Part shown: piece by piece, positions 1 through 64,000 of the stretch
Position numbering within the stretch: position 1 is the stretch's first letter
Layout of the letters: the number at the start of each line of letters is the position of its first letter
Source: Acidobacteriota bacterium
GTDB lineage: Bacteria > Acidobacteriota > Terriglobia > Terriglobales > Acidobacteriaceae
Direction: 5' to 3'
Length of the DNA stretch: 64,000 nt
Assembly (NCBI GenBank): GCA_003225175.1
Contig: QIBA01000056.1
Coordinates: forward strand, 23,790-87,789
Position numbers and translations under genes: made by a program
The notes under the pieces: model-generated
The model's database searches: none
Told to the model about the DNA's origin: nothing
What the model saw: the letters and a program-made list of their open reading frames with translations, nothing else

Positions 1-244
1 AGGAACCGCGGCTTACGCCACCCAGCTATGTATTTTGTTTTGCGGGAGCGCCGAGGAATCGGCTAGTACGACCGAAGCGACGCCCTATAGCAACCGCGCC
101 AACGTTCTGGTAACGGTTGCCCGCTTAGCGTTTTAATTGTGAAATCCGCCAATTCGGGCGTCCTTTCGTAAGAAGATAATTCAAGATGCCATGAGTGCGA
201 GATTTTTGCAAGACCAAATTGAACGGAAGAAAGGCGAACGCGAA

Positions 245-535
245 GGTCACGAAGTCAAAAGAAAAGGTCACAAAGAAAGCTTCGTGACCTCATCTGTTTC
301 CTTCGTGACCTTCGTGTTCGCTCCTGGTTTTGAAGTACTCAATCTCCCCCATGAGACAGCGCCGCCGTCCGCTCCAGCTTTTCTCAGGAAAACGCGCGGC
401 CATCGATCGCGCGCTTGATGGTCTTGAATAGCACCGCTGAGAGCACCTGGCGGTACGTGAAGCGCTGGATCCACATATCCGCCAGGAGCCAATAATCTTC
501 GTGCTGTCGCGGATCGCGGCGTTCTAACGCAGATG
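245..535. repeat. Direct repeat copy A (~290 bp). Truncated duplicate of the last ~195 bp of the 1380..4820 gene plus ~95 bp of its downstream region
   Basis: Manual alignment of 245-535 with 1285-1575 gives ~17 mismatches over ~290 nt (~94% identity). Similarity stops abruptly at 535 and 1575. Confidence 0.8.
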
Positions 536-593
536 CCGACATTGATTTCGCCATCAACTAGTTGATAAACTGGTCTATGGAAAAGAAAGCACA

Positions 594-836
594 ATGACTA
601 CCGTAGGCGCCTTTGAGGCAAAAACAAAGCTGAATGCTCTTCTCAAGAAAGTTGCAAAAGGGGAGACGATTCAGATCACTCTCCGCGGCGTTCCGGTGGC
701 GAAGCTTGTTCCTGCCGGTTCTGAGGAGGCGCAAGATCCGCGCGACATCGTGCGTGACATCCGCGCGCTCAGAAAAGGCGTGACGCTGGGAAAAATACAG
801 ATCCGGGATTTAGTCAGGGAGGGGCGACGACATTAG
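594..836 (+). CDS. Type II antitoxin, Phd/YefM (VapB-like) family
   Basis: 80-aa protein (MTTVGAFEAKTKLNALLKKV...) typical of prevent-host-death antitoxins. Sits immediately upstream of a PIN-domain ORF. Confidence 0.75.
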   Translation: MTTVGAFEAKTKLNALLKKVAKGETIQITLRGVPVAKLVPAGSEEAQDPRDIVRDIRALRKGVTLGKIQIRDLVREGRRH

Positions 837-852
837 GCACACCAAGAGGCTG

Positions 853-1254
853 GTGCTTGACGCGTCGGTCGCCGTCGCTTGGTGTTTTGCAGACGAGGCT
901 ACCTCCTTTACCGACGGAATTCTTGACCTGCTGGCAAACGGAACGACGGTGATGGTCCCGGCGCTTTGGCCGCTTGAGGTGTCGAATGCCATATTGAGCG
1001 CCGAACGCAAGAAGCGGCTTACGGTGGCGCAGGCTACGGCATTTCTTCGTCGCGTGTCGGGACTTCCGATCTCACTCGACGCGATGCCGCTGGGGCATGC
1101 CTTCAGCGAAGTTCTCTCTGTCGCACGGCAGCACCAGCTTACGGCATACAACGCTGCATACTTGGAACTCGCACTTCGCCAAGACCTTCCCCTGGCCACT
1201 CTCGACGAGCCCCTTCGACGTTCCGCGCGGGCTGCCGGCGTGGCGCTGATGTAG
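853..1254 (+). CDS. vapC: PIN-domain ribonuclease toxin VapC
   Basis: 133-aa PIN-like ORF starting with GTG at 853, 17 bp after the antitoxin stop. Classic two-gene TA arrangement. Confidence 0.7.
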   Translation: MLDASVAVAWCFADEATSFTDGILDLLANGTTVMVPALWPLEVSNAILSAERKKRLTVAQATAFLRRVSGLPISLDAMPLGHAFSEVLSVARQHQLTAYNAAYLELALRQDLPLATLDEPLRRSARAAGVALM

Positions 1255-1284
1255 GTCAACCCCCGCTGAACGAGGCGAACACGA

Positions 1285-1575
1285 ACGTCACGAAGTCAAA
1301 AGAAAAGGCCACAAAGAAAGCTTCGTGACCTCATCTGTTTCCTTCGTGAGCTTCGTGTTCGCTCCTGGTTTTGAAGTACTCAATCGCCTCCATGAGACAG
1401 GGCCGCCGTCCGCTCCAGCTTTTCCCAGGAAAACGCGCGGCCATCGATCGCGCGCTTGATGGTCTTGAACAGCACCACTGAGAACACCTGGCGGTAGGTG
1501 AAGCGCTGGATCCAGATGTCGGCGAGGAGCCAATAATCTTCGTGCTGGCGTGGATCGCGGCGTTCCAGGGCGAAG
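1285..1575. repeat. Direct repeat copy B (intact copy, continuous with the EPS synthase gene 3' end)
   Basis: Same alignment as copy A. This copy runs uninterrupted into the 1380..4820 reading frame. Confidence 0.8.
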
Positions 1576-4500
1576 GCTAGTGATGACGCGAGGAAATCGA
1601 TGATCAGGAAGCTGACGAAATAGATCACCAGCTTCTGGAAGGTTGCGGGATTGGCGGCGTAGGGATGGAAGTGGCGATCGATCAGATACCAGACTGCGCT
1701 TACGATGAACATTACATCGATCAGCGGCGAGACCAGTGGAAGCATGATCTGGAAGATGACGATGTTGGGGAGCGCGAACCAGCCTAGCGCGCCGCGGCGG
1801 AGCAAAGCTCCACGGTTTTTCCAGACGGCCTGGAGAATGCCGAACGACCAGCGGAAGCGTTGGCGCATCAGGCCGCGGGCGCTTACCGGGGCTTCGGTGT
1901 AGGCTAGCGCGCGGTCTTCGTAGATGACGCGGTAGCCGCTGCGCAGGATATTCATTGTGAGATCGGCGTCTTCGGCTACGGTGATGGCGTGATAGCCGCC
2001 GGCTTTCTTCACGATCTCGGTGCGCCATGCGCCCAGTGCGCCGGGGACGACCGTGACGGCGCCGAGCAGGTCGAGCGCGCGGCGCTCGAAGTTCTGGCTG
2101 GTGATGTACTCGAGAGCCTGCCAGCGCGTCCAGATATTCACGCGATTTCCCACTTTGGCATTGCCGGCTACGGCGCCGATGCTGCGATCGGCAAAATGCG
2201 GAATCAGGCGGGCGATGGCTTCGCGGGCGATTACCGTATCGGCGTCGATGCCGATGTAGAAATCTTCGGTCACCTGCTCGAGGCCGTAGTTCAGGGCTTC
2301 AGCTTTGCCGGAATTGGGCTTGGTGAGAACTACTACTTTCCCGGCGCTAATTTCATTTTGGAACTTGCTGGTGGCGATCTCGAGCGTCCGATCCTTCGAG
2401 CCGTCGTCAATGACGATCACGCGCAGGTTGCGATAGCTCGACGCCAGCACCGAGCGAATCGTGCGCTCGATGACTTTTTCTTCGTTATACGCGGGGATCA
2501 ACACTGCGACCGCCGGCCTGAAGGCGGGATCGAGGTTTTGCGACGACGAGCCCCGAATGCGGTCGATGGTGGCGAGCGCGCCAATAATAAGGAGGCGTCC
2601 GGTCATGAGGATGTCGCCGAGGAAGAAGATCATCTGCACGCCGATGAGGACGATGCTGAACATCCAGAAGGCCAGGTTATCGACGCGCGCTGCCCACACT
2701 TCGCGCGGCGTGGTGAGCGGCGGCATCACCTGGGCGCGGGTCTGGTCGATGAGTTTCGAAACGGGAACGATCTCGTAGCCGCGGGCGCGGATGCCGTCGA
2801 TGATCAGCGGGAGGGCTCTCACGGTCTGCGAGCGGTCTCCGCCGCCGTCGTGAAGAAGAATGATGTTGCCCTTGTCGAGATCTTTGAAGACGTTTTCGGC
2901 GATCTCGGCTGCGCTGTAACGCGGGCTTAGCGACCAGTCGCTGGGGTCGATCTTGTCGCCCACGGTGATGTATCCCATGTCCTGGGTGAGCTCGAGCGGC
3001 TTGACTTCGTCGGCGGTGTCGGGCTCCTGGTCGATCGAGTAGGGCGGGCGGAAGAAGATCGGCTTTACGCCGAGCTTCGCAGCGAATAAGCGCTCGGTAA
3101 CGTTGATTTCCTTTTCGAAACGCCACGTGGAGATTTCGCTGATGTTGGGATGCGTGAGCGTGTGGTTGCCGATCTCGTGGCCCTCGTCGTTGATGCGCTT
3201 TACCAATCCGGGATCGTTCTCGGAGGGAATGCCGATGAGGAAGAATGTGGCGGGCGCGTGCTTGCGCCTGAGTATGTCGAGTATCTGCGGGGTGTAGGTT
3301 GCGTCGGGACCATCGTCAAAGGTGATCGCGATCTTCTTCTCTTTATAACCGTAAGCTTCGAGTTGATAGGGATTCGGCAGCCTGGTGAAGTGCTCGTCGG
3401 TGACGAGTTCCGTATCGGGATCGACCGTCACCACGCGCTTGCCCGGCGAGGGACGCTGCATGATGCGCAGGATCTCGCCCTGTCCTTCGATGGAAACATC
3501 CGGACCAGGGGGAACTTCGGCGAGTTTGGTTGCGGGATCGGAGGCGCGAGGCTTGTCCCAGATCTCCCAAAGTGAACGATCTTCGGAGCCGAGGCGCCAC
3601 AGCGCAAATGTCCGGATGCCGAGATTGCGCGCGGCGCGCATTTGATTCAACGCGGTGACAGCGTCGAGAAACCAGATCTGATGCGTGGTGCCGTCATCTT
3701 CGTCATACGCGAAGTGGGGATTCAGTGAATCGGAATCGAGATCGATAGGCGTTTCGGATTCGGCGGAACGAATCCACGCATCCTGCACGGAGAGGTTGCA
3801 GACGTTGGAGTGAGTGCCTTCAGGACACTCGACCGGCTTGTTGCCCCACTCGTATCCGTAATTTCCGATGGCAACGATGAGTTTGTCTTTGGGAATAACT
3901 TTCAGCGCCTTCTGAATGTTGCCGACAAAGAAGCTGTGACTGGCGACCGGTCCGGCTTTGCTCTCCGACTGGTGCTCGTCGTAATTCATAAGGATGAGGC
4001 CATCGGAGTTGTCGGCGAGGTACTTGTAGTTGAAGTCGTCGTCATCGGCGGGGACGTTGATGTACATCTTCAGTCCGCGGGAGTGGAGGTCGGCGGCCAT
4101 CTCGCCAATTAGCGCGTTGAAGCCGGGCTGAGCGGTGCGGGGAAAGTCCTCAAAGTCGACGGAAACGCCCTTGAACTTGGCGTCGGAAGAGAGAAAAGTG
4201 AGCAGTTGATGGCGGAAATTTGCGCGTCCATCGGCGTTATCGAAGAAGTCTCCGACGTTGTGAAGCCATTTTCCCGAAACGGGATCAAAGTTATTGACCA
4301 GCGGAAAGACCTCGACGTCCGCCTTGGTTTGGCGAATTAGCGGCATCACCTGGTCGTCAACCTGGTGAATTGAAGTGCCGCTAACGACGTCGAACATCTC
4401 GTTTGTGAGCGCGTCGGAGCCTTGCATGCGTCCGTCGGGCGTCAAAACGTGCAGCCATTCGGGGTATAAAAGGTCGATTTGACGAAGATATTCCTTCAGT

Positions 4501-4820
4501 GAAGAGTAACTACCTTTGTCCCAGGTGACGTAAAAGGCTGCGCGTAAGCCTTCATCTTCGTTTAATGGAACCTGGGAAGGCGGCTTTTTGGTCTTGCGAT
4601 GCGATCCGTGAGCGGCTCCAGCATGCTTTTTAGTGTCGCGCACAGGCTTATAAGCGCGCTTGATTTCCGGCCAAATCGTCTGCGGTAAGGCTTCAGAACG
4701 CAGCGCTGTGTACATAAAAACGGCGGCGACAAGCGTTATTACGAGCCCGGAAAGGCGCAAAAGCAGGCGCAGATTACGCCATCGCTTGAGTTGTGGGTCG
4801 TAAAAAACCGGCTTGGCCAT
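1380..4820 (-). CDS. Multidomain exopolysaccharide synthase. N-terminal TM anchor, GH18-like (beta/alpha)8 domain, CE4 NodB-type polysaccharide deacetylase, TM segments, processive family-2 glycosyltransferase (PgaC/NodC/chitin-synthase-like) with C-terminal TM channel region
   Basis: CE4 motifs TFDDGP, GNHTLTHP, FFRPPY, IILLHDGGG. GT2 motifs VIVIDDGS, GIDADT, AEDADL, QRFRWSFG (QxxRW). N-terminal domain has YVTWD...SVDFEDF resembling the GH18 DxDxE region. Hydrophobic helices at N-terminus, between CE4 and GT2, and at C-terminus. Confidence 0.85.
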   Translation of the reverse strand: MAKPVFYDPQLKRWRNLRLLLRLSGLVITLVAAVFMYTALRSEALPQTIWPEIKRAYKPVRDTKKHAGAAHGSHRKTKKPPSQVPLNEDEGLRAAFYVTWDKGSYSSLKEYLRQIDLLYPEWLHVLTPDGRMQGSDALTNEMFDVVSGTSIHQVDDQVMPLIRQTKADVEVFPLVNNFDPVSGKWLHNVGDFFDNADGRANFRHQLLTFLSSDAKFKGVSVDFEDFPRTAQPGFNALIGEMAADLHSRGLKMYINVPADDDDFNYKYLADNSDGLILMNYDEHQSESKAGPVASHSFFVGNIQKALKVIPKDKLIVAIGNYGYEWGNKPVECPEGTHSNVCNLSVQDAWIRSAESETPIDLDSDSLNPHFAYDEDDGTTHQIWFLDAVTALNQMRAARNLGIRTFALWRLGSEDRSLWEIWDKPRASDPATKLAEVPPGPDVSIEGQGEILRIMQRPSPGKRVVTVDPDTELVTDEHFTRLPNPYQLEAYGYKEKKIAITFDDGPDATYTPQILDILRRKHAPATFFLIGIPSENDPGLVKRINDEGHEIGNHTLTHPNISEISTWRFEKEINVTERLFAAKLGVKPIFFRPPYSIDQEPDTADEVKPLELTQDMGYITVGDKIDPSDWSLSPRYSAAEIAENVFKDLDKGNIILLHDGGGDRSQTVRALPLIIDGIRARGYEIVPVSKLIDQTRAQVMPPLTTPREVWAARVDNLAFWMFSIVLIGVQMIFFLGDILMTGRLLIIGALATIDRIRGSSSQNLDPAFRPAVAVLIPAYNEEKVIERTIRSVLASSYRNLRVIVIDDGSKDRTLEIATSKFQNEISAGKVVVLTKPNSGKAEALNYGLEQVTEDFYIGIDADTVIAREAIARLIPHFADRSIGAVAGNAKVGNRVNIWTRWQALEYITSQNFERRALDLLGAVTVVPGALGAWRTEIVKKAGGYHAITVAEDADLTMNILRSGYRVIYEDRALAYTEAPVSARGLMRQRFRWSFGILQAVWKNRGALLRRGALGWFALPNIVIFQIMLPLVSPLIDVMFIVSAVWYLIDRHFHPYAANPATFQKLVIYFVSFLIIDFLASSLAFALERRDPRQHEDYWLLADIWIQRFTYRQVFSVVLFKTIKRAIDGRAFSWEKLERTAALSHGGD

Positions 4821-4914
4821 GCGGAATTAGCGCCCGAGCTGCTAAGCTTTTCAGCTTCTAAGCGTTGTTTATGTCACGAAAAGTGCGCCTGGAAGATGTC
4901 AATTTCGCTGTTTA

Positions 4915-4953
4915 AAGCTTAGCAGCTTAGAGGCTTAGGAGCTTAGCAGCTTG
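4915..4953. repeat. Tandem 8-bp repeats containing GCTTAG (4.5 copies) running into the TTG start of the 4951 gene. Two inverted CTAAGC copies at 4842-4847 and 4858-4863 lie just upstream of the divergent EPS synthase start
   Basis: Read directly: aGCTTAGcaGCTTAGagGCTTAGgaGCTTAGcaGCTTg, and gCTAAGCttttcagcttCTAAGCg. Confidence 0.7.
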
Positions 4954-6330
4954 TTTTCGCGCAACAAACGGTACTTTTTAGTCCTTATTCTGCTGGGTTT
5001 AGCGCTGCGCGGATACTTCCTTCACTGGCATTTTCTCTTCCAGGGCGACTCATTAGTGTATGGCGATTTGGCCAAAAACTGGCTTCTACATGGCGTTTAT
5101 GGCGTCACGGACAGCGGGCAAGTGGTGCCGGTGGATATCCGAATGCCGGGATATCCAGCGTTTTTGGCGGCGATTTTCCGCTTATTTGGAGTTGAACACT
5201 ACGGCGCAGTAGTGCGGGTGCAGGTCGGAATCGACCTCTTTACGTGCTTTTTGATTGCGGCAGGAGCGCGCAGATTGTGGTCTGAGCGCGCGGGAAAAGT
5301 CGCTTTTGCGCTGGCGGCGCTGTGTCCATTTACCGCAAATTACGCCGCTACGCCTCTAGTAGAGACCTTAGCGATCTTTTCTGCGGCGTTTGCGCTGTTT
5401 TTTGCGCTGCGTGCAGTGCAGAAAATGCGCGCTGCGCCGTCCTGGGACGTCGCGCATTCGTTCGCGGTTGCCGACTGGATCCTTTCCGGATTGGGAATTG
5501 CAGTGAGTATTTATCTGCGTCCAGATGGCGGGCTACTGCTCCTAGCAATCGCTTTGTACCTTCTTTGGACGGCAATTTCGGCGCGGGAAATGGAATTTGT
5601 GTGGGTTGGCGTGCTGCTGGGAGTCGTTTCTTTGCTTCCATTGTTGCCTTGGACGCTGCGAAATTGGCGCACATTACAGCAAATCGAGCCATTAGCGCCC
5701 TTTTACGCGGAAATGCCGGGCGAATACGTGCCCAAAGGATTCAATCGCTGGACGAAAACCTGGATCGTCGACTTCATATCCGTCATGAATGTGTACTGGA
5801 ATGTGTCGGCGGAAGGTCCGGGAGAAGCGGTTGATATCAGCAATATCCCTGCTCGAACCTACGATAATCCAGCGCAAAAGCAGCGTACGGAGCAGCTTTT
5901 CGCTCAATACAATGAGGCTTTGACACTGAGTCCCGAAATGGATCGAGCTTTTGCCGAGCTTGCAGATACGCGTATTCGTGAGCGTCCCTTGCGATATTAC
6001 GTAGCGCTGCCGCTGGCAAGATTGGCGGATATGTGGCTGCGTCCGCGGACAGAGATGCTGAATCTGCAGCTTGATTGGTGGAACTGGGAGGATGTTCCGC
6101 AGGAATCAGCGATATCGGTGGCACTCGCGTTGCTGGACGTCTTCTACATCGTCGCCGCGTTGATGTCAGTGCGGCGCAAACTGCCGGGCTGCGGAATGTT
6201 ATGGATCTTGATCGTGTGCCGCTCAGCGCTGCTGGCGACACTTCCTAATCCTGAACCGCGGTACACGCTGGAGTGCTTTCCGGCTTTGCTGATGTTGGCG
6301 GGGGTCGGCTTGGCAAGAAAGACTGATTAA
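4951..6330 (+). CDS. Polytopic membrane glycosyltransferase, GT-C fold (ArnT/PMT, GT39/GT83-like)
   Basis: 459 aa with ~10 predicted TM helices and an N-terminal loop ...RGYFLHWHFLFQGDSLVYGDLAKNW... resembling the acidic first-loop motif of ArnT/PMT-type transferases. TTG start. Confidence 0.5.
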   Translation: MFSRNKRYFLVLILLGLALRGYFLHWHFLFQGDSLVYGDLAKNWLLHGVYGVTDSGQVVPVDIRMPGYPAFLAAIFRLFGVEHYGAVVRVQVGIDLFTCFLIAAGARRLWSERAGKVAFALAALCPFTANYAATPLVETLAIFSAAFALFFALRAVQKMRAAPSWDVAHSFAVADWILSGLGIAVSIYLRPDGGLLLLAIALYLLWTAISAREMEFVWVGVLLGVVSLLPLLPWTLRNWRTLQQIEPLAPFYAEMPGEYVPKGFNRWTKTWIVDFISVMNVYWNVSAEGPGEAVDISNIPARTYDNPAQKQRTEQLFAQYNEALTLSPEMDRAFAELADTRIRERPLRYYVALPLARLADMWLRPRTEMLNLQLDWWNWEDVPQESAISVALALLDVFYIVAALMSVRRKLPGCGMLWILIVCRSALLATLPNPEPRYTLECFPALLMLAGVGLARKTD

Positions 6331-6355
6331 CGTTGGTTAGGTCGTTCCAGCAGTC

Positions 6356-6661
6356 TTAATCCGCGACTGGCCGATCCGACATGCGGAATTGCGTTCGGAA
6401 ATGCTCGGAGAGCAGGCCGATGGCATCCCGATTGGCGTCGGCACCGGTCTGCACCAGATATTTCATGGCTTCGACGAGCAATTTCTGGCCCTGAATGTAG
6501 CGTCTATCACTGATGCGCGGAGTGCGGCGCCGCTTCGGGTCGGGGACTACGGGGAGGGTAAATAGTCTGGCCAAGCTCGATTCCTCAAATATGCGGGAGT
6601 GGATGATGAGAGTGTTAGGAGTCAAAAACTCCATCTTCCGTTGCCCAGTATAGGTGGGCAT
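6356..6661 (-). CDS. Hypothetical small protein
   Basis: 101-aa ORF in an otherwise unassigned gap. No recognizable motif. Confidence 0.3.
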   Translation of the reverse strand: MPTYTGQRKMEFLTPNTLIIHSRIFEESSLARLFTLPVVPDPKRRRTPRISDRRYIQGQKLLVEAMKYLVQTGADANRDAIGLLSEHFRTQFRMSDRPVAD

Positions 6662-6778
6662 CTACTCGGATGAAAGAGACTTTTTGTGAAGTAACTGTCA
6701 GGTAACGCTCATTAAAACAACGCGCAGTGAATACTGCAGTCCGGAGGACCAACCTCCAATTGAGATTTGTGTGACTGT

Positions 6779-7552
6779 TTACTTTCCTTTAACTGTCTTG
6801 ACGCTTCCAGAAGTATGCAACTTGAAAGCATCGTCAGGAACTTTGCCGTTCAGCTTGATATTGGTGTAGTGCGCAATGCGATAGTCGCCAGAAGGCTCCA
6901 AGAACTGCTGTTTCAATGAGATGCCGCGCGGCGCGTCAATCCAGATGACGATCTGGCTGAACATATTTTTGACGTTCGGCGCTTTCGGGGCCAGCTCCAG
7001 CTTGGCGGTTTTCACGCCATCCACATCTTCGTCACCGCCGAACTTCACGTCGAATTGCTTGAGCAGGTCGTGTCCGCCTCCTCCAAAGCCGAGTACTAGG
7101 AAGCTTTGAAACTGGTCGCGATTCTTGCCCGCGTCGTATTCGTTTATCTGCTGGATCCTTGGCTGATAGAGCCGAACCTTGCCGTCGGCGTAAAGTACAT
7201 ACTTCTGTTCCGGCGACTGAATGTTGGCCATCATTTGTGTGTCGCCTTTGCCGGTGCGCCGATAATAGACTTTCCCTTTCTGGGTATCGGTCTCGTTCAC
7301 GACTTTCTGGTATTGATCCCAAACAAAGTCCGCCTCTGCATTACGGAACTGTCCCGACGCCGTATCCATCTGCTTTAGCACAGTTTCAAGTCGAGAATTA
7401 TGGTCAGCCGCTCCGGCGCTCCTCGTTTGTGCGAAAGCAGGGAGACACGAAAGAATCGCAAGCATCAGAGTGCCCGCAAGCAGGATTTCGCGTAGGTGCG
7501 CCAGTGCTGTGCAGCAAAGATGAGTATGAACGGGATGACGCACGATGCGCAT
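6779..7552 (-). CDS. LolA-like outer-membrane lipoprotein carrier/sorting family protein (secreted)
   Basis: Signal-peptide-like MLAILSCLPAFAQ (true start probably internal, near 7465) followed by a LolA-fold-like beta-rich sequence. Confidence 0.55.
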   Translation of the reverse strand: MRIVRHPVHTHLCCTALAHLREILLAGTLMLAILSCLPAFAQTRSAGAADHNSRLETVLKQMDTASGQFRNAEADFVWDQYQKVVNETDTQKGKVYYRRTGKGDTQMMANIQSPEQKYVLYADGKVRLYQPRIQQINEYDAGKNRDQFQSFLVLGFGGGGHDLLKQFDVKFGGDEDVDGVKTAKLELAPKAPNVKNMFSQIVIWIDAPRGISLKQQFLEPSGDYRIAHYTNIKLNGKVPDDAFKLHTSGSVKTVKGK

Positions 7553-7602
7553 GACTCTCCTCTTAAAGGTCTAACCCGAAGAAGCTCTGTTCGATTCGGA
7601 GT

Positions 7603-7899
7603 TTACAGGCGGCGTGCCCAGACCCGATAACCGGTGACCTTTCCCGAATTGTCGCGCAAGGCCTCGTAGCGCGTGATCTCAATGTTTCCGGCAATCGGCG
7701 TCAGGGTTTCCTGAAGCGCCTTTTGCGCATCGGATTCGCTGGCAGCGACGCCCGACGCGTTTAACTCATAGACAAAAGCATCAGGGCCGGTGGAGCGAAC
7801 AACAATCTCGTTGGGATGCAGGCGCAGATAGTTGGGGCTGTCCTTGAAGATACTGTGCGGGGTAAGAAAGATGAAGGCGAGGATGACAGTGACCATCAC
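7603..7899 (-). CDS. Hypothetical small membrane-anchored protein
   Basis: 98 aa with one N-terminal hydrophobic helix. No motif recognized. Confidence 0.35.
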   Translation of the reverse strand: MMVTVILAFIFLTPHSIFKDSPNYLRLHPNEIVVRSTGPDAFVYELNASGVAASESDAQKALQETLTPIAGNIEITRYEALRDNSGKVTGYRVWARRL

Positions 7900-8245
7900 G
7901 TCGTAGTGAAATCCGCCGCGCGGGTGTGTCCACAGAATGTAGCTCTTGATGGTCTGACCGGGAGTCAGGAGATGTTTCCTCTATGGATTAGTGTAGAACC
8001 GGGTAGCTGAGGCTGGCAATCCGGCAGAACTCTCAGACTCTCGTGCTCGAGCTAATCGCTCAAAGCCACTCGGCCAAACCTTTAAATCCAGCAGCGCGGG
8101 CCGAGGAATGAGCAGTGCTGCAGATATCTGCTTCGCTCCTTCTACTCTGGATTTTCCATGTCATTGGCCCAGTTTCGCGTGCTAAACTGGGACCCTTAGT
8201 TCCCGGCCCAGCCTTGTCTTGGAGCCCGGTCTCTTCGTCTAGCGA

Positions 8246-8737
8246 TTGAAAGTTTTTCTGATTTTCCTCTGGCCGGGAAAGCAGAATCGAATTGTGAAAC
8301 GCAAGAATGGCGGCAAGATCCTCGTCTCGATCTGCTGCGGAGTGTTAGTAGGTGCAGCTGTAGGAGCCATCCACTGGGCGATCGTTCCTCATGAACGTGA
8401 GCTGATAACGCACATCTTTCTTGCAGACCTGGTAGCGGCGCTGAGCACGATGATCGTTTGCCTGGCGATCCAGCTACGGCAGGAAGAAGTCCATTTCGCC
8501 AGCGCCATGTCGCGCGCCGCTATCGTTTCAGAATTGAACCACCACGTAAGAAATGCGGTATTTCCGCTGTGCCTCGCAGTGCAGAAGTCCGGGGACAAAG
8601 ACGCCTCTCAGCTCGCTAATGAAGCCGTAGAGCGCATTAACGTCGCCCTCAAAGAAGCGACGGCCGATGCCATTTCGGGACGCGCGAGCTACGCCGAAGA
8701 GGCGGGAGCGAAGAACGGGAGTCTGCTCATACACTGA
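8246..8737 (+). CDS. Small membrane protein with a HisKA-like (DHp) H-box but no ATPase domain
   Basis: Two TM helices, then AAIVSELNHHVRNAVFPL resembling the xxSHELRNPL phospho-acceptor box. The protein ends ~60 aa later, with no HATPase_c. Stop overlaps the start of the next gene (ATGA). Confidence 0.5.
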   Translation: MKVFLIFLWPGKQNRIVKRKNGGKILVSICCGVLVGAAVGAIHWAIVPHERELITHIFLADLVAALSTMIVCLAIQLRQEEVHFASAMSRAAIVSELNHHVRNAVFPLCLAVQKSGDKDASQLANEAVERINVALKEATADAISGRASYAEEAGAKNGSLLIH

Positions 8738-9147
8738 TGTTTCGTGCCCTTGTAGTCGACGACGAATCTTCAATTTTGGGGCTTCTCAGAACCGTTCTGG
8801 AACTCGCCGCGTTCCATGTTGAAACTGCTACTTCCGCCAAACTAGCGACTACGCTCCTTGCTCAAGACAGCTTCGAAGTCGTTCTTACCGACATCCGAAT
8901 GGAGACTCCGACGGCAGGCTTCGATGTGATTCGAGCGGCTCGCAAGCTTCAATCCCGGCCTGCGATCGCAATCCTCACCGCGCATCCAATCTCACCTGCT
9001 GAATGGAAACCTTCCGGAGCAGATGCACTTTTCATAAAAGGCAGCGATCTGATCAATCTTCCCGACAAGCTAAAGACGCTGATGAAGCAACGGGCGCAAA
9101 GGGAGACAGCTTCAGAACCTGTTCTGCGGCGCTCCGTGAATCAATAG
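8737..9147 (+). CDS. Single-domain response regulator (CheY-like receiver)
   Basis: VVDDE acidic pocket, phospho-acceptor D in VVLTDIRM, T in ILTAH, K in FIKG. No output domain. Confidence 0.85.
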   Translation: MFRALVVDDESSILGLLRTVLELAAFHVETATSAKLATTLLAQDSFEVVLTDIRMETPTAGFDVIRAARKLQSRPAIAILTAHPISPAEWKPSGADALFIKGSDLINLPDKLKTLMKQRAQRETASEPVLRRSVNQ

Positions 9148-9206
9148 ACTTTCCAAGCAAGCATTTGTGGCGCGGCGGCTTCGGCTGTGGATGCCATTCG
9201 CGCATT

Positions 9207-10508
<1,302 letters not shown>

Positions 10509-10595
10509 TCAAGTTTGGTCAGGAGGACTGGGGACTCGGGTGATCGGGCCATCGGGTGCCCGATCACCCGATTCTTAATTTACAATTCGCTCGCA

Positions 10596-12245
10596 ATGAA
10601 ATCTCGATCTCGTCTTTTCCTGGCTCTCAGCTTCTTCCTAATCGCTCCCGCCTTTGGCTCCGCCTATCAGAATCGTCCCAAACTGATCGTAATAATCATC
10701 ATCGATCAATTCCGCGGCGACTATCTCGAACGCTACTACAATCGCTTTGGCGAAGGCGGCTTCCGCCTGCTGATGGATCACGGCGCCAATTTCACTGACT
10801 GCCACTATGACTACGCAAATACCCACACCGCTCCTGGACATGCAACCTTGTTTACCGGAGCGTACTCGGATGGACATGGCATTGGCGGGAACGAGTGGTG
10901 GGATCCGGCGCTGCGCAAAGTCGTAACCTCGGTCGAAGACAGTCGTTACCAGACGCTTAAGCCCGGTGGATCAAACGAGACCGGAGTCTCGCCGCATAAT
11001 TTGCTTGCCGACACAATCGGCGACGAGCTGCGACTCGCCACTGCTGGGAAGTCGCGTGTCTTCGGAATTTCGCTCAAAGACCGCGCCGCTGTTCTTCCTG
11101 CCGGCTACTCCGGCAGCGCCGCCTATTGGATTGATCACGAAGATGGCGCTTGGGTGAGTTCGAGCTACTACATGAAGTCTCTGCCACCGTGGATTGTGGC
11201 ATTCGAAGCGAGCGGCCCAACCAAAAAATATTTAGATAAAGAGTGGAAGGGAGCAGATGGTTCGGTTCTCGACAGCACTGCGCCCGCCATGAACGCTGCC
11301 GGACAACGACTCGGATTTTACGATCTGGTGGGCAAGACTCCGTTTGCCAACGATTATGAGTTCGACTTCGCCAAAGAACTTATCCGGCAGGAAAAGCTGG
11401 GCAGTGGATCGACGACGGATTTCTTGAGCGTCAGTTTGTCGGCAAACGATATCCTTGGACATCGCGTAGGACCTGACAGTCCCAAAATGGAAGCGATGGC
11501 TCTGGCGCTTGATCGCGAACTGGCTGAGTTCTTCGCGTTTCTCAAGCAGCAGGTAGGCCTCGAAAACGTTTGGATCGCTCTCTCCGCTGATCATGGCATC
11601 GCGCCGCTTGTGGAAAGCGCACAGACAATGCATGTTCCGGCAGCACGGCTGAACTCAGCCGGCATGGCTCAGGAAATTAATTTGAAACTGGCAGAGCGGT
11701 TTCCTCAAGCCACAGGCGGACCACGCTGTTTGCGACCTGAAGACGCCAAGCTCTGGCATCGCGAGAACACGCCGGACTTCGTAGCATCAATAAGCTGGCC
11801 GATTGCTTATCTTTGCAAAGACGATTTCGACGCTCTAAAGATCAATGAAGCGCAAGCCGAGCAAACAGTGGGCGAGGTTTTCAAGCAGCTCGGCTCCTTG
11901 CCGGCCGTTTATACACGGACGCAGCTCACGGAGGGCGCGGTCCCTCAGACCTCTTATGGGAAGCAGTACCTGCACAGTCGCGCAGAATACGGCGGGTGGT
12001 ATGTATTAGGCGAGCTGCCGCCCTTCGTCGTAGGCAACGCCACCGGGACTGACCACTCTACGCCTTACAGCTACGACACTCATGTCCCACTCGCGTTCTA
12101 CGGCACTCCCTTCAAGCCGGGAACATATCGTTCCCATGCGGAACCAGTGGACATGGTTTCGACGTTTAGCACGCTGCTCGGCATCGAGCGGCCGACGCAC
12201 TCGATTGGTAGAGTGCTCACGGAGGCCCTGAGCACGTCGCGATGA
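10596..12245 (+). CDS. Alkaline-phosphatase-superfamily (type I phosphodiesterase/nucleotide pyrophosphatase-like) secreted protein
   Basis: Signal peptide MKSRSRLFLALSFFLIAPAFG, then IIIIDQFRGDYL...HYDYANTHTAPGHATLFTG metal-site motifs. Start chosen at ATG 10596 (the listed ORF extends to 10464, overlapping serS). Confidence 0.7.
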   Translation: MKSRSRLFLALSFFLIAPAFGSAYQNRPKLIVIIIIDQFRGDYLERYYNRFGEGGFRLLMDHGANFTDCHYDYANTHTAPGHATLFTGAYSDGHGIGGNEWWDPALRKVVTSVEDSRYQTLKPGGSNETGVSPHNLLADTIGDELRLATAGKSRVFGISLKDRAAVLPAGYSGSAAYWIDHEDGAWVSSSYYMKSLPPWIVAFEASGPTKKYLDKEWKGADGSVLDSTAPAMNAAGQRLGFYDLVGKTPFANDYEFDFAKELIRQEKLGSGSTTDFLSVSLSANDILGHRVGPDSPKMEAMALALDRELAEFFAFLKQQVGLENVWIALSADHGIAPLVESAQTMHVPAARLNSAGMAQEINLKLAERFPQATGGPRCLRPEDAKLWHRENTPDFVASISWPIAYLCKDDFDALKINEAQAEQTVGEVFKQLGSLPAVYTRTQLTEGAVPQTSYGKQYLHSRAEYGGWYVLGELPPFVVGNATGTDHSTPYSYDTHVPLAFYGTPFKPGTYRSHAEPVDMVSTFSTLLGIERPTHSIGRVLTEALSTSR

Positions 12246-12248
12246 TAT

Positions 12249-12276
12249 GGTTCCGGGCCGCTCTCGGCCGGTACAC
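12249..12276. repeat. Left arm of an imperfect ~27-bp inverted repeat (partner at 12380..12406)
   Basis: ggttccgggccgctctcggccggtacac versus reverse complement of gtgtaccggaggagggcggccggaacc. The arm ends match perfectly. Confidence 0.5.
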
Positions 12277-12467
12277 TGCTGAAATATCCAGGAAAGCATT
12301 GGAGCACAAGCGTGCCTTCCGCAGATACGATTGCCGGGGGAGCTGCCTATTCCACTCGACCATCTAGATGTCTTTAGCCGTGTACCGGAGGAGGGCGGCC
12401 GGAACCACGTAATCAGAACCAGATTTTCTCCGTGACTTCGTGCCTCCGTGGTTAAATCGTCTGTAGG

Positions 12468-13415
12468 ATGAGCTCCCTCGCACTGCCGCGTAGCGGCCCC
12501 GACCTGAGCATCACTTTCTGTGGTATCACCTTTAAAAATCCAATTATCGCGGCCAGCGGAACGTTCGGATACGGCGTTGAATTCGAAGACATCGTCGCGC
12601 TCGACAAGCTCGGTGGATTCGTCGTCAAAGGACTATCACGCGACCCAATGGCCGGCAATCCGCCTCCCCGGATGTTTGAAACCGCCGCTGGCATGCTCAA
12701 CGCAATTGGCCTGCAGAACATTGGAGCAGTAGCTTTCCTTCGCGATAAACTTCCCATTCTGGCACGCAAGAAGAACATCGTAGTGATCGCGAACGTCTTC
12801 GGCTATACGCGGGAGGACTACGAAGCAGTAATTCGCGTTCTCAACGAAAGCGAGAGCATTGCAGCTTACGAACTTAACGTCTCTTGCCCGAACACAAAGC
12901 AAGGCGGCATCAGTTTCGGCAGCGATACGCATGCGTTGGAGGAAGTAGTTTCAAGCTGCAAACGGCTGGCGCGGCGTCCGCTGATCGTAAAGCTTTCGCC
13001 CAATGTGACCAGCATTCCTCTCATGGCCCGAGTAGCCGAAGAAGCCGGAGCCGACGCGCTCTCGCTTATCAATACTTTCACCGCGCTCGCGATCGATCCC
13101 GAAACGCGCAAGCCCCGAATCTCGAACTTTACCGCCGGCCTATCTGGTCCCGCAATCAAGCCAATCGCGCTCCGTATGGTGTATGAAGCCTCCAAAGCGG
13201 TGAACATCCCAGTGATCGGCATGGGCGGGATCGCAACCGGGAGTGACGTCGTTGAATTCCTGCTCGCAGGCGCTGCCGCAGTTCAGGTTGGGACGGCAAG
13301 CTACTTCGATCCGTGCGCGACAGAACACATCATCGATCAACTCTATCGCTGGTGCTTCGAACATCGCGTGAGAGATGTGAAGGAGCTGATCGGGGCACTG
13401 CAGGTGGAGGCATAG
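12468..13415 (+). CDS. pyrD: Dihydroorotate dehydrogenase catalytic subunit (class 1)
   Basis: 315 aa TIM-barrel with NVSCPNT and GGISFG motifs and an FMN-binding C-terminus IGMGGIATGSDVVEFLLAGAAAVQVGTA. Confidence 0.9.
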   Translation: MSSLALPRSGPDLSITFCGITFKNPIIAASGTFGYGVEFEDIVALDKLGGFVVKGLSRDPMAGNPPPRMFETAAGMLNAIGLQNIGAVAFLRDKLPILARKKNIVVIANVFGYTREDYEAVIRVLNESESIAAYELNVSCPNTKQGGISFGSDTHALEEVVSSCKRLARRPLIVKLSPNVTSIPLMARVAEEAGADALSLINTFTALAIDPETRKPRISNFTAGLSGPAIKPIALRMVYEASKAVNIPVIGMGGIATGSDVVEFLLAGAAAVQVGTASYFDPCATEHIIDQLYRWCFEHRVRDVKELIGALQVEA

Positions 13416-13597
13416 GACAATCGGGCGATCGAGCGAAACACGCTGTCGGCTATCGGCTGTCAGCGTTCGGCCCGTAAGGGTTGTGTGTAGCGGACCAAAA
13501 CGGCCTCCCGGCAGAACGCCGAAAGCGAATTGCCGACGGCCCCGCCTATACATCGCGATCACCGGCTCTGCGCCATGAGTGCTTCCATCTTCTTTGC

Positions 13598-13603
13598 TAT
13601 AAT
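13598..13603 (+). promoter_or_regulatory. Candidate -10 element (TATAAT) for the tRNA-Gly/tRNA-Cys transcription unit
   Basis: TATAAT lies 15 bp upstream of the tRNA-Gly 5' end. No good -35 seen. Confidence 0.3.
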
Positions 13604-13617
13604 TTAGCTAGTTCCGA

Positions 13618-13693
<76 letters not shown>

Positions 13694-13714
13694 TTTCGTC
13701 AAGTTCTAGTGTCG

Positions 13715-13738
13715 ACCCTCGCTGTTGGCGAGGGTTTT
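13715..13738 (+). terminator. Rho-independent terminator-like hairpin after tRNA-Gly
   Basis: accctcgc-tgttg-gcgagggt followed by tttt. Confidence 0.55.
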
Positions 13739-13767
13739 CGGTGTCTGAAGCCGATTCAGCGACACGG

Positions 13768-13842
13768 GGCGCGGTACCCAAGTGGTAAGGGAGAGGTCTG
13801 CAAAACCTTTATGCGTCGGTTCGATTCCGACCCGCGCCTCCA
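13768..13842 (+). tRNA. tRNA-Cys (anticodon GCA), CCA encoded
   Basis: Acceptor ggcgcgg/ccgcgcc, anticodon loop cTGCAaa, T-loop gttcgattc. Confidence 0.85.
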
Positions 13843-14016
13843 TTTTCTTTATAATCCGCTCGGCTCGTAAAGATGGCTGTCCGCTTTCGGCGATTAGCGC
13901 TCGGCCACTTTACTTTTTCGTGAACTAAATGGAAGCCTTAACTGGCCAACTTTAGCTTTCCTGAACGGAACTCTTAACTGGCCGAACGCCGAAAGCCGAG
14001 TGCCCGACAGCCATCT

Positions 14017-15294
14017 CTATTCCGGCAAAATTACAGCCTTTTCCTTCGGAATCGCTTCATAAGCGGTCTTATCAATGTTCAGGTGAGCCATTACCAGCTC
14101 GGGAGGCGTGTGCGCCAGCCATTCGGAGAGCGATAGATCCTGATACCTACTTGCCTTAAACATTTCAAGAAAACGCAGATCGGTATTGCCGGTGTTCTCA
14201 ATGTAGTGGGGCAGCGTGTTTTGCACATAGCCGACATCGCCGCCTTCGAAATCCATTGTGCGGGCGCGATGTCCGGTGGCAAGTACTGTCATTCTGCCCC
14301 TGCCGCTGATGAAATACTGCCATTCGTCGGCGTTCGGATGCCAATGGAGCTCCCGCATGCCGCCGGGATGGATGGTCACGATGGCGGCAGCAATCGTCGT
14401 TGATGCTTTGAACGTGCTGGAATCGACGATGAGAACTTCTCCGCCTCTGGTCTTTTTAGTTGGAGTTTGCTGACGCGTTCGAAACGAGAAGTCATGAGGA
14501 GAGGCGCCGAGTCTTCCCGCAGCGATCCTTTGATCCTCTTGCAGCGAATCTGGCACTGCGGCCTGAAAGATAAAGAGCTCGCCGTTGAACATCTGGCCAA
14601 CTGATTCTTTCGACATTCCGAAGTTTTTTGCGAGGACCTCCTTTGGCGTGTGGGTCACGATGTCGGACAGCAGCACGGTGCCATATTCCGAGAAGTCGCC
14701 ATCATCGAACACCAGCAGAAATTCTGCGCCATCAGGTCCGAGTCCCTGGATTGAGTGAGGAATGCCCGGCGGAAAATACCAGAGGTCTGCTTCGCCCGTG
14801 TCGCGAACAAAGCTTCGACCATCGTGATCAACGGCCGTGATTCTGGCGCTGCCGTACAGCATGAGGGCCCATTCAGCCGCGGTGTGCCAATGGAGCTCGC
14901 GGATGCCGCCAGCCGTGAGTCGCATGTTGACTCCCGCCATTGACTTCGATACTGGCAGTTCTCGCACTGTGACCTCGCGCGACCAGCCTCCCTCAAATAC
15001 CCGGCGATTCGAAAGAGAGAATGGATATTTGAAGGTCGGCACGCCACCAGCGTCGGTCACTGGCGGAACATTCACATCCGCGTTTGCCGCATCGAGCGAC
15101 TTGTTGGTTGGACCGGGATCCGAAATTCGATTCGTTCTGCCCGTCTTTACTGCTGGAGCAGCAGATTGTCCTGACGCAACATCCGTAGCTGCGAGAATCC
15201 CCGCCACGCCAGTCACTGCAGCCGATCCAAGTTCCAGAAAACTGCGACGGGAAATCTCGGTATTGTGATTGTTGTCGTCCACCACTATGGGCAC
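14017..15294 (-). CDS. Bicupin oxalate decarboxylase/oxalate oxidase family protein, Tat-secreted
   Basis: Twin-arginine motif SRRSFLELG. Two cupin domains each with ELHWH...E metal-site motifs (IRELHWHTAAEW and MRELHWHPNADEW). Confidence 0.75.
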   Translation of the reverse strand: MPIVVDDNNHNTEISRRSFLELGSAAVTGVAGILAATDVASGQSAAPAVKTGRTNRISDPGPTNKSLDAANADVNVPPVTDAGGVPTFKYPFSLSNRRVFEGGWSREVTVRELPVSKSMAGVNMRLTAGGIRELHWHTAAEWALMLYGSARITAVDHDGRSFVRDTGEADLWYFPPGIPHSIQGLGPDGAEFLLVFDDGDFSEYGTVLLSDIVTHTPKEVLAKNFGMSKESVGQMFNGELFIFQAAVPDSLQEDQRIAAGRLGASPHDFSFRTRQQTPTKKTRGGEVLIVDSSTFKASTTIAAAIVTIHPGGMRELHWHPNADEWQYFISGRGRMTVLATGHRARTMDFEGGDVGYVQNTLPHYIENTGNTDLRFLEMFKASRYQDLSLSEWLAHTPPELVMAHLNIDKTAYEAIPKEKAVILPE

Positions 15295-15695
15295 CTCGCT
15301 TGTAGCCTATGGATTTTGCGCTGAGTTTACCGCAGTGTTTCCAGGAGAATGAAGCGCGCCGCTAGTCTATATCCGTGGGACAAGAACAAAGCCAGAACTG
15401 GCCAATTTGTCCCGGCAACGATGCGCCCGAATAACTATCTCTGGCGAAGAATCAGCCCGGCCCACCAGAGGACTGCTAGACCGGAGTGCCGCTAAGAATG
15501 CGCCCATCATTAGGCGCCCCTCCGGAGCGGGAGAGAACATCAACCCTACTCCAAATCACAAAGAACACAGCGATCGTTATTCGTATCGATAGCCACGTAT
15601 TCATGAACAGTCACCTACCTCTTTTGCTTGCCGATGAATTGTTTCGATTTCTGACTAGGTGGCATCTGGTTTAAAGCGTCGCGTTTCGTTCTTTA

Positions 15696-16844
15696 TCATC
15701 GTGCCTGTGGCAGGGAAGGCATCTTTGCCGCCAGGTCCTCATCTTCTTTCTTATAGTGCTGCTCTACCTTGGCGAACTCCGCCTTCGACTCTGCCGTCTT
15801 GCCTTGTGCCTGGTAGATACGCGCTAGTCGATAATGGGCGTCGGGCTCGGATGGATCGAGTTCCATGGCTCGTTGAAGTGCGGCGATTGCGTCAGGGTAG
15901 TTCTTCTGCCGGGAGTAGATCGCTGCCAGGTCCATGTAGGCGAGCCGGAGATCGGGCTTGAGCTGGAGCGCTTTTTTCAGGAGCAGTATCGCGCCTTCGG
16001 CGTTCTGATGTCTCATCTCGACATCGCCCAGGTAAGCGACTGCCTGGGCGTGAGTTGGGTCATTGATCAGCTCGTTGTTGAATTCCTGCTTGGCTTCATC
16101 AAGCCGGTTCGCTTTTAAATAAAGATAGCCAAGTCCGAAATGGACATTCGGCTCCCGCGGGCCGACAGTTGCTGCTGCCTGAAACTCGGAAATTGCATCG
16201 ACTGTGCGATCCGAGCCGTCAAAGGCCTCGCCCAATAGCATGTGAATGGCGGCTGAGTCTGGGTTTATCCGCAGAATGTGATGGAACGTATCAATCGCGC
16301 ACGGATAATTCTTCGTCTGCAAGCAGCTCTGCGCCAATGTCTGCTGCAACTCGATGTTCGACGGATCTGCCTTCGCAGCAACTCCCAGAGTCTTCACAGC
16401 CGCCGTAAACTGCTTGGCTCCGTAGTAGCTCATTCCGAGCAGCGTTCTTGCCTGCATATTTTTCGGATCGGCCGCCAGCGCCGAGCGAAACGGCGCGATT
16501 GCTTCCTGGAACCGGCCCAGCTTGAAAAGAGCCAATCCAAGATTGAGTTGAATGCCGGCCAGCTTCGGATTGAGCGCGAGCGCTTTGCGATAGGCCCCAA
16601 CTGCCTCTTCGTATTTGCTCTGTTTCGATAAAACCACGCCTAGGCTGGCGAATGCTGCAGCGTCACGCGGATTCTGCTCCGTTACTGCGCGCCACGCCTT
16701 GGTGGCTTCGGGAAGTCTTCCTTGCTGCTCCAACATCAGGGCCTCGGAAGGAGTGGCTTGTGCATGCGCAAGCAGGGCCGAGAAAAGCACGAATGATATG
16801 GATACCAAGAATCTCATGCTCGGATGAATAGGTGAGTCTCTCAC
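15696..16844 (-). CDS. Tetratricopeptide-repeat protein with signal peptide
   Basis: Repeated ~34-aa units with the TPR consensus W-LG-Y/A-F-A-P. Confidence 0.8.
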   Translation of the reverse strand: MRDSPIHPSMRFLVSISFVLFSALLAHAQATPSEALMLEQQGRLPEATKAWRAVTEQNPRDAAAFASLGVVLSKQSKYEEAVGAYRKALALNPKLAGIQLNLGLALFKLGRFQEAIAPFRSALAADPKNMQARTLLGMSYYGAKQFTAAVKTLGVAAKADPSNIELQQTLAQSCLQTKNYPCAIDTFHHILRINPDSAAIHMLLGEAFDGSDRTVDAISEFQAAATVGPREPNVHFGLGYLYLKANRLDEAKQEFNNELINDPTHAQAVAYLGDVEMRHQNAEGAILLLKKALQLKPDLRLAYMDLAAIYSRQKNYPDAIAALQRAMELDPSEPDAHYRLARIYQAQGKTAESKAEFAKVEQHYKKEDEDLAAKMPSLPQAR

Positions 16845-17206
16845 AATGATAGAGACACAGCATGCCGCAGGCTTGTCTCAATCTCCGTTTTTTAGTTCGC
16901 GAATTTGGACAGCTCTGCCCGCCAGACTCAGGACCAATACCATGTCTCTGCGCTGGAGACGGGCAATGTGAAACCGAGGACACCGTCCTGGGTACGCCGT
17001 TGGCAAATAGGGAGCCCTGGGAAGCGGCACTGTTTGGGGACGAAACCAATGCCGTGCCTCCGGCACTCCGATCTTTCCTTTTCGACCCAGCAGTTCGTGC
17101 TGGGCTTTCTCATACCGTCGCTCCGCGACTCTTGGGCTGGATAGTCAAACCAGCCTTTGCGCCACAAACAGCGATGCAGCGTGCTGCGTCTCTGCCGAAT
17201 GAACAC

Positions 17207-17241
17207 AAAGAAAAACCCCGCCTGTGGCCGAACAGGCGGGG
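17207..17241 (-). terminator. Rho-independent terminator of the TonB-dependent receptor gene
   Basis: ccccgcctg-tggccgaa-caggcgggg, with a T-run on the minus strand (aaaaa on plus), 25 bp after the stop. Confidence 0.7.
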
Positions 17242-17266
17242 CGTGCGAGGGTTCTATACAGAGAGG

Positions 17267-20200
17267 CTAGAAGATCACCTTGGCTCCCAGTTGAAGAGTT
17301 CGGGCGTCATAGGCGCTTGTGATCTTGCCCACATCAGTACCGCCGATTGCGCTGTTGACGCCTCCACCGTTTACGTCTCCACGGAATTGGGTGTGGTTCC
17401 AAATGTTGTAGGCCTCGAAACGGAGTTCGGTATGTAGACGCTCAGTGAAGGCGATGTTCTTGAAGAGAGCCATATTCCAGTTGTCACGTCCGGGACCGCG
17501 CAACGCGTTTTTTCGCATGTTGCCGAAGATGGCGGTTGTGCTGCCCGGTATGAGGTTAATGGCAAAGGCTGACGGATCGAACCACTGAATCGTGTTGTTT
17601 CCACTCGACAGCGTTGCGGCTGTTTTCGGGTAGCTGATTGACCCAATCTGATTCGGCCGGACAGCGCAGTTCTGAACCGTCTGGCAGACATTGTTGCCGC
17701 TGACTCCAAGGTTAAGCGGCGCTCCCGATTCCATGGTCACGATTCCTGACAACTCCCATCCGCCGACGGTGTTCTTCAGCAGCGCGTTGGAACTGGAGCG
17801 GAAGAACGGAACGTTGTAGATGAAGTTGACGAAGGCAACATGCGTACGATCGAAGATCGATGGACCCCAATCGTTTTTCCAGCCGAGATACGGATTCGAT
17901 GTGTTGTTGAGATCAAAACCATCGCCGCCGGTTCCGGTGGTAGGATCCAGAGCGCGAGACCACGTGTACGCCCCCTGCAGCGAGAGGTCACGTATCTTGG
18001 ATCGCAGCTCTACCTGAAGTGAGTTGTAGTTCGAGTTCGCGCCGTTTTGGTTTAGGTTGATGCTCTTGTAGCCCAAAAAAGGAACAACCCGGTTGTACTG
18101 CGAGGCTGCCGTTGAATTAGTGATAAAGCTAGGCAGTAAGCTTGCATTTGGCAAGTTGAGTTCCTGGCGGAAGCTCAAGTACCGGTTCTGGTTTCCTACA
18201 TAGGACGTGGACAGTACAGTTTGCCGTCCAAGCTGGTGTTGAACGCCAAGACTGTATTGATAACTGGTTGGATTCTTGTAGTGCTTGGCGTCGAGCTCCT
18301 GAAGATTGTTGACTGTTACCGGAAGCGTCGCTGTACTGATATTGGCATTGGTTTGATCTACCCCGATATGCGGATCGGAAAGCGAGACATTGCTTAGCGA
18401 AGCCGATCCACCGAATAGATTATTGCCTCCAGCCTGGTACATGTCATTGCCCTGGATTCGTTCGAACATGATGCCGAGCCCTCCACGAAGCACCGTTGTT
18501 CCATGTCCAGTCAAATCATAGGCAAAGCCCAGCCGCGGTCCCCAGTTGTTCCAATGATTGTCCACTAGGCCATTGGTTACGCCCGGAGTCTTGCCCGGCA
18601 CCCCAAGACCATTTGCGTACTGCAAGAGCCCGTTGAGTGCGGGATTGGGACCGGTTGCCAGAGCAGGGCTCGCAGCTGTGCATGAAGAATTCGGAATACC
18701 AGCTCCAGAACAAATCTGTGTGCCGTTTGCGTTCGCGAACAGAGGCGCATTGGCGAGATTGTAGAGATCCGGGTAGAAGTTCGACATCTGGCCGTTGATT
18801 TCCGCCGTGTGCGGAATTCCATCCCAACGCAGGCCGAGGTTGAGGGTCAGACGCCTGGTGGCTCGCCAGTTATCCTGAACATATCCAAACCAGGAAACAC
18901 TGTTCCAGTTTCGGTCGTCTTTGAGGGCAGCTTCGCTGTAGCCGCTGGAGAGGCCAAGCAGGAAATCGGCAAAATCGTAGCCGGTGAAATTCCCGTTAAA
19001 TCCGAAGTTGCCCTGGGTGGTTGTCTGCAATGGTTGCAGCTTGCGGAAGTTCAACCATCCGCCGCCGAACTTCCACTGATGAGTTCCCCTCGTCCAGGAC
19101 AGGTCATCGCGAATTTGATAGCTGTCGGCAACATTGCTCCATGGCCACCAGTTCGCGTCGTAACGCGATCCTGTCTTTCCACCCGCGTTCAGGTTGATGA
19201 TTGGAGTGACGTCGGTCGTACTGCCAAACAGCTTATGCTGCGAGAAGCCCGTATCGGTCAACTTGTACTTGCCGGCAGGAAGAATGTTGATGCGATTGCC
19301 GCCATAGTTGAACGCTACTTCGTTGAGTAAGGTCGGGCTAATGATATTCGTTGCATGAACGACCGCGCTGTACGAGGGATTGCCGAATGTGTCGTAGACA
19401 GTAGGCAGGTTCGCGCCACCGCTCCAGCGTGTAGGAATATCGGTCTGCAGAATCTGTTCTGCAATGAAATGCCCGAAGACGGAAAACTTTTCGTTGAAGG
19501 TATGGTCAATCCTGACCAGTTCCTCTTTCACGTTCGTGGGCGAATCCGCGCCGCCAATGAATGTCCGCCCCGAAGTGGGAGCTGGGAATATTCCAGCTTT
19601 TAGCAACGCCTGCGCATTGACATCGAGCAGAGATGCGGCGATGGTGTTGTTGGGAAAGGGTTGGCCCGAACTAAGACGCGCAGCGGTAAATTTCGCCTGC
19701 TGCGCGGAAGAAAGCGTGGAGAAGTTCGGTACGTGCAGGTTCGTTTGGCCGGTATTTAGAACGCCGCCGAAGTTGAGAGCTTCGTTCATGTTTCCGGCAT
19801 ACGTGCTGGGGAATGGGACATTCGTCCTCAGGGCTCCACCCTGGATCAGATCGCGCCATTCCATGTTGTAGAAGAAGAAAGTCTTGGGATCGGAGCCGCT
19901 CTTGAACTTCACTGGCCCACCGACGTTGAAGCCGTAAGTGTTAAACCGCAGCTTCGGCATCTTGTTTTCTGAACCATTCGCGTTAAATCTGGGAGTGAAA
20001 AAGTTTCGAGCGTTGAATGCATCGTTGCGCCCGAACCACCAGCCCGAGGCATGCAAGGTCCTGGTACCGGACTTGAGCGCTGAAGTCACGGTTGCCGAAG
20101 ATGACAGCCCATATTCCGCGCTGTAGTTGGACGTCAACTGCCGGAACTCGGCAATGGCATCGATCGAAGGCATCACAATCGCGCCGGAACCACCTCTATC

Positions 20201-20848
20201 TGCAGCTTCTGCGCCGTCGATCATGTACAGATTATGGGCCACACGTTGACCGTTGAAAGCAACGTTCTGGTCGCCGCCCATCGGAGTCGGAACCTGAAAG
20301 TCTCCCTGCAGGCTACTCGCCCCCGGAGTGAGATTGACAATTGAGTAGAGGCTGCGGCCGTTGGTCTCGAGCTGCGTGATCTGCTCACCAGTGATCACGC
20401 TACTGACTTCGCCGCTGTCGGTCTTGACCGCAATGGAAGCCGCTTCGACTGTGATCGAGGTCTGAGTTGTGCCAACCTTCAGACCGAAATCGACGCGCCG
20501 GCGGTCTCCTACGTTCAGAACGACGCCGGTCGTATCGGCCAGACCGAAGCCGGCCGCCTGGACCTTGACATCATACGTGCCGATCGGAAGCGCGGTTGCC
20601 ACATACTGCCCGGCGTCATTGGTGGCAAGATTACGAACCTGCCCGGTCGCCATATTCGTGATTGTGATCGTGGCATTTGGGATGACAGCGCCTGAGCTGT
20701 CGCTGACCGTGCCAACCAGTGTGGCTTCCTGCGCGAGGGCCTGAGTTGCAAGTATTCCCAGAAACACACTGAGGGCGAGGAGAAGGTGCCTGCGGCGGGA
20801 CGTCGCGGCCTGAATAAGTCTCTCGGCATGCGTGGACGAAAGCTTCAT
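17267..20848 (-). CDS. TonB-dependent outer-membrane receptor with N-terminal carboxypeptidase-regulatory-like domain
   Basis: 1193 aa. Signal peptide, TVSDSSGAVIPNATITITNMATGQ...TNDAGQY (CarboxypepD_reg), plug and 22-strand barrel. C-terminal aromatic residue (…AKVIF). Confidence 0.9.
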   Translation of the reverse strand: MKLSSTHAERLIQAATSRRRHLLLALSVFLGILATQALAQEATLVGTVSDSSGAVIPNATITITNMATGQVRNLATNDAGQYVATALPIGTYDVKVQAAGFGLADTTGVVLNVGDRRRVDFGLKVGTTQTSITVEAASIAVKTDSGEVSSVITGEQITQLETNGRSLYSIVNLTPGASSLQGDFQVPTPMGGDQNVAFNGQRVAHNLYMIDGAEAADRGGSGAIVMPSIDAIAEFRQLTSNYSAEYGLSSSATVTSALKSGTRTLHASGWWFGRNDAFNARNFFTPRFNANGSENKMPKLRFNTYGFNVGGPVKFKSGSDPKTFFFYNMEWRDLIQGGALRTNVPFPSTYAGNMNEALNFGGVLNTGQTNLHVPNFSTLSSAQQAKFTAARLSSGQPFPNNTIAASLLDVNAQALLKAGIFPAPTSGRTFIGGADSPTNVKEELVRIDHTFNEKFSVFGHFIAEQILQTDIPTRWSGGANLPTVYDTFGNPSYSAVVHATNIISPTLLNEVAFNYGGNRINILPAGKYKLTDTGFSQHKLFGSTTDVTPIINLNAGGKTGSRYDANWWPWSNVADSYQIRDDLSWTRGTHQWKFGGGWLNFRKLQPLQTTTQGNFGFNGNFTGYDFADFLLGLSSGYSEAALKDDRNWNSVSWFGYVQDNWRATRRLTLNLGLRWDGIPHTAEINGQMSNFYPDLYNLANAPLFANANGTQICSGAGIPNSSCTAASPALATGPNPALNGLLQYANGLGVPGKTPGVTNGLVDNHWNNWGPRLGFAYDLTGHGTTVLRGGLGIMFERIQGNDMYQAGGNNLFGGSASLSNVSLSDPHIGVDQTNANISTATLPVTVNNLQELDAKHYKNPTSYQYSLGVQHQLGRQTVLSTSYVGNQNRYLSFRQELNLPNASLLPSFITNSTAASQYNRVVPFLGYKSINLNQNGANSNYNSLQVELRSKIRDLSLQGAYTWSRALDPTTGTGGDGFDLNNTSNPYLGWKNDWGPSIFDRTHVAFVNFIYNVPFFRSSSNALLKNTVGGWELSGIVTMESGAPLNLGVSGNNVCQTVQNCAVRPNQIGSISYPKTAATLSSGNNTIQWFDPSAFAINLIPGSTTAIFGNMRKNALRGPGRDNWNMALFKNIAFTERLHTELRFEAYNIWNHTQFRGDVNGGGVNSAIGGTDVGKITSAYDARTLQLGAKVIF

Positions 20849-20908
20849 TGCCAGCCTCCGGAATGGAGATTTTGTGCTTACGACATATCGACTAAAACCT
20901 TACAGATC

Positions 20909-20932
20909 AAAATCTAAATCGATTTAGATTTT
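20909..20932. promoter_or_regulatory. 24-bp perfect palindrome, putative LacI-family operator
   Basis: aaaatctaaatcgatttagatttt, ~60 bp upstream of the TonB-dependent receptor start and downstream of the LacI gene. Near-identical half-sites recur at 39737-39758. Confidence 0.6.
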
Positions 20933-21038
20933 CTCGGCTGGAAACTCTGGCATGGGCTGGGTATTGTTGTCAAATGTTTTTTGCGAAGCCATCTCTCTTT
21001 TATCGCAGCTGGCTCGGCGATGCGACGACGTGTGGATT

Positions 21039-22157
21039 CTACTCGCCGACGGCGTTGTGACCTTGCGAGTTACTGATTGGCGTCTTTTTTGCGCCGGCTG
21101 CCAAAGCGCGCGTCGATTCACGCACGACGAGCATAGGTTCCACCAGGATTTCACGGGACTTTTCTTCAGAATTTTCGATCCGCTTGATTAGCGTGCTGGC
21201 CGCCAGCTCACCCATCCGGATCAGCGGCTGGCGAATGGTCGTTAATCGGGGAACGTTGAAGGCGGCTTGGTCGATATCATCGAAGCCGATCACCGACACG
21301 TCTTTGGGAACCTTCAGGCCGGCATCGCGAAATGCCCGGATCGCTCCGATGGCTGAACCATCATTGAAAGCAACGAGCGCTGTGAAATCGCGTGAAGCCT
21401 TCAACAGCTCTTTGGCTGCATGGTATCCCAAATCGGCCATCGTGGTGTTATTGCACTCGGGATACTTGCCAAGACTGCGGGTCAATCTCGGCGCGATCGG
21501 GATCTTGAGGTCCGCGGCAGCTTTCTGCACGCTCTCCCAGCGATCGTCCGTATCGCCGTTGCCCTCAGGACCACGGAAGAATGCGATCGTACGATGTCCC
21601 AACGAGCGAAGATGCTTTAGAGCTAGACGGGCGGCGCGAGCGTTGTCGATGACGATACTGCTCACGTCGGGAGCTTCCGTGATGTCAGAAACCGCAACCA
21701 CGGGTACAGGTAGCCGCCGCCCGAGTGGAGTGTTGATAAAGATCATGCCCTCGACACCGCGATCCAACAGCGTGTCGGGCGATTTCTCAATCAGCTCCGG
21801 TGCGCCGCGGTGGCTGACAACGAAGTAGAAGTATCCCTGTTGTGCGAGACGTTTCTCAATGCCGCTAATCAGCGATGACGAAAATTCGTCGCCGATATCC
21901 GGGACCAGCACGGCGACACAGTAAGTGCGTTTTCCATGCAAGTACCGGGCAAAGACGTTGGGTCGGTAATTGAACTGCCGCACCGCCTCCCAAATTCGTT
22001 GCTTCGTCTTTTCTGCAATGGTGGCAGCCAGAGGAGAGTCGCTGATCACGACGGAGATGGTGGTGGGCGAGAGATCCAGATGTTTGGCGAGATGCTTGAG
22101 CGTTACTCGATCGCCGTTCCCATTACGGGAGGTAGAACTATGATTTCTTCCCGCCAT
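21039..22157 (-). CDS. LacI-family transcriptional regulator
   Basis: N-terminal HTH VTLKHLAKHLDLSPTTISVVIS plus a periplasmic-binding-protein-like sugar-binding core. Confidence 0.9.
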   Translation of the reverse strand: MAGRNHSSTSRNGNGDRVTLKHLAKHLDLSPTTISVVISDSPLAATIAEKTKQRIWEAVRQFNYRPNVFARYLHGKRTYCVAVLVPDIGDEFSSSLISGIEKRLAQQGYFYFVVSHRGAPELIEKSPDTLLDRGVEGMIFINTPLGRRLPVPVVAVSDITEAPDVSSIVIDNARAARLALKHLRSLGHRTIAFFRGPEGNGDTDDRWESVQKAAADLKIPIAPRLTRSLGKYPECNNTTMADLGYHAAKELLKASRDFTALVAFNDGSAIGAIRAFRDAGLKVPKDVSVIGFDDIDQAAFNVPRLTTIRQPLIRMGELAASTLIKRIENSEEKSREILVEPMLVVRESTRALAAGAKKTPISNSQGHNAVGE

Positions 22158-22311
22158 TGGCCTTGAGTCTTGGTTCCGAGAGTATCACGATTCGCAGCAT
22201 TAGCCTGACATGCAGAAGCCAATCAGGCAAGCATCGACGCATAATTGTGGGCCCTTTTGTCGCATATTCGAGCGATTTGACGCGCAGGCTATGGGAAGGT
22301 TCGAACATCTT

Positions 22312-23403
22312 TTACCGCATTCCAGAACCATGTCGTGAGAGTAGATCCAAAACCACGCCATAGGCCGGCTTGGGACGATACTGCTGGTCGAAGAGAGTAC
22401 CCGCTCCATATCCCGGGAAGGAGCGGGTAATCCAGGAGTGGGCATCGCTAAACCCCCATACCTGAATTGCCGTGCAGCCGCGCACTGCCAGACAAGCCCG
22501 AACGACGTTGCCGTATTGTTGCGCCTGCCGCTCCAGATCATGCGGATTGGCCTGTCCAGCGCTGTCCAAGGGGAGGCGTATGTCGAGTTCGGTAATTTGG
22601 ACCTCAAGTCCAAGATCCGTAAAGGCACGCATAGTCCTTTCGAGTCTTGCTAAAGCGGTCGAATCCAGAGCGAAATGACATTGGAATCCGATGCCATCAA
22701 TCGGCACGCCGCGTTTCTTGAAGTCGCGAGCCATGGCCAGAATCGCTTCGAATTTTGGACCACCGCCTTCGAATGCGTAGTCGTTGTAGAACAGCTTGGC
22801 CTTGGGATCAGCCGCGTGAGCGAGCACGAATGCGCGTTCGATGTAGCCGTACGGACCTTCGGCTCCGATTCCGGGTGAGTCATACCAGATCGTCGACCGG
22901 AGGCTACCATCTGGATGAAAAGCTTCATTGACTACGTCCCATGCATATACCGACCCGGCAAAGTGCTTAACCACCGTTTGTATGTGATCAGCCATGAGCT
23001 GCGAAAGTTCATTCCACGTCCAGTTTCCACTGCCGAGCCATTTCGGGACCGCCTGATGCCATAATAGAGTGTGGCCGCGAACTGCCATCTTGTTCTGTTG
23101 CGCAAAACGAACAAGTTCGTCGGCGGGCCCAAAATCAAATTGATCTCGCGCCGGGCGCAGTAAGGACCATTTCATTTCATTCTCGGGCTCAAGCTGATCG
23201 AACTCACGCGCCAGCGTCGTAGCATAGCGGCTGTCCTCGATGATGAAGCCCGGTCTGACGGCGCTTCCAAGATGTATCTTGGCGTGGGCAGCGTTGCGCA
23301 GAGTTCTCGTATCTGTAGAACTTCCGAGCAGGCAGACTACAGCGGCCACAGGTAAGACAAACATTTCGAGCTGACTCCTTCGTTCCTTTAGTTTGCAGCG
23401 CAA
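22312..23403 (-). CDS. GH10 endo-1,4-beta-xylanase, secreted
   Basis: Signal peptide. Catalytic motifs WDVVNEAF (acid/base) and ITELDIR (nucleophile). Confidence 0.9.
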   Translation of the reverse strand: MRCKLKERRSQLEMFVLPVAAVVCLLGSSTDTRTLRNAAHAKIHLGSAVRPGFIIEDSRYATTLAREFDQLEPENEMKWSLLRPARDQFDFGPADELVRFAQQNKMAVRGHTLLWHQAVPKWLGSGNWTWNELSQLMADHIQTVVKHFAGSVYAWDVVNEAFHPDGSLRSTIWYDSPGIGAEGPYGYIERAFVLAHAADPKAKLFYNDYAFEGGGPKFEAILAMARDFKKRGVPIDGIGFQCHFALDSTALARLERTMRAFTDLGLEVQITELDIRLPLDSAGQANPHDLERQAQQYGNVVRACLAVRGCTAIQVWGFSDAHSWITRSFPGYGAGTLFDQQYRPKPAYGVVLDLLSRHGSGMR

Positions 23404-23470
23404 ACTAGGTCTTGATCTTCTGCTCTGTCAAGTGTTTTACTGAACGGCCTTTGGAGGAACTCGTCCAATC

Positions 23471-26155
23471 GTGAGAAACCGACGATCTTTATCGATGGTG
23501 AACAGTCAGCTATTGGTTTTTCTACTCTCGCTCGTACAATGCTCCGCACTTTTCGCGCAACAATCTAACTCGGATTTCCCTTACAAGAATCCTGACCTGC
23601 CGATCGCACAGCGCGTTGATGACCTGATCTCTCGAATGACGCTCGAAGAGAAGGTCTCGCAGCTCGGCCACACCGCAGATGCCGTTCCCCGATTGGGAAT
23701 TCCTGAGTACAACTGGTGGAACGAAGGATTGCACGGCGTAGCGCGAGCTGGTAATGCCACCGTCTTTCCGCAGGCGATCGGCATGGCGGCTACCTTCGAC
23801 GAGTCCTTAATGCATCGCATCGGAAATGTTATTAGCACGGAATTTCGGGCGAAGTACTATCACGATCAGCATCCCGACGGCAGCACTGACTGGTATCGCG
23901 GTCTGAGCATCTGGTCTCCAAACATTAACATCTTTCGCGATCCACGCTGGGGGCGCGGCCAGGAAACTTACGGTGAAGATCCGTTCCTGACTTCCCGAAT
24001 GGGAATTGCATTTGTCACTGGTTTGCAGGGCGACGATCCCAAATACCTGAAAACAGTTGCCACTTCCAAGCACTTTGCTGTCCACAGCGGACCGGAGCCA
24101 ACTCGGCACAGTGTCGATGTTAAGGCCTCGCGTCATGATATGGAAGACACCTATCTTCCCGCATTCCGCGCAACCGTGGTCGAAGCCAAAGCGCAGTCGG
24201 TGATGTGCGCGTACAACTCACTCAACGGCCAGCCGGCCTGCGCGAACACCGATCTGCTCGAAGAGCACCTGCGGCACGATTGGGGTTTTCAAGGATACGT
24301 AGTCTCCGACTGCGGCGCGGTAACGGACATCTTCAACGGGCATCACTTCAGCAAATCCATGGAAGAAGGCGTGAGTGTGGCGCTCAAGACAGGCACCGAT
24401 CTTATCTGCGGCAATCCCCGCTCGCGCGTAAAGACTGAGCGCGACGCGATACTCCAAGCGGTTCAGCAGGGCCTGATGACTCAGGCCGATCTGGATCGTG
24501 CTCTGCGTCGATTGTTCTCAGCGCGTTTTCGTCTAGGCATGTTCGATCCTCCCTCGCTGGTGCCCTATTCCAACATTGCTTTTGAGGATAACGACAGCGA
24601 AGCTCATCGCCAGCTCGCGGTGCAAGCCGCGCGTGAATCGCTCGTCCTCCTGAAGAATCAGAACCACTTTCTGCCACTCGGGAAGCGGTACTCAACGATC
24701 GCAGTGATTGGTCCGGACGCAGATAATCTTGATGCCCTGGTCGGCAACTACAATGGAACGCCGTCCAGGCCGGTGACGATCCTCGAAGGCATTCGCCGCC
24801 GCTTTTCACAATCGAAGGTGATTTACGCAGAGGGAACAGGTCTTACTGGACCTGTGATGCATGCCATTCCTTCCGACGCTCTTTTCACTGACAATTCCCG
24901 AAGAGAGCATGGGCTTAAGGGAGAGTACTTCGCAAACGTCGAGTTGAAAGACGCGCCGGTCATGACTCGCACTGATAGCACGGTGAACTTCGCCTGGGGA
25001 GATCAGGGAATTTCGCCGCAGTTGCCGAAGAACTATTCCGTACGCTGGACCGGCGTTCTCGTTGCACCGCAAACTGGCGACTACCTGATCGGATTCGCTG
25101 GCCAGGACGGATTCCGTCTTTGGGTGGATGATCAGTTGATCGCGGAAGAATGGACGATTCATCATCCTGCCGACACATTGACGAAGCCGATGCACCTCGA
25201 GAAGGGCCACGCGTATAAGGTTAAGATCGAGTATTTCCAAACGATTCGCAGCGCTGAGGCGCGCTTTGTCTGGAGCATGCCGGGGCAAGACGGGAAGGAT
25301 GCTGTCGATGCCGCGCAGCAGGCCGATCTCGTCATCATGGTGCTCGGTCTCTCGCCACGCATTGAAGGCGAAGAGATGAACGTTCACACCGAAGGATTCG
25401 CCGGGGGAGATCGCACCAGCCTCGATCTACCTGCGCCGCAACAAAAGCTTCTTGAACGAATTCACGCGATCGGCAAGCCGATCATTCTGGTGCTCACGAG
25501 TGGAAGCGCGGTGGCCGTAAATTGGGCTGATCACTATATTCCCGCGATTCTTCAATCCTGGTATCCGGGAGGGGAAGGTGGAACGGCGGTCGCGGAGGCG
25601 ATTGCCGGAGACTTCAGTCCCAGCGGCCGGTTGCCGATAACGTTCTACAAATCGGTTCTTCAACTTCCGCCATTCGAGGACTACTCAATGGCCAACCGAA
25701 CCTACCGCTACTTTCGCGGCGACGCTCTGTATCCCTTCGGATACGGCCTGAGCTACACAACGTTCGCATATCGCAACCCGGAGGTCGACAAGCAGAGCAT
25801 CGCTGCCAATGAGTCGGTGACGATCTCCGTCGATATCGCCAACACCGGCCGGAGAGAAGGTGATGAGATCGCGCAACTATACATAACCCATAACGGGATT
25901 GCCGGAGCGCCTCTGCGTGCATTGCAAGGCTTTCAGCGTGTACATTTAGCGCCAGGCGAGCAAAACAGGGTTTCGTTTAGGCTGCGGGAGCGCGATTTGA
26001 GCGTTGTGGATCAAGATGGGAAACGCCGTATTATTCCCGGAAAGGTCAACGTGTGGATCGGTGGAGGACAACCCATAACGGTGCCGGGCAGGCCCCTGCC
26101 CCCTGGAGCGAGAGCGCAGTTCACAATCACGAGTGAAGCAACTTTGCCCGACTAA
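23471..26155 (+). CDS. GH3 beta-glucosidase/beta-xylosidase with inserted PA14 domain
   Basis: 894 aa. GH3 motifs KHFAVHSGPE and GYVVSDCGAV. PA14-like insertion GLKGEYFANVELKD...WTGVL. C-terminal Fn3-like domain. Confidence 0.9.
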   Translation: MRNRRSLSMVNSQLLVFLLSLVQCSALFAQQSNSDFPYKNPDLPIAQRVDDLISRMTLEEKVSQLGHTADAVPRLGIPEYNWWNEGLHGVARAGNATVFPQAIGMAATFDESLMHRIGNVISTEFRAKYYHDQHPDGSTDWYRGLSIWSPNINIFRDPRWGRGQETYGEDPFLTSRMGIAFVTGLQGDDPKYLKTVATSKHFAVHSGPEPTRHSVDVKASRHDMEDTYLPAFRATVVEAKAQSVMCAYNSLNGQPACANTDLLEEHLRHDWGFQGYVVSDCGAVTDIFNGHHFSKSMEEGVSVALKTGTDLICGNPRSRVKTERDAILQAVQQGLMTQADLDRALRRLFSARFRLGMFDPPSLVPYSNIAFEDNDSEAHRQLAVQAARESLVLLKNQNHFLPLGKRYSTIAVIGPDADNLDALVGNYNGTPSRPVTILEGIRRRFSQSKVIYAEGTGLTGPVMHAIPSDALFTDNSRREHGLKGEYFANVELKDAPVMTRTDSTVNFAWGDQGISPQLPKNYSVRWTGVLVAPQTGDYLIGFAGQDGFRLWVDDQLIAEEWTIHHPADTLTKPMHLEKGHAYKVKIEYFQTIRSAEARFVWSMPGQDGKDAVDAAQQADLVIMVLGLSPRIEGEEMNVHTEGFAGGDRTSLDLPAPQQKLLERIHAIGKPIILVLTSGSAVAVNWADHYIPAILQSWYPGGEGGTAVAEAIAGDFSPSGRLPITFYKSVLQLPPFEDYSMANRTYRYFRGDALYPFGYGLSYTTFAYRNPEVDKQSIAANESVTISVDIANTGRREGDEIAQLYITHNGIAGAPLRALQGFQRVHLAPGEQNRVSFRLRERDLSVVDQDGKRRIIPGKVNVWIGGGQPITVPGRPLPPGARAQFTITSEATLPD

Positions 26156-26451
26156 ATGGCCGACACATTGCCTCTGGAAAACACCGTGCTACTCTCTGCA
26201 GCTTCGAGCTGCACCAAGACGAACAGCGAATTAAACAGTGAATTTTTTCGCATCGGGACAGTAGAGCAACGGATAATTTCTCGCAACTCCCATTATGGCA
26301 ATCGATTGCAGCGACCTCAACTTCTTCGAGCACACGTCAGAACAGTGAATAACAGCGTATAAACAGCGAATTTTAAGATCGCAAATCCGTTGCTCGCCTT
26401 GCGCACTCTTCTCCCGGTCCCGGCAGCTTGGTTTCTATTCTGACAAAAAAA

Positions 26452-26489
26452 TTGAGGAGTTGCCAAGCGAGGGCTCACCTGGCAACTCC
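26452..26489 (-). terminator. Strong minus-strand terminator-like hairpin inside a long convergent intergenic region
   Basis: 12-bp perfect stem gaggagttgcca/tggcaactcctc, loop 14 nt, followed on the minus strand by TTTTTTT. Confidence 0.55.
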
Positions 26490-26764
26490 TCGGTAAGGGG
26501 TGCGTGCAAGACCCCTAAACCGAAGAAGCCGTTCCTGGAACTCAGGGACCTGCCGCCCGCCCCCGGCCGGGTGTCTGTCTTCGATACCAGAATCACCGGT
26601 CCTCTAAATAGAAATGTCTAACTTCACATCCTCATTCTCGTGACACTAGGCGAAAACCCGCGTGGGGGCTCAATGTAGTTCGATGTGCGGACAAACTAGC
26701 TAAGCCTAGAAGCCGTTACTCTCAGGTTTCTTGGGTTAGCTCTCGTGAATTGCAAAAGCTCTTT

Positions 26765-26797
26765 TCGTGGCTTGCGTTTCGCTGGTTTTCGAAACGC
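26765..26797 (-). terminator. Terminator hairpin 20 bp after the stop of the second TonB-dependent receptor
   Basis: 12-bp perfect stem gcttgcgtttcg/cgaaacgcaagc with an 8-nt loop. Confidence 0.6.
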
Positions 26798-26817
26798 AAG
26801 CTCCAATCGAGCCCCTG

Positions 26818-29800
26818 TTAGAAAATCACTCTAGCCGCCAGCCAGATTTGTCGAGCACCGTGATCTGGACCGAAGAAACCGCCCGGCTGCAGACCGCCGG
26901 TAATTGCACCGAACGTCGATGTTGGCGAGCCAGTGTTACACACGGCCCCCAGGGTCGCGTTAGCCGGACAATTGTTGGCCGTCGGGTTGGCGAAGTGAGG
27001 CGTGTTCGTGAAGTTGATCGCATCCGCTCGGAGTTGCACGGCGAAGCGCTCGGTCAACTTGATCTGACGAGCCAGGCTCAGGTTCATACCGAAATACCCC
27101 GGGCCACGGAACTCGTTACGGTTGGTGTTTCCGAGGTGAGCGTTAGCGTTGCTAGTGATAAGCGGCGCCGCGAACGCGCTCGGGTCGAAGTACCTGCAAC
27201 TCAAGTCGCTCAAGGCGCAAATGCCGTCGCGGTTGGGCTTGCCATTCAGAACAGTGAACTTGCCGACCAGGTCGCATGTTTGTGTGGATCCGACAGCATT
27301 CAAGGCGCCCGGGCAGTTGACGGTGAACGGCAGACCGGTGAGGTAGTTGATTAGCGGGCTGATCTGCCAACCGCCGAGGATAGCGTTGCCGATGCCCGTC
27401 TGCGCCCACCGTTCTCCCTTCCCAAACGGCAATTGCATGACGCCGTAGATGGAGATGTTGTGGGTACGGTCATACCCGGCTACCGCACGCCCCTTCTCCC
27501 AGTAGGCAGGGAACGCGAAAGCTACGCTGCCCAAATCATCATTGTCGGCGTAGTCGATTGCCTTCGACCATGTCCAGGACAGTCCGGCCATCGACCCATC
27601 GTGGAATCGCCGTGTGAGTTTGGTCTGCATCGAGTCGTAGAAGCTGTTCTTGAAAGGAACCAGCCCCGTGATGCCTCCGGTGATAGTCTTGCCCAGCGCC
27701 TGGCTCAACAGTCCACCTGCGTTGCCGGTGCCAGCGGGCGAAGCGTTCATGTTCAGTTGCACCAGAGGACGGATGCCACGCGCCCCAACGTAGCCAGTGT
27801 CGAGCACGAACCCCTTCCACTCTTGCTGCAGGGTGAAGTTGAAGTTGTGGATGTATCCGCGACGGAAGGGCTGGGGGATTGTAGTCGTACCGATGTTGAG
27901 AGGTAACGGGATGACACCGCTGCTGAGATCGGGAAGGGGCGTCAGCACGACGCCCGTTGGAAGTGTCTTGGCGCCGCTCGCGACTGTGGCATTCAAACCA
28001 GTAAGGCTTGTTACCGCAATAGCGTTGGAATTTCCAGTGATGTTGTCCACGAACACGTTTGCGGGATACGCGTTGCGGAAGTCGCGCCAGTTGTTGGAAT
28101 CGGCATTCATGCCGTAACCAGTACGGACCACGGTTGAAGAGGTTAGCCGATAGGCGAAGCCGACACGCGGCAGGAACTGCCCACTACCAACATCAACACC
28201 GTCATCCCGCGGAATATTGCCGTAGCCGCCGATCAGCACGTTCCCAGTCTTCAGATCGAGATAACGCAGTCCCTTGCCATTATCGCTGTATCCGAAGGGG
28301 TAGGCCTCCCAGCGGACTCCGAGTGTCGCTGTCAGCTTAGGCGTCACCTGCCACTGGTCGCGGAGGTACCAGGCCCATTGAGACCATCGCAGCGCGTTCG
28401 GATTCTGTAGTGCAATCGCCTTTCCGCTACGGTCCGACAGACCTAACATGAAATCGGCCCACTGATTAAACCAGGTAGCGGTAGTTCCGGTTAGGGAGGT
28501 GGACATGCCGTTGAAGTCAAAAGCTCCACGAGGCGTGTTGAAGGTGCCGACTTGCGGCTGGAAGTGATTCATCTGGGAGTGGTTCCACTCAATGCCGCCG
28601 CGGAATCCGTGTCTGCCACGCGTCCAACTCAGGTTGGCGCCGGTAACATAGCTGCCATCGCGGAAGACGAACGGGTTGGCAGGCTGCGCATTGCCGAGAT
28701 TCAGTCCGACGGGAAAGATGAACCCCGGAAGACCGAAATAAAGGCTTGGATTACCCAGGGTTCCCGCATCGTTCGTGCCGGGAATCCTCAGGTCATTCAG
28801 TCCCTTTGCCGAAGTGAGGTCGAAGGTGGAACCAAGCCGCAGACGGGTGAAACCGAAGTTCCAGTCCAGCAGCATGTTCGGACTAAACGTGTGTGTCGCG
28901 CCCAACCCTACGCTTTGAACCAAGCCCGGCGCATCGCCGAGCTGTCCACCGTTTGTGGCGTCCCCGACCGCTTCTCCCAGAAGAGGAGGATCAAAAACGA
29001 GGGTCTTCGAGAAGCTGTAGCGGCCAAAGACATTTGTCTTATCGCTCACAACATAATTGATTTTTCCGTCGGCGCTGTCGCGATTAAAGAGCGCCGTGCT
29101 GCTGCCGACGAAGTTGTTCGTGAGCGTCGATGTCGCGAATTCCTTCGCGATTTGTGGTTGCAATAGCTTGATCATCGCCGACGAAGCAGGGTCGATGCGA
29201 TTCGGACAGATCATGTTCGGAACGCCATTGCAGGAGATCTGCTGTTTTCCCGCGCCGGTCGCATCGCCGGTGGCCGGGTCATAAATAATCGGGTTCCCGG
29301 GCAGATTGCGGAAATCACCCGTCGCCATCGCAGCCGTGGGGAGTGTTCGCGTATCCGGCCCAGCCAACTGCCGCTGCGTGGTGCGCTCGTAATCGACGAA
29401 GAAGAACAGCTTATCTTTCTTAATGGGTCCGCCGAATTGGCCGCCAAACTGGTTCTGGTTGTTCCTGTTCTTCTTCGGGAACCTGATGGTGTTCGTCTGG
29501 AAATAGTCGCGCGCCGCAAAATTCTGGTCAAAATGGAACCAGTGGGCGGTGCCGTGAAATGAGTTCGTGCCCGACTTGATCTGCACGTTCATGGCGGCGC
29601 CGCCAGCCTGACCCTGCTCGGCGTCGAACGAGTTGGTCACCACGTTCACAGTCTCGATCGCGTCCGCTGGCGGGACATAGGCCACATTCGATGGAAGCCA
29701 GGGATAGATGTCCTGGGCACCGTCAATGCGCGTGTTGTTCGCCGTCTGTGACTGCCCATTTACGTTGGCGAAGATCGCACGCTGCGGGTTCCCGGCGAGC

Positions 29801-30372
29801 GAGTTCGTCTCGGCGGGTAATGCTGCACCGGGAATAATGCGCAGCAGCGTCTGGAAATTACGTCCCTGAGAACCTGAAATCGGAAGGTTATTGATCTGCT
29901 GAGCCGTGAGGTCGGTATGCACATCGGCCTTATCGGTCTGCAATATTTCTTGCGCGGCATTCACCTCTACCGTAGTTTCAGTTTGGGCAAGGTTGAGCTG
30001 AGCATCAGCGCGCTTGATGTTGTTTACCGTGACGCCGACGTTCTGCAGAGCAACTGTCGCAAAACCGGTTGATGTAATCGACACCTTGTAGTTGCCTTGC
30101 TGCAAATCAGAGAAGCGATATACGCCGTTGGCATCGGTGGTCGTAGTTCGGGCGAGACCAGTCTGCGTGTTTACGGCCTCGACCTTGGCGTTCGGCACTA
30201 CTGCGCCGGAAGGATCGGTCACGTTGCCCGTCAGTGTGCCGTAGAGCACTTGCCCCCATGCAGTGGAGGAGACCATCAGGCATACGAGTAGCAGAATGAA
30301 ACAGGCTACAACGGCTGACTTGTAAGTTGTTGAGGGCCCAAGCGTCTCATGCACCACACTTCGTCTCGTCAT
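26818..30372 (-). CDS. TonB-dependent outer-membrane receptor (CarboxypepD_reg + plug + barrel), second copy
   Basis: 1184 aa. N-terminus GTLTGNVTDPSGAVVPNAKVEAVNTQTG...DANGVYRF. Ends ...AARVIF. Confidence 0.9.
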   Translation of the reverse strand: MTRRSVVHETLGPSTTYKSAVVACFILLLVCLMVSSTAWGQVLYGTLTGNVTDPSGAVVPNAKVEAVNTQTGLARTTTTDANGVYRFSDLQQGNYKVSITSTGFATVALQNVGVTVNNIKRADAQLNLAQTETTVEVNAAQEILQTDKADVHTDLTAQQINNLPISGSQGRNFQTLLRIIPGAALPAETNSLAGNPQRAIFANVNGQSQTANNTRIDGAQDIYPWLPSNVAYVPPADAIETVNVVTNSFDAEQGQAGGAAMNVQIKSGTNSFHGTAHWFHFDQNFAARDYFQTNTIRFPKKNRNNQNQFGGQFGGPIKKDKLFFFVDYERTTQRQLAGPDTRTLPTAAMATGDFRNLPGNPIIYDPATGDATGAGKQQISCNGVPNMICPNRIDPASSAMIKLLQPQIAKEFATSTLTNNFVGSSTALFNRDSADGKINYVVSDKTNVFGRYSFSKTLVFDPPLLGEAVGDATNGGQLGDAPGLVQSVGLGATHTFSPNMLLDWNFGFTRLRLGSTFDLTSAKGLNDLRIPGTNDAGTLGNPSLYFGLPGFIFPVGLNLGNAQPANPFVFRDGSYVTGANLSWTRGRHGFRGGIEWNHSQMNHFQPQVGTFNTPRGAFDFNGMSTSLTGTTATWFNQWADFMLGLSDRSGKAIALQNPNALRWSQWAWYLRDQWQVTPKLTATLGVRWEAYPFGYSDNGKGLRYLDLKTGNVLIGGYGNIPRDDGVDVGSGQFLPRVGFAYRLTSSTVVRTGYGMNADSNNWRDFRNAYPANVFVDNITGNSNAIAVTSLTGLNATVASGAKTLPTGVVLTPLPDLSSGVIPLPLNIGTTTIPQPFRRGYIHNFNFTLQQEWKGFVLDTGYVGARGIRPLVQLNMNASPAGTGNAGGLLSQALGKTITGGITGLVPFKNSFYDSMQTKLTRRFHDGSMAGLSWTWSKAIDYADNDDLGSVAFAFPAYWEKGRAVAGYDRTHNISIYGVMQLPFGKGERWAQTGIGNAILGGWQISPLINYLTGLPFTVNCPGALNAVGSTQTCDLVGKFTVLNGKPNRDGICALSDLSCRYFDPSAFAAPLITSNANAHLGNTNRNEFRGPGYFGMNLSLARQIKLTERFAVQLRADAINFTNTPHFANPTANNCPANATLGAVCNTGSPTSTFGAITGGLQPGGFFGPDHGARQIWLAARVIF

Positions 30373-30438
30373 GGAGATCTCCTCTTCGTACTGGATACAG
30401 CAGAATCCGCGACACTATATGGGCTCGGCCCAACTCCT

Positions 30439-31656
30439 CTACTCCACTGCTTTCTTTCTGGCCAGCAGAGCGGGTTGGCCGATTTCCAAGCGCGCCGAGG
30501 CGCCAAAATGTTTTTGCAGCACGAGTGCGACGGTTCCGCGCAGACGCGCCATGTTTCCTTCCGCCGGGCGAATGCGCGGAGGCTTTCCAAACAGCATTCC
30601 GTTTTTGACTTCCGCTTCCACAATGGGAGCGAAACGCGCCCACTGTGCCGTGCATTCTCCAACCACCACGATCTCCTCGGGAGCGAGGCCAGCGACCAGC
30701 ATGCGCACACCGCGTCCGATTCCTCGCGCCATCTGCTCGAGAGCGGTAATAGCCAGCGCGTCTCCGGCGCTTGATAAAGCGAGAAGATCTGCAAAGCTGA
30801 GCTCTTCTGAACCTCTCCCGGAGGCGTGGTAGTAACGCAGCGCGGCGCGGTTGGAGCCGTAAACTTCCCAGCATCCCCGCCCACCGCAGGTGCATGCCGG
30901 TCCCGTGGGATCAAGAGCTACGTGGCCGAATTCACCAGTCATGCCGTGGGCTCCGCGCATGAGTTGTCCATTCAGGAAAATGCCCGTGCCGATTCCCTCG
31001 GAGATCGTGATTACAACCATGTCGCGAATCTTTTCGGCATGCCCAAACCAGACTTCCGCGAGAACGCACGCGTTAGCAGCGTTCTCCAGCTCCACAGAGA
31101 GTCCCGTGATCTTTTCTACGGAGCTCTTCAAATCGAATTCTTTCCATTTCAAATTGGGAGCAAAGATCACTCGCTTGGTGGATTCGTCGTATCGTCCTGG
31201 CAGGCTGATTCCGATCCCTTCAAATACCAATTTGGGATGAGCCTGGATCAACTCCTGAACTCGCGCCGCAATCTGCTTCGCTCCCGCAGCCGCATCGGCC
31301 GGGGTGGTAAAGGCTACTTGAGACAGAAAGTGCCCATTGATATCGCCGAGCGCGACGGTTGTCTGCGCCGGCCGGATATCGGCAACGAGAATCGCCCGCC
31401 TTTCGTTTAATCGCAGAAACGTGGGCCGGCGGCCTCTTGGCAAGCGTCCGGTAGGTCCATTGATCACCCACTTCTCTTCGATCAGTTGTTCGGTGATCAG
31501 CGACACCGTGCTGCGCTGCAGCCCCGAGACTCGAGCCAGGTCGGCTCGCGAGATCGGCTGCCTGTGACGGATGAGGTTCAGCACAACGCTGCGGTTAATG
31601 TCGCGCGCCGTTTCGCTGGATGCTACTTGCGTATTGGTAAAGTCGAGTCGCCGCAT
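30439..31656 (-). CDS. ROK-family transcriptional regulator (NagC/XylR-like)
   Basis: N-terminal wHTH ISRADLARVSGLQRSTVSLI. ROK sugar-kinase fold with zinc motif CTCGGRGCWE. Confidence 0.85.
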   Translation of the reverse strand: MRRLDFTNTQVASSETARDINRSVVLNLIRHRQPISRADLARVSGLQRSTVSLITEQLIEEKWVINGPTGRLPRGRRPTFLRLNERRAILVADIRPAQTTVALGDINGHFLSQVAFTTPADAAAGAKQIAARVQELIQAHPKLVFEGIGISLPGRYDESTKRVIFAPNLKWKEFDLKSSVEKITGLSVELENAANACVLAEVWFGHAEKIRDMVVITISEGIGTGIFLNGQLMRGAHGMTGEFGHVALDPTGPACTCGGRGCWEVYGSNRAALRYYHASGRGSEELSFADLLALSSAGDALAITALEQMARGIGRGVRMLVAGLAPEEIVVVGECTAQWARFAPIVEAEVKNGMLFGKPPRIRPAEGNMARLRGTVALVLQKHFGASARLEIGQPALLARKKAVE

Positions 31657-31933
31657 GGACGAACTGTATCCCAGATGCGCCCTGTGAATTAAATTCGCGC
31701 CCCGAACTTTATGCAGTCAGCCCAGACATTGTCAAGACTGGGGTGAAGAGAATCTTAGAATTTTCATTTCGCAAAAATCGCTGAGCTGCGCGCTTCAAGT
31801 AATCGCAAACTTTTTGGTAAGCCCTGACGGGCTACTCAGAAAGTCCTTAAAATATACGGCTTTATTGGATTTCTGAGAAGCGCACTGGGAGGTGATCTGC
31901 AGCGCTGAAGGGGGTCTTCATCCGGCCTCCTTC

Positions 31934-31963
31934 TTGACAGGCCCTTTTGTCCCGATGTATATA
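31934..31963 (+). promoter_or_regulatory. Candidate sigma-70-type promoter (TTGACA-18-TATATA) for the CE15 gene
   Basis: Read directly. Sits ~110 bp upstream of the 32073 start. Confidence 0.35.
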
Positions 31964-31979
31964 CTCGCGGCCTTTTGTT

Positions 31980-32003
31980 GTTGAACCGAACTAACTGTTC
32001 AAC
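31980..32003. promoter_or_regulatory. Palindrome GTTGAAC-N10-GTTCAAC between the candidate promoter and the CE15 start. Candidate repressor (ROK) operator
   Basis: Perfect 7-bp inverted arms read directly. Confidence 0.4.
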
Positions 32004-32072
32004 CTGTACGGATTTCGCTATTCGAATCTGGGTGCACAAAGTCGCGCACAACCCCCAGGAGGAAAAAGGACC

Positions 32073-34007
32073 ATGTCGTCCATATCACCAAGCGTAGAAA
32101 AGATGACCACGATGCCTAAATTTCACAACAATTTCAGTCTTGCAAAACTATCTATTTCGCTGATCTTGGTTCTGTTGGTGTCGGCTACCGCAGTAGGAGC
32201 ATTCGCGCAGGAGGATACGTCTAATAGCGCAACTACTCCGTTGGTCTACGACGTCGAGAATACCGGCGCGAACTTTGCGGCGCCTAGCTTCCCGAACTTC
32301 GCTCAACTTCCAATCATTCGGCCTTTGCCAGACCCGTTTCGGTTTGTCGACGGAACCCGCGACACTTCTTTGGCAAACTGGGAGCGTCGGCGTCAAGAGA
32401 TCAAGGCTTCCATCGAGAAATACGAAATCGGCCCTAAGCCTGACTGCTCCGACTGCACTATTAGCGCGACGTACACGCCGGCGACGGCGCCGGCTAAAGG
32501 TACTCTGACCGTGACTGTTACCAGGAACGGCAAGTCGATGACTTTGAGGTCGGGCGTTTACATTCCAACCGGAATGGGCAATGGCCCGTTCCCAGCGTTG
32601 ATCGCCATGACGTTCTTTGCCAGCAACTCTGGGTTTAACAGAGGCAGCCTGCCAGCCAGCGTCTTCTCCACGCGCCCAATCGCTAGCATCGATTTCGTCC
32701 ACAACAACGTAACCACATACGGCCGTCCGAGCGCCACCGACGGCTTCTACACGCTCTACCCTGAACTTTGCGCTGGATCATCTTGCGCCGGCGGCAGCAA
32801 CTCGGGTCAATACGCCGCCTGGTCGTGGGGAGTGAGCCGTCTCATCGACGGCATCATCCTTGCTTCTCAGTCGTCCACCAATCGGCTACCTGTCGACATC
32901 AAGCACCTGGCCGTCACCGGATGCTCCTATGCCGGCAAAATGGCACTCTTTGCCGGTGCACTCGATGAGCGGGTTGCGCTGACGATCGCTCAGGAAAACG
33001 GTGGCGGTGGCGCTCCAGCCTGGCGTGTCACGGATGAGATAGAGGCGGATCATGCCTCCGAAGACATCGCCCGTACGGACTACAATTGGTTCGCCAGCCC
33101 GATGAGGCAGTTCTCTGGCGTCAATCGTTACAAGATGCCGACAGATCATCACGAATTGATGGCCCTGGTGGCGCCTCGTGCGCTATTGGAAACCGGCAAC
33201 ACGGATTTCTATTGGCTATCCAATCGATCCAACTATGTCTCAGCACGCGCGACGCAACGGGTCTATAACGCATTCGGTATCGGAGACCGCTTTGGCTTCT
33301 ATATCGACGGCGCACATAACCACTGTGCAACACTCCCCGCCGAGGCCCCGGCAGTCGCGGCCTTTGTCGACAAATTCATGGTGGGCGATGCGGCGGCCAA
33401 TACAGATGTAGAGGTATTCCCGACAAATCCGCCGCTCACCTACGACTATACGAAGCTCGACTACGCCCGCTGGACCACATGGTGGGGAACCAATGATCCG
33501 AAATTCCCGAACGATTGGAACCCGGGAGACGGTACGGTCGTTTTGGGCATGACTCGTCCGATGACTGTCGATTCTGGTGCGACTGTTTTGGGAGGCTATG
33601 ACTTGTACATGCCCGACGGCCATCCAGCGACGACGGTTTCTCTGGCGGGCGCAAGCATGAATACCGACGTCTACTGTGCCGATGGCACTTCCTACACGCT
33701 CAATATTCACCTTCCTGATCAGTTCTACTCGATACCGGCGAACGACGATTCCTGGTTCCCATCACCCAACCAGAAGAGCCCATCGGTCTGGCAGGGCTCG
33801 GCGACGGCCGCCGTTTGCCCCGGTGGAGTTGCGAAGAACGCCTTCTTTAGTGCATTGGGTGAAGGCCCGGCGTTCACGTTTGGAGGGCCTGGCTTCCGAA
33901 CCACCGACACCACGGATCCTCTCAATGTCAGGTTCCACTGCGACGCCGGCAACAACGGCGCTGGCGGAAGCTGGAGCCCGACGACAATCGTTAACTACCC
34001 GCAATAG
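32073..34007 (+). CDS. CE15 glucuronoyl esterase-like secreted alpha/beta hydrolase with C-terminal extension
   Basis: Signal peptide. N-terminal LPDPFRFVDGTRDTSLANWERRRQEI, then VTGCSYAGKMALFAGALDERVALTIAQENGGGGAPAWRV matching the CE15 G-C-S-R-x-G-K nucleophile region. Confidence 0.6.
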   Translation: MSSISPSVEKMTTMPKFHNNFSLAKLSISLILVLLVSATAVGAFAQEDTSNSATTPLVYDVENTGANFAAPSFPNFAQLPIIRPLPDPFRFVDGTRDTSLANWERRRQEIKASIEKYEIGPKPDCSDCTISATYTPATAPAKGTLTVTVTRNGKSMTLRSGVYIPTGMGNGPFPALIAMTFFASNSGFNRGSLPASVFSTRPIASIDFVHNNVTTYGRPSATDGFYTLYPELCAGSSCAGGSNSGQYAAWSWGVSRLIDGIILASQSSTNRLPVDIKHLAVTGCSYAGKMALFAGALDERVALTIAQENGGGGAPAWRVTDEIEADHASEDIARTDYNWFASPMRQFSGVNRYKMPTDHHELMALVAPRALLETGNTDFYWLSNRSNYVSARATQRVYNAFGIGDRFGFYIDGAHNHCATLPAEAPAVAAFVDKFMVGDAAANTDVEVFPTNPPLTYDYTKLDYARWTTWWGTNDPKFPNDWNPGDGTVVLGMTRPMTVDSGATVLGGYDLYMPDGHPATTVSLAGASMNTDVYCADGTSYTLNIHLPDQFYSIPANDDSWFPSPNQKSPSVWQGSATAAVCPGGVAKNAFFSALGEGPAFTFGGPGFRTTDTTDPLNVRFHCDAGNNGAGGSWSPTTIVNYPQ

Positions 34008-34207
34008 TGTGTTGGAAGAGCGGGGCGGGATTCCACATCCCGCGCCTCACGCTTCTATTTGGAATCTTTATCAAGGCCCTGTCGTTCAGGCATCCTCCTT
34101 GTTCTACCGTCATCCCGACCCCGACCTTGGAGGAGGAGTGATCTGCTTTTTGCTGTCACCAACCACGCCAGGCCCAAAACAGGACCGGAGTGTAATCTAT
34201 CAAGCTT

Positions 34208-35434
34208 ATGGCCTCGCGCATCGCCGTCATACTCCTCTACCTGAGTTTCGGATTTTCCCAAGCTCTCGCTCAAACGCATTGGGTCGGTTCCTGGGCTGCA
34301 TCGCAGCAGCTAGCTGAGCCTAAGAACTCCCTCGCTGCCGACGATCTCACCGACGTCACGCTTCGCCAGATCGTTCACTTGTCCGTTGGCGGCCGCGAAC
34401 TGCGGGTGCGTCTATCAAACCGTTTTGGGACTGCGCCTCTGTACTTCAGTGGTATTCACATCGCGAAGGCCGTATCGGCCGGATCCGACAAGATTGTTGC
34501 GGGAAGCGATAAGGCACTCAGCTTTTCAGGAAGAGCCGACATAACGATTCCTGCCGGCGCCGATTATCTCTCTGATCCCATCGCCATTTCTGCCCCCGAT
34601 CTATCCGATTGGGCAATTACATTGCACTCCGACGCGCTCCCTGCGGAGCAGACTGGGCATCCCGGTTCACGTACGACGTCTTATCTGGGGCACGGAGATC
34701 AAGTTTCCGCATCTGAGATTCCGGATGCGAAGAAGATTGAGCACTGGTATTTCATTGCGGGAATCGATGTTGCCGCTCCACCCCAAGTCGGGTCGATCGT
34801 GACTCTAGGCGATTCCATCACCGATGGGCACGGCGCGACCACGAACGGCAACGATCGCTGGCCCGATGTGCTGGCCAAGCTCGTTGAAGCGTCTAACAAG
34901 AAGAAGCTGGCGGTGCTGAACCATGGCATTGGAGGAAACCGCCTGCTGAACGATGGCTTAGGACCGAATGCGCTGGCGCGGTTCGACCATGACGTTCTCG
35001 CGCAGGCCGGCGTGCGCTACCTGATCATTCTCGAAGGAATCAACGACATCGGTGTGCTTACGCGCGACGCTGACGCTCCCGATACGGAACACGAGATACT
35101 CGTCCGCCGCATGATTGCCGCATACGAGCAGTTGATTGCGCGCGCGCATACGCATGGCATTAAGGTCATCGGAGCAACGCTTCTGCCGTTCGTTGGAGGT
35201 GGTTATTACCATCCTGGCCCGAGGACCGAGCAAGACCGCCAAGCGGTGAATCGCTGGATCCGCACTCGGGGGCACTTTGACGCGGTGGTTGATCTGGACA
35301 AGGTAACGCGCGATCCAGCGCACCCGGAGCGCTTGCTGCCGGCATTCGACTCCGGCGATCACCTTCATCCCTCGCCTGCGGGCTATCGCGCGATGGCAGA
35401 GGCGATTCCAGCCTCGTTGTTCAGTTTGAAATAA
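34208..35434 (+). CDS. SGNH/GDSL-family esterase (possible acetyl-xylan esterase) with N-terminal beta-sandwich domain
   Basis: Signal peptide. Block I IVTLGDSITDG (Ser), block III GGNRLLND, block V DHLHPS (His). Confidence 0.75.
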   Translation: MASRIAVILLYLSFGFSQALAQTHWVGSWAASQQLAEPKNSLAADDLTDVTLRQIVHLSVGGRELRVRLSNRFGTAPLYFSGIHIAKAVSAGSDKIVAGSDKALSFSGRADITIPAGADYLSDPIAISAPDLSDWAITLHSDALPAEQTGHPGSRTTSYLGHGDQVSASEIPDAKKIEHWYFIAGIDVAAPPQVGSIVTLGDSITDGHGATTNGNDRWPDVLAKLVEASNKKKLAVLNHGIGGNRLLNDGLGPNALARFDHDVLAQAGVRYLIILEGINDIGVLTRDADAPDTEHEILVRRMIAAYEQLIARAHTHGIKVIGATLLPFVGGGYYHPGPRTEQDRQAVNRWIRTRGHFDAVVDLDKVTRDPAHPERLLPAFDSGDHLHPSPAGYRAMAEAIPASLFSLK

Positions 35435-38400
35435 CGCTCGGCGAAGCTGAGGAATGTTGGCCAGTTAGGGCCGGTGGTGTGTCCGCCGCTATGGGAACGA
35501 AACGCGATGTCACCATCGATGACAGCCGTCTCGAGCGGAGGGAATTCTGTTGCTCCGAGATCCTTTTTGCCTAGCAACCGGTAAACCGGGCCGGCGTCCA
35601 CTGCGCCGAGGAACATCCCCTTCGCATCTACCCAGCCGCCTTCAACTGTCGGCGCACCGGTGCTGATAAATACTGGGCGCGGAGCGCAGAGCGCGATCAG
35701 TTCGTGGGCATCGACCGGAAGATCGTTGGGCGTGAGAGGTCCGGCATACTTCAGGAAGTTGCCCGCCATCCAGTGATACTCGCTCGCAGAAGCTATGTTC
35801 TCGACCTGCTCGCCGAACCTTCTGCGCATGATCTTCGCGCCACCCTCGCCCGAAGAGCCAATGAACCCGATCGCGAAACGACGGTCATATGCCATAGTCA
35901 CGAGCGCAGCCTTCCCATACCGGGATAGGCCTTCAATGCCTACTCGCCTGGCGTCGACAGAATTGTCGGTCTGGAAGTAGTCGAGCGCGCGGCTGGCGCC
36001 CCAGGCCCAGGCGCGCAGTGCGCCCCAATCGTCGAGGCCGCGTGGCTGCCCCTTATTCACCAGACCGATGATGCCCTGGGTGAGGCCTTCACCGCTATCA
36101 GCCTGAATCGTCGTAGGAATCACGACGGCGTATCCCCATCCTTTTGCCAAAACCTGCTGCCGCCATGTAGAGCCATTAGCAGGATTGGCCGCGGGAAAAC
36201 GTCGCGCCATCGCAGCGAGGAATTCCGGAGTGAATCCAAACTCCATGATCACCGGCACGGGGCCTGTCGCATTCGCCGGAGTGCTCAGCGTTAGCTGAAT
36301 ATCGACTCCGATGAACGGATAAGCCGAGTTGTCCACGTGCCCATTGAGTTTCTTTGTGATTACCGGCACGTCGCCATTCATCTCCTGGGAGATGTTGGCG
36401 AGCTCCCAGTTCAGTTTAGGAATACTGTGCGGAAGGCGTCCGTAGATCTCGCGGTCAAAGCCTTCGACGATTTCCGGGCGCCGCCTCTTCCACCACGCAT
36501 CTGCTGTTGTAACCTTCTTCCCATTTTTGAGCGTGAGCGGATTGGGCAGCCGATATGGCGGAACCTTCGACTCGTCGGTATTCGCTGCATTTGGCGCTGC
36601 AGGATTCCCGCTGGGCCCAGGACGCAGCGAAGTTATGTGCAACAAATCCAGCAATCGCTGATGATCTTGATCTGAGGTGAGGTGCACCGGCTCGGGCAGG
36701 CTCGCTAGTTTTGCAGCGGACGGGTGAATCTCGACATAATCGAGCGCCGCCGGATCGCCACCGTCAGGTAAGCCCTCGATGCGAATTTTTTCGCCTGTGT
36801 GCAGAACGAGGCGGAGTTGCCGGCGAGTTGATGCATCCCCATCGAGCTGTCGGGCTGGGAAGCGATCATTCGCAGTCCACTCGCTAAGCACGTTGCCGTC
36901 AGCGAGTAGTCTGTACTTCGCCTCACCGCTGGGCATATCGAAGTACTGCACATCTATGTCATACGATCCAGCACTACCATTGAACGTGAATTCCGCGGCA
37001 CATGATTTCGTATTACTTGTGCACTCGACGGCTTTTCCTTTCGACGCCGTCTCGGGCGGAGAGATATCGAGCGGAGTGTATGCATTCAATTGCATCGCGT
37101 CGGCTTCGACACGCTCGCGATAGTGCCCGACTCTTCCGGCGACATCGGGAATGCCTGAGAGGCGCAGGAACCAATTCGTAACCGCATCTCGCCAAACAAT
37201 GGCATGCCCGCTTTGGTATTCAAGGCGATCCAGAACAGCCTGGTAGCGTTCGCCGTCAACCCGCCCCTTGAGCCGCTCCCAGTCGCGCACGAACTGATGC
37301 GCCCGCTCTGCCCCGTCGTAATGAGAGTCGTAGATGTGCTGGATGACCGTCTTGCCAGAGGACAATCGATGCGTGTAGGCCACGTGATGAAAGAACAGCA
37401 GCAGCTCATCGGGCGTGCTCTTCAGTGATTCATATATCTTTCCCACTTCAGGGCTGTACTGCGCCGTGTAGCCTGTACCTGTCGCTACAGTCCTGTCCAT
37501 GCCTACTCCATCGTGATCTGCGCGATGCCACTGTCCCCAACCGTTTCGCTCGGAAGACTCGACGCCGGGCCCGTAGTGAGTTCCCACGATGTTCGTCAGC
37601 GTTCCGATGCCGAGTGGCCCCGTGTAGCTCTCATAGACATTCCACGATGCAAGCTGCATATTCACGATCGTGTTCACTACGAGCGGATCGCTGCCGAATG
37701 TGAGCCGTGTCCACTCCTCCACGATTCGCCGAACGCCCAGATCAGGATTCCAGGCGAGCCGGGCGAAGCCGTAGAGGTTTGCCATGGCCAGAGGATGACC
37801 GAGCCAGTTCGGTTCCATTCCCACATTGGCAACGCCGACGAAGCCACCCATTGGATGGCGGTAGGTTTTTCCGGCGACAATTTCCTTCGTGAACGAACTC
37901 TTATGATTCGCATGCAGATCGAAGTCGAGGACCTGCTTCCACATCGGCGGCAGGAAACAGAGATGCCGCTGCTGCCCTAGATACTCCTGCGTGATCTGAA
38001 GCTCGATGGCCTCGTTCGTCTTTTCGAGTCCGCTGAACAGCGGAGAGACAGGCTCTCTCACCTGAAAATCGATGGGACCGTGTTTGATCTGAATAATTAC
38101 GTTGTCGTCAAACTTGCCGTCGAGCGGATGGAAGTTGTCGTAGGCCGCCTTCGCGCGATCGTTCTTCAGATTCGTCCAATCGAGATGGTGGTTATAGACG
38201 AATGCACGGTAGAAGACGATCCCGTGGTGAGGCTTGAGAGCTCGCGCAATCACGTTCGCCGCATCGGCCGGTGTGCGACCGTAAGTCGCGGGTCCGAGGC
38301 GTCCCTCGGAATCGGCCTTCACGACGAATCCGCCAAAGTCTGGAATCAGACGATAGATCTCATCAACTTTGCCGCTCCACCAAGCCTGTACTCGAGAATC

Positions 38401-39216
38401 GACCGGATCAAAAGTATCCAGACCTCCGATCACCTTCGGACTGCTGAAGTCCACCGACAGTGAGAGCGTCACACCCCACGGACGAAAGACGTCCGCAATG
38501 CGCGCGAGCTGAGGAAGGAATTCGGGAGTGAGCACTCGCGGATCGGCGTTGACGTTGTTGACGGTGCATCCATTGATGCCGACCGAAGCCAGCAAACGCG
38601 CATATTCCGCGGCCCGGGTGAGATCGCCGCGCACGCTTCCGTTCTCAAAGAAGACTGATGGACCGGCGTAGCCGCGCTCGATGCGTCCATCGAGATTGTC
38701 CCATTGATCGATCCAGCGCAGCGGCGCATACGGCTGCTGAACCTCATCCAGATATTCGATGCTTTCGCCGAGCGCGATCCGACGAAGAAGCGCGAAGGCT
38801 CCATACAAAACGCCTCGCTCCGTTAAACCTACAACCAGGATGGAATCCACGCCGCGTACTTGCCGCTTTGTCAGCCAGAAACCATCGCCTTGGATCTGCG
38901 GGGGCTGGACATCGGATGCTGCCGAGTGAAGCGCGGCCGTCGTTCCCAAAATGATCGCAGGTTCGGATGAGAGCTCTGCTGCAGCGCGAAAGGGTCGATC
39001 GAGCATTCCGCTGGCCCCTCGAATCACTTCTTGCTGCGCATTCAGAAGCGCTGGAGAATTCCCTAGAGCTACTACGGCACTTGGGATTGTCTGGTACTGC
39101 TGCGCAACTCGTTGTTCCAGGCGCGAGTATCGAAGCCACGCATCTTCGCCACTCTCGGCAGGCAACAGAGCCGGCAGAGCGAGAATGACAAATGTTACAA
39201 ATAGCAGGTGCTTCAC
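35383..39216 (-). CDS. Fusion protein: GH67 alpha-glucuronidase + beta-sandwich domain + C-terminal CE15 glucuronoyl esterase
   Basis: 1277 aa. Signal peptide, GH67-like N-terminal ~700 aa (…GFWLTKRQVRGVDSILVVG…, …GCTVNNVNAD…). C-terminal 400 aa with PPYRLPNPLTLKNGKKVTTADAWWKRRRPEI and GIEGLSRYGKAALVTMAYDRRFAIGFIGSSGEGG matching CE15. Confidence 0.75.
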   Translation of the reverse strand: MKHLLFVTFVILALPALLPAESGEDAWLRYSRLEQRVAQQYQTIPSAVVALGNSPALLNAQQEVIRGASGMLDRPFRAAAELSSEPAIILGTTAALHSAASDVQPPQIQGDGFWLTKRQVRGVDSILVVGLTERGVLYGAFALLRRIALGESIEYLDEVQQPYAPLRWIDQWDNLDGRIERGYAGPSVFFENGSVRGDLTRAAEYARLLASVGINGCTVNNVNADPRVLTPEFLPQLARIADVFRPWGVTLSLSVDFSSPKVIGGLDTFDPVDSRVQAWWSGKVDEIYRLIPDFGGFVVKADSEGRLGPATYGRTPADAANVIARALKPHHGIVFYRAFVYNHHLDWTNLKNDRAKAAYDNFHPLDGKFDDNVIIQIKHGPIDFQVREPVSPLFSGLEKTNEAIELQITQEYLGQQRHLCFLPPMWKQVLDFDLHANHKSSFTKEIVAGKTYRHPMGGFVGVANVGMEPNWLGHPLAMANLYGFARLAWNPDLGVRRIVEEWTRLTFGSDPLVVNTIVNMQLASWNVYESYTGPLGIGTLTNIVGTHYGPGVESSERNGWGQWHRADHDGVGMDRTVATGTGYTAQYSPEVGKIYESLKSTPDELLLFFHHVAYTHRLSSGKTVIQHIYDSHYDGAERAHQFVRDWERLKGRVDGERYQAVLDRLEYQSGHAIVWRDAVTNWFLRLSGIPDVAGRVGHYRERVEADAMQLNAYTPLDISPPETASKGKAVECTSNTKSCAAEFTFNGSAGSYDIDVQYFDMPSGEAKYRLLADGNVLSEWTANDRFPARQLDGDASTRRQLRLVLHTGEKIRIEGLPDGGDPAALDYVEIHPSAAKLASLPEPVHLTSDQDHQRLLDLLHITSLRPGPSGNPAAPNAANTDESKVPPYRLPNPLTLKNGKKVTTADAWWKRRRPEIVEGFDREIYGRLPHSIPKLNWELANISQEMNGDVPVITKKLNGHVDNSAYPFIGVDIQLTLSTPANATGPVPVIMEFGFTPEFLAAMARRFPAANPANGSTWRQQVLAKGWGYAVVIPTTIQADSGEGLTQGIIGLVNKGQPRGLDDWGALRAWAWGASRALDYFQTDNSVDARRVGIEGLSRYGKAALVTMAYDRRFAIGFIGSSGEGGAKIMRRRFGEQVENIASASEYHWMAGNFLKYAGPLTPNDLPVDAHELIALCAPRPVFISTGAPTVEGGWVDAKGMFLGAVDAGPVYRLLGKKDLGATEFPPLETAVIDGDIAFRSHSGGHTTGPNWPTFLSFAERYFKLNNEAGIASAIAR

Positions 39217-39341
39217 TCAAATCCTTCGCTGTCACAAAGTAAACCAAAACTGAAGCAAGAGGCTACACAGTTGCCTTCGTGCCCTCCGCCTTTATTCTTC
39301 CTTTATCCTTCGTGACATTAGTGTTCGCTCCTTCCCGCCGT

Positions 39342-39623
39342 TCACTGCCCCGCATCATGCGGAACCGTGACATTTACCGACGAGCTAGTCTTCGAGCCCG
39401 CCGAATCTGTCACGGTCACAGTGAGAATATATGCACGATCATTGCTCGAGTTGCCGGTTCTCTCGGAGCGTAGCAAGACATTATGTGCATCCTGAATTAC
39501 GCAATCTGTCGCGGTGTTGCCATCGCCAGTTCCGTTACTGAACTGATTGCTGCTGACGCTCACGACAGGCGCTAGTTGTGTATCGCAATTGTCGCTAATG
39601 CTGTATGAAAGAACGGCGTTCAT
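39342..39623 (-). CDS. Orphan Ig-like (HYR-like) domain fragment. Possible gene remnant
   Basis: 93 aa with DNCD...TDC...AYILTVTVTDSAGSKTSSSVNVTV resembling hyalin-repeat/adhesin beta-sandwich domains. No signal peptide or partner domain. Confidence 0.3.
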   Translation of the reverse strand: MNAVLSYSISDNCDTQLAPVVSVSSNQFSNGTGDGNTATDCVIQDAHNVLLRSERTGNSSNDRAYILTVTVTDSAGSKTSSSVNVTVPHDAGQ

Positions 39624-39736
39624 CAGCTTATGGTTCGGCGGTCACAGCACGGCGGAATTCACCGCAAGCGCAGCGTGGCTCGGCTATGGCTGTTTGGACA
39701 AAAGGGAACGGCAAGCTTGATGGGTCGTCGAAAGAC

Positions 39737-39758
39737 TTATCTAAATCGCTTTAGATAA
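39737..39758. promoter_or_regulatory. Palindrome ttATCTAAAtcgcTTTAGATaa, second copy of the putative LacI operator
   Basis: Shares ATCTAAA-N4-TTTAGAT with 20909-20932. Lies 60 bp downstream of the second LacI gene and upstream of the minus-strand GH67-CE15 transcription unit. Confidence 0.55.
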
Positions 39759-39817
39759 TTGTTTTTGCCCCCGAACTAATTCGGGTCAATGTAAATACCA
39801 TTCAGGAGAGCTGGAAG

Positions 39818-40885
39818 TCAACCTGACCGGACGCCGTTCGCCTCTCGGAAGAGATGAAGGTTGGAACGCAGGATAATGGAAGGATTCAAATATTGCGAAC
39901 GCGCTAGCTCTGCACCGTGCAGAAGATGTTCCACCAGGCTGCGAATAGCAAGTTGTCCTTGGACGTATGGCTGCTGATGAATGGATGCTGCGATTGCGCC
40001 TCGCTCGAAGTAAGGAATCATCTTGCGGAAGAGATCGGTAGCAATGAGCCGTACCCGGTCCCCACACTTCGCGGCGCTGAGTGCGCGACAAACCGGCAAA
40101 CAATTTACGGTGTTCACATAAATCCCGGCGAGATCACGTTCGCTTTCGACCAGGTGCATAGTCTTGCGAAAACTCTCGTCCGGATGTTCGTGCGCCTCAA
40201 TCACTGCGACGATCTCGCCGCCGGAAGAACGCTCGCGAAAGCTTGCGATGAACCCTTCAGTCTTCTGACTGTGATCCACCGTCTTCAGCATTCCTGTCAC
40301 GATCGCCACCTTGGCCCCCGCTCCGACGAAATTTGCCATAAGCTCGCCGGCGATCAAGCCGTTCAGCCGTGGCTCAATGCAAACCACTGACGAGCGGCGA
40401 CTCACGGGAGCATCGGTGGAGACACAAACGACGCGCGTCCCGCGCTGCTCTGCGATATCGATTAGGGACGTCATCGCCTCAGGATTTCCCGGTGTAACGA
40501 CGATGCCGTTTACTGCCGACCTGAGCAGCTTGTTGAATGCAGACTGTTCGCCACGTCCTAATTCCGGAACCGCAAGCGGAAGGAACTCGACCCCACGGCC
40601 AGCATAACGATCGGCCTCGTCGCGAATTCCATCCCATAGTTCGTCGTAGAAATACGCGATCTCTCTGGGAACACATATGCCGATGCGAACGTGTCTGCCG
40701 GTGGAAAGTGCCCGTGCAGCAGGGTTGGCCTTGTACCCGATTTGCCGGGCAATTTTCAGAATCCGTTTAAGGGTTTGCGGACTTATGCCGGGGCGGCCGT
40801 GCAGCGCACGGTCCACGGTGCCAATCGAGACCTCCGCCAATTTGGCAATCAGCGGAATGCCGCTCTGCTTTCTCGCCTTCCTCAT
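39818..40885 (-). CDS. LacI-family transcriptional regulator (second copy)
   Basis: HTH IAKLAEVSIGTVDRALHGRPGISPQTLKRILKIARQIGY plus a PBP-like sugar-binding domain. Confidence 0.9.
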   Translation of the reverse strand: MRKARKQSGIPLIAKLAEVSIGTVDRALHGRPGISPQTLKRILKIARQIGYKANPAARALSTGRHVRIGICVPREIAYFYDELWDGIRDEADRYAGRGVEFLPLAVPELGRGEQSAFNKLLRSAVNGIVVTPGNPEAMTSLIDIAEQRGTRVVCVSTDAPVSRRSSVVCIEPRLNGLIAGELMANFVGAGAKVAIVTGMLKTVDHSQKTEGFIASFRERSSGGEIVAVIEAHEHPDESFRKTMHLVESERDLAGIYVNTVNCLPVCRALSAAKCGDRVRLIATDLFRKMIPYFERGAIAASIHQQPYVQGQLAIRSLVEHLLHGAELARSQYLNPSIILRSNLHLFREANGVRSG

Positions 40886-40888
40886 CTG

Positions 40889-43122
40889 CTACTTCACTTC
40901 CAGGGGGACCGAGGTCAGGTCAGCGGAGTTGGGACCAACCATGATCTTGAAGGTCCCTGGCTCAACTATGCGCTTCATCTCACGATTGTAGAAAGGCAGC
41001 TCTTCCGGCCCAATCTGGAACGTCACCGTGCGAGTCTCGCCTGCCTTGATTGAGACGCGCTCGAATCCTTTTAGCTCTTTGATCGGACGTGTAACCGAGC
41101 TAACTTCATCGCGGATATACAACTGCACGACCTCATCGCCGGCACGGCTGCCTGCATTTGTCACGTCAACCGATACCTTCGCCGTTCCGTTTACAGAAAT
41201 CGAGCTGGGCTCGACTCGCACATTGCTGTAATTGAACTTTGTGTAGCTGAGTCCATAGCCGAACGGAAAGAGTGGAGAGTTGTCCGTAAATAAATAAGGA
41301 CGGCGCGCCGATGGCTTCTGATAATAGTAGTCAGGCAGTTGACCAACGGAGCGCGGGACCGTAATGGGGAGCCTGCCGGCAGGATTGTAATCGCCGAATA
41401 GAATCTCGGCCATGGCAATACGCCTAGAGCGAGGAGGCGGGAGACCAGCTCGTCTTGTCGTCCGAAGAGATCCAGGTTGTCGCGATCGCCCAGATGGTTA
41501 TTCGACCATCCCTCCCGCGAGGTTTGTTCGTTCTCTCCGACAACCACAATTCCGATATCGGCTTCTGACAGCACTTCGACGGCGTCGCTGATACGTTTTT
41601 CATCCAGCTTAGGAACGGCCGGCACTACTTTGTCTTCTTCCCAAACCGGTTTGCTCTCCGTGATTCGGCACCCTTCCGCATACAGTACCTCGGCTCTGCC
41701 GCCTACTCTGTTCTTGATTCCTTCGAGGATGCTGACATCGTGACGCGGCGTTCCGCTGTAACCACCAAGGTGAGGCTCACCCGCGTTTGGGCCGATCACA
41801 GCGATGCGTTTGAACTTTGCCAGATCAAGCGGAAGAAGCTGGTTATCGTTCTTGAGCAGAGTGATGGCCTCGCGCGCCGCCTGCAGAGCGAGTTCCCGAG
41901 CCTGTGCAGGCGAAGCGGACAGCACCGCCATCTGCGAGTCTGCGTACGGTTTTTCGAACAAGCCCAATTCGAATTTTGCTCGCAGGACTCGTGCCACCGA
42001 TTCGTTGATGAGTGACTCAGGAATCTGGCCGCTGCGCACGAGGGATGGCAATGTCTTGTAGCAACGCAAAAACGGGAGTTCAATGTCGACTCCTGCAGTG
42101 ATCGCCAGTTTCGCAGCCTGCTCGCAGTTTGCGGCGACATGATGGACGGTTATCAACTGCTCAATGGCGAAATAATCAGAGACCACCAGATTCTTAAAAC
42201 CAAACTCGCCCCGCAAGACGTTGCGCAGCAGCCAGGTGTTGCTGTGATTGGGAATGCCGTCAAGCTCGTTGTAAGACGGCATGATCGCGCGTGCATTGCC
42301 CTTGGCAATTCCGGCTTCAAATGGAGGGAGAAAATATTCGCGCACCGTGCGCTCGGAATAATTCGCGGGAGCCACATTCGCTCCGGCCTCAGGCTGACTG
42401 TGCACCGCGAAATGCTTCAGTGTGGCAAAGACATGATTGGCATCTACCGTCGGACCGTCGCCCTGCAAACCCTTGACCGCAGCGACTCCCATTCGGCCGG
42501 CAAGATATGGGTCTTCGCCGTAGGTCTCCTCAGTGCGTCCCCAACGTGGATCCCGCGCCAGATCCACAACGGGCATCAGGCACTCATGGGCACCTCGAGA
42601 CCGCGCCTCCCGAGCAGTGGCATCAAAGATGCGGCGCACGAGTGCGTCATCCCAGCTGGCAGCGAGCCCAATCGCCTGGGGATACGAAGTCGCGTCGGCC
42701 GCCACAAGGCCGTGCAGGCACTCTTCATGAAACATCAGCGGAATTCCTAATCGCGTGCTCTCAACGGCGATCCGCTGCAGCCGATTCGTGAAGTCCGCCA
42801 TTTCACGCGGCCCGCGATTCTCGCTCGGTCGAGTAACTTGTCCTAAACCATTTCTTAGCAGCTGCCGGGCTTTGGCCTCGTTAAACTCGCCTTTCTCATC
42901 AACGAAGAATTCTTCAGGAAGAAGATCCTGCGAATGGTTTTGCCAGGTCGATTCGAGTTGCGCAACTTTCTCTTCCAGAGTCATGCGGCTTAGCAGGTCA
43001 GTGACGCGCGTCTCGATCGGCAAGGCCGAATTTTTGTAGGACGGCATTGTTTGCTGGGCACCGAGAGCAGACAAGAAAAGCACGCAGACAATTACTATCC
43101 AAAAGTCTCTCCGACGATTCAT
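40889..43122 (-). pseudogene. GH3 beta-glucosidase gene disrupted by an internal deletion/frameshift (ORFs 41191..43122 and 40889..41413 are in different frames)
   Basis: The upstream ORF carries the GH3 catalytic domains (KHFAVHSQPEAG, VVSDYFAIE). The downstream ORF starts at (A)IAEILFGDYNPAGRLPITVP, the Fn3-like C-terminus. About 38 residues expected between ...LLALG and ...AIAEILFGDY (compare the intact GH3 at 23471) are missing, and the frames differ. Confidence 0.6.
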
Positions 43123-43418
43123 TCCGGTCTCTCTCCCGACGACACTCTCTACAACTCCGAAGCGGGATAGTTATACCGTTAACGTACACGAATTGCACTT
43201 CTCTTTTGTTAGGCGTTCTGGTAATAATTGCCGGGCCTCACTCTTCGAGACCGTTTTTCGCGGCGAGTATTGGCGCGCTGCTTTATGGCGAGGCTCGGGA
43301 ATTGGAAGTTCGCCAGGAACATGAAGAATTGCATTCAGGAGACCGGAAAGAGCGCCATTCTTGTCATTGCGGTAACCCTGGGCCATGCTCGGACGAAGAA
43401 GGCGCGCGCGAGGACACA

Positions 43419-44939
43419 GTGTCTTTGAACCTTCTTGGCATCGACGTGGGAACTGGCGGGACTCGCGCTCTACTGATCGAGGAAACTGGGCGAGTCATGG
43501 CTTCAGCCACGGCGGACCATCGTCCTTTTGCATCACCTCAAACAGGATGGGCTGAGCAGGAGCCAGAAGATTGGTGGCGCGCCTGCTGTCAGGCGGTCCG
43601 ACAAGTCATTTCTCAATCTAGAATCACAGCTTCAAAGATCTCGGCGGTTGGTTTCTCCGGCCAGATGCACGGAGCTGTGCTGCTTGATGCCGACGGCCAT
43701 CCTTTGCGTCCTTCATTGATCTGGTGTGATCAACGAAGTACGGAAGAAGCCGCCGAAATTACGCAGCGCATCGGCGCTGAACGGCTCATTCAGTTGACTT
43801 GCAATCCGGCGCTGACCAACTTCACTCTGACTAAGCTTCTTTGGGTGCGCAAACGTGAGCCCCACATCTTCGAGAGGTTCCGGATGTTGCAGCTTCCCAA
43901 AGACTACGTCCGCCTTCGGCTCACAGGCGAGTACGCCATGGATATGGCCGACGCTTCAGGCACGCTATTGCTGGACGTAGCCAATCGCCGTTGGTCTGCC
44001 GAGGTAGCGAGCGCAACCGGGATCAACATGGCAGCGCTGCCAAAGCTCGTCGAATCGCCGGAGGTTTGTGGCACGGTTTCGAAGCATGGAGCTGAGGCGA
44101 CTGGTCTTGCCGCTGGCACTCCGGTTGTGGCTGGCGCTGGGGACCAGGCGGCGGGAGCAGTGGGACTGGGCGTTGTCGCCCCCGGGGCGGTACACGCAAC
44201 CATCGGGACGTCAGGAGTTGTATTCGCATCTACATCGAGTCCCAAAATGGATCCACATGGCCGTCTGCACACCTTCTGCCATGCTGTTCCAGGTCGCTGG
44301 CACGTGATGGGCGTAACTCAGGCCGCTGGCCTGTCTCTGCGCTGGTTCCGGGATCACTTCGTGCCGACGTCATCTGGCAATCGCGATCCATACGATGTCC
44401 TCGCTGAGGAAGCCTCCTCTGTAGGTCCAGGATCAGACGGCGTTCTCTGGGCTCCTTACTTGATGGGCGAGCGCACACCTCATCTTGATCCCGAGGCTCG
44501 CGCGGCGCTGGTGGGCCTCTCTGCGAATCATCGCCGTGCTCACGTCGTGCGAGCCATCATGGAGGGAGTGGCTTTCAGTCTGCGCGACTCGTTCTCGATC
44601 TTCGAAGAGCTGCAAGTACCAGTTACAAACATTCGTCTCGGAGGCGGAGGAGCACGTTCGCCCCTGTGGCGGCAGATCCAGGCTGACGTCTATTCTCACA
44701 ATGTGGAAATTGTGGAGGCGGAAGAGGGAGCCGCATACGGCGCCGCGCTTCTGGCGGGCGCCGGCGCCAAAGTATGGAATACAGTGGATGAAGCCTGCCG
44801 CAGTGCTGTCCGGGTTAAGAGCGTAGTTGGCCCAAATCGGGAGGCAGCCCAGATTATGCAGCGGCAATACGCAACGTATCGCCGAATTTATCCAGCACTG
44901 CGACACATCCGCGATTCATATTCGAGTCAAACAGCCTAG
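43419..44939 (+). CDS. xylB: Xylulokinase (FGGY family)
   Basis: [18 protein letters not shown] (FGGY N-terminal motif) and [12 protein letters not shown]. Start placed at GTG 43419. The in-frame ORF extends to 43047 but has a non-homologous N-terminal extension. Confidence 0.85.
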
Positions 44940-44958
44940 CGATTCGCAAGGAGACTTC

Positions 44959-46122
44959 ATGCCCAGTAATGATTATCAACCCAAGCCCGAGCACAAATTC
45001 TCTTTCGGATTGTGGACGATTGGGAATCGCGGACGCGATCCTTTTGGCGAGGCTGTGCGCCCGACGATCCCGCCGAACGACATTGTTGCTCTGCTGGCTG
45101 AAGTAGGAGCATGGGGCGTGAATCTTCACGACAATGACCTCGTTCCAATCGATGCCAGTCCGTCGGAGCACGACCGCATTGTGCGCGAGTTTAAAAAAGC
45201 GTGCGAGCGCCATGGCGTCGTCGTGCCGATGGCCACCGTGAGCCTTTTTTACGACCCTGTATTTCGTGACGGCGCGTTCACAGCTAATGATCCCGAGGTC
45301 CGCGCTTATGCTGTGCAAAAAACTATGCGCGCCATGGACCTCGGCGCGGAACTCGGAGCGAAGATCTTTGTGCTCTGGGGCGGACGTGAAGGCACGGAAA
45401 CAGATGCATGCCGCCGTCCTGACCACGCGGTTAAGAACCTGCGCGAGTCCATCAACTATCTTTGCGAGTACAACATCGATAAGAAGTATGCATACAAGTT
45501 TGCGCTCGAAGCCAAGCCGAACGAGCCGCGAGGCGACATCTATATGCCGACTACAGGGGCATACCTGGGACTAATTACCTCGCTCGATCATCCTGAGATG
45601 GTCGGGGTAAATCCCGAAGTGGCACACGAGCACATGGCTGGTCTTAATTTCGTCCACGCCGTCGCCCAAGCGTGGGAAGCGGGAAAGCTCTTTCACATCG
45701 ATCTGAACGATCAATATCCCGGGCGCTATGATCAGGATCTGCGCTTTGGATCAGCGACACCCAAAGCTATGTTCTGGCTCGTGAAGTTTCTCGAAGACGT
45801 AGGCTACGAGGGTCCTCGACACTTTGACGCTCATGCGTATCGTACTGAAGATATCTCGGGCGTGAAGGACTTCGCGCGCGGATGCATGCGCACCTACCTC
45901 ATTCTTAGAGAGAAGGCCAGTCGCTGGAATGCCGATAAGGAAATTCGCGAGATTCTGGCTGAGGTAAACGGTACTCCATCAGGTCATGTAGGAAAATACT
46001 CGAGCCAGAATGCGAAGTCTTTGTTGAGCAAGTCTTTCGATCGCGCAACGCTTTCCAAAAAAGGACTCCAGTATGAGCGCCTCGATCAGCTTACGATCGA
46101 CCTTTTACTTGGAGCGCGTTGA
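44959..46122 (+). CDS. xylA: Xylose isomerase
   Basis: [18 protein letters not shown] and a metal-binding TIM barrel. Start at ATG 44959, preceded by AAGGAGA. Confidence 0.9.
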
Positions 46123-46230
46123 CAGCCAGCATTATTTCGCCTGGCATGGATTCGTACGGCACGGCTTGGGCGAAGCGGAGCCGTGCCCCCCCATACGAAC
46201 CTAAATCTGAGACTTCCAACGGAATCACCG

Positions 46231-47070
46231 CTAGCTTCCGCCTAGCACCAACGGCAACCCGTTCTTTTGATTGCCGACGATCACCACTTTTGCATTCGGC
46301 GAGGCTGCGAACTTCTCAGTGGCTTCGATCCCCTTCCACTCAAGCAGTCCTGGCGTGATTCCTTGCGCCACGATTGTCTGGAAGTCTTTAATGCCCTGTG
46401 CCTCGATGCGCTTGCGGTCAGCTTCCTGTTTCTCTTTTTGCAGTTTGAATTGCATGGCGAGAGACTCTTGTTCGGATGCCTGCTTCAATTCGATAGAACG
46501 CTTCAGCGATTCAGGAAGCTGGATGTCTCGCAGCAGGATCTTCTCAACAACAATTCCTCTGGCGGAGAGTTGCGACGCCAGGTTCGATTCGATTTCTTTT
46601 GCGACTAGTTCTCTTTCCCCAGTGTAGAGCGCGTTTGCTCCGTGGGATGAAGTTGCCTCGCGAATCGCGGAGCGCATCGTGGGCTCCACAATCTTGATTT
46701 GATAGTCAGCTCCTAGATGCTGGTAAACATCGGCCGCCTTGTCTTTGTCGAGATGAAAGAGCAGCGAGGCCTCTAATGTCATTATCAATCCTTCGCTGGA
46801 CGGAACCGATGCGGTCTCCTTTTGTTCCTGAGTCCTGACTGACAGTTGGTTGGAAGATTTAAGTGGATCGACCAGGTGAATGCCTTCCGGCAAAACATCG
46901 CCTGTGACTCGGCCAAACTTGGTCAGCACACCGACATTTCCGGTGTCTACCTTCGTAATCGCGCATGCTCCCATAAAGAAGAGGAGCACGAGAATCAAAG
47001 CCGTCACCAGCACACGTGACAAACCTCCAACGCTCATCTGCCTCCGGCTTCCGTAATCTGCCATGTTCAT
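46231..47070 (-). CDS. SPFH/band-7 (prohibitin/stomatin-like) membrane protein
   Basis: N-terminal TM followed by an SPFH domain (TKVDTGNVGVLTKFGRV...). Confidence 0.8.
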   Translation of the reverse strand: MNMADYGSRRQMSVGGLSRVLVTALILVLLFFMGACAITKVDTGNVGVLTKFGRVTGDVLPEGIHLVDPLKSSNQLSVRTQEQKETASVPSSEGLIMTLEASLLFHLDKDKAADVYQHLGADYQIKIVEPTMRSAIREATSSHGANALYTGERELVAKEIESNLASQLSARGIVVEKILLRDIQLPESLKRSIELKQASEQESLAMQFKLQKEKQEADRKRIEAQGIKDFQTIVAQGITPGLLEWKGIEATEKFAASPNAKVVIVGNQKNGLPLVLGGS

Positions 47071-47241
47071 TGCTTTCCTCCCATCAGATTAAGCCATGAT
47101 TCCGCATAGAGGAGATAAGCGGAAGTGCCTTAATGGAGACTGACCGGATATCTCTTGCGATTGCGGTTTTACGCAATGATTTCCCGAAGAGAACCTGCAT
47201 CTATGGCGGACAATACAAATAGCTGGTTTCTATGAAGTCGT

Positions 47242-48486
47242 TTGTCGTGTAACGGCTTTCGGACTGCGGTGAACTCTATCTCCACTACGATCGACCGAGA
47301 CGTGAGCGCCTATCGGGGCGCTCTCCAGGTGCTCGTGACGGCCTTCATTGCGCTCTTCTGCATCGTTGGACTATCGCTCTGGGGACTGCCGTTCTTTTAT
47401 GACTTTATGGTGCGGCAGTTTGGATGGACGCGCGCACAGGTCACCTCGGGAAATGCCATCAGTAAACTGATCGTGGGCCCTGCATTCGGATTCTTTGCGG
47501 GATGGATGGTCGATCGTTTCGGCCCGCGTCAGCTGATGATGGTAGGGATTCTGCTCGCCGGATCGGCGCTGGTGGGACTGGGTGGCATTTCCAGTTTAGG
47601 AATGTTCTACGTTTTTTACGTGTTCAATGCCCTGGGATACGTCTGCGCCGGGCCGCTGCCGAACCAGGTACTGCTCTCCCGCTGCTTCGAGAGATCCAGG
47701 GGCAAGGCGATGGGAATCGCCTATCTGGGAATTGGACTGGGTGGTGCCGTGTCACCGTGGATCTCGCATCTGCTGGTGCAGCGATTCGGATGGCAAGCCG
47801 CGTTGAAGCTGCTGGGCGTTTTGATCGTGGTTCTCGCATTTCCCCTGGCCCTCTCAGTGCGAGATGTGCCCGCGCAGCGCTCGATTTCACCGACCACAAC
47901 TTCGCATTCCGGAGTTCGGGCGGCATTTAAGAGAACAGCGCTGTATCTGCTTATCGCAGCCAGCATGTGCTCGATCGCCGCGGTCAGCGGAACGCAGCAA
48001 AATCTCAAATTGTTCTTGAGCCTCGATCAGCACTATTCTCAGGAGGCCGCGACTCGCATCCTTTCTCTTGTGCTCACGTTCAGCATGGTTGGACGGCTCT
48101 TAATGGGATGGTTAGCCGATCATTTTTCGGTTAAGTACGTAATGCTTTTGATTTACACGCTAGTGGCAAGTGCAATTCCATTTCTATTTCTTGCTCCTGC
48201 TACGGTACCGATGTATGCATTCGCCATACTATTTGGCATTGGGCTCGGCGGAGATTACATGATCATTCCCCTGATGACCGCGGAGATTTTCGGCTTGCAG
48301 ATTTTGGGCACGCTGCTGGGAGTGATACTCACAGCAGACGGAGTTGCTGAAGCTGTTTCTCCATGGGTTGTGGGAGATTTGCGCGATATCTCTGGCAGCT
48401 ACACCGCAGGATTTAGTCTGCTGGTGGCCATAGCGCTGCTGGGCGCCGGCATTGCGATGATGTTGCCGAAGAAAGCCAAAGCATGA
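47242..48486 (+). CDS. MFS transporter
   Basis: 12 predicted TM helices. MFS signature [11 protein letters not shown] after TM2. Confidence 0.8.
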
Positions 48487-50024
48487 ACACGAATGCGATC
48501 GCACGAATCGGGAGCATGCACACGGTGGAACGCTTTGAAACCCACTTGAGGTCTTTAGGTGTAGAGATCCCATGCGATCGTGAAGTGCTCAGCGGTTCCG
48601 ATTCACCGCTGGCCAGGCCTCTTGAAAGTGGAGGAATCCGCATCGCGAATCGCATCGCAGTCCAGCCCATGGAAGGGTGGGACGGTGCCGCCGATGGCAA
48701 TCCCACGGAGCAGACACTACGCCGCTGGCAAAGGTTTGGGCGCAGCGGCGCAAAACTGGTCTGGGGCGGAGAGGCGGTCGCGGTTTCGCACGCCGGCCGT
48801 GCTAGTCCGAATCAACTTGTGGCCGCTGAACACTCGCGCAAGGGACTGGAACGCCTGCGCTCCGCGCTACTTGCCGAACATCGGCAGACCACCGGCTCCG
48901 ACGATGGATTGCTGGTCGGCCTGCAGCTCACGCATTCCGGACGTTTCAGTCGTCCTAACCTGAAGGAGCGTGCTGAGCCGCGAATCCTCTATCGGCATCC
49001 TATTTTGGATCGGCGGACGGGACTGCCCAACGATTATCCCATCCTCAGCGATTTCGACATTGAGCAAATCATTGGCGAGTTCCATCGCGCCGCGAGTATT
49101 GCATGGGAGCTCGGCTTCGACTTTGTCGATGTGAAGCACTGCCATGGATACCTCGGACACGAGTTTCTGAGCGCCCACACCCGGGAGGGAAAGTACGGCG
49201 GCAGCTTCGGGAATCGCACGAGATTCTTGCACGAGGTGGTAGAAGGCATTCGCGCGTCGGCGCCGGGCTTGCAGGTCGGAGTGCGACTCTCAGCTTTTGA
49301 CGTTGTGCCCTTCAAGCCGGATCCAGAGCTATCGTCGTCGGGAAAGCCGGGACCCGGCATTCCCGAAGACTACGGCCAACTGCTTCCCTACAGATTCGGC
49401 TTTGGAGTAAACCAGCAGCTGCCGATTGAACCAGACTTGCGCGAGCCCATCGAGTTTCTCTCGTTACTCAAGGAACTGGACATTCGGCTTGTGAATCTCA
49501 CGGCGGGAAGTCCTTATTACAACCCACATGTTCAGAGGCCTGCATTGTATCCGCCTTCCGACGGGTACTTGCCGCCTGAAGATCCGCTGGCCGGCGTCGC
49601 TCGACAATTGACCATTGCACGGGATCTGAAAGCGCATTTCCCCGAAATCATATTTGTGGGCTCCGGCTACAGTTATCTACAGGATTTTCTTCCGGCAGTG
49701 GCTCAGGCAGCAGTTCGTGAGGATTGGATCGATTTCATTGGTCTCGGCAGAGTCGTACTCTCGTACCCCGAGATTCTGTGGGACGCGTTACAAGGTCAAC
49801 CCATGCAGCGCAAGCGAATTTGCCGCACTTTCAGCGATTGCACCACGGCTCCGCGGAATGGCTTACCTTCAGGTTGCTATCCACTGGATCCCTACTATAA
49901 AGATTCCGAATTGGGAGAACTCTTGAGAAACGCCAAGACGAAATCCAATCCCGCAACTCGACCAAATCTCGATGTCGCATCGGAAGCTTTAACCTCCATC
50001 CAGGAAGCAGGAAATGACAATTGA
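48483..50024 (+). CDS. NADH:flavin oxidoreductase, Old Yellow Enzyme-like (TIM-barrel FMN enzyme)
   Basis: [14 protein letters not shown]...[20 protein letters not shown]... Typical OYE motifs. ATGA overlap with the MFS stop. Confidence 0.75.
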
Positions 50025-51033
50025 TTCCATCCGCGACCGGCAGAAGCTGCGGCGCAAGGTCACCGGCATCGCGGCCGCGTTGCTTCCATATTCATCGGAA
50101 GGCATGATTGCGGTCGAAGCCTTTCAGCAACATCTTGTGTCAACGCAGCGCGCGGGCCTGATGAATGCTGTGAATATGGACACCGGCTACGTGAACTATC
50201 TCAGTGCTTCAGAAAAGCAGGATGTCCTGCGATGGACGCGAGAGGCTCTGGGCAAAGACACTTTTGTAGCCGGGGCATATATAGAAGGAGAAGCTGGCGA
50301 TATAGTCGCGCTTTATCGGCGCGCGATGGATCGGATCATCAACTTCGGCGGCACTCCGATTCTATTTCAGACGGCCCGGCTGCAGGGCAAATCGGCGCGC
50401 GAAAAGATCGCGGTTTATGCGGCTTTGTGCAAAGGATACGAGAGTGTTTTGGCGTTTGAACTCGGTAACATATTCGCGCCAAACGGGGAGATCTTCGACG
50501 ATGAGACGGTAAAGGGATTGCTGGATATTCCCGAAATGAAAGGGATGAAGCACTCCTCCCTCGATCGCATTCGGGAATTCAGCCGTTTGGCGTTGCGCGA
50601 CGAGAGACGTCCGGACTTCGCGATCTACACCGGCAACGATCTGGGCATCAACATAATCGAATACGGCTCAGACTACCTGCTTGGACTTGCAACATTCGCT
50701 CCGGAGAAGTTCGCCGAACGCGACCGCCTTTGGGAGGCTGGGGCACCAGCATATTACGCCCTCTCGGACGCTCTGCAGCATCTGGGCAACATCGCCTTTC
50801 GCGACCCGGTTCCCGCCTACAAGCATTCTGCAGCAGTCTTTCTGCACTTGATGGGCAGGATTCCGTCTGACCGGGCGCATCCAAAAAATCCGCTTCGGCC
50901 GAAATGGGAAAGCGAAATGCTGCTCGACTGTGCGCGACGTTTGGATCTCCGTTCCGAGTCGGGAGCTGATGTGACTGTCAGCGGGTCAAGAACGACGGAC
51001 CGGCACAAGGTTGTGTCCGATCAGCGGGTTTAA
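50014..51033 (+). CDS. Dihydrodipicolinate synthase/N-acetylneuraminate-lyase family class I aldolase-like protein
   Basis: (beta/alpha)8 DHDPS-family-like N-terminus [15 protein letters not shown]. Overlaps the upstream gene by 11 nt. Confidence 0.5.
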
Positions 51034-51477
51034 CCGACGAGGAGGCCGGAACCATTGCGCCTGGTGGTCCGGGGATGGACACTCGACCCGAGAGAGACGT
51101 CCTTCCCGGACCAGGTGGTCATAAGCGTCCTGCCAACTCGGAACTTCGGAGCTCTCCGGATTCCAATGTGCATAAGAAGCTTCATCACACCACTTCGGAA
51201 GCCGAGGCATGACAGAAGCGTGCGCGCCAGATCTGCGGAAGGTTTTCATCGCCTTTTCACTCTCCCAAGCACTGAGAGCCAGAACGTGCGGCGAGCATCC
51301 ACTAACAATCGTCCGCCAAGAAATCCCGGCGCCCGTACTACTTGGCGTTGGGCAAGATAATTCCTCCAAAAGAACAACCGGAGAAACCAGAGTGATCGGA
51401 CCCGAAGCTGCGTGACCGAGGCAAACATCAAGTGATTTTATTCGCGCACATCTACAAACGTTTGCCTTGGTCGCTGC

Positions 51478-53625
51478 CTAGGTCAAGCGAATCGGCAGCT
51501 TTCTAACGCGCTGTCCTGTCGCCGCGAAGATGGCGTTGGTCACCGCCGGAGCGATCGGAGGCACTCCTGGTTCTCCACAGCCCGTGGGTCGATTGTCGTT
51601 GGTTAGAACGAATACCTCGGTTTCAGGCGATTCGAATATGCGCGCGATAGGGTAATCGTCAAAATTTCCCTGCTCTACCGCCCCGTCCTTCACAGTGATC
51701 TCTCCATACAGAGCGGCAGCAAGACCGAAGACAATCCCCCCTTCCATTTGAGCTTTCACTCCATCAGGATTCACGGCACGTCCGCAGTCCACCACACAAG
51801 TAACGCGATGTACCTGGAGATTTCCGTTATTCACTGACACTTCCGCAAGTTGCGCGACGTAGGTATCGAATGAATAGTGCGCCGCAAATCCGCGAGCGCC
51901 GCCTTTGGGCGCCGGCTTGCCCCAGTCGCCACGTGTAGCTGCCTCCTGAATCACGGCGCGCATGCGATGCGGATCGAACTCCGGTTCCTTGCTGTTGGGA
52001 TTCACTTCCCGATCCGGGAGCAGCGCCAGTCGGAACTGCACCGGATCTTGTTTGGCGGCATGCGCGAGTTCGTCGACGAAGCTCTGCACTACGAATCCAT
52101 TGAAGGAGTTCGCTACGGAGCGCCACCAGGCGCGTGGAACGCTGGTTGCCGCGGCAGCGTACTCCAGCTGGATATTGGGAATCGCATAGGGCAGATCGAT
52201 CGCGCCTTCGATCTCCTGCCCCTCTGATTTGCCGCCCCAGAAATCGCGGATAGATGTAGAGACAATCCGGTGGTGCCAGGCGATGAGGCGATTGTTTTCA
52301 TCGAGCGCTCCAGCCATCTTGTGATAGTTCGCCGGACGATAGAAGTCGAAGCGCATATCGTCCTCGCGCGTCCAGACCACCTGCACAGCTTTGCCGATCG
52401 CCTTCGAAACTAGCGCCGCTTCAACAGCAAAATCGAGCTGATAACGCCGACCGAACCCACCGCCGCTCAACACTGTGTGCCCGACGATCGACTTGGATGA
52501 AAGCCCCGTCGCCTGGGCCACGGCGCCTGCAATCCACTCCGGAGACTGTGTTGGCGCCCAGACCTCGGCTCCATCGGAGCGCACGTGCACCGTACAATTC
52601 ATCGGCTCCATCGTTGCATGCGCGAGAAACGGCATCTCGTAGTCTGCCTCGACCTTCTTCGCGGACTTCGCGATCACATCCGTAGCGTTTCCTTCATTGC
52701 GCAGCACTTTTCCTGGATTATTCGCCAACGCGACCATGCGCTGGCGCAGCGCATCGCTTGTGTCTTCGGGTTTAGCGCCGTCCCAGTTCACGACCAATGC
52801 ATCTCGTCCTCTTATCGCTGCCCAGGTATTCTCTGCCACAACAGCGACTCCCGCCCGCGTATGGGCATTCGAGACTTCAGGAATCGAAATCACATCGATG
52901 ACGCCTGGAACGGCCTTTGCTTTGGCGGCATCGAAGTTCTTGAGCTTGCCTCCGTAATAGGGACAACGAGCAATGACCGCCCTCACCATCCCAGCCACGT
53001 GGACATCGAGTCCAAATTGAGCAGAACCATCGCACTTGGATGGAATCTCAACCCGAGGCACGGGCTTGCCGATGTAAATGAACTCTTTCGGATCCTTCAG
53101 CGGAACTGATTTCAAATCGGGAATCGGCAGCTTGGATGCAGCCTCAGCCAGCTGGCCGTAAGTTGCCTTCTGCGATCCGGAATACACAATGCCTTTCGCT
53201 GTACGGCAGCTTTCGCGCGAGACGTTCCAGTGTTGCGCGGCTGCGGAGATGAGCATCTGTCGGGCAGCCGCTCCCGCCTGGCGCATGGGAGTAAATTGAC
53301 CTATCGTGCTGCCGCTCCCGCCCGTACTCATGTCATAAGTGTCCGGATTTGTGTCGGCATGGATAACCCGCACGAGATTCCAGTCCACGTCGGCTTCGTC
53401 CGCGAGGATCATGGGCAGTGTGGTCATGATCCCCTGACCAATCTCGCACTTGGCAAGCATGAGCGTGACGCTGTTGTCTGGAGCGATCTTCAACCATGCG
53501 TTTAGCGGATTCGCCATAGGCTTGGCCTCTTTCTGGCACGCTACATCCAAGGGCAGCGAAAATCCAATGACCAGCGCAGCGCCACCGCGGATGAAGTCGC
53601 GACGAGTTACAACGTTGGCGCTCAT
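51478..53625 (-). CDS. Molybdopterin-binding large subunit of a xanthine-dehydrogenase-family hydroxylase (IorB/aldehyde oxidase type), Tat signal
   Basis: Start placed at [18 protein letters not shown] (twin-arginine), followed by aldehyde-oxidase/xanthine-dehydrogenase Mo-binding domains. ATGA overlap with the small subunit. Confidence 0.8.
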
Positions 53626-54125
53626 GCGAGTTCTCCTTTCGCAGCACGCGTCAGTTCGGCCCTTGTGATTTCGGCAGCACGATGAACCGCTCGGCGGATG
53701 CGAACGTAGGTTCCACATCGGCACAGATTGCCCGAGAGCGCCTCGTTGATATCGTCGTCAGTGGGCTGTGGCTTGCGCGCGAGCAGTTCGGCAGCCGCCA
53801 TGATGAATCCCGACTGGCAGTAGCCGCATTGCGGGACCTGCTCGGCGATCCAGGCCTGCTGTACTGCGGAAAGATGGTTACGATCCGGAGACAAGCCTTC
53901 GATCGTCGTAACACGTTTGCCTTGCACCGTCGAGAGCGGAGTAATGCACGAGCGCGTCGCGCGTCCGTTCAGGTGGACGGTGCACGCCGCACAAAGCCCG
54001 CGGCCACATCCAAACTTAGTGCCCGTAAGATTCAGGTTATCGCGAAGAACCCAGAGAAGAGGAGTCTGAGGATCGGCATCGACGTCTTGCGTCTTGCCAT
54101 TCACGTTGAGGGCGATAGGAGACAC
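53622..54125 (-). CDS. (2Fe-2S)-binding small subunit of the molybdenum hydroxylase (IorA type)
   Basis: Two [2Fe-2S] motifs, [11 protein letters not shown] and [10 protein letters not shown]...CRCGTY. Confidence 0.85.
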
Positions 54126-54308
54126 GTGTACCTCCTGATCCTCCTTAGCAATTGACGTGAGCCGAAGAGATTCGTCTCACATCAATCTGTGCAAAGGGTG
54201 GCACGAAGTATACGACCTGTTTGGCGTTATGGACGAGACCAGGACTGAGTGCCAAAACGAAAGCCCGGTCCGTATAGGGGGACCGGGCACGAGACAGGAC
54301 AGCAATGC

Positions 54309-57300
54309 CTAGAACGTCAGCCGCATCCCAAGCTGGATCTGCCGCGGTGGTCCCGCCGTAGTCGGATGTCCGTAGTCACCACTGGAGATGTTGGTGTTAT
54401 TCACTAGCTCCGAGGTTTGCGAACTAAACCGGAAATTCGTGTGATTGAAAGCGTTTACGACGTCTGCGCGAAATTGCAGCTTCAGATCCTCTCTGCCGAG
54501 TCCAAATTCCTTGCGCAGAGAGAAATCCCATTTGTACAGACCCGGTCCGCGCACCAGACCAGCGCCGCTGTTGCCCAAGCGGCCGTCAGGAGCCGGAGCA
54601 AATGCAGCGCTATTAAACCATTGCGTCGCGTTGGGCCCGTCGATCTGAACTGGCCCACCAAGGTAATCAGCACGGCGCCGCGAGGACGAGGGCAGGGTCA
54701 AACCAGCAAATGTGCTATTGCCGGTCACGGTGAAGGGCCCGCCAGTCTGTAGCTGGGTCAAACCGCCAAGTTCCCAGCCTCCCAGCGTCTCTCCTAGAAA
54801 ACCGCTCTCACTGCGGAAGGACGGCAAGCGATAATTGAACGTAGTAACGAAAATGTGGCGGTGATCGAAGAGAGCCGGACCATAGTTCAAAAAGCGCATG
54901 GTGGCATCTTCGATATTGTCGCTGGCACCGCTGTTGCGAACGTCTTCATTGCCGCCCCCGCTGTCGGTGAGATTTTTCGACCAGGTGTAACTGCCAGTCA
55001 GCGTGAGGTCTCCTTTACGCTTCGTCGCATAGATCTGCAAAGCGTTGTAGTTGGAGATGGCATCGCTCAGGAACATGTTGATGGTGGAGTAGCCCTTATA
55101 TGCCCTGAGCGCATCCAGAGCCGTAGCCTTTTGTGTTGATGGCAGCGTCTGATTGGCTAGCATGGTTGCGATGCTTGGCATGTTGATGTCGGGTTTGCGC
55201 ATCAAGTGTCGCGCCTGATTGCCAACATATGCGACTTCAAGAAAAACATCAGACGGCAATTCACGCTGCACACTCAGGCTATAAGTCATGCTGTAGGCCT
55301 GCTTCAGATTTGGATCGATGGCCGAAATGCTCAATCCGCCTGCCTTTGGCGCCGCTCCACCGGCGGGATTGGAAAGACTTGCTGTATTGAAGACCGCACT
55401 GCTTGAGAATGGCGGATTGCCGACCTCATCGAAGATCATGTTGCCTTCGGGTGTGTCATAGAAAAGGCCGATACCGCCGCGAACTGAAGTCTTGTTGTCG
55501 TTGAAGGGTTGGAGAGCAAAACCAAAACGCGGCGCCCACGTGCTCTGACCTTGATAGAGCCCGCGCGTTGCGCCATCCGGAATTGCACTGGGTGCGCCAC
55601 CGCTGCCGGCTCGGATGAGGCCATTGAAGGGATTGCCGCCCTTCGTCGTATCGATGGTGCCGTCAAGCTTGAGTGTCACCGCCTTTGATGGATCGTAGAG
55701 CGCAGGATCGAAGTTCGTCAGGTTATTTGCCTGCGTGTACCATGGGACGAAGTACTGATAACGGACTCCCACCTCCAGGCTGAGATTGCGCAGCACCTTC
55801 CAGTTGTCAGTCACGTAAGCGTGATATTGCGTAAAACGGAAGTGCCCGACGGGATCGTCGGAGGCTTCTTCATATTTATTGAAGTTACCCATCAAAGCAT
55901 CGGCGAGCGAATTGCCGGATGAATTGGAGCCGGTCCCGGTAAAGGTGATCGCCCCTGCATACAGCGAACGCGCGTTCTGATCTTTGCGATTCCGAATGAC
56001 CAGCACTCCGGTCTTCAGCGTGTGTGCCCCGTGGCTCCAAGTGAGGTTGTCCCCCGGCGCTATGTCGGTTGTCGGAGAGAGCAACGCGTGTGACTGGCCC
56101 TTGAGAGTCTGAAAGGTGGACATCATGATGTCGGGAATGCTGTTGCGAAAGCGTCCCCCACCGTTGGGGAACAACTGCGGAAATACGAAACCGTAGGTGC
56201 TGCGCTTCCACGAGTCACCTACCGGATTCAGGCGTTGCCCATTCCAGGAAGCATTGATCTTGGCTTCGTTCACCAGCGTCGGCGTGATCGTCCAGGTGTG
56301 CGCTACTTGGTAGCTCGTGCCCGGACGCCTGCGGTCTTCAGGGCAGCTTGGTACGTCGGTAGCGCAGGAAAACCCGCTGGGCAGCAGGATGCTGAACTCG
56401 TCATGAATGTAGCGCAGATAAATGTTGTGCTTCTGCGTCAGCGAGAGATCGACGCGCGCGAAGTCCTCTCGGGAGTCGAACGGTTGAGCGTTCTGATAGA
56501 TTGTGTTGCTCCCCGTGCCGGTGTTAGTGAACGAGGCTGCCTGCTGTTCCATCGCGCCATAAAGCTTTGCGATTGCTGCTCCATCTGCGGTGATGCATTG
56601 CGGGCTGAGTACGTTATTCGTAATTGTGCAGCCGGCGGGAGCACTTGCGGGCTTGGTCAGCTTTAAGGTGTTGTACTTCCAATCGCGGAAGTCGCCAGAG
56701 AGCTCGGCCGTCGTAGGCATCGTCACCTTGACCGGAGCCGTCGAGGAGCGCAAGTACTTCCACTGCTCGCCGACGTAGAAGAAGAGCTTGTCGCGCTTAA
56801 TGGGACCACCTAACTGCCAGGTGGGGTTGTTGAAGCGCAGCGGCGGCTTGATCGCCGCTCCGCTGACTTGATCCCGGGAGAAGTAGTTCACTGCATCCAG
56901 ATAATCGTTGCGAAAATATTCGGAAATACCGCCGTGAAGACGGTTGCTTCCACTCTTTGTCACTACGTTAACGGCGGCGCCGGCGGAGCGTCCGTACTCG
57001 GCGGAAAAATTGGAGGTTTTTACGCTTACCTCCTGGACGAAATCGAGGCCAACGTTGTTGATCAAACTGCCATTGGAACCTGAATCCAGATTGAAGCCGC
57101 CGTCCACGGTATGCAGGTTTTGATCGCTGCGGATGCCGTTGACCGAAAATGGGCTCGCTGTAAGACCAGTAGTAACCGCCATCTCGTCCTCATCCGTGAC
57201 CGCGGCACCCGGCATCAGCGTGACCAATTGCCCGTAGTTGCGGCCATTGAGCGGCAGGGTTTCCACCTGCTGCGCGTCCACAACCCGCGAGATCTCACCC

Positions 57301-57725
57301 GAAGTTGTGTTCACGGTCTCGCCTGTTCCCGTCACTTCAACGGTTTCGGTGACGGCGCCCGGCTTCAGGGTGAAGTCCACGGTCACGCGTGCATCGGGAT
57401 CGATGTGATAGCCAGTCCTTATTTCTCTGCCGAAGCTCTTTTGCTCTGCGGCCAGACTGTAATTTCCAACCGGGAGGTCGGTTACTACATAAAAGCCTCT
57501 GGCATCCGTTGTAACGGTGCGCGTGAGCCCAGTTCCCAAATTGACCACGGCGACTGTTACTCCGGGAATGGCCGCACCGGAAGTATCCACTACCGTTCCG
57601 GAGAAGCGGCCGGTGATGGTCATTTGCGCGGCCACGGAGCGTACTACCGCCATCCACGCAGCACCTGCCAACACACACGCAAGAACGCCACGCAGCGTTC
57701 TGGATTTCAAATCGATCGCTGACAT
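54309..57725 (-). CDS. TonB-dependent outer-membrane receptor (CarboxypepD_reg type), third copy
   Basis: 1138 aa. GTVVDTSGAAIPGVTVAVVNLGTGLTRTVTTDARGFY. Ends ...MRLTF. Confidence 0.9.
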   Translation of the reverse strand: MSAIDLKSRTLRGVLACVLAGAAWMAVVRSVAAQMTITGRFSGTVVDTSGAAIPGVTVAVVNLGTGLTRTVTTDARGFYVVTDLPVGNYSLAAEQKSFGREIRTGYHIDPDARVTVDFTLKPGAVTETVEVTGTGETVNTTSGEISRVVDAQQVETLPLNGRNYGQLVTLMPGAAVTDEDEMAVTTGLTASPFSVNGIRSDQNLHTVDGGFNLDSGSNGSLINNVGLDFVQEVSVKTSNFSAEYGRSAGAAVNVVTKSGSNRLHGGISEYFRNDYLDAVNYFSRDQVSGAAIKPPLRFNNPTWQLGGPIKRDKLFFYVGEQWKYLRSSTAPVKVTMPTTAELSGDFRDWKYNTLKLTKPASAPAGCTITNNVLSPQCITADGAAIAKLYGAMEQQAASFTNTGTGSNTIYQNAQPFDSREDFARVDLSLTQKHNIYLRYIHDEFSILLPSGFSCATDVPSCPEDRRRPGTSYQVAHTWTITPTLVNEAKINASWNGQRLNPVGDSWKRSTYGFVFPQLFPNGGGRFRNSIPDIMMSTFQTLKGQSHALLSPTTDIAPGDNLTWSHGAHTLKTGVLVIRNRKDQNARSLYAGAITFTGTGSNSSGNSLADALMGNFNKYEEASDDPVGHFRFTQYHAYVTDNWKVLRNLSLEVGVRYQYFVPWYTQANNLTNFDPALYDPSKAVTLKLDGTIDTTKGGNPFNGLIRAGSGGAPSAIPDGATRGLYQGQSTWAPRFGFALQPFNDNKTSVRGGIGLFYDTPEGNMIFDEVGNPPFSSSAVFNTASLSNPAGGAAPKAGGLSISAIDPNLKQAYSMTYSLSVQRELPSDVFLEVAYVGNQARHLMRKPDINMPSIATMLANQTLPSTQKATALDALRAYKGYSTINMFLSDAISNYNALQIYATKRKGDLTLTGSYTWSKNLTDSGGGNEDVRNSGASDNIEDATMRFLNYGPALFDHRHIFVTTFNYRLPSFRSESGFLGETLGGWELGGLTQLQTGGPFTVTGNSTFAGLTLPSSSRRRADYLGGPVQIDGPNATQWFNSAAFAPAPDGRLGNSGAGLVRGPGLYKWDFSLRKEFGLGREDLKLQFRADVVNAFNHTNFRFSSQTSELVNNTNISSGDYGHPTTAGPPRQIQLGMRLTF

Positions 57726-57961
57726 TTCACCCTCTCGTTTTGTAAAGAGCAGAGACGCGGGTTCAGCTTGGTGATTGCAGCAACGCTCGCTGCGCTAGTT
57801 CATGTCTGATCGCAGCTAAGCCGCAGAAGACTCCAGCGTCGTGCTATACCGCATTACGGTACAATGTATCGTATTCCGCAAATCGGCGGCGAGCATACTG
57901 GTCGAAGTGGGTGCCTCTTGTCAAGACTGAAGTATGGGTTCACTGCGGCCGGGAACTTGGG

Positions 57962-58207
57962 TCAGTGTTTTATTGGTCCCGATGTACCTTGTCCGGAGAA
58001 AATGCCGGCAGGCAGACTGGCTGCGTTCGGAGTTGAATACTGAATCCACTCTCTGCGATGCGCGATTACTGCCTGTCCCGCTTGAACATCGAGGGTTCCG
58101 TCCTGTTGCTGCACGCGCACTGTTCCTTTGAGCACGATCGTAAATTCATCAAACTGGGGACGCTGCCCCGGTTCTTCCCATCCTACCGGACTGCGCATAT
58201 GCGCCAC
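57962..58207 (-). CDS. Cupin-fold fragment (possibly the C-terminal half of a frameshifted cupin gene together with ORF 58183..58494)
   Basis: FDEFTIVLKGTVRVQQQDGTLDVQAGQAVIAHRREWIQYS resembles cupin motif 2. No intact motif 1. Confidence 0.3.
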   Translation of the reverse strand: MAHMRSPVGWEEPGQRPQFDEFTIVLKGTVRVQQQDGTLDVQAGQAVIAHRREWIQYSTPNAASLPAGIFSGQGTSGPIKH

Positions 58208-58689
58208 ACTGGCAGCCCGTCTTGCTGTTCACGAGGCCAATATATTCGTCGATCAACTTTGGTTTCGTTCCTGCCGCCTGAATGGGCATAAGTTGAGAGA
58301 TGAGGGTCGGCAAATTTTGTTTTCCTCAACGACGACTCCAATTTCGTTAGAGCAACCGAGAACAACCGACAAATCTTGCAATGGCTCTCGTTTTCGGAGT
58401 ACCAAATAGAGTTCGACTTTGGAGGCGACAAGCACAAGGATGCAGTGGGCTCCGACTCCGCAACAAATCCCGCGACGCAGGAACTATTGTGCAACTCAGA
58501 CGCGACCCGTTTCAGTCGAAGCCGGTGACTGAAGAGTCAAAACCGCAAGCTTCCGGTTTGGCGAACCGCAAGATCTTGCGTTTTAGAACGGAGAAGTATG
58601 GCCGAAAATCTTATAACGTGTTAATCGAATGTACTTACGAAACGGCGTTCGGGGAGGGCGGAGGGGTACGGTCCCGGTAAGCGCATCGC

Positions 58690-58703
58690 TGCATAATACT
58701 GCA
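58690..58703. promoter_or_regulatory. TGCATAATACTGCA (TGCA-N6-TGCA), candidate BoxR/BzdR-type operator upstream of boxC
   Basis: Read directly, 72 bp upstream of the boxC start. A -10 TATAAT at 58737-58742 and SD AGGAG at 58763-58767 follow. Confidence 0.5.
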
Positions 58704-58774
58704 CACGCATTTTCAATTCTTGCGCTTGACATGCTTTATAATGCATCTCTATTTTAGAAGTCTAGGAGTTCTCA

Positions 58775-60511
58775 ATGGATACCGCGCTCGCCGTTGATCC
58801 AGACAAGCAGACACAATTCGTCGATTTTCAGACGCATGCTTCCCGCTACCAGCATTGGCAGCTTAAGTTCGCCGGACCGATTGCCAGCTTAATAATGGAC
58901 ACGAAAGAGGAAGGGGGCATCCGTCCTGGATACAAGCTTAAACTGAACTCCTACGATCTAGGCGTTGACATCGAGTTGCACGATGCTTTGCAGCGCATCC
59001 GCTTCGAACATCCTGAGGTTCGCGCTGTGGTCCTCACCAGCGCCAAGCAACGCGTCTTCTGCTCTGGCGCAAACATTTATATGCTCGGCAGTTCATCTCA
59101 CGCGTCGAAAGTGAACTTCTGCAAATTCACCAATGAGACGCGCAACGGGATTGAAGATGCCAGCCGCAACTCCAGCATCAAGTTCTTGGCGGCATGCAAC
59201 GGAACCACCGCAGGCGGAGGCTACGAGCTGGCCCTTGCCTGCGACGAGATCATTCTGATCGATGATCGTTCTTCAGCCGTGAGCCTGCCTGAGGTTCCGC
59301 TGCTGGGCGTCCTTCCCGGAACGGGAGGGCTGACGCGTGTAACCGATAAGCGCAAAGTCCGCCGCGATCTTGCAGACATTTTTTGTACGGTGCCGGAAGG
59401 CATTCAAGGCCAGCGAGCAAAAGACTGGCGGCTGGTTGATGAGGTCGTGAAACCGGCGCAGTGGAATGACCATATCCAGAAGCGCGCCCAGGAACTGGCC
59501 GCGCACAGCGACCGTCCGCAAAACGAGAGCGGAGTGGAACTCACGCCGCTCAAGCGCAGCGTCGACGACCACGGCTATCACTATGAGCACGTCGATGTGA
59601 CTTTCGATCCTGAGGGACGCAGCGCGACGATTGCGGTTCGTGCTCCGCAATCGGTTACCGCGAAATCCCTTTCTGAAATCAAGCAAGCAGGCGCGAGCTG
59701 GTGGCCGCTGCAGATGGCCCGTGAGCTCGACGATGCCATTCTGAGCCTGCGCACTAATGAACTTGGACTTGGTCTGTGGATTTTAAAAACCAGCGGCAAT
59801 GCGGACGCGGTGCTCGAGATCGATCGTCAACTGATTAAACATCGCGGTAACTGGTTCGTCCGGGAGGTGATCAGTATGCTGCGTCGCACTCTCGCGCGGC
59901 TCGATGTCGCTTCCCGATCGATGTATGCCGTCATTGAAGAGGGCTCCTGCTTTGCCGGAACGTTGTTCGAGCTGGCTTTAGCCGCCGATCGCAGCTACAT
60001 GCTGAACAATTCCGATAATCCTGAAGGCACGTTCATCGCGCTGTCGGAGATTAATTTCGACTTATGCCGGGATGTAGAGACGCAGTCCGCCGCGGCGGAC
60101 GTCTCCCGATGCTGCCTGTTGGAATCAGTCAGTGGAGTACCGCGACTGATCTCGCGGTTCTATGGTGACCAGAAGAAGATCGAAGCTCTGCGTGCTCTGA
60201 TCGGCAAGAAGGTTTCTGCGGAGGAAGCCGCTGAAGCAGGTTTAATAACCGCCGCTCCCGACGATCTGGATTGGCCCGCCGAGCTTCGCCTGGCGATCGA
60301 ATCTCGCGTGGCGCTCTCACCCGATGCACTCACCGGTCTCGAAGCCAATCTTCGCTTCGCTCAGCCCGAATCGATGCTCACGCGAATCTTCGGTCGCCTC
60401 TCGGCATGGCAGAACTGGATTTTTATCCGTCCGAACGCAGTTGGACAGACCGGAGCGTTGAAGGTGTACGGAAGTGGGAACAAAGCAAAGTTCAACTGGG
60501 AGCGGGTGTAA
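58775..60511 (+). CDS. boxC: Benzoyl-CoA-dihydrodiol lyase (crotonase-superfamily ring-cleaving enzyme)
   Basis: 578 aa. Crotonase fold with VVLTSAKQRVFCSGANIYMLG and ACNGTTAGGGYELALACD. Full-length similarity to BoxC. Confidence 0.8.
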   Translation: MDTALAVDPDKQTQFVDFQTHASRYQHWQLKFAGPIASLIMDTKEEGGIRPGYKLKLNSYDLGVDIELHDALQRIRFEHPEVRAVVLTSAKQRVFCSGANIYMLGSSSHASKVNFCKFTNETRNGIEDASRNSSIKFLAACNGTTAGGGYELALACDEIILIDDRSSAVSLPEVPLLGVLPGTGGLTRVTDKRKVRRDLADIFCTVPEGIQGQRAKDWRLVDEVVKPAQWNDHIQKRAQELAAHSDRPQNESGVELTPLKRSVDDHGYHYEHVDVTFDPEGRSATIAVRAPQSVTAKSLSEIKQAGASWWPLQMARELDDAILSLRTNELGLGLWILKTSGNADAVLEIDRQLIKHRGNWFVREVISMLRRTLARLDVASRSMYAVIEEGSCFAGTLFELALAADRSYMLNNSDNPEGTFIALSEINFDLCRDVETQSAAADVSRCCLLESVSGVPRLISRFYGDQKKIEALRALIGKKVSAEEAAEAGLITAAPDDLDWPAELRLAIESRVALSPDALTGLEANLRFAQPESMLTRIFGRLSAWQNWIFIRPNAVGQTGALKVYGSGNKAKFNWERV

Positions 60512-60547
60512 CGTGGATCCGGGCGGATCCATGTCGGAGATGTCGCA

Positions 60548-61972
60548 ATGAACATCGATTACGCACAACTGATCCCCAACAACGTCAACCTCGCCAGCGA
60601 CCGCACGTTGCAGCGCGCGCTGGAGCGCTGGCAGCCGGCATTCCTTGGCTGGTGGAACGACACTGGCCCGGCCAGCACTTCGGATCTTCAGGTCTATTTG
60701 CGCACCGCCATCAGCGTGGAAAAAGACGGTTGGGCTAACTTCGGCTACGTACGCATGCCCGAGTATCGCTGGGGCATATTTCTGGTTCCCCGCGATGACA
60801 ATCGCAAGATCCATTTTGGCGATCATCAAGGCGAGGCCGCATGGCAAGACGTTCCCGGCGAATATCGCTCGACATTGCGCCGCATCATTGTTACGCAAGG
60901 TGACACCGAACCGGCATCGGTAGAGCAACAGCGCCTGCTCGGAAAAACTGCACCTTCGCTCTACGACATGCGCAATCTTTTCCAAGTGAATGTCGAAGAG
61001 GGACGACATCTATGGGCGATGGTCTACCTTCTCCATCGCTATTTCGGGAAAGATGGGCGCGAAGAAGCCGAGTACTTGCTCGAGCGCCGCTCGGGCGATA
61101 CGAATAATCCGCGTATTCTCACGGCCTTTAACGAGCAGACCCGTCACTGGCTCGCATTCTTCATGTTTGCTTTCTTCACCGATCGCGACGGTAAGTTCCA
61201 ACTGTCGTCGCTCGCGGAGTCAGCATTCGATCCGCTCTCGCGCACCTGCCGCTTCATGCTGACCGAAGAGGCGCACCACATGTTTGTCGGCGAGTCGGGA
61301 GTCGCTCGCACGGTGCAACGCACCTGTGAGTTAATGAAGCAACATGGCCTCAGTGATCCCAACGAGGGACGCCAGTTCGGAGTAATCGATCTGTACACGC
61401 TGCAGAAGTTTGTGAACTTCCACTACAGCGTGACGCTCGATCTGTTCGGCTCGGACATTTCTTCAAACGCCGCTACCTATTACACCACCGGCTTGAAAGG
61501 CCGCTATGAGGAAGGCAAGCGCAGCGACGACCACCGGCTTGCTTCCGATGACTACAAGGTGCTCGACATGGAGAAGGGCCAAATCATCGAGAAGCGGGTT
61601 CCCGCGCTGACCGCGCTCAACGCTCGTTTGCGTGACGACTATATAGATGAGATTCAGGGCGGGCTCAATCGGTGGAACCGCATTCCCGAACAGTTGGGAA
61701 TCCCATTTCGGTTCAAGCTGCCGCACATGGGCTTTCACCGTAAGATTGGGAACTTCGCTGGACAATTTATCAGTCCAGACGGTCAGGTAATCCCCGAAGC
61801 TGACTGGAATCGACAGCGCGACAACTGGATGCCCTCGGAGAGCGACCATCAATACATCCAATCGCTTATGGGGCAGGTGGTCGAACCGGGCAAGTTCGCC
61901 AACTGGATCGCCCCACCCGCTCGCGGAATCAACGGCAAACCAATTGACTTCGAGTATGTGAGGTTTAACTAG
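60548..61972 (+). CDS. boxB: Benzoyl-CoA 2,3-epoxidase oxygenase component (di-iron)
   Basis: 474 aa. N-terminus MNIDYAQLIPNNVNLASDRTLQRALERW characteristic of BoxB. EExxH di-iron motifs (LTEEAHHMF). Confidence 0.85.
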   Translation: MNIDYAQLIPNNVNLASDRTLQRALERWQPAFLGWWNDTGPASTSDLQVYLRTAISVEKDGWANFGYVRMPEYRWGIFLVPRDDNRKIHFGDHQGEAAWQDVPGEYRSTLRRIIVTQGDTEPASVEQQRLLGKTAPSLYDMRNLFQVNVEEGRHLWAMVYLLHRYFGKDGREEAEYLLERRSGDTNNPRILTAFNEQTRHWLAFFMFAFFTDRDGKFQLSSLAESAFDPLSRTCRFMLTEEAHHMFVGESGVARTVQRTCELMKQHGLSDPNEGRQFGVIDLYTLQKFVNFHYSVTLDLFGSDISSNAATYYTTGLKGRYEEGKRSDDHRLASDDYKVLDMEKGQIIEKRVPALTALNARLRDDYIDEIQGGLNRWNRIPEQLGIPFRFKLPHMGFHRKIGNFAGQFISPDGQVIPEADWNRQRDNWMPSESDHQYIQSLMGQVVEPGKFANWIAPPARGINGKPIDFEYVRFN

Positions 61973-62028
61973 CGAGTCGCTACTGGCTTCTCGCTGCTAG
62001 CAGCCCTCGCCGGCGTACGAGATGCAAG

Positions 62029-62550
62029 TTGCTGTACAACGCGCGAGTCACAACAGATTTTCACAGTTCGTCGGGCGAGAGCGCTCGGTACTCCGGACTA
62101 CAGATCTTGATAACGATGACACAGAACAGTCTCAATACTGACCACGTACTGTCAGCCACGACGACGTCAGAGTGCTCCATTCATTTGGACGATCTGCGCA
62201 ACTTCGCGGCACGGCTTCGTTCCATTTCAGAACGTGCTCGCAAGCTTCTCGTGCACATCGCAGAGATGGCATACCACGGACGCGGGCAGGATCGGAGGAC
62301 CGATGTTGCTTACCTTCCTGAGCTGTACGAATCCACAGGCCTGGATGTTGAATCCATGTATGCGCTGTTGAAAGAGCTGCAGGCTGCACAATTTGTTGTT
62401 GTCGAGGATCAATATCCGTTTGAGGACGTCAAAATACTGTCGTGTGGATCAGGATGGAATGCTTTAGCCGCGATCTCAAGTCTTGCTGAAGCGAAAAGAA
62501 TTCCCTTACGCGACGTTATTGCCGACGTCCATTTTGAGCTGTTGCAATGA
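62029..62550 (+). CDS. Hypothetical protein, translationally coupled to boxR (ATGA overlap)
   Basis: 173-aa ORF with no recognizable motif. True start may be the internal M at 62116. Confidence 0.4.
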   Translation: MLYNARVTTDFHSSSGESARYSGLQILITMTQNSLNTDHVLSATTTSECSIHLDDLRNFAARLRSISERARKLLVHIAEMAYHGRGQDRRTDVAYLPELYESTGLDVESMYALLKELQAAQFVVVEDQYPFEDVKILSCGSGWNALAAISSLAEAKRIPLRDVIADVHFELLQ

Positions 62551-63491
62551 GTAGAGTGTCCCACTACGGAACGGAGCTGGTGCAACCAACCGGTCGACCG
62601 GAGACTAAACCGCCAGAGCAGAGCGACTCCGAATACTTGCGTTTATTGGGCGAGAATGTTCGCGCAGCCCGTGCGCGCCGCGGGATGACGCGAAAGATGC
62701 TGGCCACCGACTCCAGCGTCTCGGAGCGATTTCTCGCGCAACTCGAGAGCGGAACCGGGAACGCTTCGGTGCTGATCCTACGGCAGATTTCGCAGGCGCT
62801 CAATCTGTCGCTTGAGGCTATGCTGCCCGGCGCACACGAACATTCTGTCGAAATGGAACGCGCTCTGAGTCTTCTGCAGCGACTGGAGCCGCTTGAGTTG
62901 CGCGAGGCACAAGAGCTTCTATTCCAGCGATTCGGCAAAAAGAGGAGTGAGAATGATCGCCGTCATCGCATCGCGCTCATTGGTCTTCGCGGCGCCGGAA
63001 AATCTACTATCGGCAAGCTCCTTAGCAGGAAATTGGAGCTGCCTTTCTTCGAGCTCGATGGGCTGATTGAACAGACCAGCGGCATCTCCCTAAGCATGAT
63101 CTTCGACCTCTACGGACAGAGCGGATTTCGACGATTCGAACGACGCTGCCTGGACAACCTGCTGAGCACGCAGCAGAGATTTATCGTCGCAACCGGCGGC
63201 AGTCTGGTGTCGGAACCCTCTACATATGACCTGCTGCTCACGAGCTGCTACACGATCTGGCTTCGGGCTACGCCGCAGGACCACATGTCCCGTGTGATTG
63301 CGCAAGGCGACATACGGCCCATGGCGCAGAGTGCCGAAGCAATGTCGGATTTAGAACGCATTCTCGCGGAGCGCGACGAGCTGTACAGAAGAGCCGATGC
63401 GTCGATCGATACCAATGGAAAGTCCGTAGAGGAAGTGATTCAGGAATGCTTCCACAATCTTGAATCCATGTTGGACGTTGCGCGCAAATAG
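62547..63491 (+). CDS. boxR: BoxR/BzdR-type regulator: N-terminal XRE HTH + C-terminal shikimate-kinase-like domain
   Basis: HTH LGENVRAARARRGMTRKMLATDSSVSERFLAQLESG. P-loop IGLRGAGKSTIG and shikimate-kinase-like fold. Confidence 0.8.
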   Translation: MSRVSHYGTELVQPTGRPETKPPEQSDSEYLRLLGENVRAARARRGMTRKMLATDSSVSERFLAQLESGTGNASVLILRQISQALNLSLEAMLPGAHEHSVEMERALSLLQRLEPLELREAQELLFQRFGKKRSENDRRHRIALIGLRGAGKSTIGKLLSRKLELPFFELDGLIEQTSGISLSMIFDLYGQSGFRRFERRCLDNLLSTQQRFIVATGGSLVSEPSTYDLLLTSCYTIWLRATPQDHMSRVIAQGDIRPMAQSAEAMSDLERILAERDELYRRADASIDTNGKSVEEVIQECFHNLESMLDVARK

Positions 63492-63547
63492 CACAAACTC
63501 GAATCCGGGCGGGGGAGCACCCGAATCGACGTGGTCTTGCGTCAGGA

Positions 63548-64000
63548 CTAATGTGTGATCGAGATTCGAATTCGCGAGGCTCCAATGTACTTGTCGGCGC
63601 CGCCATAGTAGATCCACCACTCGTCTTTGCTTTTGTCTTTCACCATGCCTTCCGTGAATACCACATTAGGAACCTGACCTACGCGCTGCCAGTCGGTTTG
63701 CGGGCGCAGGAACGGCGTTTCTGCTCGCGCGATCAGCTTGCTCGGATCAGTCTTGTCGAACAGAGCCCACGCCGTGGTGTACACCAGCTTATCGTCAGCA
63801 GCGTTGTAGATAAGTAGGATTCCAGCATCGGTGACGATCGGCGGCGGACCAGGTTCCATAACTCTCGAATCGAATGCACCGGCTCGGCGAGGCAGCACCG
63901 GCTGCGCTGTCGCATCGCTCCAATGAAGCAGATCCCCGGAGAATGCCAATCCCATGTAGTCGCGCTTGTCGGACGCAGTTCCAAGATAGTACATCCACCA
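63548..64000 (-). CDS. GH130/GH43-like beta-propeller glycosidase/phosphorylase, C-terminal part (gene continues past the window end)
   Basis: ...WWIYYGGADKYIGAS at the C-terminus resembles the GH130 YYGAAD motif. ORF is open to the window edge. Confidence 0.45.
   Translation of the reverse strand, partial: WWMYYLGTASDKRDYMGLAFSGDLLHWSDATAQPVLPRRAGAFDSRVMEPGPPPIVTDAGILLIYNAADDKLVYTTAWALFDKTDPSKLIARAETPFLRPQTDWQRVGQVPNVVFTEGMVKDKSKDEWWIYYGGADKYIGASRIRISITH

Follow-up and report, generated by a model that had tools for sequence, protein, structure and literature searches.

Probable integrase-free insertion with long target duplication of a bare phd-vapC operon at the 3' end of a predicted polysaccharide synthase gene in an Acidobacteriota bacterium

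Introduction

The movement of chromosomal toxin-antitoxin (TA) operons is poorly understood. Genomic islands and prophages often integrate at the 3' ends of genes, supplying a replacement gene end. TA pairs are a frequent cargo of islands (PMC2654758). A further arrangement, termed insertion with long target duplication, was defined for restriction-modification (R-M) gene complexes (Nobusato et al. 2000, Gene 259:99; Furuta, Abe & Kobayashi 2010, NAR, PMC2853133). The criteria of this class are repeats of more than 30 bp, an insert of less than 20 kb that lacks other mobile genes, and alignment of the repeats to one copy at the empty site (PMC2853133). The repeats range from tens of bp to ~420 bp and often span a stop codon, and it was suggested by the authors that the mechanism involves DNA breakage by the restriction enzyme (PMC2853133).

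The locus described here resembles these R-M insertions in being a small addiction-type complex without mobility genes, bounded by long imperfect repeats which span the stop codon of a flanking gene. It differs from them in its cargo, which is a predicted type II TA pair. No report of TA cargo in this layout was found in the literature searched, in which the layout has been described for R-M genes only.

Organization of the locus

The window (the whole 64-kb stretch of DNA analysed here) was found to possess a single pair of direct repeats of 40 nt or longer (Table 1). The two copies are 293 nt in length, are identical at 275 of 293 positions (93.9%) and have a spacing of 1041 nt. A sequence-only reading of this DNA had already recognized a repeat of ~290 bp with ~94% identity; its boundaries (245-535 and 1285-1575) are now placed ~12 nt further to the left. 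Each copy contains the final 186 coding nt (62 codons) of a synthase gene together with an 88-nt terminator hairpin. For copy B, the earlier description as a gene end with downstream sequence was correct, with the sizes revised from ~195 and ~95 nt to 186 coding nt and 107 nt downstream. The phd and vapC genes lie between the repeats as first noted, and the insert holds nothing else.

Identical runs of up to 44 nt persist between the two copies. The edge of the repeat is gradual and not sharp, with positions 525-545 matching the native gene at 13 of 21 sites (P about 5e-4), which indicates an original duplication of ~314 nt or more. The degenerate extension of copy A reaches to about 545 and possibly also to about 217. 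The occupied arrangement was recovered at ≥99.5% identity in 11 independently assembled spanning contigs (ENA, JGI soil metagenomes) and is therefore not an assembly artefact.

Table 1. Features of the phd-vapC insertion and its target (positions in the window).
Feature	Position	Strand	Description
Repeat copy A	232..524	-	Displaced, decaying synthase 3' end (pseudo-coding 339-524) and terminator hairpin; abuts native spacer U (1-231)
Hairpin of copy A	234..321	-	42-nt arms, 4-nt loop
Premature stop, copy A	384-386	-	TGG>TGA; at duplicated codon 47 (of 62), 15 codons short of the natural stop
Inserted DNA X	525..1272	+	748 bp; bare phd-vapC operon; absent from empty sites
Probable operator	553..576	+	Palindrome ATCAACTAGTTGAT overlapping two ACTAGTTG-type half-sites
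phd	594..836	+	Predicted Phd/YefM-family antitoxin, 80 aa; PF02604 39.1 bits (cut-off 29.8)
vapC	853..1254	+	Predicted PIN-domain toxin, 133 aa; PF01850 26.6 bits (cut-off 23.6)
Repeat copy B	1273..1565	-	Working synthase 3' end (coding 1380-1565) and terminator hairpin 1275-1362
Target synthase gene	1380..4820	-	Intact, 1146 aa; Polysacc_deac_1 and GT2 (Pfam)

The target gene is predicted to encode a fused polysaccharide deacetylase and family-2 glycosyltransferase similar to PNAG or chitin synthases, and its orthologues are of equal length with 56-93% identity. The C-terminus encoded by copy B (...SHGGD*) matches that of the orthologues. It had been asked whether copy A retains the synthase reading frame. 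The frame was found to be free of indels, but it is interrupted by a premature stop, at a position where copy B and all orthologues have TGG, and it carries three missense changes.

The hairpin is the terminator of the synthase gene. In copy A it has a predicted folding energy of -60.8 kcal/mol (z -9.4), and an intrinsic terminator in the orientation of the synthase gene is predicted from its inner stem and the adjoining T-run (291-264). The hairpin of copy B, which is also located where the convergent vapC ends, has a weaker stem due to two arm changes; compensatory change was considered and rejected, as these changes hit different (adjacent) pairs instead of one pair. A dispersed REP- or MITE-like element was likewise rejected, the window having only a weak half-arm at 39270-39330. 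A scan of JGI metagenomes with the hairpin core yielded matches at this locus and its orthologues only, and Rfam gave only sub-threshold matches of generic or miRNA type. The repeat does not belong to a family dispersed over the genome, which excludes chance insertion of the operon between pre-existing repeats. An integron gene cassette (attC) was also rejected, with both IntI and a cassette array being absent.

Empty sites in related genomes

Empty sites were identified on three contigs (L093, L107, and L110) of a 93%-related species, the synthase of L093 being 93% identical. In these, a single synthase end is followed by the hairpin, a spacer and an AAA-ATPase gene. Copy B with its gene and copy A with its spacer both align to this one stretch. 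As the empty sites are single-copy, the operon and the second target copy were inserted, and the event can be reconstructed because occupied and empty sites both exist. The hairpin is also present at the empty site and so belongs to the target and not to the cassette. The comparison with genomes lacking the insertion, which had been proposed as a check, thus defined the empty site and upheld the view of an insertion at the synthase 3' end with TA cargo, in which a duplicate preserves the gene.

The locus is interpreted, with an estimated probability of about 0.75, as an integrase-free insertion with long target duplication, in which a minimal phd-vapC operon was placed at the synthase 3' end. 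The minimal operon (from promoter/operator to stop codon, 748 bp) would have entered together with a second target copy of ~300 nt, the insertion being carried out by host recombination without involvement of an integrase or transposase. The duplication would render the insertion harmless, with copy B completing the synthase and its terminator, and copy A would keep the native hairpin and spacer before the AAA gene as its gene fragment decays.

All relatives examined are single-copy; besides the three empty sites, these were L092 and L109 (93%), L094 (91%), L012-L014 (82-84%), and 77 more distant loci. Neither a second gene end nor a TA pair was detected in any of 80 reference Terriglobales loci. 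The same duplication in relatives without mobile genes, which would have pointed to an ancient local duplication according to the sequence-only reading, was thus observed in 0 of 80. A search for an empty allele within the species, made by means of the neighbouring PMT_2 protein, returned only occupied contigs and L105, which has a different gene end. When 1.77 Mb of retrieved DNA was scanned for further short segments bracketed by repeats, only L038 and L014 were obtained, neither of which represents a TA insertion.

It may be argued that the occupied state is ancestral and that the empty sites are secondary deletions between the repeats, representing loss and not gain. Identical runs of the length seen here would make such a deletion easy, and a clean single copy would be regenerated by it. 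However, with every examined relative being single-copy and the TA pair occurring at this site, among the relatives examined, in the window's species only, this order of events is extremely improbable, and even if true it would merely date the same insertion-with-duplication event earlier.

Native flanks and absence of mobility genes

In the empty sites, the single hairpin is followed immediately by spacer U and the BCS1-like AAA gene. This contiguity identifies the DNA upstream of copy A as native flank and refutes the earlier suggestion that the remainder of an element would lie upstream of position 1. Provided that the repeats are its boundaries, the element consists of the 748 bp between them.

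No recombinase or transposase domain was detected among the called genes of the 10 kb upstream (gene and Pfam tables of longer contigs), which encode AAA/BCS1, TROVE/VWA, FAD oxidase, rhomboid, methyltransferase, and CTP-transferase proteins. The uncalled gaps in this region are all <800 nt, with none roomy enough for a recombinase. No tyrosine or serine recombinase, which would mark an integrative element if present in or next to the repeat-bounded segment, was found within the repeats or in 10 kb on either side in 10 contigs. The opposite side of the locus shows conserved core synteny. The search upstream for an integrase, recommended with the sequence-only reading, has therefore been carried out, and an integrase or transposase in that position was rejected on the gene content of ten longer contigs.

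These results bear on the proposal, made from the sequence alone, that the repeats are the att-like (attL and attR) ends of an integrative element which carried a gene-end mimic, with the integrase lying upstream and the TA pair left as cargo, and on a variant in which the integrase was deleted. The locus is similar to islands and prophages integrated at gene or tRNA 3' ends in having an intact gene by virtue of a duplicated end, repeats at its borders which bracket the cargo, and a TA pair as that cargo. Integration at a gene 3' end with a replacement end is a known habit of such elements. That TA pairs are frequent on islands (PMC2654758) also favors the proposal. Against it, the upstream flank of copy A is native and contiguous in three empty sites, the 10 kb upstream is free of recombinases and the downstream side has core synteny. 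The "element" is only 748 bp, and its repeats of ~300 nt are degenerate at their ends, with no sharp shared core. A foreign mimic is also at variance with the hairpin and gene end being native to this clade and with several synonymous states of copy A occurring in working alleles. The repeats enclose the operon only, as filler (DNA of neither the TA family nor the target) is limited to ~30 nt or less on the left and 18 nt on the right. With filler this short, a reduced element would need two deletions placed near-exactly at the operon edges. An integrase origin is thus considered very improbable. Homology to TA-family DNA covers only the region from about 548/556 to 1254, beginning at the operator and ending at the vapC stop codon, and no inverted repeats were found at the ends of the insert.

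Mosaic ancestry of the repeat copies

The ~6% divergence of the two copies had been used to argue against a recent simple duplication. This use of it is not supported, as the divergence combines allelic variation with pseudogene decay and a swapped block and does not constitute a simple clock. Of the 14 differences in coding sequence, 12 fall at third positions of codons (p 8e-5), and five copy A states are present in working alleles. Several of the synonymous states of copy A are segregating variants in working alleles of the window's species (L008, L105, and L006/7/10). This third-position bias and the sharing of states with working alleles indicate that copy A derives from a functional allele other than the present copy B. 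Six changes are unique to copy A, namely four non-synonymous (three missense and one stop) and two synonymous.

The derived sites were found to lie in blocks. In the 5' coding part, eight are in copy A and one in copy B, whereas from coding site 165 through the hairpin six are in copy B and none (at most one) in copy A. The pattern of 8:1 vs. 0:6, which is based on 16 polarised sites only, gave a Fisher p of 0.0014-0.009 (with the boundary chosen post hoc) and a runs test p of 0.036. Site nc99 is an exception to the pattern, and nc30 is polymorphic between the copies (L108). Swapped ancestry of repeat halves distinguishes this locus from the R-M insertions, in that it falls outside the analyses of those papers.

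Such a block pattern is expected from a single crossover falling in the interval from coding site 141 to 165. The mosaic is accordingly suggestive, though not proof, of one homologous crossover in which the resident gene end recombined with a circular or looped DNA of ~1.04 kb; this molecule would have borne the operon together with a copy of the target originating from a related strain. Taken alone, this route is given somewhat less than an even chance. It would resemble the Campbell-type single-crossover integration of suicide plasmids, in which a target-insert-target order is produced with chimeric copies that would match the block pattern. It would differ from it in that the presumed circle has no replicon or marker. 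Neither a circle nor an excision product or donor locus was encountered.

Alternatively, entry of the operon at a break with long staggered ends, or through template switching at the stalled hairpin, could have been followed by fill-in, giving two identical native copies. These would have come to differ by 6% only later, as copy A decayed, synonymous changes drifted and alleles of the working gene were replaced through recombination with other strains. Such a route would still fall under integrase-free insertion with long target duplication, as one sub-mechanism of that class. One edge of the repeat is within a few nt of the foot of the hairpin, a plausible point of stalling or breakage, and the changes unique to copy A are as neutral decay predicts. 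Allelic recombination into copy B has been observed (L008 has the L105 allele, and site 69 has been exchanged in L006/7/10), and because of this, duplication in place combined with allele replacement and chance could mimic the mosaic. The R-M literature also pictures the class in this manner. However, copy B is under selection and adjoins the insert, and its six derived changes from coding site 165 to the hairpin end, against none or one in copy A, are left unexplained (about p 0.06 alone), and several later events are needed in place of the one event of the crossover model. Fill-in is therefore regarded as possible but rather unlikely.

If the crossover route is followed, recombination between the repeats would release a circle of this kind, and host RecA alone could then excise and re-insert the cassette. 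It is doubtful, yet conceivable, that bare TA operons spread in this way as enzyme-free cassettes with homology arms, a ~1-kb circle with the operon and one hybrid gene-end copy being released and, after transfer, re-integrated by RecA at the corresponding gene end of a related strain, where the duplication would form anew. If true, the swapped repeat halves would have been left behind by one such cycle, and the "long target duplication" life cycle of R-M genes would need no DNA-cutting cargo.

Relationship to the R-M insertion class

With regard to the class defined for R-M complexes, the empty site has a single copy, the repeats at 293 nt exceed 30 bp, and the 748-bp insert is below 20 kb and contains only phd and vapC. 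R and M homologues are absent, their place being taken by a Phd/YefM and a PIN gene. As the cargo is a TA pair, the locus is filed as a variant of the class and not as a member as originally defined. With its bare operon, its target duplication of ~300 nt and its lack of mobility genes, the locus extends the class to a second kind of addiction module. Breakage of DNA, as attributed to restriction enzymes, is not expected of a PIN RNase, which suggests host recombination and selection for harmless insertions as the common cause. As a single case from uncultured soil bacteria, it serves as a lead for a survey and not as a general result.

Features of the phd-vapC operon

The two genes are on one strand with a 16-nt gap, and an equivalent pairing occurs at loci of five relatives. 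Besides the Pfam matches (Table 1), phd matches TIGR01552 (31.4 bits vs. a cut-off of 20.8). No NCBIfam model fits the toxin, and a sequence search of VapC against solved structures gave no match. From these domain matches the cargo is predicted to be a type II TA system of a Phd/YefM antitoxin and a PIN (VapC-like) toxin. The G+C content of the insert is 57.6%, compared with 56.0% for the window.

The operon is similar to chromosomal VapBC-type TA loci with Phd/YefM antitoxins in its order of an 80-aa antitoxin before a 133-aa PIN toxin, its short intergenic gap, its conserved repeated operator and the scattering of its close relatives over unrelated contexts. Of the half-sites in the probable operator, the first is invariant in four aligned TA copies and the second is degenerate in the window. 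The TA relatives (VapC 71-79% aa identity) are in unrelated neighbourhoods without flanking repeats, and the closest VapC beyond the window's species is 79% identical. No donor arrangement or repeat-flanked copy was found among the nearest TA relatives. For this operon the mode of arrival can be reconstructed, as is seldom feasible with chromosomal TA loci.

As in known TA systems, killing by VapC of cells which lose the operon would favor its retention. The window's own VapC allele has an Asn in place of a catalytic Asp, which is a difference from chromosomal VapBC-type systems. The four conserved acidic residues of the PIN domain are thus not all intact in this allele; D3, E42, and D118 are kept, and the third catalytic Asp is replaced by N100 (AYNAAY; codon 100 = AAC, 1150-1152). 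D100 is present in 16/16 aligned homologues and in eight of the 10 population contigs compared, position 1150 being polymorphic.

Structure of the Repeat-Flanked Operon

A phd-vapC toxin-antitoxin (TA) operon was found to lie exactly between two direct copies of the 3' end of a polysaccharide synthase gene. No second direct repeat of at least 40 nt was detected across the 64 kb window. The sequence-only reading had described this repeat-flanked layout essentially correctly, with coordinates about 12 nt off. The arrangement recurs at ≥99.5% identity in 11 independently assembled spanning contigs from ENA and JGI soil metagenomes.

Coordinates of the features discussed (positions in the window)
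Feature	Position	Strand	Description
Copy A of direct repeat	232-524		293 nt, 275/293 identical to copy B, 1041 nt start to start
Copy B of direct repeat	1273-1565		293 nt
Inserted DNA (X)	525-1272		
Synthase gene	1380-4820	-	1146 aa; polysaccharide-deacetylase and family-2 glycosyltransferase domains
Hairpin downstream of synthase			88 nt, 42-nt arms; within the 107-nt downstream part of the repeat
phd	594-836		PF02604 and TIGR01552, above curated cut-offs
vapC (PIN domain)	853-1254		PF01850, above curated cut-off
Operator palindrome	553-566		ATCAACTAGTTGAT
Second operator half-site	567-576		AAACTGGTCT, upstream of phd
Short ORF	384-557	-	57 aa
Half-copy of hairpin arm motif	39270-39330		CCTTCGTGcC...CCTTCGTGACaTTaGTGTTCGCTCC, intergenic
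Inverted repeat	23936-24039 / 42452-42555		104 nt, 73% complementary, arms 18.4 kb apart

Copy B comprises the final 186 coding nt of the synthase gene, in whose homologues a GH18 domain also scored, and the 107 nt downstream. The hairpin in this downstream part has a folding energy of -56 to -61 kcal/mol on the synthase strand (z -7 to -9), and its inner stem together with a T-run scores as an intrinsic terminator. Copy A retains the synthase frame without indels, which had been posed as a check, and carries TGG>TGA at 384-386 and three missense changes. The adjoining 21 nt (525-545) still match native synthase sequence at 13 positions (P about 5e-4), so the duplication originally measured at least ~314 nt. 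Identical runs shared by the present repeats reach 44 nt.

The half-copy of the hairpin arm motif is the sole other match in the window. The inverted repeat may reflect paralogous genes. The short ORF is a fusion of 11 codons at the insert's left margin with the decayed gene end in copy A, and it overlaps the phd operator. Several assemblies annotate it as a gene of 56 aa. It is probably spurious and, if transcribed, would be read divergently from the TA promoter region.

The cargo amounts to a bare operon, whose DNA homology to TA relatives runs only from about 548/556, where a conserved operator with a pair of ACTAGTTG half-sites lies, to the vapC stop. Sequence belonging neither to the TA pair nor to the target measures about 10–30 nt on the left side and no more than 18 nt on the right. 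The G+C content of the insert (57.6%) matches that of the genome (56.0%). The closest VapC relatives outside the species are 71–79% identical, each with an 80-aa Phd partner and in an unrelated neighbourhood, and they lack flanking direct repeats. The second operator half-site, kept as AGACTAGTTG in three relatives, is degenerate in the window, which could affect autoregulation.

Codon 100 of vapC (1150-1152) is AAC (Asn, motif TAY[N]AAYLELA), replacing the third conserved catalytic Asp of the PIN domain. Asp occupies this position in all 16 aligned homologues and in 8 of 10 population contigs compared (G at 1150), while A at 1150 (Asn) occurs in the window and in the contigs L002 and L005. 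Judged from the sequence, Asn100 probably marks a segregating allele that inactivates the toxin, and part of the population may already lack active toxin.

Empty Sites and Flanking DNA

The host organism is a Terriglobales acidobacterium. Neither a second gene end nor the TA pair nor the AAA neighbour was found in any of 80 reference loci (synthase 56–84% identical), and protein searches identified nearer relatives with synthases 93 and 91% identical. In one 93% relative (L093) the synthase, hairpin, native spacer (U) and AAA gene are contiguous without the TA pair; positions 9823-10366 align to the gene and copy B of the occupied locus, and 10035-10614 to copy A and U. Scanning JGI metagenomes with the conserved hairpin core yielded two more such sites (L107 and L110) and the extra occupied loci L111, L106 and L108. 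The empty site that the sequence-only reading had proposed to seek in related genomes is present at three loci, each with a single gene end. These alignments define the event as gene-A-U to gene-B-X-A-U. In the other 93% relative (L092/L109) the stop codon is likewise followed by the hairpin, which is therefore native.

Upstream of copy A, longer contigs of the same organism (10 kb) carry the ~615-nt spacer U, a BCS1-like AAA ATPase and genes for a TROVE/VWA protein, an FAD oxidase, a rhomboid, a methyltransferase and a CTP-transferase. None of the genes in these 10 kb has a domain of a recombinase or transposase, and the uncalled gaps are too small to hold one. An integrase and the remainder of an element had been expected upstream of position 1; this DNA is instead native flank, as in the empty sites, and the element is bounded by the repeats, whatever the mechanism. 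Relatives share PMT_2, a LolA-like gene, a response regulator and seryl-tRNA synthetase on the opposite side. An integrase-type island, an integron cassette, a transposon and a MITE were each tested and rejected.

The native hairpin region varies by ~25-nt insertions, located inside the outer left arm in L093 (~10255-10285), L107 and L110, and between stop codon and hairpin in L092 (~11442-11466) and L109; the zone just 3' of the stop codon is indel-prone. In a same-species contig (L105, positions 1-400; ENA ERZ27285802 k141_2380352) the PMT_2 neighbour is identical, while the synthase (called at 1152 aa) has a different 3' end, diverging from about 100 nt before the stop; the hairpin is missing and the DNA downstream is unrelated. 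At strain level, the synthase 3' end is a recombination breakpoint. The short contig L108 (positions 1-520; JGI Ga0066678_10264033) has an occupied-type copy A, with the copy-B state at noncoding (nc) hairpin site nc30, and the spacer, followed by TROVE-like fragments in both orientations and no AAA gene; it represents a rearranged strain or else a chimeric assembly.

Divergence of the Copies and Mode of Insertion

The 18 differences between the copies were polarised by L093/L107/L110, L092/L109, L094 and L012-14. Across coding sites 15-141, eight are derived in copy A (15, 18, 45, 48, 51 I>M, 82 F>L, 89 V>A and 141 W>stop) and one in copy B (69), with 42 and 96 ambiguous. From coding site 165 into the hairpin copy B is derived at six (165, 177, 180, nc30, nc71 and nc94) and copy A at none; at nc99 copy A is derived. 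For this block contrast Fisher's test gave p 0.0014–0.009, with the boundary picked post hoc; the runs test gave p 0.036.

Twelve of the 14 coding differences fall at third codon positions (p 8e-5), which places the origin of most of the divergence in functional genes. Copy-A states at sites 15, 18, 69 and 96 are present in working gene copies of same-species contigs (L008, L105, which carries those at 15 and 18, and L006/7/10), and that at 42 was found in L092. The six changes unique to copy A (four non-synonymous, two synonymous) fit neutral decay. The coding part of copy A therefore comes from a functional allele other than that of the present copy B and decayed afterwards.

The class "insertion with long target duplication" was defined by Kobayashi's group for restriction-modification gene complexes, with repeats >30 bp (up to ~420 bp in tables), inserts <20 kb and no other mobile genes; the repeats align to one copy in the empty-site genome and often span the start or stop of a flanking gene (Furuta et al.; PMC2853133). 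The present layout fits this class in everything except cargo, which is a type II TA pair here and a restriction-modification complex there. The authors left the mechanism open, suggesting DNA breakage by restriction enzymes, and proposed a cycle of insertion, amplification via the repeats and release (PMC2853133).

The most likely route would be a single homologous crossover in which the resident gene end recombined with a circle of ~1.04 kb bearing the operon and a copy of the target. Copy B would then combine the resident 5' part with the incoming 3' part and hairpin, and copy A the incoming 5' part with the resident 3' part and hairpin, continuous with native U. Reciprocal A- and B-derived blocks are what such a crossover predicts, and recombination between the present repeats would release such a circle. 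The main rival is duplication in place, initiated by a staggered break or by template switching at the hairpin, with decay and allelic replacement coming later. L008 provides an example of allelic recombination extending into copy B. The rival accounts less well for the B-derived block than the crossover.

Consequences and Occurrence

Both neighbours appear unharmed by the duplication: the end of the synthase gene and its terminator are complete, and the native hairpin and spacer still lie upstream of the AAA gene. This is probably why the insertion survived. An intact gene would be regained by a deletion between the repeats that falls downstream of coding site 141, and VapC activity after loss of the operon would be expected to select against such deletions.

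No TA cargo in this layout was reported in the literature searched; in the TA reviews examined "long target duplication" occurs only in the reference list, and the word "toxin" is absent from Furuta et al. (PMC2853133). A limited scan covering 1.77 Mb of related DNA revealed no second TA case. The locus is a clean, well-supported single case. Elsewhere, a secreted 234-aa protein is encoded between 129-nt direct repeats (92%) in L038 (16030-17121) and a short-chain dehydrogenase between 142-nt direct repeats (81%) in L014 (12969-14408); these genes could represent further long-duplication insertions or dispersed intergenic repeats.

Follow-up and report, generated by a model that had tools for sequence, protein, structure and literature searches.

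A GH18-CE4-GT2 fusion protein of an Acidobacteriota bacterium as a probable self-contained exopolysaccharide synthase

In a window of 64,000 nucleotides from a soil bacterium of the Acidobacteriota, one gene was found to encode a membrane protein of 1146 aa in which a GH18 barrel, a CE4 de-N-acetylase and a GT2 synthase are joined on a single chain. Its architecture, intact active sites, conservation and, as a prediction, its membrane topology could be established. The protein is read as a synthase-dependent, self-contained enzyme for an exopolysaccharide, most likely partly de-N-acetylated poly-beta-GlcNAc with 1,6 or 1,4 linkage, with a probability of about 0.65. The GH18-CE4-GT2 fusion is genuine and widespread among bacteria; it extends the design of Streptomyces MatB and is not a new kind of system.

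Reading frame, topology and distribution of the fusion

The gene is located on the reverse strand at 1380..4820 (stop included), and all segments of the protein described below are given on that strand. The ORF list and the translation showed one intact 1146-aa frame beginning with ATG, exactly as claimed in the first-pass annotation. The start codon is supported by the alignments, since M1..F6, D8, R13 and W14 at the N-terminus are kept among the homologues. The three-domain architecture with intact catalytic signatures was borne out by Pfam, motif positions, conservation, an AlphaFold model of the whole protein (pLDDT 88.5, pTM 0.75) and Foldseek. In the HMM searches GH18, Polysacc_deac_1 and Glyco_tranf_2_3 were each supported, GH18 when the N-terminal part was scanned alone. 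All the motifs named earlier could be located, both in CE4 (TFDDG 500, HTLTHP 553, RPPY 591, LLHDGG 655) and in GT2 (DDGS 805, DAD 859, ED 950, QRFRW 987).

Hydropathy analysis placed hydrophobic segments at residues 16-45, 713-755, 1010-1048 and 1058-1087, in agreement with the earlier claim, and together with AF2 supported the predicted order of a cytoplasmic N-terminus, TM1, periplasmic GH18 and CE4, one TM helix, cytoplasmic GT2 and C-terminal helices. Residues 1-40 (4701..4820) comprise a cytoplasmic motif, PVFYDPxxKRW, and TM helix 1 (15-40, a helix in AF2), which is flanked by four K/R on its N-side versus one on its C-side; F6, D8, R13 and W14 are conserved at 90% or more in the homologue alignments. 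A Lys/Pro-rich low-complexity periplasmic tether follows (residues 41-90; 4551..4700), which is predicted to be disordered, with AF2 pLDDT <50 for residues 51-69, and is weakly conserved in the alignments. At the junction of GH18 and CE4, AF2 shows a small all-beta linker domain (residues 440-491; 3348..3503) with strands at 441-491 modelled at a pLDDT of about 90 and with G446, G448, P457, G460 and R462 conserved. CE4 and GT2 are connected by a continuous 52-residue helix (residues 705-756; 2553..2708), which is unbroken in both AF2 models, by hydropathy crosses the membrane at about 713-735 and extends on the cytoplasmic side for the rest of its length; R742 is invariant and G735 near-invariant. 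The C-terminal helices 1011-1051, 1058-1084 and 1102-1126 (residues 1010-1126; 1443..1793), identified from hydropathy, AF2 and conservation, form a putative translocation channel and interface helix. Q1105, R1106, Y1109, R1110 and Q1111 are invariant in this region, and the BcsA alignment reaches through it.

At least 593 species-level genomes encode a full-length homologue, and clustering at 50% identity divides these proteins into more than 100 groups; Acidobacteriota, Proteobacteria, Cyanobacteria, Bacillus and Deinococcus are among the carriers. More than 120 homologues with 58-93% identity, 1140-1170 aa in length, align over 100% of the query, a length of at least 1050 aa was observed for 136 of the 150 representatives of the 50%-identity clusters, and the fusion is present on finished plasmids and chromosomes of cultured strains. 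Candidates for a culturable carrier are Granulicella paludicola DSM 22464, Bryocella elongata DSM 22489, Sphingomonas sanguinis and Bacillus mycoides. Because the frame is conserved end to end in hundreds of homologues, the fusion is neither a matter of chance nor a sequencing error. That separate genes were joined by an assembly or frameshift artefact, a concern already raised in the first-pass annotation, is refuted by these genomes, full-coverage homologues and finished replicons; nothing was found in favour of it, it deserves practically no credence, and homologue lengths and coverage confirm that the domains are not separate genes.

The GT2 and CE4 domains and the proposed product

The GT2 catalytic domain, including an interface helix at 981-1001 (residues 765-1001; 1818..2528), was assigned from Pfam, NCBIfam, identity to PgaC and Foldseek. 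It matched PF13641 (Glyco_tranf_2_3) at 3e-34, and its Foldseek matches included hyaluronan synthase (7sp7) and BcsA (4p00). In the conservation set of 150 cluster representatives (35-60% identity), D806, D859, D861, E950, D951, Q987, R988, R990 and W991 are kept in 149-150. Among the NCBIfam models PgaC/IcaA scored 179 bits versus 95 for NodC and 86 for CelA, tblastn gave 119-139 bits for pgaC/icaA genes versus 89-105 for nodC, and the identity to E. coli PgaC was 31% (E 1e-36). On these scores PgaC/IcaA is the closest characterised GT2 family. The cutoff of the PgaC_IcaA equivalog model TIGR03937 is 422 bits, and therefore the present protein is not a PgaC orthologue; that of the NodC model is 550.

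A CE4-GT2 architecture can also serve outside exopolysaccharide synthesis, as the MatB-like CE4-GT2 protein IgtG of Streptomyces glycosylates a lasso peptide (PMC11912497). However, the protein agrees with channel-forming processive synthases in QRFRW, in the interface helix and in its C-terminal helices, and no RiPP or other biosynthetic cluster surrounds the gene here or at the orthologous loci, which makes it very unlikely that GT2 is an iterative glycosyltransferase working on a peptide, protein or lipid acceptor and not a polysaccharide synthase.

The CE4 (NodB-homology) de-N-acetylase (residues 493-698; 2727..3344) matched PF01522 (Polysacc_deac_1) at 1e-32 and Bc1960 PgdA with 34-35% identity (TM 0.84, rmsd 2.4). 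D502, D503, H553, H557, R591 and H657 are kept in 150/150 cluster representatives. The NCBIfam scores were 143 bits for PdaB, 127 for PgdA and 123 for NodB, whereas PgaB barely aligned (E 0.003), and an IcaB-specific model was not among the best 25 NCBIfam matches.

Polymerisation coupled to deacetylation outside the membrane, with a poly-N-acetylhexosamine as the product, had been proposed before and is the most economical reading. The sugar is a prediction, and the sequence would fit either a PNAG-like beta-1,6 or a chitin/chitosan-like beta-1,4 linkage. Since the closest characterised relatives of GH18 and CE4 (YdhD/SleL, PgdA, NodB) have the beta-1,4-linked glycans peptidoglycan and chitin as substrates, and no GH18 that cleaves beta-1,6-GlcNAc is known to us, PNAG is not a safe product assignment. 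The same machine might instead make beta-1,4 bacterial chitin that is turned in place into chitosan-like material, with GH18 as a true chitinase-type trimmer. Beta-1,4-GlcNAc linkages are the target of the GH18 family, and the top matches in fold and sequence were chitinase-like proteins and cortex-lytic GH18s. The CE4 domain scored best against deacetylases of the peptidoglycan/chitin type, and a weak Chitin_synth_2 match was also seen in the Pfam scan. This product is regarded as possible but doubtful, as GT2 resembles NodC and hyaluronan synthase less closely than PgaC/IcaA and contains AEDADLT and QRFRWSFG, signatures of the Bcs/Pga type, where the aligned hyaluronan synthase has (E/D)DRxLT. 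Moreover, MatB, of which the CE4 is also PgdA-like, is reported to make dispersin-B-sensitive PNAG.

The GH18 domain and the proposed mechanism

The GH18 TIM barrel is of the YdhD/YaaH/SleL type (residues 91-425; 3546..4550). PF00704 was missed in the whole-protein scan and matched the N-terminal part alone with 37.7 bits versus a gathering score of 29.6 (E 2e-9). Sequence matches in the PDB were YdhD 3cz8 (E 1e-18), 5jh8 and 4s3k, and Foldseek gave TM 0.86 to 5jh8 and 0.77 to 3cz8. The signature residues D222-x-E224, M278-x-Y280-D281, W325 and W408 are all invariant, both within the protein's own clade and across 146 homologues with identities of 40-93%. The SVDFE pointed out earlier in place of the GH18 motif DxDxE is present, with DFE at 222-224 within GVSVDFE, but is not a degenerate form; according to the PDB alignments GVTIDFE and GINVDFE are the normal form in the YdhD/5jh8 subfamily. 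The YdhD/YaaH/SleL proteins share this variant (G-V-x-[IV]-D-F-E), the fold (TM 0.77-0.86) and the Y-D and Trp residues with the present domain. However, they are soluble or spore-associated and act on spore-cortex peptidoglycan, often with LysM, whereas the present GH18 belongs to bacteria that do not sporulate and is joined by a tether to a membrane synthase.

The catalytic Glu is intact here and is replaced in 36 of the 136 full-length cluster representatives (about 26%), indicating that the family as a whole does not depend on hydrolysis. As those proteins preserve the barrel together with the CE4 and GT2 sites, and inactive chitinase-like proteins such as SI-CLP are among the Foldseek matches, the domain could act here, as in a quarter of the family, mainly as a non-hydrolytic glycan-binding guide (a chitinase-like lectin) that passes the chain to CE4 or retains it at the cell surface. 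This is unlikely in view of the complete D-x-E, M-x-Y-D and Trp signature, which is invariant here and throughout the Terriglobia clade and argues that GH18 catalysis is retained under selection.

It is more doubtful still that GH18 and CE4 act on peptidoglycan and not on the nascent polymer, either by opening or modifying the wall at the site of product extrusion or by remodelling it in their own right. The cortex-lytic GH18s SleL/YaaH/YdhD and the deacetylases PgdA/PdaA/PdaB are indeed the nearest characterised relatives, and a link to peptidoglycan was also raised by the authors of the MatB study (PMC4391728). Nevertheless, CE4 is strictly co-conserved with and covalently tethered to the synthase across phyla, in monoderm Bacillus and many diderm lineages, which points to action on the product, and no LysM, SPOR or other wall-binding module was found in the protein by Pfam. 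In all synthase systems studied, as far as we know, the product is what the deacetylase and the hydrolase act on.

As a self-contained exopolysaccharide synthase, the protein would correspond to a PgaC-like processive GT2 with a 660-residue periplasmic module (tether, GH18 barrel, beta linker and CE4, in this order) inserted between its first two TM helices. The cytoplasmic GT2 would polymerise UDP-GlcNAc or a closely related UDP-HexNAc, and the chain would be pushed through a channel built of TM1, TM2 and the C-terminal helices. The tethered periplasmic CE4 would then strip some N-acetyl groups, yielding a cationic polymer, and GH18 would bind the chain and cut it, thereby setting its length or freeing it. 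GH18 catalysis uses the N-acetyl group of the substrate itself, so that the chain would be cut only where that group is still in place. In other synthase systems, the PgaB GH153 domain, the PelA hydrolase domain and BcsZ have this role.

Related systems and gene neighbourhood

MatB (CE4-GT2) and PgaB (deacetylase-hydrolase) contradict the earlier claim that other systems have a separate protein each for synthase, deacetylase and hydrolase. PelA is also a deacetylase fused to a hydrolase, and with these precedents the description as an undescribed secretion system was overstated. Streptomyces MatB combines an extracellular CE4, a TM segment and an intracellular GT2 in one protein and makes PNAG (PMC5972031, PMC4391728), and it is required for the PNAG matrix (PMC5972031). 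PgaB is described as a fused deacetylase and hydrolase in its annotation and in PMC5933820, and icaB-like deacetylases fused to a glycosyltransferase, without pgaA/pgaD, were noted earlier (PMC7112194).

MatB (SCO2962 / SLI_3306) resembles the present protein in its NodB/PgdA-like CE4, single TM helix and PgaC-like GT2, and its system, like the present locus, is without PgaA or PgaD. In contrast, MatB as described has no GH18 domain, needs a further membrane protein without recognised domains, MatA, and belongs to a monoderm actinomycete with an IcaC-like acyltransferase gene downstream. E. coli PgaABCD (synthase PgaC with PgaD, PgaB with CE4 and GH153, porin PgaA) shares the logical order of processive GT2, periplasmic de-N-acetylation and then hydrolysis of the deacetylated polymer. 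Here, however, the three activities are on one chain, the hydrolase is GH18 and not GH153, CE4 is not PgaB-like, and PgaD, PgaA and a recognisable c-di-GMP module are absent. Staphylococcal IcaADBC likewise has a PgaC/IcaA-type synthase and an extracellular CE4 of the IcaB/PgdA kind, but there IcaA and IcaB are two proteins that act together with IcaD and IcaC, and a hydrolase is lacking. Rhizobial NodC/NodB also pair a GlcNAc-polymerising GT2 with a CE4 de-N-acetylase; the products of NodC are short beta-1,4 oligomers formed in the cytoplasm, where NodB is located too, whereas the present CE4 and GT2 are predicted on opposite sides of the membrane.

Directly past the stop codon, terminator prediction and RNA folding identified a long hairpin with a T-run (1275..1362, reverse strand; terminator-like site at 1332-1305, -56.8 kcal/mol, z = -6.25) that looks like an intrinsic terminator, which suggests that the synthase gene is monocistronic. 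In Bacillus mycoides and several proteobacteria the gene is surrounded by unrelated genes, and both observations fit an enzyme without need of a dedicated operon. On the other side, the divergent intergenic region (4821..4950) contains repeats of AGCTTAGC by sequence and tandem repeat finder, with tandem copies at 4916-4952 and an inverted copy at 4839-4850, and CTTAG-rich motifs of a similar kind occur in the orthologous intergenic region of one other locus (L001). It is a candidate shared regulatory region, in which no sigma-70-like promoter was found.

Pfam on the neighbours found no PgaA- or PgaD-like gene adjacent to the synthase gene, as reported before, and no outer-membrane export component for the diderm host was identified. 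The earlier claim that partners are missing nevertheless overlooked a neighbour that is conserved in Acidobacteriota, a divergent gene at 4951..6330 on the forward strand for a PMT_2/GT-C-type polytopic membrane protein of 459 aa (PF13231, 38.5 bits, gathering score 26.1). In all Terriglobia loci whose flank is long enough, its homologue adjoins the synthase gene, and at the loci L054, L055 and L061 it lies beside it in other orientations. In 48 orthologues of this protein, D33, Y37 and R64-x-P-G-Y68 are invariant.

Domain architecture and predicted structure of the synthase

The synthase is encoded on the minus strand by an uninterrupted open reading frame, which runs from the ATG at 4820 down to 1380 and specifies 1146 aa. 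The first-pass annotation had described a fusion of a GH18-like domain, a CE4 deacetylase and a processive GT2 synthase, and indeed all motifs that it quoted could be identified in the same order: DFE (residues 222-224, inside GVSVDFE) for GH18, TFDDG (500), HTLTHP (553), RPPY (591) and LLHDGG (655) for CE4, and DDGS (805), DAD (859), AED (949-951, with ED at 950) and QRFRW (987) for GT2. Hydrophobic stretches are located at residues 16-45, 713-755, 1010-1048 and 1058-1087. The domain reading was borne out by Pfam, by matches to solved structures and by Foldseek. In a Pfam scan of the whole protein, CE4 (PF01522, 1e-32) and GT2 (PF13641, 3e-34) were identified and GH18 (PF00704) was masked; when the N-terminal region was scanned separately, GH18 scored 37.7 bits and passed the gathering threshold (29.6 bits), and all three domains are thus supported by profile searches. 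The N-terminal region also matched the solved GH18 proteins YdhD (3cz8, 1e-18), 5jh8 and YaaH/SleL.

The residues typical of each family are present. The CE4 (NodB homology) domain carries TFDD, H(S/T)xxH, RxPY and LxH; in this family, TFDD provides the catalytic base and the metal-binding Asp, H(S/T)xxH the metal-binding His pair and LxH the catalytic acid. The GH18 domain has the PF00704 barrel, the D-x-E pair, the Y-D of MxYD and the Trp of strand 8. The full DxxDxDxE motif is absent, as the sequence F-K-G-V-S-V-D-F-E keeps the last Asp and Glu only. The earlier observation of SVDFE in place of DxDxE holds for the shortened motif, but there is no degeneracy: GVSVDFE is the standard form of the YdhD/5jh8 GH18 subfamily (GVTIDFE, GINVDFE), and YdhD and 5jh8 show the same shortening. 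For GT2, the D, DxD, (T/A)ED and QxxRW motifs of processive synthases of the BcsA, PgaC or HAS type are all found, and AlphaFold and Foldseek place an interface helix after QxxRW and flanking transmembrane helices that may form a channel.

An AlphaFold model was built on an alignment of 146 homologues from the profile search (pLDDT 88.5, pTM 0.75) and replaced an earlier model based on 16 close homologues (pLDDT 58.9). In this model, a cytoplasmic N-terminus is followed by a transmembrane helix (15-40), a Lys/Pro-rich disordered tether (pLDDT <50 for residues 51-69), a (beta/alpha)8 barrel corresponding to GH18 (93-420), a small beta domain (441-491), the CE4 domain (496-698) and a single continuous helix (705-756). 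The GT2 domain spans about 765-1001 when the interface helix bearing QRFRW (981-1001) is included, with the GT-A fold alone at 771-975, and the model ends with C-terminal helices at 1011-1051, 1058-1084 and 1102-1126. Foldseek searches against the PDB matched the GT2 and membrane part to the Chlorella virus hyaluronan synthase (7sp7, E 2e-20) and to BcsA (4p00, 4hg6), the barrel to 5jh8 (TM 0.86), YdhD (3cz8, 0.77) and SleL, and the CE4 domain to the Bacillus cereus PgdA Bc1960 (TM 0.84, 34% identity).

The model predicts that GH18 and CE4 lie outside the membrane and GT2 inside, because the N-terminal flank of the first transmembrane helix follows the positive-inside rule and a single helix leads from CE4 to GT2. 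The membrane layout predicted at first pass agrees with the modeled helices and with this flank. With two N-terminal helices, the GT domain and C-terminal helices arranged as in PgaC, we infer that the synthase can be read as a PgaC-like enzyme in which the first periplasmic loop is enlarged by about 660 residues. At the extreme N-terminus (residues 1-14; 4779-4820), the cytoplasmic motif PVF(Y/F)DPxxKRW was observed, in which F6, D8, R13 and W14 are at least 90% conserved across phyla. This motif precedes the first transmembrane helix and is distant from the GT2 domain in the sequence; possible roles are docking onto the GT domain or a regulatory function.

Distribution and conservation of the fusion

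More than 120 homologues with 58-93% identity, all of 1140-1170 aa and covering 100% of the query, were found in Terriglobales/Acidobacteria assemblies. A scan of one genome per species identified at least 593 genomes with a relative, and among the best 80 of these nearly all align from residue ~1 to ~1143. An exhaustive HMMER search over 1.84 billion cluster representatives yielded 2854 clusters at E <= 1e-30; nearly all of the best 150 are 1100-1250 aa long and align over the full query. Together with the homologues on finished replicons, these full-length proteins rule out a frameshift or assembly artefact, and the three domains are encoded by one genuine gene, as had been proposed.

Carriers among the species-level genomes include the cultured Granulicella paludicola and Bryocella elongata as well as Blastocatellia and Chloracidobacterium on the acidobacterial side, and elsewhere the cyanobacterium PCC 7702, Rhodanobacter/Frateuria, Sphingomonas pituitosa, S. 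sanguinis, Caulobacterales and Gemmatimonadota. Further carriers from the profile search are Candidatus Competibacter, Candidatus Accumulibacter, Chloroflexi and Planctomycetes, and a tblastn search of plasmids contributed finished replicons from Sphingobium, Novosphingobium, Deinococcus, Bacillus mycoides, B. nitratireducens, Prevotella nigrescens and Sulfitobacter. The fusion is therefore spread over Acidobacteria, Proteobacteria, Cyanobacteria, Deinococcus, Bacillus, Gemmatimonadota and others. The plasmid homologues are annotated only as 'glycosyltransferase', which is also the sole label of the protein in public records; the automatic JGI names of these proteins already give the three COGs. 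Short representatives of 715-957 aa, apparently containing CE4 and GT2 only, were considered as natural two-domain relatives and rejected as truncated gene calls; they begin within the GH18 barrel and thus provide no evidence for such relatives in the clade.

On the Bacillus mycoides BPN52/2 plasmid p479 (L084, 6968-10318), a full-length homologue with 36% identity and 100% coverage stands alone between two ArsR-family regulator genes, near an IS4 transposase. As p479 is a conjugative plasmid of the Bacillus cereus group, the fusion is also mobile and present in monoderm bacteria.

Residue conservation was analyzed in the representatives of the best 150 of the 2854 clusters, at 35-60% identity. 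The CE4 residues D502, D503, H553, H557, R591 and H657 are kept in 150/150, and the GT2 residues D806, D859, D861, E950, D951, Q987, R988, R990 and W991 in 149-150 of 150. No variation was observed in the GH18 residues D222, E224, M278, Y280, D281, W325 and W408, either within the Terriglobia clade or in the 146 homologues (40-93% identity). Among 136 full-length distant cluster representatives, the catalytic Glu of GH18 is kept in 100 and replaced in 36 (26%) by R, K, Q, G, S, T, Y or P (for example in P0124, P0156 and P0163, representatives of 50%-identity clusters); in these proteins the barrel is retained and the CE4 and GT2 sites are fully intact. The near-complete retention of the CE4 and GT2 residues, combined with the loss of the GH18 Glu in 26%, suggests that deacetylation and polymerisation are obligatory for the family, and that GH18 hydrolysis is dispensable in some lineages, in which the domain probably serves for glycan binding only. 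The clusters lacking the Glu make up a naturally occurring series of 'chitinase-like lectin' forms of this machine, and clades with active and dead GH18 offer a direct test of the purpose of the hydrolase in such systems.

Relation to known synthases and probable nature of the polymer

Among the NCBIfam models, the GT2 region scored best with PgaC/IcaA (TIGR03937, 179.2 bits, residues 761-1106), as against 95.5 bits for NodC (TIGR04242) and 86 for CelA. Neither the equivalog cutoff of TIGR03937 (422.3 bits) nor the cutoff of TIGR04242 (550 bits) was reached. The domain is 31% identical to E. coli PgaC, and tblastn gave 119-139 bits with annotated pgaC/icaA genes, 89-105 with nodC, 94 with hasA and 83 with bcsA. 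Judged by these scores, PgaC/IcaA is the closest characterised GT2 family, and the synthase represents a separate clade, because its score lies far below the equivalog cutoff of 422.

BLASTP against E. coli PgaB aligned only 37 residues around TFDDG (E 0.003), and the CE4 domain has no relationship to PgaB outside this motif; the PgaB deacetylase domain with a C-terminal GH153 domain was not found in the synthase. Both GH18 and CE4 resemble enzymes that act on the beta-1,4-linked substrates peptidoglycan and chitin. In all characterised synthase-dependent systems that we know of, a cytoplasmic processive GT2 is followed by modifying and glycan-cleaving enzymes outside, such as PgaB (CE4 and GH153), PelA, BcsZ and AlgL. 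GH18 catalysis uses the N-acetyl group of the substrate itself. The polymer is most likely of the N-acetylhexosamine type, and most simply poly-GlcNAc, because the modifier is a de-N-acetylase and the catalysis of the cleaving family uses an N-acetyl group. Within this preferred reading, a self-contained synthase of a partly de-N-acetylated poly-beta-GlcNAc exopolysaccharide, the odds between a 1,6 and a 1,4 linkage are roughly even, because the beta-1,4-type periplasmic domains and a CE4 unlike PgaB stand against a GT2 nearest to PgaC/IcaA.

A bolder proposal, which we regard as rather unlikely, is that the family is a widespread bacterial chitin/chitosan machine. A single polypeptide would polymerise beta-1,4-GlcNAc, deacetylate the chain in the periplasm to a chitosan-like cationic polymer and size it by means of its own GH18, with a dedicated GT-C partner in Acidobacteria carrying out further transfer or decoration of the chain. 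If true, numerous bacteria of soil and wastewater, among them Terriglobia, Sphingomonadaceae, Competibacter, Accumulibacter and Bacillus mycoides, would bear chitin-type polymers in their matrix or envelope.

The closest described protein is MatB of Streptomyces, which comprises an extracellular CE4, one transmembrane helix and an intracellular PgaC-like GT2, and which is needed together with MatA for PNAG (PMC5972031, PMC4391728). Compared with the published description of MatB, the synthase has the same order of an extracytoplasmic CE4 (493-698), a helix (705-756) and a cytoplasmic PgaC-like GT2 (765-1001). A survey of pga operons also reported icaB-like deacetylases fused to GT domains, which occur in operons without pgaA and pgaD (PMC7112194). 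In the full text of open-access papers, neither the GH18-bearing three-domain form nor PNAG synthesis in Acidobacteria was found described. Features beyond the MatB type are the GH18 domain carried within the protein itself and the conserved GT-C neighbour seen in Acidobacteria. The earlier proposal of an undescribed secretion system was thus too strong; by its architecture, the three-domain form is a widespread extension of the MatB-type synthase-deacetylase with a predicted function.

If the poly-GlcNAc function is right, the fusion would surpass in compactness all synthase-dependent exopolysaccharide systems known so far, with polymerisation, translocation, charge editing and trimming on one chain and no dedicated operon. 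Its hosts include dominant soil Acidobacteria, Competibacter and Accumulibacter of activated sludge, plant-associated sphingomonads and plasmids of the Bacillus cereus group. It could supply partly deacetylated GlcNAc polymers, a material of biotechnological interest, from a single gene, and it is a natural experiment on the positioning of deacetylase and hydrolase relative to the synthase channel.

Genomic neighbourhood of the synthase gene

The synthase gene is flanked in the window by a gene for a PMT_2 protein and by a Phd/PIN toxin-antitoxin pair. At its 3' end, a strong terminator-like hairpin (1305-1332) lies within an 88-nt stem (-56.8 kcal/mol, z = -6.25), and the gene is predicted to be monocistronic with its own terminator. 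No PgaD/IcaD-type small membrane partner was found next to the synthase in the window or in the gene tables of the orthologous loci, no PgaA-, PgaD-, IcaC- or IcaD-like gene was seen in the loci examined, and no PgaA-like porin or TPR exporter adjoins the synthase in the cyanobacterial, proteobacterial and Gemmatimonadota loci. The lack of PgaA/PgaD-like partners noted at first pass was thus reproduced, but in Acidobacteria a conserved GT-C neighbour does exist.

This neighbour (4951-6330, plus strand) encodes a polytopic PMT_2/GT-C membrane protein of 459 aa (Pfam, 38.5 bits) and is transcribed divergently from the synthase. All Terriglobia loci with sufficient flanking sequence carry it directly upstream in divergent orientation, and three more acidobacterial loci (L054, L055, L061) have it next to the synthase gene in other orientations. 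Its first periplasmic loop contains the invariant D33-x3-Y37 followed by R64-x-P-G-Y68, motifs that one would expect of a functional GT-C enzyme. The protein had no match in NCBIfam or PDB sequence searches, and neither tblastn nor jackhmmer identified this partner outside Acidobacteria; in an alphaproteobacterial MAG (L058), Pfam assigns an unrelated PMT_2 gene adjoining the synthase. The conserved GT-C neighbour is a lead to a new accessory function in Acidobacteria.

Outside Acidobacteria, the synthase gene lies among unrelated genes (peptidase M3, radical SAM, succinyl-CoA ligase, ArsR regulators), those in the cyanobacterial, proteobacterial and Gemmatimonadota loci being housekeeping genes. 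This bears on a minority reading in which the GT2 would be a glycosyltransferase for a non-polysaccharide acceptor, like the MatB-like protein IgtG, which glycosylates a lasso peptide (PMC11912497); the genomic context gives no support for such a role here.

The divergent intergenic region (4821-4950) contains 4.6 tandem copies of AGCTTAGC (4916-4952) and an inverted copy, GCTGCTAAGCTT, at 4839-4850. Similar CTTAG-rich repeats occur in the same region of the orthologous locus L001, and the repeats may bind a regulator. No sigma-70-like promoter was detected in 4821-4950. Beyond the PMT_2 gene, the minus strand (6356-7899) carries a gene for a LolA-like/TP_0789-like protein (6779-7552) and a 98-aa ORF (7603-7899), which recur there in about 28 and 25, respectively, of ~50 Terriglobia loci. 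Their recurrence could reflect simple synteny or an extended envelope module.

On the other side of the synthase gene, a 293-nt direct repeat with 94% identity (copy A, 232-524; copy B, 1273-1565) brackets a cassette (594-1254) of a Phd/YefM antitoxin gene (594-836) and a PIN toxin gene (853-1254), both on the plus strand. Copy B represents the genuine 3' end of the synthase gene together with its terminator hairpin, and copy A repeats the last ~62 synthase codons in a dead form interrupted by an in-frame stop (W to stop: ...GRAFS*EKLER...). The cassette is absent from the orthologous locus L001, which is 84% identical, and the arrangement looks like a toxin-antitoxin insertion or recombination event that duplicated its target.

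On a plasmid of Sphingobium sp. TomMM7A (L085, 6370-15796), a gene for a BLUF blue-light sensor precedes the synthase homologue, and a VirJ/AcvB-like gene, an MprF-type lysyl-phosphatidylglycerol synthase and a two-component system follow on its 3' side in overlapping or abutting frames. The putative cationic polymer and lysyl-phosphatidylglycerol would both raise the positive charge of the envelope.

Follow-up and report, generated by a model that had tools for sequence, protein, structure and literature searches.

The window analyzed here, a stretch of 64 kb of acidobacterial DNA, encodes a large fused polysaccharide synthase next to a membrane glycosyltransferase of the GT-C superfamily, and the conservation of this arrangement across genomes supports the view that the two proteins are a functional pair. 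We propose, with a probability of roughly 55%, that they constitute a two-gene envelope polysaccharide module specific to Acidobacteriota, in which the GT-C protein most likely decorates the nascent polymer. Acidobacteriota rank amongst the most abundant bacteria in soil, where their surface polymers influence aggregation as well as carbon retention; to our knowledge, experimental work has covered hardly any of their polysaccharide machinery. The original prediction had described an exopolysaccharide locus of three genes, consisting of the fused synthase, the GT-C protein and a LolA-like protein. Its domain labels fit the profile matches of all three reading frames and the synthase/GT-C pair proved to be conserved, but the LolA-like gene lies outside the module (Table 1).

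Table 1. Features of the synthase/GT-C locus and its surroundings (positions in the window; aa, residues of the synthase).
Feature	Position	Strand	Basis or remark
Synthase ORF, uninterrupted, 1146 aa	1380..4820	-	ORF call
N-terminal signal-anchor helix, aa 19-37	4710..4766	-	hydropathy scan; basic KRWRNLRLLLR before the helix
Predicted GH18-like (beta/alpha) barrel, about aa 94-420	3561..4541	-	PDB matches, PF00704 on homologues
CE4 (NodB-type) metal-dependent deacetylase, aa 491-697	2730..3350	-	Pfam, PDB, motifs
Hydrophobic connector, aa 705-756	2553..2708	-	hydropathy peaks at aa 716-734 and 734-752
Processive GT2 catalytic domain, aa 759-1009	1794..2546	-	motifs, PgaC similarity
C-terminal transmembrane helices, about aa 1011-1125	1446..1790	-	hydropathy, helices in model
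Terminator-like hairpin, 42-nt arms, just past the synthase stop codon	1275..1362	-	
Divergent intergenic region, 130 bp	4821..4950	.	
GT-C ORF, 459 aa, TTG start	4951..6330	+	ORF call
orf101, conserved 101-aa ORF between GT-C and LolA-like gene	6356..6661	-	
LolA-like ORF, 257 aa	6779..7552	-	ORF call
orf98	7603..7899	-	neighbouring block member
Block of orf98, LolA-like gene and orf101, judged outside the module	6356..7899	-	co-conserved unit

The synthase belongs to the processive membrane GT2 synthases of the BcsA/PgaC/NodC/HAS type. Its GT2 domain displays the D, DxD, ED and QxxRW signatures together with the transmembrane helices of this group, and the corresponding motifs (DDGS805, DAD859-861, ED950-951 and QRFRW987-991) show no variation across six phyla. 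Over 242 aa the domain is 31% identical to E. coli PgaC (E 1e-36); the score against the PgaC_IcaA profile TIGR03937 is 179.2 bits, under the cutoff of 422.3, so that the protein is not assigned as an equivalog. The region C-terminal to the GT2 domain aligns to the membrane regions of BcsA and hyaluronan synthase in a comparison with the PDB, and its helices presumably form the translocation channel. Besides the GT2 families, Pfam assigns Polysacc_deac_1 to the synthase, with 113 bits for the CE4 domain. This domain is a member of the CE4/NodB-homology group: all five motifs, the Asp-His-His metal triad among them, are present and invariant (TFDDG 500-504, H553/H557 of HxxxH, R591-P-P-Y594, D625..W629 of DxxDW and H657-D658 of LHD), and its matches in the PDB are peptidoglycan and chitin deacetylases scoring at most 114 bits. 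Full-length homologues of the synthase number in the thousands at 93-58% identity, and full-length matches at 34-44% identity occur in six phyla.

The fusion postulated in the original prediction is real, yet it joins three predicted catalytic domains rather than two, the additional one being an N-terminal GH18-like domain. The best-scoring of its relatives in the PDB is B. subtilis YdhD (3cz8; 67 bits, aa 171-411), and further matches include 5jh8, YaaH and chitinase structures. PF00704 is found in precomputed annotations of many synthase homologues, while the Pfam GH18 match to the window's own protein falls short of E 0.01. From the GH18 signature DxxDxDxE only D222-x-E224 is kept, K217 and S220 replacing the first two Asp; D222 and E224 are invariant among the aligned homologues. 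Stand-alone N-terminal modules exist, for example in a locus where the module overlaps a shortened CE4+GT2 gene, which may reflect an assembly frameshift. The linker that precedes the barrel (aa 55-90) is basic, rich in Pro and Ser and poorly conserved.

The signal anchor would place the GH18-like and CE4 domains in the periplasm, and we infer both that the connector takes the chain back to the cytoplasm and how many times the polypeptide passes the membrane. A structure model of the synthase, computed from an alignment of 14 sequences, was unfit for a fold search, for the topology or for a check of the GH18 barrel because of its pLDDT of 53; it was used for secondary-structure hints only, amongst them a long helix at aa 705-756. 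With this arrangement, the cytoplasmic PgaC-like GT2 domain would polymerize UDP-GlcNAc and the growing chain would thread through the helix bundle at the synthase's own C-terminus. Located on the same polypeptide, the CE4 domain in the periplasm could then partly de-N-acetylate the emerging chain, and the GH18-like barrel may bind or trim it, a role held in E. coli by the hydrolase half of PgaB. The product is thus envisaged most likely as a partially de-acetylated poly-GlcNAc. By analogy to Streptomyces MatB, a beta-1,6 linkage would be favoured, with beta-1,4 as the alternative; the linkage is uncertain because the CE4 and GH18-like domains resemble enzymes acting on beta-1,4-linked GlcNAc in peptidoglycan and chitin.

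The second protein of the pair reaches 38.5 bits against the Pfam family PMT_2 (cutoff 26.1) and has the features of the GT-C superfamily, namely the membrane fold and an acidic residue that is conserved in extracytoplasmic loop 1. It is compact, with about 11-12 helices and no large soluble domain; helices 8 and 9 are separated by a poorly ordered stretch of only about 100 residues, and the chain ends after the last helix. Helix 1 is oriented N-in, as indicated by the basic N-terminus, and is followed by the invariant D33, which opens the first periplasmic loop. Invariance extends to R64, D95, E138 and R190-P-D-G193, and these residues, together with D33, are putative catalytic and phosphate-binding residues.

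Such a protein could alternatively act in the manner of ArnT or LgmB, modifying lipid A or a different lipid of the envelope with a sugar, perhaps an amino sugar, and merely be co-regulated with the synthase in a surface-charge or biofilm programme. The GT-C protein does not group with ArnT (GT83), however: none of 31 members of its family matches the NCBIfam ArnT model, the C-terminal periplasmic domain is lacking, and arn genes as well as ArnC-, ArnD- and Lgm-type genes are missing nearby. A profile of the family finds no sequence relative among the solved GT-C structures in the PDB, ArnT included, and AglB and Pmt4 match the protein equally well. Since lipid modification would also leave the phylum-wide tight adjacency to one synthase unexplained, we consider it rather unlikely. 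A further alternative is that the protein is a PMT-like protein O-glycosyltransferase, acting on the periplasmic part of the synthase (e.g. the linker at aa 55-90) or on some other protein of the envelope. Assignment to PMT (GT39) is contradicted by loop 1, where D33-S34 takes the place of the Asp-Glu pair, and by the lack of a MIR match or any other acceptor-binding soluble domain; as the linker is in addition poorly conserved, protein glycosylation appears unlikely.

The proposed module is supported by the genomic linkage of the two genes. Comparing synteny in relatives had been put forward together with the original prediction as a check, and synteny is indeed conserved for the synthase and the GT-C gene. 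The GT-C gene adjoins the synthase in 40 of 45 loci labelled as Acidobacteriota and in none of 38 loci from other phyla, where the fusion has no recurrent neighbour at all. In the reverse direction, of the 65 GT-C loci that extend 500 nt or more upstream, 62 carry the synthase beside the GT-C gene, leaving about 5% of GT-C orthologues without an upstream synthase (three loci); Chloracidobacterium, conversely, has the synthase and lacks the GT-C gene. The GT-C protein is specific to the phylum Acidobacteriota, and among the carriers of the pair is the culturable Bryocella elongata DSM 22489 (locus L023). Thirty-five pairs are divergent; in the same-strand arrangements the GT-C gene lies upstream of the synthase once and downstream of it twice, and adjacency is kept in Blastocatellia despite a rearranged gene order. 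Identities of the synthase and the GT-C protein co-vary between loci (Spearman 0.67, p 6e-6).

Neighbour clustering and Pfam annotation of 113 flanking proteins yielded no other conserved partner, and a search for further partners outside Terriglobia, in Blastocatellia and other phyla, likewise returned none. No donor-sugar gene is present among the conserved neighbours, the recurrent ones being housekeeping genes (pantothenate synthesis, cation efflux, TldD). Tight linkage would also be expected if the GT-C protein assisted the synthase structurally or allosterically, with no need for catalysis, comparable to PgaD, IcaD or MatA, and a small membrane partner is in fact required by PgaC, IcaA and MatB (PMC5972031; PMC4391728). 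Against this stand the invariance of the putative catalytic and phosphate-binding residues listed above and the existence of the fusion in other phyla with no conserved partner, and we judge a purely structural role to be very unlikely. Because the same synthase works in other phyla without the GT-C protein, the latter would serve an accessory step rather than polymerization.

In the window the two genes are divergent, as originally described, and separated by exactly 130 bp (4821-4950). This spacer contains an array of the 8-bp element AGCTTAGC at 4916-4952 with inverted copies at 4837-4866, which together make up an inverted repeat of 30 nt whose copies are separated by 47 nt. Clusters of AGCTTAGC also occur in the corresponding spacers of loci L001 and L002, are degenerate in L031 and are absent from more distant loci. 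A promoter scan of the spacer between the two genes gave no significant match, and an Rfam scan of positions 1-10600 detected no c-di-GMP riboswitch, the sole match being a spurious miRNA on the terminator hairpin. Co-expression of the GT-C gene with the synthase could be brought about by the shared spacer or, in Blastocatellia, by location on one strand.

The LolA-like gene was said to follow the GT-C gene and to be part of the locus. It is instead encoded on the minus strand and converges on the GT-C gene, and orf101 (6356-6661, minus strand) lies in between. Together with orf98 and orf101 it forms a co-conserved unit that is usually found after serS; elsewhere this block is located 0-6 kb from the pair or is absent, in GCA_035716645.1 the pair and the block reside on different contigs, and in L086-L088 the block occurs without the synthase. 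The encoded protein scores 27.6 bits against Pfam LolA (cutoff 23.6) and has a cleavable signal peptide ending AFA|Q, leaving a mature chain of about 215 aa. It resembles LolA in its Pfam score, the cleavable signal peptide, the size and the location near serS (lolA-rarA-serS in E. coli), but it stays below the cutoff of TIGR00547 (40.1 bits versus 112) and gives a weak profile match to E. coli LolA (hhalign, E 0.02); a lipoprotein-sorting role is putative. The possibility of a LolB-like lipoprotein was rejected because of the lack of conservation at Cys35 and the AFA|Q ending of the signal peptides.

The LolA-like protein might nevertheless be dedicated to the polymer as its periplasmic chaperone or export factor, given the hydrophobic cavity of the LolA fold and a distance of at most 5 kb from the GT-C gene in 20 of the 32 metagenome loci whose sequence extends far enough. 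The separate contigs in GCA_035716645.1, the occurrence of the gene without the pair in L086 and L087, the unrelated inserts that split it from the pair in L003 and L004, its convergent orientation and its invariable ties to orf98, orf101 and serS instead, which recall the E. coli gene order, make such a function extremely improbable. The gene is a bystander from a separate block and has no specific part in the synthase/GT-C module.

As noted before, the canonical partners of PNAG synthesis are absent from the neighbourhood: amongst the larger ORFs scanned in the 64 kb window (roughly at least 80 aa, with a threshold varying by region) none encodes a PgaA-like porin, PgaD, PilZ, GGDEF or EAL protein. 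Since the window stops only 1.4 kb past the 3' end of the synthase, absences on this downstream side were judged via related contigs, and none of these genes is called in the 3.6 kb past the window's left edge on near-identical contigs. Neither PgaA, PgaD nor c-di-GMP control genes are found in the flanks of related loci, and the locus is consequently not of the pgaABCD type. The idea that a minimal locus without porin and c-di-GMP module would be special does not hold; it is typical, as the fusion likewise occurs by itself in the 30 loci examined from other phyla and has a precedent in the Gram-negative PgaB-GT fusions, which Bundalovic-Torma et al. (2020) place in operons without pgaA and pgaD and for which they state that export and regulation must differ (PMC7112194). 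The three-domain synthase is a single-gene system that occurs widely in diderm bacteria, and no route by which its product could cross the outer membrane is known, a question already raised in a published survey.

In the proposed module, the GT-C protein would face the periplasm and use a polyprenyl-phosphate sugar produced elsewhere in the genome; no particular donor is indicated, because no donor-sugar synthase or flippase is encoded nearby. The most likely target to be decorated would be the nascent polymer leaving the synthase. Domain identities, motif conservation, the GT-C fold and the linkage statistics are observed, while the identity of the polymer, the topology, and the donor and acceptor of the GT-C protein are predictions. 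A more specific version, in which the GT-C protein gives the product of the porin-less synthase a new fate, for example by glycosylating or capping the chain and so keeping or anchoring it in the envelope, where it would form a chitosan-like layer in the periplasm or on the cell instead of a secreted exopolysaccharide, seems improbable; if true, it would represent an undescribed coupling of a synthase-dependent pathway to a polyprenyl-phosphate-dependent GT-C step. A partner gene conserved in one phylum only offers a concrete genetic handle on the accessory step, and a comparison of the polymer made with and without the GT-C protein could reveal what the latter adds and whether the polymer is exported.

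A literature search retrieved no precedent for a GT-C protein decorating a synthase-dependent poly-GlcNAc and nothing relevant on GT-C partners of PNAG-type synthases or on the GH18-CE4-GT2 architecture. The fused PgaB-GT clades resemble the synthase in being deacetylase-GT fusions without pgaA and pgaD, but differ in that a GH18-like domain and a GT-C partner are not reported in the portion of that study used here (PMC7112194). A close counterpart, from the one genus with known experiments on this family, is Streptomyces MatB (SCO2962), a CE4+GT2 fusion making PNAG that, like the synthase, combines an extracellular CE4 domain, a membrane segment and an intracellular PgaC-like GT2 domain in one polypeptide (PMC5972031). 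Set against this description, the synthase has the same CE4 and GT2 domains joined by a membrane segment, and in both proteins the CE4 domain resembles peptidoglycan and chitin deacetylases, the GT2 domain resembles PgaC and a porin is absent (PMC5972031). MatB is described with two domains only, whereas the synthase adds a fused N-terminal GH18-like domain; MatAB further contains a separate membrane protein, MatA, with no recognized domain, and no GT-C partner has been reported for it. Its host Streptomyces is monoderm, unlike the acidobacterial host.

The logic of polymerization, de-N-acetylation and a hydrolase-like domain is shared with E. coli PgaABCD and staphylococcal IcaADBC, the synthase corresponding to PgaC plus PgaB, although its locus lacks PgaA, PgaD and the link to c-di-GMP. 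PgaB itself is not an orthologue, since BLASTP aligns the TFDDG motif only (E 0.003). Moreover, PgaB is an outer-membrane lipoprotein with an N-terminal CE4 and a C-terminal GH153 domain, whereas in the synthase the order is reversed, the hydrolase is GH18-like, and a signal anchor with no lipobox tethers the protein to the inner membrane. On the side of the GT-C protein, the three-component systems GtrABC, CsbB-GtcA-YfhO, ArnC-ArnD-ArnT and Bordetella LgmABC use a GT-C enzyme to move a sugar from a polyprenyl-phosphate carrier onto an envelope polymer or lipid at the outer face of the inner membrane, and the Arn and Lgm systems unite a GT2 enzyme, a CE4-type deacetylase and a GT-C enzyme. Unlike in these systems, no flippase or donor synthase adjoins the synthase/GT-C pair, and whereas their GT2 component makes polyprenyl-phosphate sugars non-processively and has no QxxRW, the GT2 domain of the synthase carries the processive signature along with a helix bundle of the channel type.

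The membrane glycosyltransferase (GT-C) gene is the sole widely conserved neighbour of the three-domain synthase. We sampled five homologous-synthase look-ups together with 80 loci from a scan of species-representative genomes and analyzed them by tblastn, a GT-C HMM and all-against-all clustering of flanking ORFs. The GT-C gene was found at 40 of the 45 synthase loci labelled as Acidobacteriota; three of the remaining five lie on contigs too short to tell, L070 shows the downstream side only, and Chloracidobacterium (L042) represents a true absence. It also occurs at two loci with other phylum labels and acidobacterial-type sequences, and at none of the 38 loci of other phyla (0/38). These two, L010 and L030, are MAGs labelled Deferrimicrobiaceae and Verrucomicrobiia, and their pairs (58% and 44% identity) reflect either mis-binning or horizontal transfer. 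Around the synthase at 30 other-phylum loci, no Pfam family recurs among 113 flanking proteins (any family in at most two), and beyond Acidobacteriota the fusion amounts to a one-gene system.

The divergent arrangement of the two genes across 130 bp, as described in the original prediction, is exact in the window, and 35 pairs in the sample are divergent, their median spacing being about 165 nt. At the Blastocatellia loci, both genes lie on one strand, with the GT-C gene upstream of the synthase in L040 and downstream in L041 and L047; as these gene orders differ yet the genes stay adjacent, adjacency has survived rearrangement. Sequence identity of the one protein co-varies with that of the other (Spearman 0.67). 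In the converse test, which took the GT-C as the seed for scanning metagenomes, the synthase was found upstream in 62 of the 65 loci having at least 500 nt of upstream sequence and was missing there in L094, L138 and L156. The GT-C protein of the window is 100% identical to DMG62_16065 of an NCBI metagenome-assembled 'Acidobacteria bacterium', and the close relatives are all from Terriglobales.

Features of the window, in order of position
Feature	Position	Strand	Remarks
Left repeat copy	232-524		decaying duplicate with in-frame stop
MIR7696 match (rejected)	235-320
Phd/PIN toxin-antitoxin pair	594-1254		between the repeat copies
Right repeat copy	1273-1565		true synthase 3' end (last 61 codons) and terminator hairpin
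Synthase ORF	1380-4820	-	1146 codons, uninterrupted
Inverted motif copies	4837-4866		near synthase start
Tandem motif copies	4914-4952		4.6 copies, abutting GT-C start
GT-C ORF	4951-6330	+	459 codons, TTG start
orf101	6356-6661	-	101 codons
LolA-like ORF	6779-7552	-	257 codons
orf98	7603-7899	-
2-TM protein	8246-8737		H-box-like ELNHHVRN
Stand-alone receiver domain	8737-9147
Glucuronoxylan-utilisation region	~14000-46100
Third TonB-type barrel	54309-57725

Synteny with relatives thus holds for the GT-C gene and not for the LolA-like gene, which the original prediction had included in the exopolysaccharide locus as following the GT-C gene. It is convergent to the latter, with orf101, whose protein sequence is kept in relatives, in between, and it is present at just 17 of the 85 synthase loci. 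Among GT-C-seeded loci, 27 of the 51 whose downstream sequence reaches 1.5 kb or more have it, as do 20 of the 32 reaching at least 4.5 kb. It lies anywhere from directly adjacent to the GT-C gene to 4-6 kb away, and the inserts in between are unrelated, DUF3466 in L003 and a TonB-type barrel plus a sulfatase in L004. In GCA_035716645.1, contig DASTJH010000049 holds the pair, and the 10 kb around it contain no LolA; the LolA block is on DASTJH010000052. L086 and L087 carry the block without a synthase. Within the block, LolA always comes after orf98 and, as a rule, before orf101, and serS precedes the block wherever sequence extent allows, a proximity shared with the lolA-rarA-serS arrangement of E. 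coli. The protein has a type-I signal peptide (AFA|Q; the signal-peptide Cys of the window's copy is not conserved), scores above the Pfam LolA threshold and below the NCBIfam equivalog cutoff, and is named LolA or 'lipoprotein-sorting protein' by NCBI and JGI. We conclude that the LolA-like gene does not belong to the module and is a neighbour that Terriglobales have inherited. The proteins of orf98 (membrane-anchored) and orf101 are small, conserved and of no known family, and travel with it (window 6356-9147; L086-L088), as does, in close relatives, a divergent pair encoding a 2-TM protein and a receiver domain.

The predicted lack of an outer membrane porin or c-di-GMP module was borne out: no porin, PgaD, PilZ, GGDEF or EAL protein was found among the larger ORFs scanned in the window (roughly 80 aa and above) or in the left-flank contigs, and an Rfam scan of 1-10600 showed no c-di-GMP riboswitch. 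The absence is genuine, yet it is what the synthase family typically shows. Other window genes encode seryl-tRNA synthetase, a small two-component pair, a phosphodiesterase, assorted metabolism and a large glucuronoxylan-utilisation locus, including GH10, two GH3, two glucuronoyl esterases (one of them fused to GH67), a GDSL esterase, two LacI-type regulators, a ROK protein, a xylulokinase-like kinase, a xylose-isomerase-like protein and two CarboxypepD_reg/OMP_b-brl_4 TonB-type barrels.

At its 3' end the synthase gene carries one copy of a 293-nt direct repeat (94% identical) that flanks the toxin-antitoxin pair; in a strain variant (L171), the sequence departs from that of the window left of position 1440 and the synthase is 1152 aa long. 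These features suggest that an island inserted into the 3' end of the synthase gene and rebuilt that end through duplication. The proposed island would take in the BCS1-type AAA and TROVE/VWA genes that near-identical contigs show past the left window edge, where a toxin-antitoxin pair also lies. An Rfam hit to the plant miRNA family MIR7696 (35 bits, gathering score 83) is due to chance, the matched sequence being the duplicated terminator hairpin. The divergent spacer holds tandem copies of AGCTTAGC, which together with the inverted copies form a 30-nt inverted repeat (80% complementary, 47-nt spacer; -53 kcal/mol as a folded single strand, z -4.2); the tandem motif GCTTAGNNGCTTAG has no further occurrence in the 64 kb window. 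The cluster recurs in this spacer of the two closest relatives (L001, L002), is degenerate in L031, and is replaced in more distant loci by a TTGACC-N17-TAnGAT promoter-like element. The cluster may serve as a lineage-specific array for binding a regulator.

Searches of Pfam, NCBIfam and PDB identify three predicted catalytic modules in the synthase. A basic N-terminus and a single hydrophobic helix (aa 19-37) precede a GH18-like region, which matches B. subtilis YdhD (3cz8; 67 bits, aa 171-411), a chitinase-like protein (5jh8) and YaaH. The CE4 deacetylase (aa 491-697) is nearest to peptidoglycan and chitin GlcNAc deacetylases, and the GT2 domain, which starts at aa 759 after a hydrophobic connector and has more hydrophobic helices downstream, is nearest to PgaC/IcaA (179 bits, under the 422 equivalog cutoff; 31% identity to E. 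coli PgaC over 242 residues). In a full-length alignment with relatives from Cyanobacteria, Gamma- and Alphaproteobacteria, Gemmatimonadota, Bacteroidota and Bacillota (34-43% identity), the GH18-like D222-x-E224, the CE4 motifs TFDDG, H553/H557, RPPY, DxxDW and H657-D658, and the GT2 motifs DDGS, DAD, ED and QRFRW are invariant. Such invariance of every catalytic motif across phyla marks the synthase, as judged from its sequence, as an old, widespread and catalytically intact 'all-in-one' enzyme. Since its structure prediction was poor (pLDDT 53) and not used, we infer the topology from hydropathy, the positive-inside rule and domain requirements: N-in, with two periplasmic domains and a cytoplasmic GT2. 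In L173 (6001-9169 of the locus, on a 1.2-Mb contig), the N-terminal TM+GH18-like module has a 475-aa gene of its own, which overlaps a CE4+GT2 gene of 595 aa. This reflects a MatA/MatB-like split or else a frameshift in the long-read assembly; further copies of the module standing by themselves lie on 10-30 kb contigs.

The GT-C protein, with a good structure model (pLDDT 80, pTM 0.84; 31-sequence alignment) and no large soluble domain, is a genuine GT-C that falls in the Pfam family PMT_2. A profile search of solved structures found no relative by sequence, and NCBIfam returned no match for the window's protein and, for 17 of 31 relatives, weak matches to a Leptospira 'putative glycosyltransferase' family and nothing else. 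The protein cannot be assigned to ArnT, PMT or OST. None of the 31 family members matches ArnT, and a lipid A-type modification by the GT-C appears unlikely; protein O-glycosylation is somewhat less probable again. Invariant residues include D33-S34 directly behind the first helix (its basic N-terminus points to a cytoplasmic position), R64, P66-G-Y-P69, D95, E138, R190-P-D-G193 and a C-terminal NPEPRYTLE motif. This pattern is as expected for an active enzyme binding a polyprenyl-phosphate donor at the periplasmic face, and we regard a non-catalytic partner of the synthase as the most improbable of these alternatives.

In the best-supported reading, the synthase would polymerise GlcNAc in the cytoplasm and translocate the chain, its own periplasmic domains would de-N-acetylate and bind or trim it, and the GT-C would be a co-expressed accessory transferase working at the periplasmic face. 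Because its linkage to this one synthase is tight and phylum-wide, its substrate is probably tied to the synthase product, most simply the nascent chain; polymer linkage, donor and acceptor are what we infer. In L061, L066, L071, L079 and L080 (Sphingomonas, Gemmatimonadota), the three-domain synthase has an MprF-like lysyl-phosphatidylglycerol synthase no more than a few kb away, directly adjoining it in L066 and L080; both enzymes would raise the cationic character of the envelope.

We found no report of the GH18-like third domain or the Acidobacteriota-specific GT-C partner in the searchable literature. Mechanistically nothing is surprising so far, and the pair offers a tractable handle on the acknowledged question of how, or whether, porin-less systems export polymer. 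The fusion type without pgaA and pgaD is already known, and such partner absence is remarked on by Bundalovic-Torma et al. (PMC7112194) for Gram-negative PgaB-GT fusions. The sole characterised relative, Streptomyces MatB (CE4+GT2), makes PNAG (PMC5972031). The periplasmic half of the synthase is analogous, not orthologous, to PgaB: the alignment is limited to the TFDDG motif, the hydrolase-like domain comes from another family, and the domains stand in the opposite order.

Follow-up and report, generated by a model that had tools for sequence, protein, structure and literature searches.

Two adjacent genes in the 64-kb stretch of DNA analysed here (hereafter the window), which we refer to as A and B, constitute a conserved, unannotated cassette among soil Acidobacteria. 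In this cassette, A is very probably a membrane protein that has a DHp domain only and no kinase activity of its own, with B as its cognate receiver. The evidence below supports well the view of A as the response regulator-facing half of a histidine kinase, composed of an N-in anchor of two transmembrane (TM) helices, an outer loop of ~7 residues and a DHp hairpin of the HisKA clan, and lacking a HAMP domain, an ATPase (CA) domain and an acidic residue at the H+1 position. Also well supported are the assignment of B as a phosphorylatable stand-alone receiver, produced in a fixed ratio to A through translational coupling, and the self-contained nature of the two-gene cassette, which belongs to the Terriglobia (Acidobacteriota). 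The features of both genes are listed in Table 1.

Table 1. Features of genes A and B, with positions given in window coordinates
Feature	Position	Strand	Basis
Gene A, membrane-anchored DHp-only protein, 147 aa	8294..8737	+	Homologue starts, independent gene calls
TM helix 1 of A, residues ~9-31	8318..8386	+	Hydropathy peak at ~18, AF2 helix 6-30
Outside loop of A, very short, residues 32-38 (PHERELI)	8387..8407	+	Alignment, AF2 helix break at 31-34
TM helix 2 of A, residues ~39-61	8408..8476	+	Hydropathy peak at ~51, AF2 helix 35-65
DHp helix alpha1 of A, residues 71-98	8504..8587	+	AF2; aligns to alpha1 of real-kinase HisKA DHp
H-box of A, N82-H83-H84-V85-R86-N87-A88	8537..8557	+	Family conservation, DHp alignments
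H83, predicted phospho-acceptor	8540-8542	+	Aligned to phospho-His in hhalign, 8u4x and kinase-core HMM
N87, H+4 'phosphatase' position	8552-8554	+	Alignment to HisKA DHp
DHp helix alpha2 of A, residues 102-128	8597..8677	+	AF2; aligns to alpha2 of kinase DHp
TGATG stop/start overlap	8735-8739	+	TGA of A 8735-8737, ATG of B 8737-8739
Gene B, single-domain response regulator, 136 aa	8737..9147	+	Pfam PF00072
Key codons of B: D8/D9, D52, T81, K101	8758-8763, 8890-8892, 8977-8979, 9037-9039	+	Alignments

A preliminary description of this locus had presented A as a 163-aa protein. The reading frame exists as stated (8246..8737 on the + strand in its longest form), but the gene most likely starts at GTG 8294 and would encode 147 aa, because the lengths and starts of homologues, the L007 relative and metagenome gene calls all agree on this codon. 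Specifically, homologues are 142-148 aa long with N termini that match the position of GTG 8294, the 92%-identical relative in L007 starts with GTG-KRKNGGK at that very codon, and 147 aa is also the length called independently on metagenome contigs with an identical operon. We therefore rejected the TTG at 8246 as the start, which is likely an over-extension. Comparison of A with its L007 orthologue shows 62 synonymous and 11 non-synonymous codon changes, a sign of strong purifying selection on A. Further, one search found 464 homologues of A, and relatives of A occupy at least 375 genomic loci, nearly all in the Terriglobia; these proteins all have lengths of about 120-250 aa. B-like sequences number more than 563, and a B protein identical to that of the window recurs in 69 blocks of assembled metagenomes. 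The number of homologues, the synonymous excess and the metagenome copies of B place the A-B pair far beyond chance. Around the operon, candidate promoters and terminators in 7850-9300 were just as numerous as in shuffled controls, and Rfam returned no RNA family. A blastn search against plasmids gave no match.

We note that the stop codon of A overlaps the ATG of B, exactly as originally described, and that the same TGATG junction is present in L007, L001 and L003; this overlap implies that A and B are translationally coupled. Across the clade of the window, the spacing between the two genes ranges from -4 to +28 nt, and a B-type receiver lies directly 3' of A at every locus with available sequence. 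In the reverse test, all receivers that share at least 49% identity with B (19/19) were preceded by an A gene, which ended 0-45 nt upstream. The genes flanking the cassette differ among loci, and no conserved neighbour of A was found besides the receiver. In the window, a convergent serS gene directly follows B, and the GT2/deacetylase genes (1380-4820) and the PMT_2 gene (4951-6330) lie near the cassette only in its closest relatives. The proposal that the cassette might regulate a neighbouring EPS locus was accordingly abandoned, as this adjacency to polysaccharide genes is limited to the closest relatives and is not conserved: L003/L004 and L005/L006 carry the cassette in unrelated neighbourhoods. 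In a sister clade of A, no receiver lies next to the gene. The receivers beside members of a distant branch of the family carry Glu in place of the phospho-Asp, and their active site is degenerate, which indicates that members of the A family need not act on their neighbour by phosphotransfer.

The preliminary description had regarded A as a truncated kinase that ends ~60 residues beyond its H-box with no HATPase_c domain. The short C terminus is real, as A terminates 64 residues past H83, and a frameshifted CA domain, the signature of a degraded ordinary kinase, was looked for and found in no frame of 7900-10600 (maximum-sensitivity search with a home-made kinase-core HMM). The word truncated, however, does not apply, because the same short architecture runs through the whole family. 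No orthologue with a full CA domain came to light, either at 87 related loci, whose open reading frames reach ~250 aa at most, or among the matches listed (150 of 159 representatives) from a search of 1.84 billion proteins. Nearly all of these listed matches are 120-220 aa long, the exceptions being a 409-aa repeat protein and a 280-aa protein, and none of them is a full-length kinase relative of A; the 64-kb window as a whole contains no kinase core. We conclude that the DHp-only form is the conserved architecture of the entire A family and does not reflect a loss in the copy of the window. The superficial resemblance of A to a 'truncated' kinase might have suggested a remnant of an ordinary two-component operon in which the 3' half of the kinase gene was lost in the source genome. 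This explanation is refuted, with practically no probability left to it, by hundreds of relatives of equal length and architecture, by the strong purifying selection noted above, by the lack of any CA remnant in every frame and by the conserved stop/start overlap of A and B.

Consistent with the two TM helices previously assigned to A, its hydropathy profile shows two hydrophobic peaks, which agree with the first two of four helices in an AF2 model (6-30, 35-65, 71-98 and 102-128). The model has medium confidence (pLDDT of 66.9), with values of ~70-75 in the hairpin part and below 50 beyond residue 132. A basic MKRKNGGK N terminus precedes TM helix 1, which by the positive-inside rule would place the N terminus inside the cell. 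The outside loop is flanked in the alignment by the nearly invariant H27 and H40, and TM helix 2 continues into QLRQEEVH, a conserved juxtamembrane stretch that reaches residue 67, with no HAMP or linker domain in between. Residues D45, A48, L50, L57, Q60, L61, E64, E65 and H67 are invariant in the alignment. The last two helices are predicted to form an antiparallel hairpin that has a 3-residue turn and bears the His on its first helix; the remaining ~19 residues (129-147) would be a disordered tail. In alpha2, R114, I115 and L119 are conserved in 113, 109 and 114, respectively, of 118 family representatives. Within the clade of A that is paired with B, alpha1 is almost invariant and so carries no signal for A-B covariation.

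When A of the window was analysed alone, Pfam gave no match to HisKA, HisKA_2, HisKA_3 or HWE_HK, even at E<=10, and the Pfam and NCBIfam searches returned noise only (DUF6194 and Na_H_Exchanger, E>0.01). At the level of the family, HisKA was matched below threshold by 72 of the 118 representatives (best E of 4e-6, profile positions 2-59 of 66) and HisKA_2 by 19 of them; no tested member reached the HisKA gathering score, the best having 25.9 bits versus the required 26.9. An hhalign comparison of the A family with the DHp domains of eight real kinases gave a probability of 95.1% (E of 3.4e-8) and placed H83 on the phospho-His, and the subfamily of the window, used alone, aligned in the same register (P of 0.005). 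The best PDB sequence match is a histidine kinase (8u4x), again with H83 on the phospho-His and in the same register, and the home-made kinase-core HMM also aligns these two residues. A PDB sequence search with the profile of the close subfamily yielded only Pendrin (E=7), and a Foldseek search of the PDB with the model of A yielded nothing at E<0.001, only ferritin/Dps-like bundles and generic helical hairpins. As for the auxiliary phosphatases Spo0E, CheZ, CheX/CheC and Rap, none has a Pfam or NCBIfam match in A of the window or appears among the top 25 families over the 118 members. Thus, the two checks that had been proposed for the H-box, HMM searches (HisKA, HisKA_3 and HWE_HK) and structure prediction, look negative unless analysed at the family level: on the single protein, the former found no match and the fold searches were uninformative, whereas the family-level HisKA matches, the hhalign result and the register of H83 bear the H-box out. 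We conclude that A is, by profile comparison, a probable homologue of the HisKA DHp domain at the family level, with single sequences staying below the curated threshold.

The H-box of A lies in the motif IVSELNHHVRNAV (8522-8560), which corresponds to E-[LM]-N-H-H-[IV]-R-N-A-[LV] in the family. Although the mean column identity across the 118 representatives is only 16%, N82 is conserved in 114 of them, H83 in 115, R86 in 113 and A88 in 111. Of the H-E/D-x-x-T/N pattern, the T/N half is retained (H+4 is Asn, N87, in 112/118) and the acid is not: H+1 is His (H84) in 106/118 and Glu in only five. In HisKA kinases, the acid at H+1 is required only for autophosphorylation and the Thr or Asn at H+4 only for phosphatase activity (PMC3510030). 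H84 is therefore predicted to occupy, in A, the place of the acid needed for autophosphorylation.

B, the sole receiver within the window, scores above the Pfam Response_reg cut-off (52.1 bits versus 30.2, E of 8.5e-14) in an alignment that covers residues 5-85 only. Its earlier designation as a canonical receiver stands in part. D8/D9, D52, T81 and K101 are intact, and among 17 orthologues of B, D9, D52 and K101 are invariant, with T or S at the position of T81; T51, M55, E56, P75, A82, P84, G94 and G102 are invariant in the alignments as well. B departs from the canon, however, in having K-G (the invariant Gly after K101) for K-P at the end of beta5 and 'TDxRME' for 'D..MP', and its alpha4 region is proline-rich ('PISPAEWKPSG') rather than a regular alpha4. 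The C-terminal ~30 aa are poorly conserved. Overall, B is, by its sequence, competent for phosphorylation.

With some reserve, we favour a role for A as a His-phosphotransferase of the Spo0B/ChpT/PhyT kind over that of a pure phosphatase. The architecture of A and its strict pairing with B would fit such phosphotransferases, and the A-B pair probably forms a phosphorelay leg that has no kinase of its own. Two copies of A would pair through their hairpins, forming a four-helix bundle on the cytoplasmic side of the membrane to which B would dock in the way that regulators dock onto the DHp domains of kinases. ATP could not load A, which would leave phospho-aspartate as the only chemistry available to it; we thus infer that A and B engage in reversible His-Asp transfer between Asp52 of B and His83 of A and/or in hydrolysis of the phosphate on B, for which Asn87 would place the water. 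Either way, as transferase or phosphatase, A would set the phosphorylation state of B. The phosphate might originate from an unlinked kinase, the receiver of a hybrid kinase or acetyl phosphate; the 64-kb window contains no donor kinase, hybrid kinase or second regulator. The TM hairpin, which is coupled straight to alpha1, could gate the reaction, and B, having no output domain, would signal by protein-protein contact.

The near-invariance of Asn87 at H+4, the phosphatase-specific residue of HisKA kinases, could also be read to mean that A is a dedicated, signal-gated phosphatase. Such a protein would drain B of phosphate received from unlinked kinases or acetyl phosphate by accelerating B~P hydrolysis, with Asn87 activating the water and His83 assisting but forming no stable phospho-His. 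In accord with this, the isolated DHp domain of HK853 has phosphatase activity that is diminished by the H260A substitution (PMC5727384), and the cassette is self-contained, with no linked second regulator. However, His83 is as conserved as Asn87, yet in HisKA kinases mutation of the His abolishes transfer and leaves the phosphatase reaction, which the His merely enhances, in place (PMC7005713). Further, PhyT, which keeps the Asn, was first taken for a phosphatase and then proved to transfer phosphate, its phosphatase activity being undetectable (PMC5898713). Because the phosphatase reactions of HK853 and EnvZ are stimulated by the CA domain together with ADP (PMC7005713), a phosphatase that has no CA domain might also be weak. 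We consider a dedicated phosphatase possible, though rather doubtful.

Two further explanations appear to us improbable, and to the same degree. A might be half of a split histidine kinase, phosphorylated in trans by a CA domain encoded elsewhere and then phosphorylating B. The conserved His and the cognate-like, co-transcribed receiver, which resemble an ordinary kinase-regulator operon, would suit this arrangement, but an adjacent gene encoding a CA domain is found at 0 of 87 loci, none exists in the 64-kb window, and most of the family has a His where kinases carry the acid that primes the phospho-acceptor His to attack ATP. Alternatively, A might be a non-catalytic tether or decoy whose sole function is to bind, at the membrane, either B or the DHp domain of a genuine kinase, so that the partner is sequestered or its kinase blocked, the His having no chemical role. 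PhyT likewise sequesters its regulator at the membrane (PMC5898713), and the Glu-bearing, degenerate receivers next to distant-branch members imply that binding without transfer must occur somewhere in the A family; what argues against a purely passive role is the near-invariance of N82, H83, R86 and N87 in 118 representatives that are otherwise so diverse. A wider extension of the transferase reading, which we regard as unlikely, is that the A family represents unrecognised, Acidobacteria-specific, minimal membrane 'half-kinases', serving as intramembrane-gated histidine phosphotransfer hubs in place of Hpt. These would gather phosphate from many orphan and hybrid kinases and hand it to small receivers, some branches would have evolved phosphorylation-independent pairs of DHp and pseudo-receiver (Asp to Glu in the partner), and the conserved H27, H33, H40, C56 and C93 in or near the TM hairpin would render the transfer responsive to pH, metals or the redox state.

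The Acidobacteria rank with the most abundant bacteria of soil, and little work has been done on how they signal. Two-component systems are usually inferred from genomes by pairing kinases with regulators, a form of bookkeeping that A-type proteins escape, being annotated as 'hypothetical', lying just under the HisKA threshold and having no ATPase domain. With its hundreds of members, the A family would offer a natural minimal system in which to part His-Asp transfer and phosphatase activity from autophosphorylation, and it would alter the picture of how the many single-domain orphan receivers of Acidobacteria genomes are connected with hybrid or orphan kinases. The practical yield is modest: annotation would gain a new family model, and biochemists a small protein that is tractable to study. 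No principle is overturned, since transferases derived from kinases, and DHp-only fragments made in the laboratory, were known before.

Among the systems with which A may be compared, Rv0600c/Rv0601c/TcrA of M. tuberculosis is said to be a split histidine kinase system; a review lists the three genes simply as two sensor kinases and one regulator, and our literature search on DHp-only proteins and split histidine kinases found nothing relevant. P2CS catalogues as incomplete histidine kinases (iHKs) those kinases in which one of two domains, HisKA or HATPase, is missing (bioRxiv 10.64898/2026.02.27.708494). A fits this category, but it is a bookkeeping category and not a characterised family, and members of the A family would escape its listing because none reaches the HisKA gathering score. 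Intramembrane-sensing kinases of the LiaS/BceS type have a pair of TM helices that couples directly to the cytoplasmic transmitter and whose outer loop is too short to bind a ligand. They share this N-terminal design with A and differ in being complete kinases with an ATPase domain. The EnvZ 'domain A', described reportedly by Zhu et al. in PNAS in 2000, is said to be an isolated DHp fragment of a HisKA kinase made in the laboratory. The isolated DHp domain of HK853 dimerises, binds RR468 1:1 and dephosphorylates it with assistance of the His (PMC5727384). Both fragments resemble A in being minimal two-helix hairpins that carry the His; however, they were engineered from complete kinases and have an acid at H+1, whereas A belongs to a natural, membrane-anchored, stand-alone family with a His there.

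Spo0B of Bacillus and ChpT of Caulobacter are soluble proteins that retain a C-terminal pseudo-ATPase alpha/beta domain. As proposed for A, they are kinase-derived, dimeric four-helix bundles that do not autophosphorylate and use a His to transfer phosphate between receivers, Spo0B receiving it from a single-domain regulator, Spo0F. The 25 families that are matched by most A members do not include the Pfam models of Spo0B and ChpT. Spo0B and ChpT have been named as degenerate kinases, and in Sphingomonas melonis the kinase-like protein PhyT (formerly PhyP) is anchored in the membrane, has no working ATPase, keeps HRxxN and takes phosphate from SdrG, a single-domain regulator, which it passes to PhyR via its own His (PMC5898713). 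A differs from all three in having, in place of a C-terminal ATPase-like domain, just its short disordered tail. PhyT resembles A in being a membrane-anchored non-kinase with a conserved His and an Asn at H+4, and also in that it exchanges phosphate with a single-domain regulator and tethers a regulator at the membrane. It differs in being alphaproteobacterial and much larger (its His is residue 341), with a predicted periplasmic sensor domain, a degenerate ATPase domain and a DHp domain of the HWE/HisKA_2 type (HRxxN), and in being encoded beside the terminal regulator PhyR rather than SdrG, whereas A has 147 aa, no remnant of an ATPase and its best score with HisKA.

The gene for a small membrane protein with two TM helices (gene A) and the receiver gene directly after it (gene B) form a real, conserved, and unannotated two-gene module, composed of a DHp-only "half-kinase" and a single-domain receiver. 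The preliminary description placed the start of gene A too far upstream, at the first codon of the longest open frame. Homologues of A are 142-148 aa long and align their first residue with the GTG at 8294, a 92% identical relative (at locus L007) has a GTG start at the same codon, and gene calls on metagenome contigs with an identical operon give 147 aa for A. Because these three lines agree, the true start is almost certainly GTG 8294, giving a protein of 147 aa, and residues are numbered from it here. The two TM helices that had been proposed were borne out: two hydrophobic segments show as maxima of hydropathy near residues 18 and 51, and an AlphaFold2 model (input, 29 homologues; mean pLDDT, 66.9) places helices at 6-30, 35-65, 71-98, and 102-128 and ends in a disordered tail. 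As the N terminus is basic (MKRKNGGK) and the inter-TM loop comprises ~seven residues, the C-terminal half should, by the positive-inside rule, be cytoplasmic. A has no linker domain between TM2 and DHp; TM2 leads through a conserved QLRQEEVH into DHp alpha1. Further, we note that nearly invariant histidines flank the 7-residue outer loop (H27, 8372-8374; H33, 8390-8392; H40, 8411-8413) and that two cysteines are conserved in the window's subfamily (C56, 8459-8461, in TM2; C93, 8570-8572, in DHp alpha1); that any of these five residues might serve as an input site for pH, metal, or redox state is pure speculation.

H-box similarity had been proposed for the protein in its 163-aa form, but the window protein by itself matched none of the HisKA, HisKA_2, HisKA_3, and HWE models even at E<=10, a sequence search of the PDB with the close-subfamily profile found nothing, and structure prediction was of no help, fold searches with the monomer model returning only generic helical bundles and hairpins. 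At the family level, however, the similarity stood. The close-subfamily profile retrieves remoter small membrane proteins over near full length (library-wide E, 1e-10 to 1e-4), with the common core A-E-[ML]-N-H-H-[IV]-R-N-A-L ... R-I-[DE]-W-A-L-R-E. Pfam HisKA is matched by 72 of 118 representatives at E<=1 (best, 4e-6) and HisKA_2 by 19, the next commonest family being matched by 13; single members reach as much as 25.9 bits over positions 2-59 of the 66 in the HisKA profile, just short of the 26.9-bit cut-off, which explains the missing annotation of the family. A profile-profile comparison of the family with the DHp of real kinases (eight HisKA+HATPase kinases from the fetched loci) gave a probability of 95.1% and an E of 3.4e-8 over 50 columns covering both helices, and the window's subfamily alone aligned in the same register (P 0.005). 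The best PDB sequence match of the family profile was the histidine kinase 8u4x (E 0.21; NHhiRNAL on SHDLRNPM), and a kinase-core HMM run on the six-frame translation detected the same helix of A, again in that register. H83 of A falls on the phospho-accepting His in all four alignments. At a mean column identity of only 16%, the 118 representatives keep N82 (114), H83 (115), H84 (106), R86 (113), N87 (112), and A88 (111) and, in a second stretch, R114 (113), I115 (109), and L119 (114). We conclude from these profile comparisons that, at the level of the family, the hairpin is homologous to the kinase DHp domain.

As had been stated, no HATPase_c domain follows A: the kinase-core HMM detected no remnant of an ATPase (CA) domain, frameshifted or not, in any frame of 7900-10600, and a convergent serS lies directly after B. 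A home-made HMM found no histidine-kinase core (DHp plus ATPase) in the 64-kb window, where B is the only receiver. In the A family, the H+1 acid is replaced by His, and the H+4 Asn is kept. In HisKA kinases, the H+1 acid is required only for autophosphorylation (PMC3510030) and the H+4 position only for phosphatase activity (PMC3510030; PMC7005713). With the H+4 Asn kept and the H+1 acid and CA domain gone, A thus retains the regulator-facing parts of a kinase without the ATP-facing ones. The architecture of A, its want of an ATPase domain, and the conservation of the His and Asn are established. Because the family lacks the H+1 acid and stays below the curated score of canonical HisKA, and A lacks the CA domain that defines a kinase, we file the family as not a kinase.

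A had also been called a truncated kinase, which raised the question of orthologues with a full CA domain; the short form proved to be the family norm. Among 5.8 billion clustered proteins, 464 relatives were found, the best 120 of which are 119-192 aa long (mostly about 148); nearly all are "hypothetical" or unnamed, and none has a precomputed Pfam domain. When 1.84 billion representatives were searched exhaustively with a profile, 159 clusters emerged; those listed are, with few exceptions, 120-220 aa long, none of them has the size of a kinase, and no relative carries an ATPase domain in these or in the related loci. The sole hit as long as 409 aa among those listed (P0176) is a low-complexity protein of seven near-identical ~52-aa repeats containing VIQLNNHVQNRLYY; it is probably no relative, repetitive DNA having been translated spuriously. 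With one genome per species scanned, at least 375 loci encode the family, and 79 of the best 80 lie in Acidobacteriota or Terriglobia MAGs. An acidobacterial origin agrees with the occurrence of the exact B protein in 69 blocks of metagenome assemblies and with an Acido-Lenti-1 RNA match in the window (Rfam, 38.5 bits versus a cut-off of 37). Codon differences between the window and L007 are 62 synonymous and 11 non-synonymous in gene A, and 45 and 32, respectively, in gene B. Two tRNA genes also lie in the window.

The TGA of A overlaps the ATG of B (TGATG, 8735-8739), as the preliminary description had it. Its view of B as a canonical receiver was right in part: B passes Pfam Response_reg and keeps D8, D9, D52, T81, and K101, but it has a TD[IML][RK]ME loop after the Asp, Gly rather than Pro after the Lys, and a short, proline-rich alpha4, and its Pfam alignment covers residues 5-85 only. 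Invariant in 17 orthologues are D9, T51, D52, M55, E56, P75, A82, P84, G94, K101, and G102. Positions D+2 (Arg/Lys) and T+2 (Phe/Tyr/His) resemble the Lys/Tyr pair of Spo0F, which, according to the Bourret laboratory, reportedly accompanies a long-lived phospho-aspartate; that B might form one by this likeness is a lead, not a result.

At every locus of the window's clade for which sequence is available, A is succeeded by a B-type receiver of 124-147 aa, with a spacing of -4 to +28 nt, and the pair occurs in at least three unrelated neighbourhoods. In the reverse test, an A gene ends 0-45 nt upstream of the receiver in each of the 19 metagenome loci whose receiver shares 49% identity or more with B. 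The pairing of A with a phosphorylatable receiver is strict and translationally coupled. The remoter receivers with TDMRME at a further 38 metagenome loci (L106, L111, L117-L166) are a different, orphan regulator in conserved synteny: its neighbours are always a MiaB-like radical-SAM gene, infC (IF-3), and a small zinc-ribbon gene, with neither A nor a kinase nearby. This regulator (e.g. L161:2430-2879) has a normal K-P and the TDMRME loop as in B. The suggested link to the adjacent EPS locus did not hold up, as only the closest relatives have the GT2/deacetylase and PMT_2 genes next to the cassette; in other members its neighbours are CstA, a mechanosensitive channel, glutamine synthetase, and further unrelated genes. 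The LolA-like and 97-98-aa genes are kept beside the cassette in the nearest relatives (L001/L002, L167-L169) and not in remoter members.

Features of the window and of related loci
Feature	Position	Strand	Basis or remark
ORF A, longest frame from TTG, 163 codons	8246..8737	+	ORF reading
Gene A from its almost certain GTG start, 147 aa	8294..8737	+	homologues, L007, metagenome gene calls
Gene B, 136 codons, ATG start	8737..9147	+	ORF; Pfam Response_reg
1146-aa polysaccharide deacetylase/family-2 glycosyltransferase fusion	1380-4820	-	"EPS locus"
PMT_2-type glycosyltransferase	4951-6330	+	"EPS locus"
LolA-like protein	6779-7552	-	divergently upstream of A
Predicted membrane protein, 97-98 aa	7603-7899	-	no Pfam match; divergently upstream of A
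tRNA genes, two	13618-13689, 13768-13839	+
Acido-Lenti-1 RNA	17086-17130	+	Rfam
114-aa receiver-like gene, examples	L036:1818-2162, L041:4390-4755, L051:1307-1651, L059:4446-4790		about 20 more loci

The 10 loci of a sister clade carry A alone, with no conserved neighbour. In a distant branch, whose A relatives have the core RMQVIAEMNHHIRNAL...RIDWALREILPRE, a 114-aa receiver-like gene lies directly downstream of the A homologue in ~24 of 56 loci. It passes PF00072 (E 9e-13), but the acidic pair has become E-[NH], the phospho-acceptor position holds Glu, Ala/Gly replaces the Thr, and Lys-Pro is missing; by this residue pattern it is a pseudo-receiver. Because this branch also pairs with a receiver-like gene, the DHp-receiver partnership is older than the window's clade, and because the partner is a pseudo-receiver, the family need not rely on phosphorylating its neighbour. 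Further, a conserved ~112-115-aa ORF without a Pfam match lies on the same strand ~270 nt upstream of A in 33 distant-branch loci (L035:3245-3583 and 32 others) and may be the third gene of that cassette. Paralogues within one genome exist, since the MAG contig L014 has, ~900 nt upstream of its A-B pair, a second, divergent A member followed by a 135-aa ORF without a Pfam match (the two at 2634-3065 and 3108-3515), and in the MAG palsa_280 two members lie on separate contigs (L036 and L051).

A is predicted to dimerise into a four-helix bundle on which B would dock; D52 and H83 would then exchange phosphoryl groups, and/or N87 would assist hydrolysis, and the TM hairpin may control the reaction. 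Such chemistry is biochemically plausible because the DHp of HK853, taken by itself, forms dimers and both binds (1:1) and dephosphorylates RR468, with H260A lowering this activity (PMC5727384), and because PhyT, a kinase-like membrane protein lacking a functional ATPase, passes phosphate from the single-domain regulator SdrG to PhyR via its His (PMC5898713).

Weighing the His, the Asn, the stimulation by ADP and the ATPase domain, and the known transferases, we tentatively favour A as a His-phosphotransferase, at somewhat less than an even chance. The invariant His of the family speaks for transfer, since mutation of the His abolishes transfer and not the phosphatase reaction (PMC7005713). 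To our knowledge, every characterised protein of this kinase-derived type (Spo0B, ChpT, and PhyT) is a transferase. A pure phosphatase, which we consider rather unlikely, is favoured by the invariant H+4 Asn, with its phosphatase-only role in HisKA kinases (PMC3510030), yet PhyT keeps the same Asn with no phosphatase activity seen (PMC5898713), and in HK853 and EnvZ the phosphatase reaction is enhanced by the ATPase domain together with ADP (PMC7005713). Much less probable than either, in our estimate, is that A belongs to a split kinase, and we give just as little credence to A as a non-catalytic tether.

Whether it acts as a transferase or otherwise, A has a clean architecture and belongs to a large, phylum-specific family, the concept having precedents in PhyT and the DHp fragments. 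Functionally, the system closest to A-B is PhyT/SdrG; structurally, A is closest to laboratory DHp-only fragments of HK853 and EnvZ; and the closest catalogue category is the "incomplete histidine kinase" (bioRxiv 10.64898/2026.02.27.708494). Unlike Spo0B, ChpT, and PhyT, the A family has no pseudo-ATPase domain, has a minimal TM hairpin as its anchor, is encoded together with its receiver, and is restricted to Acidobacteriota (79 of the 80 best loci).
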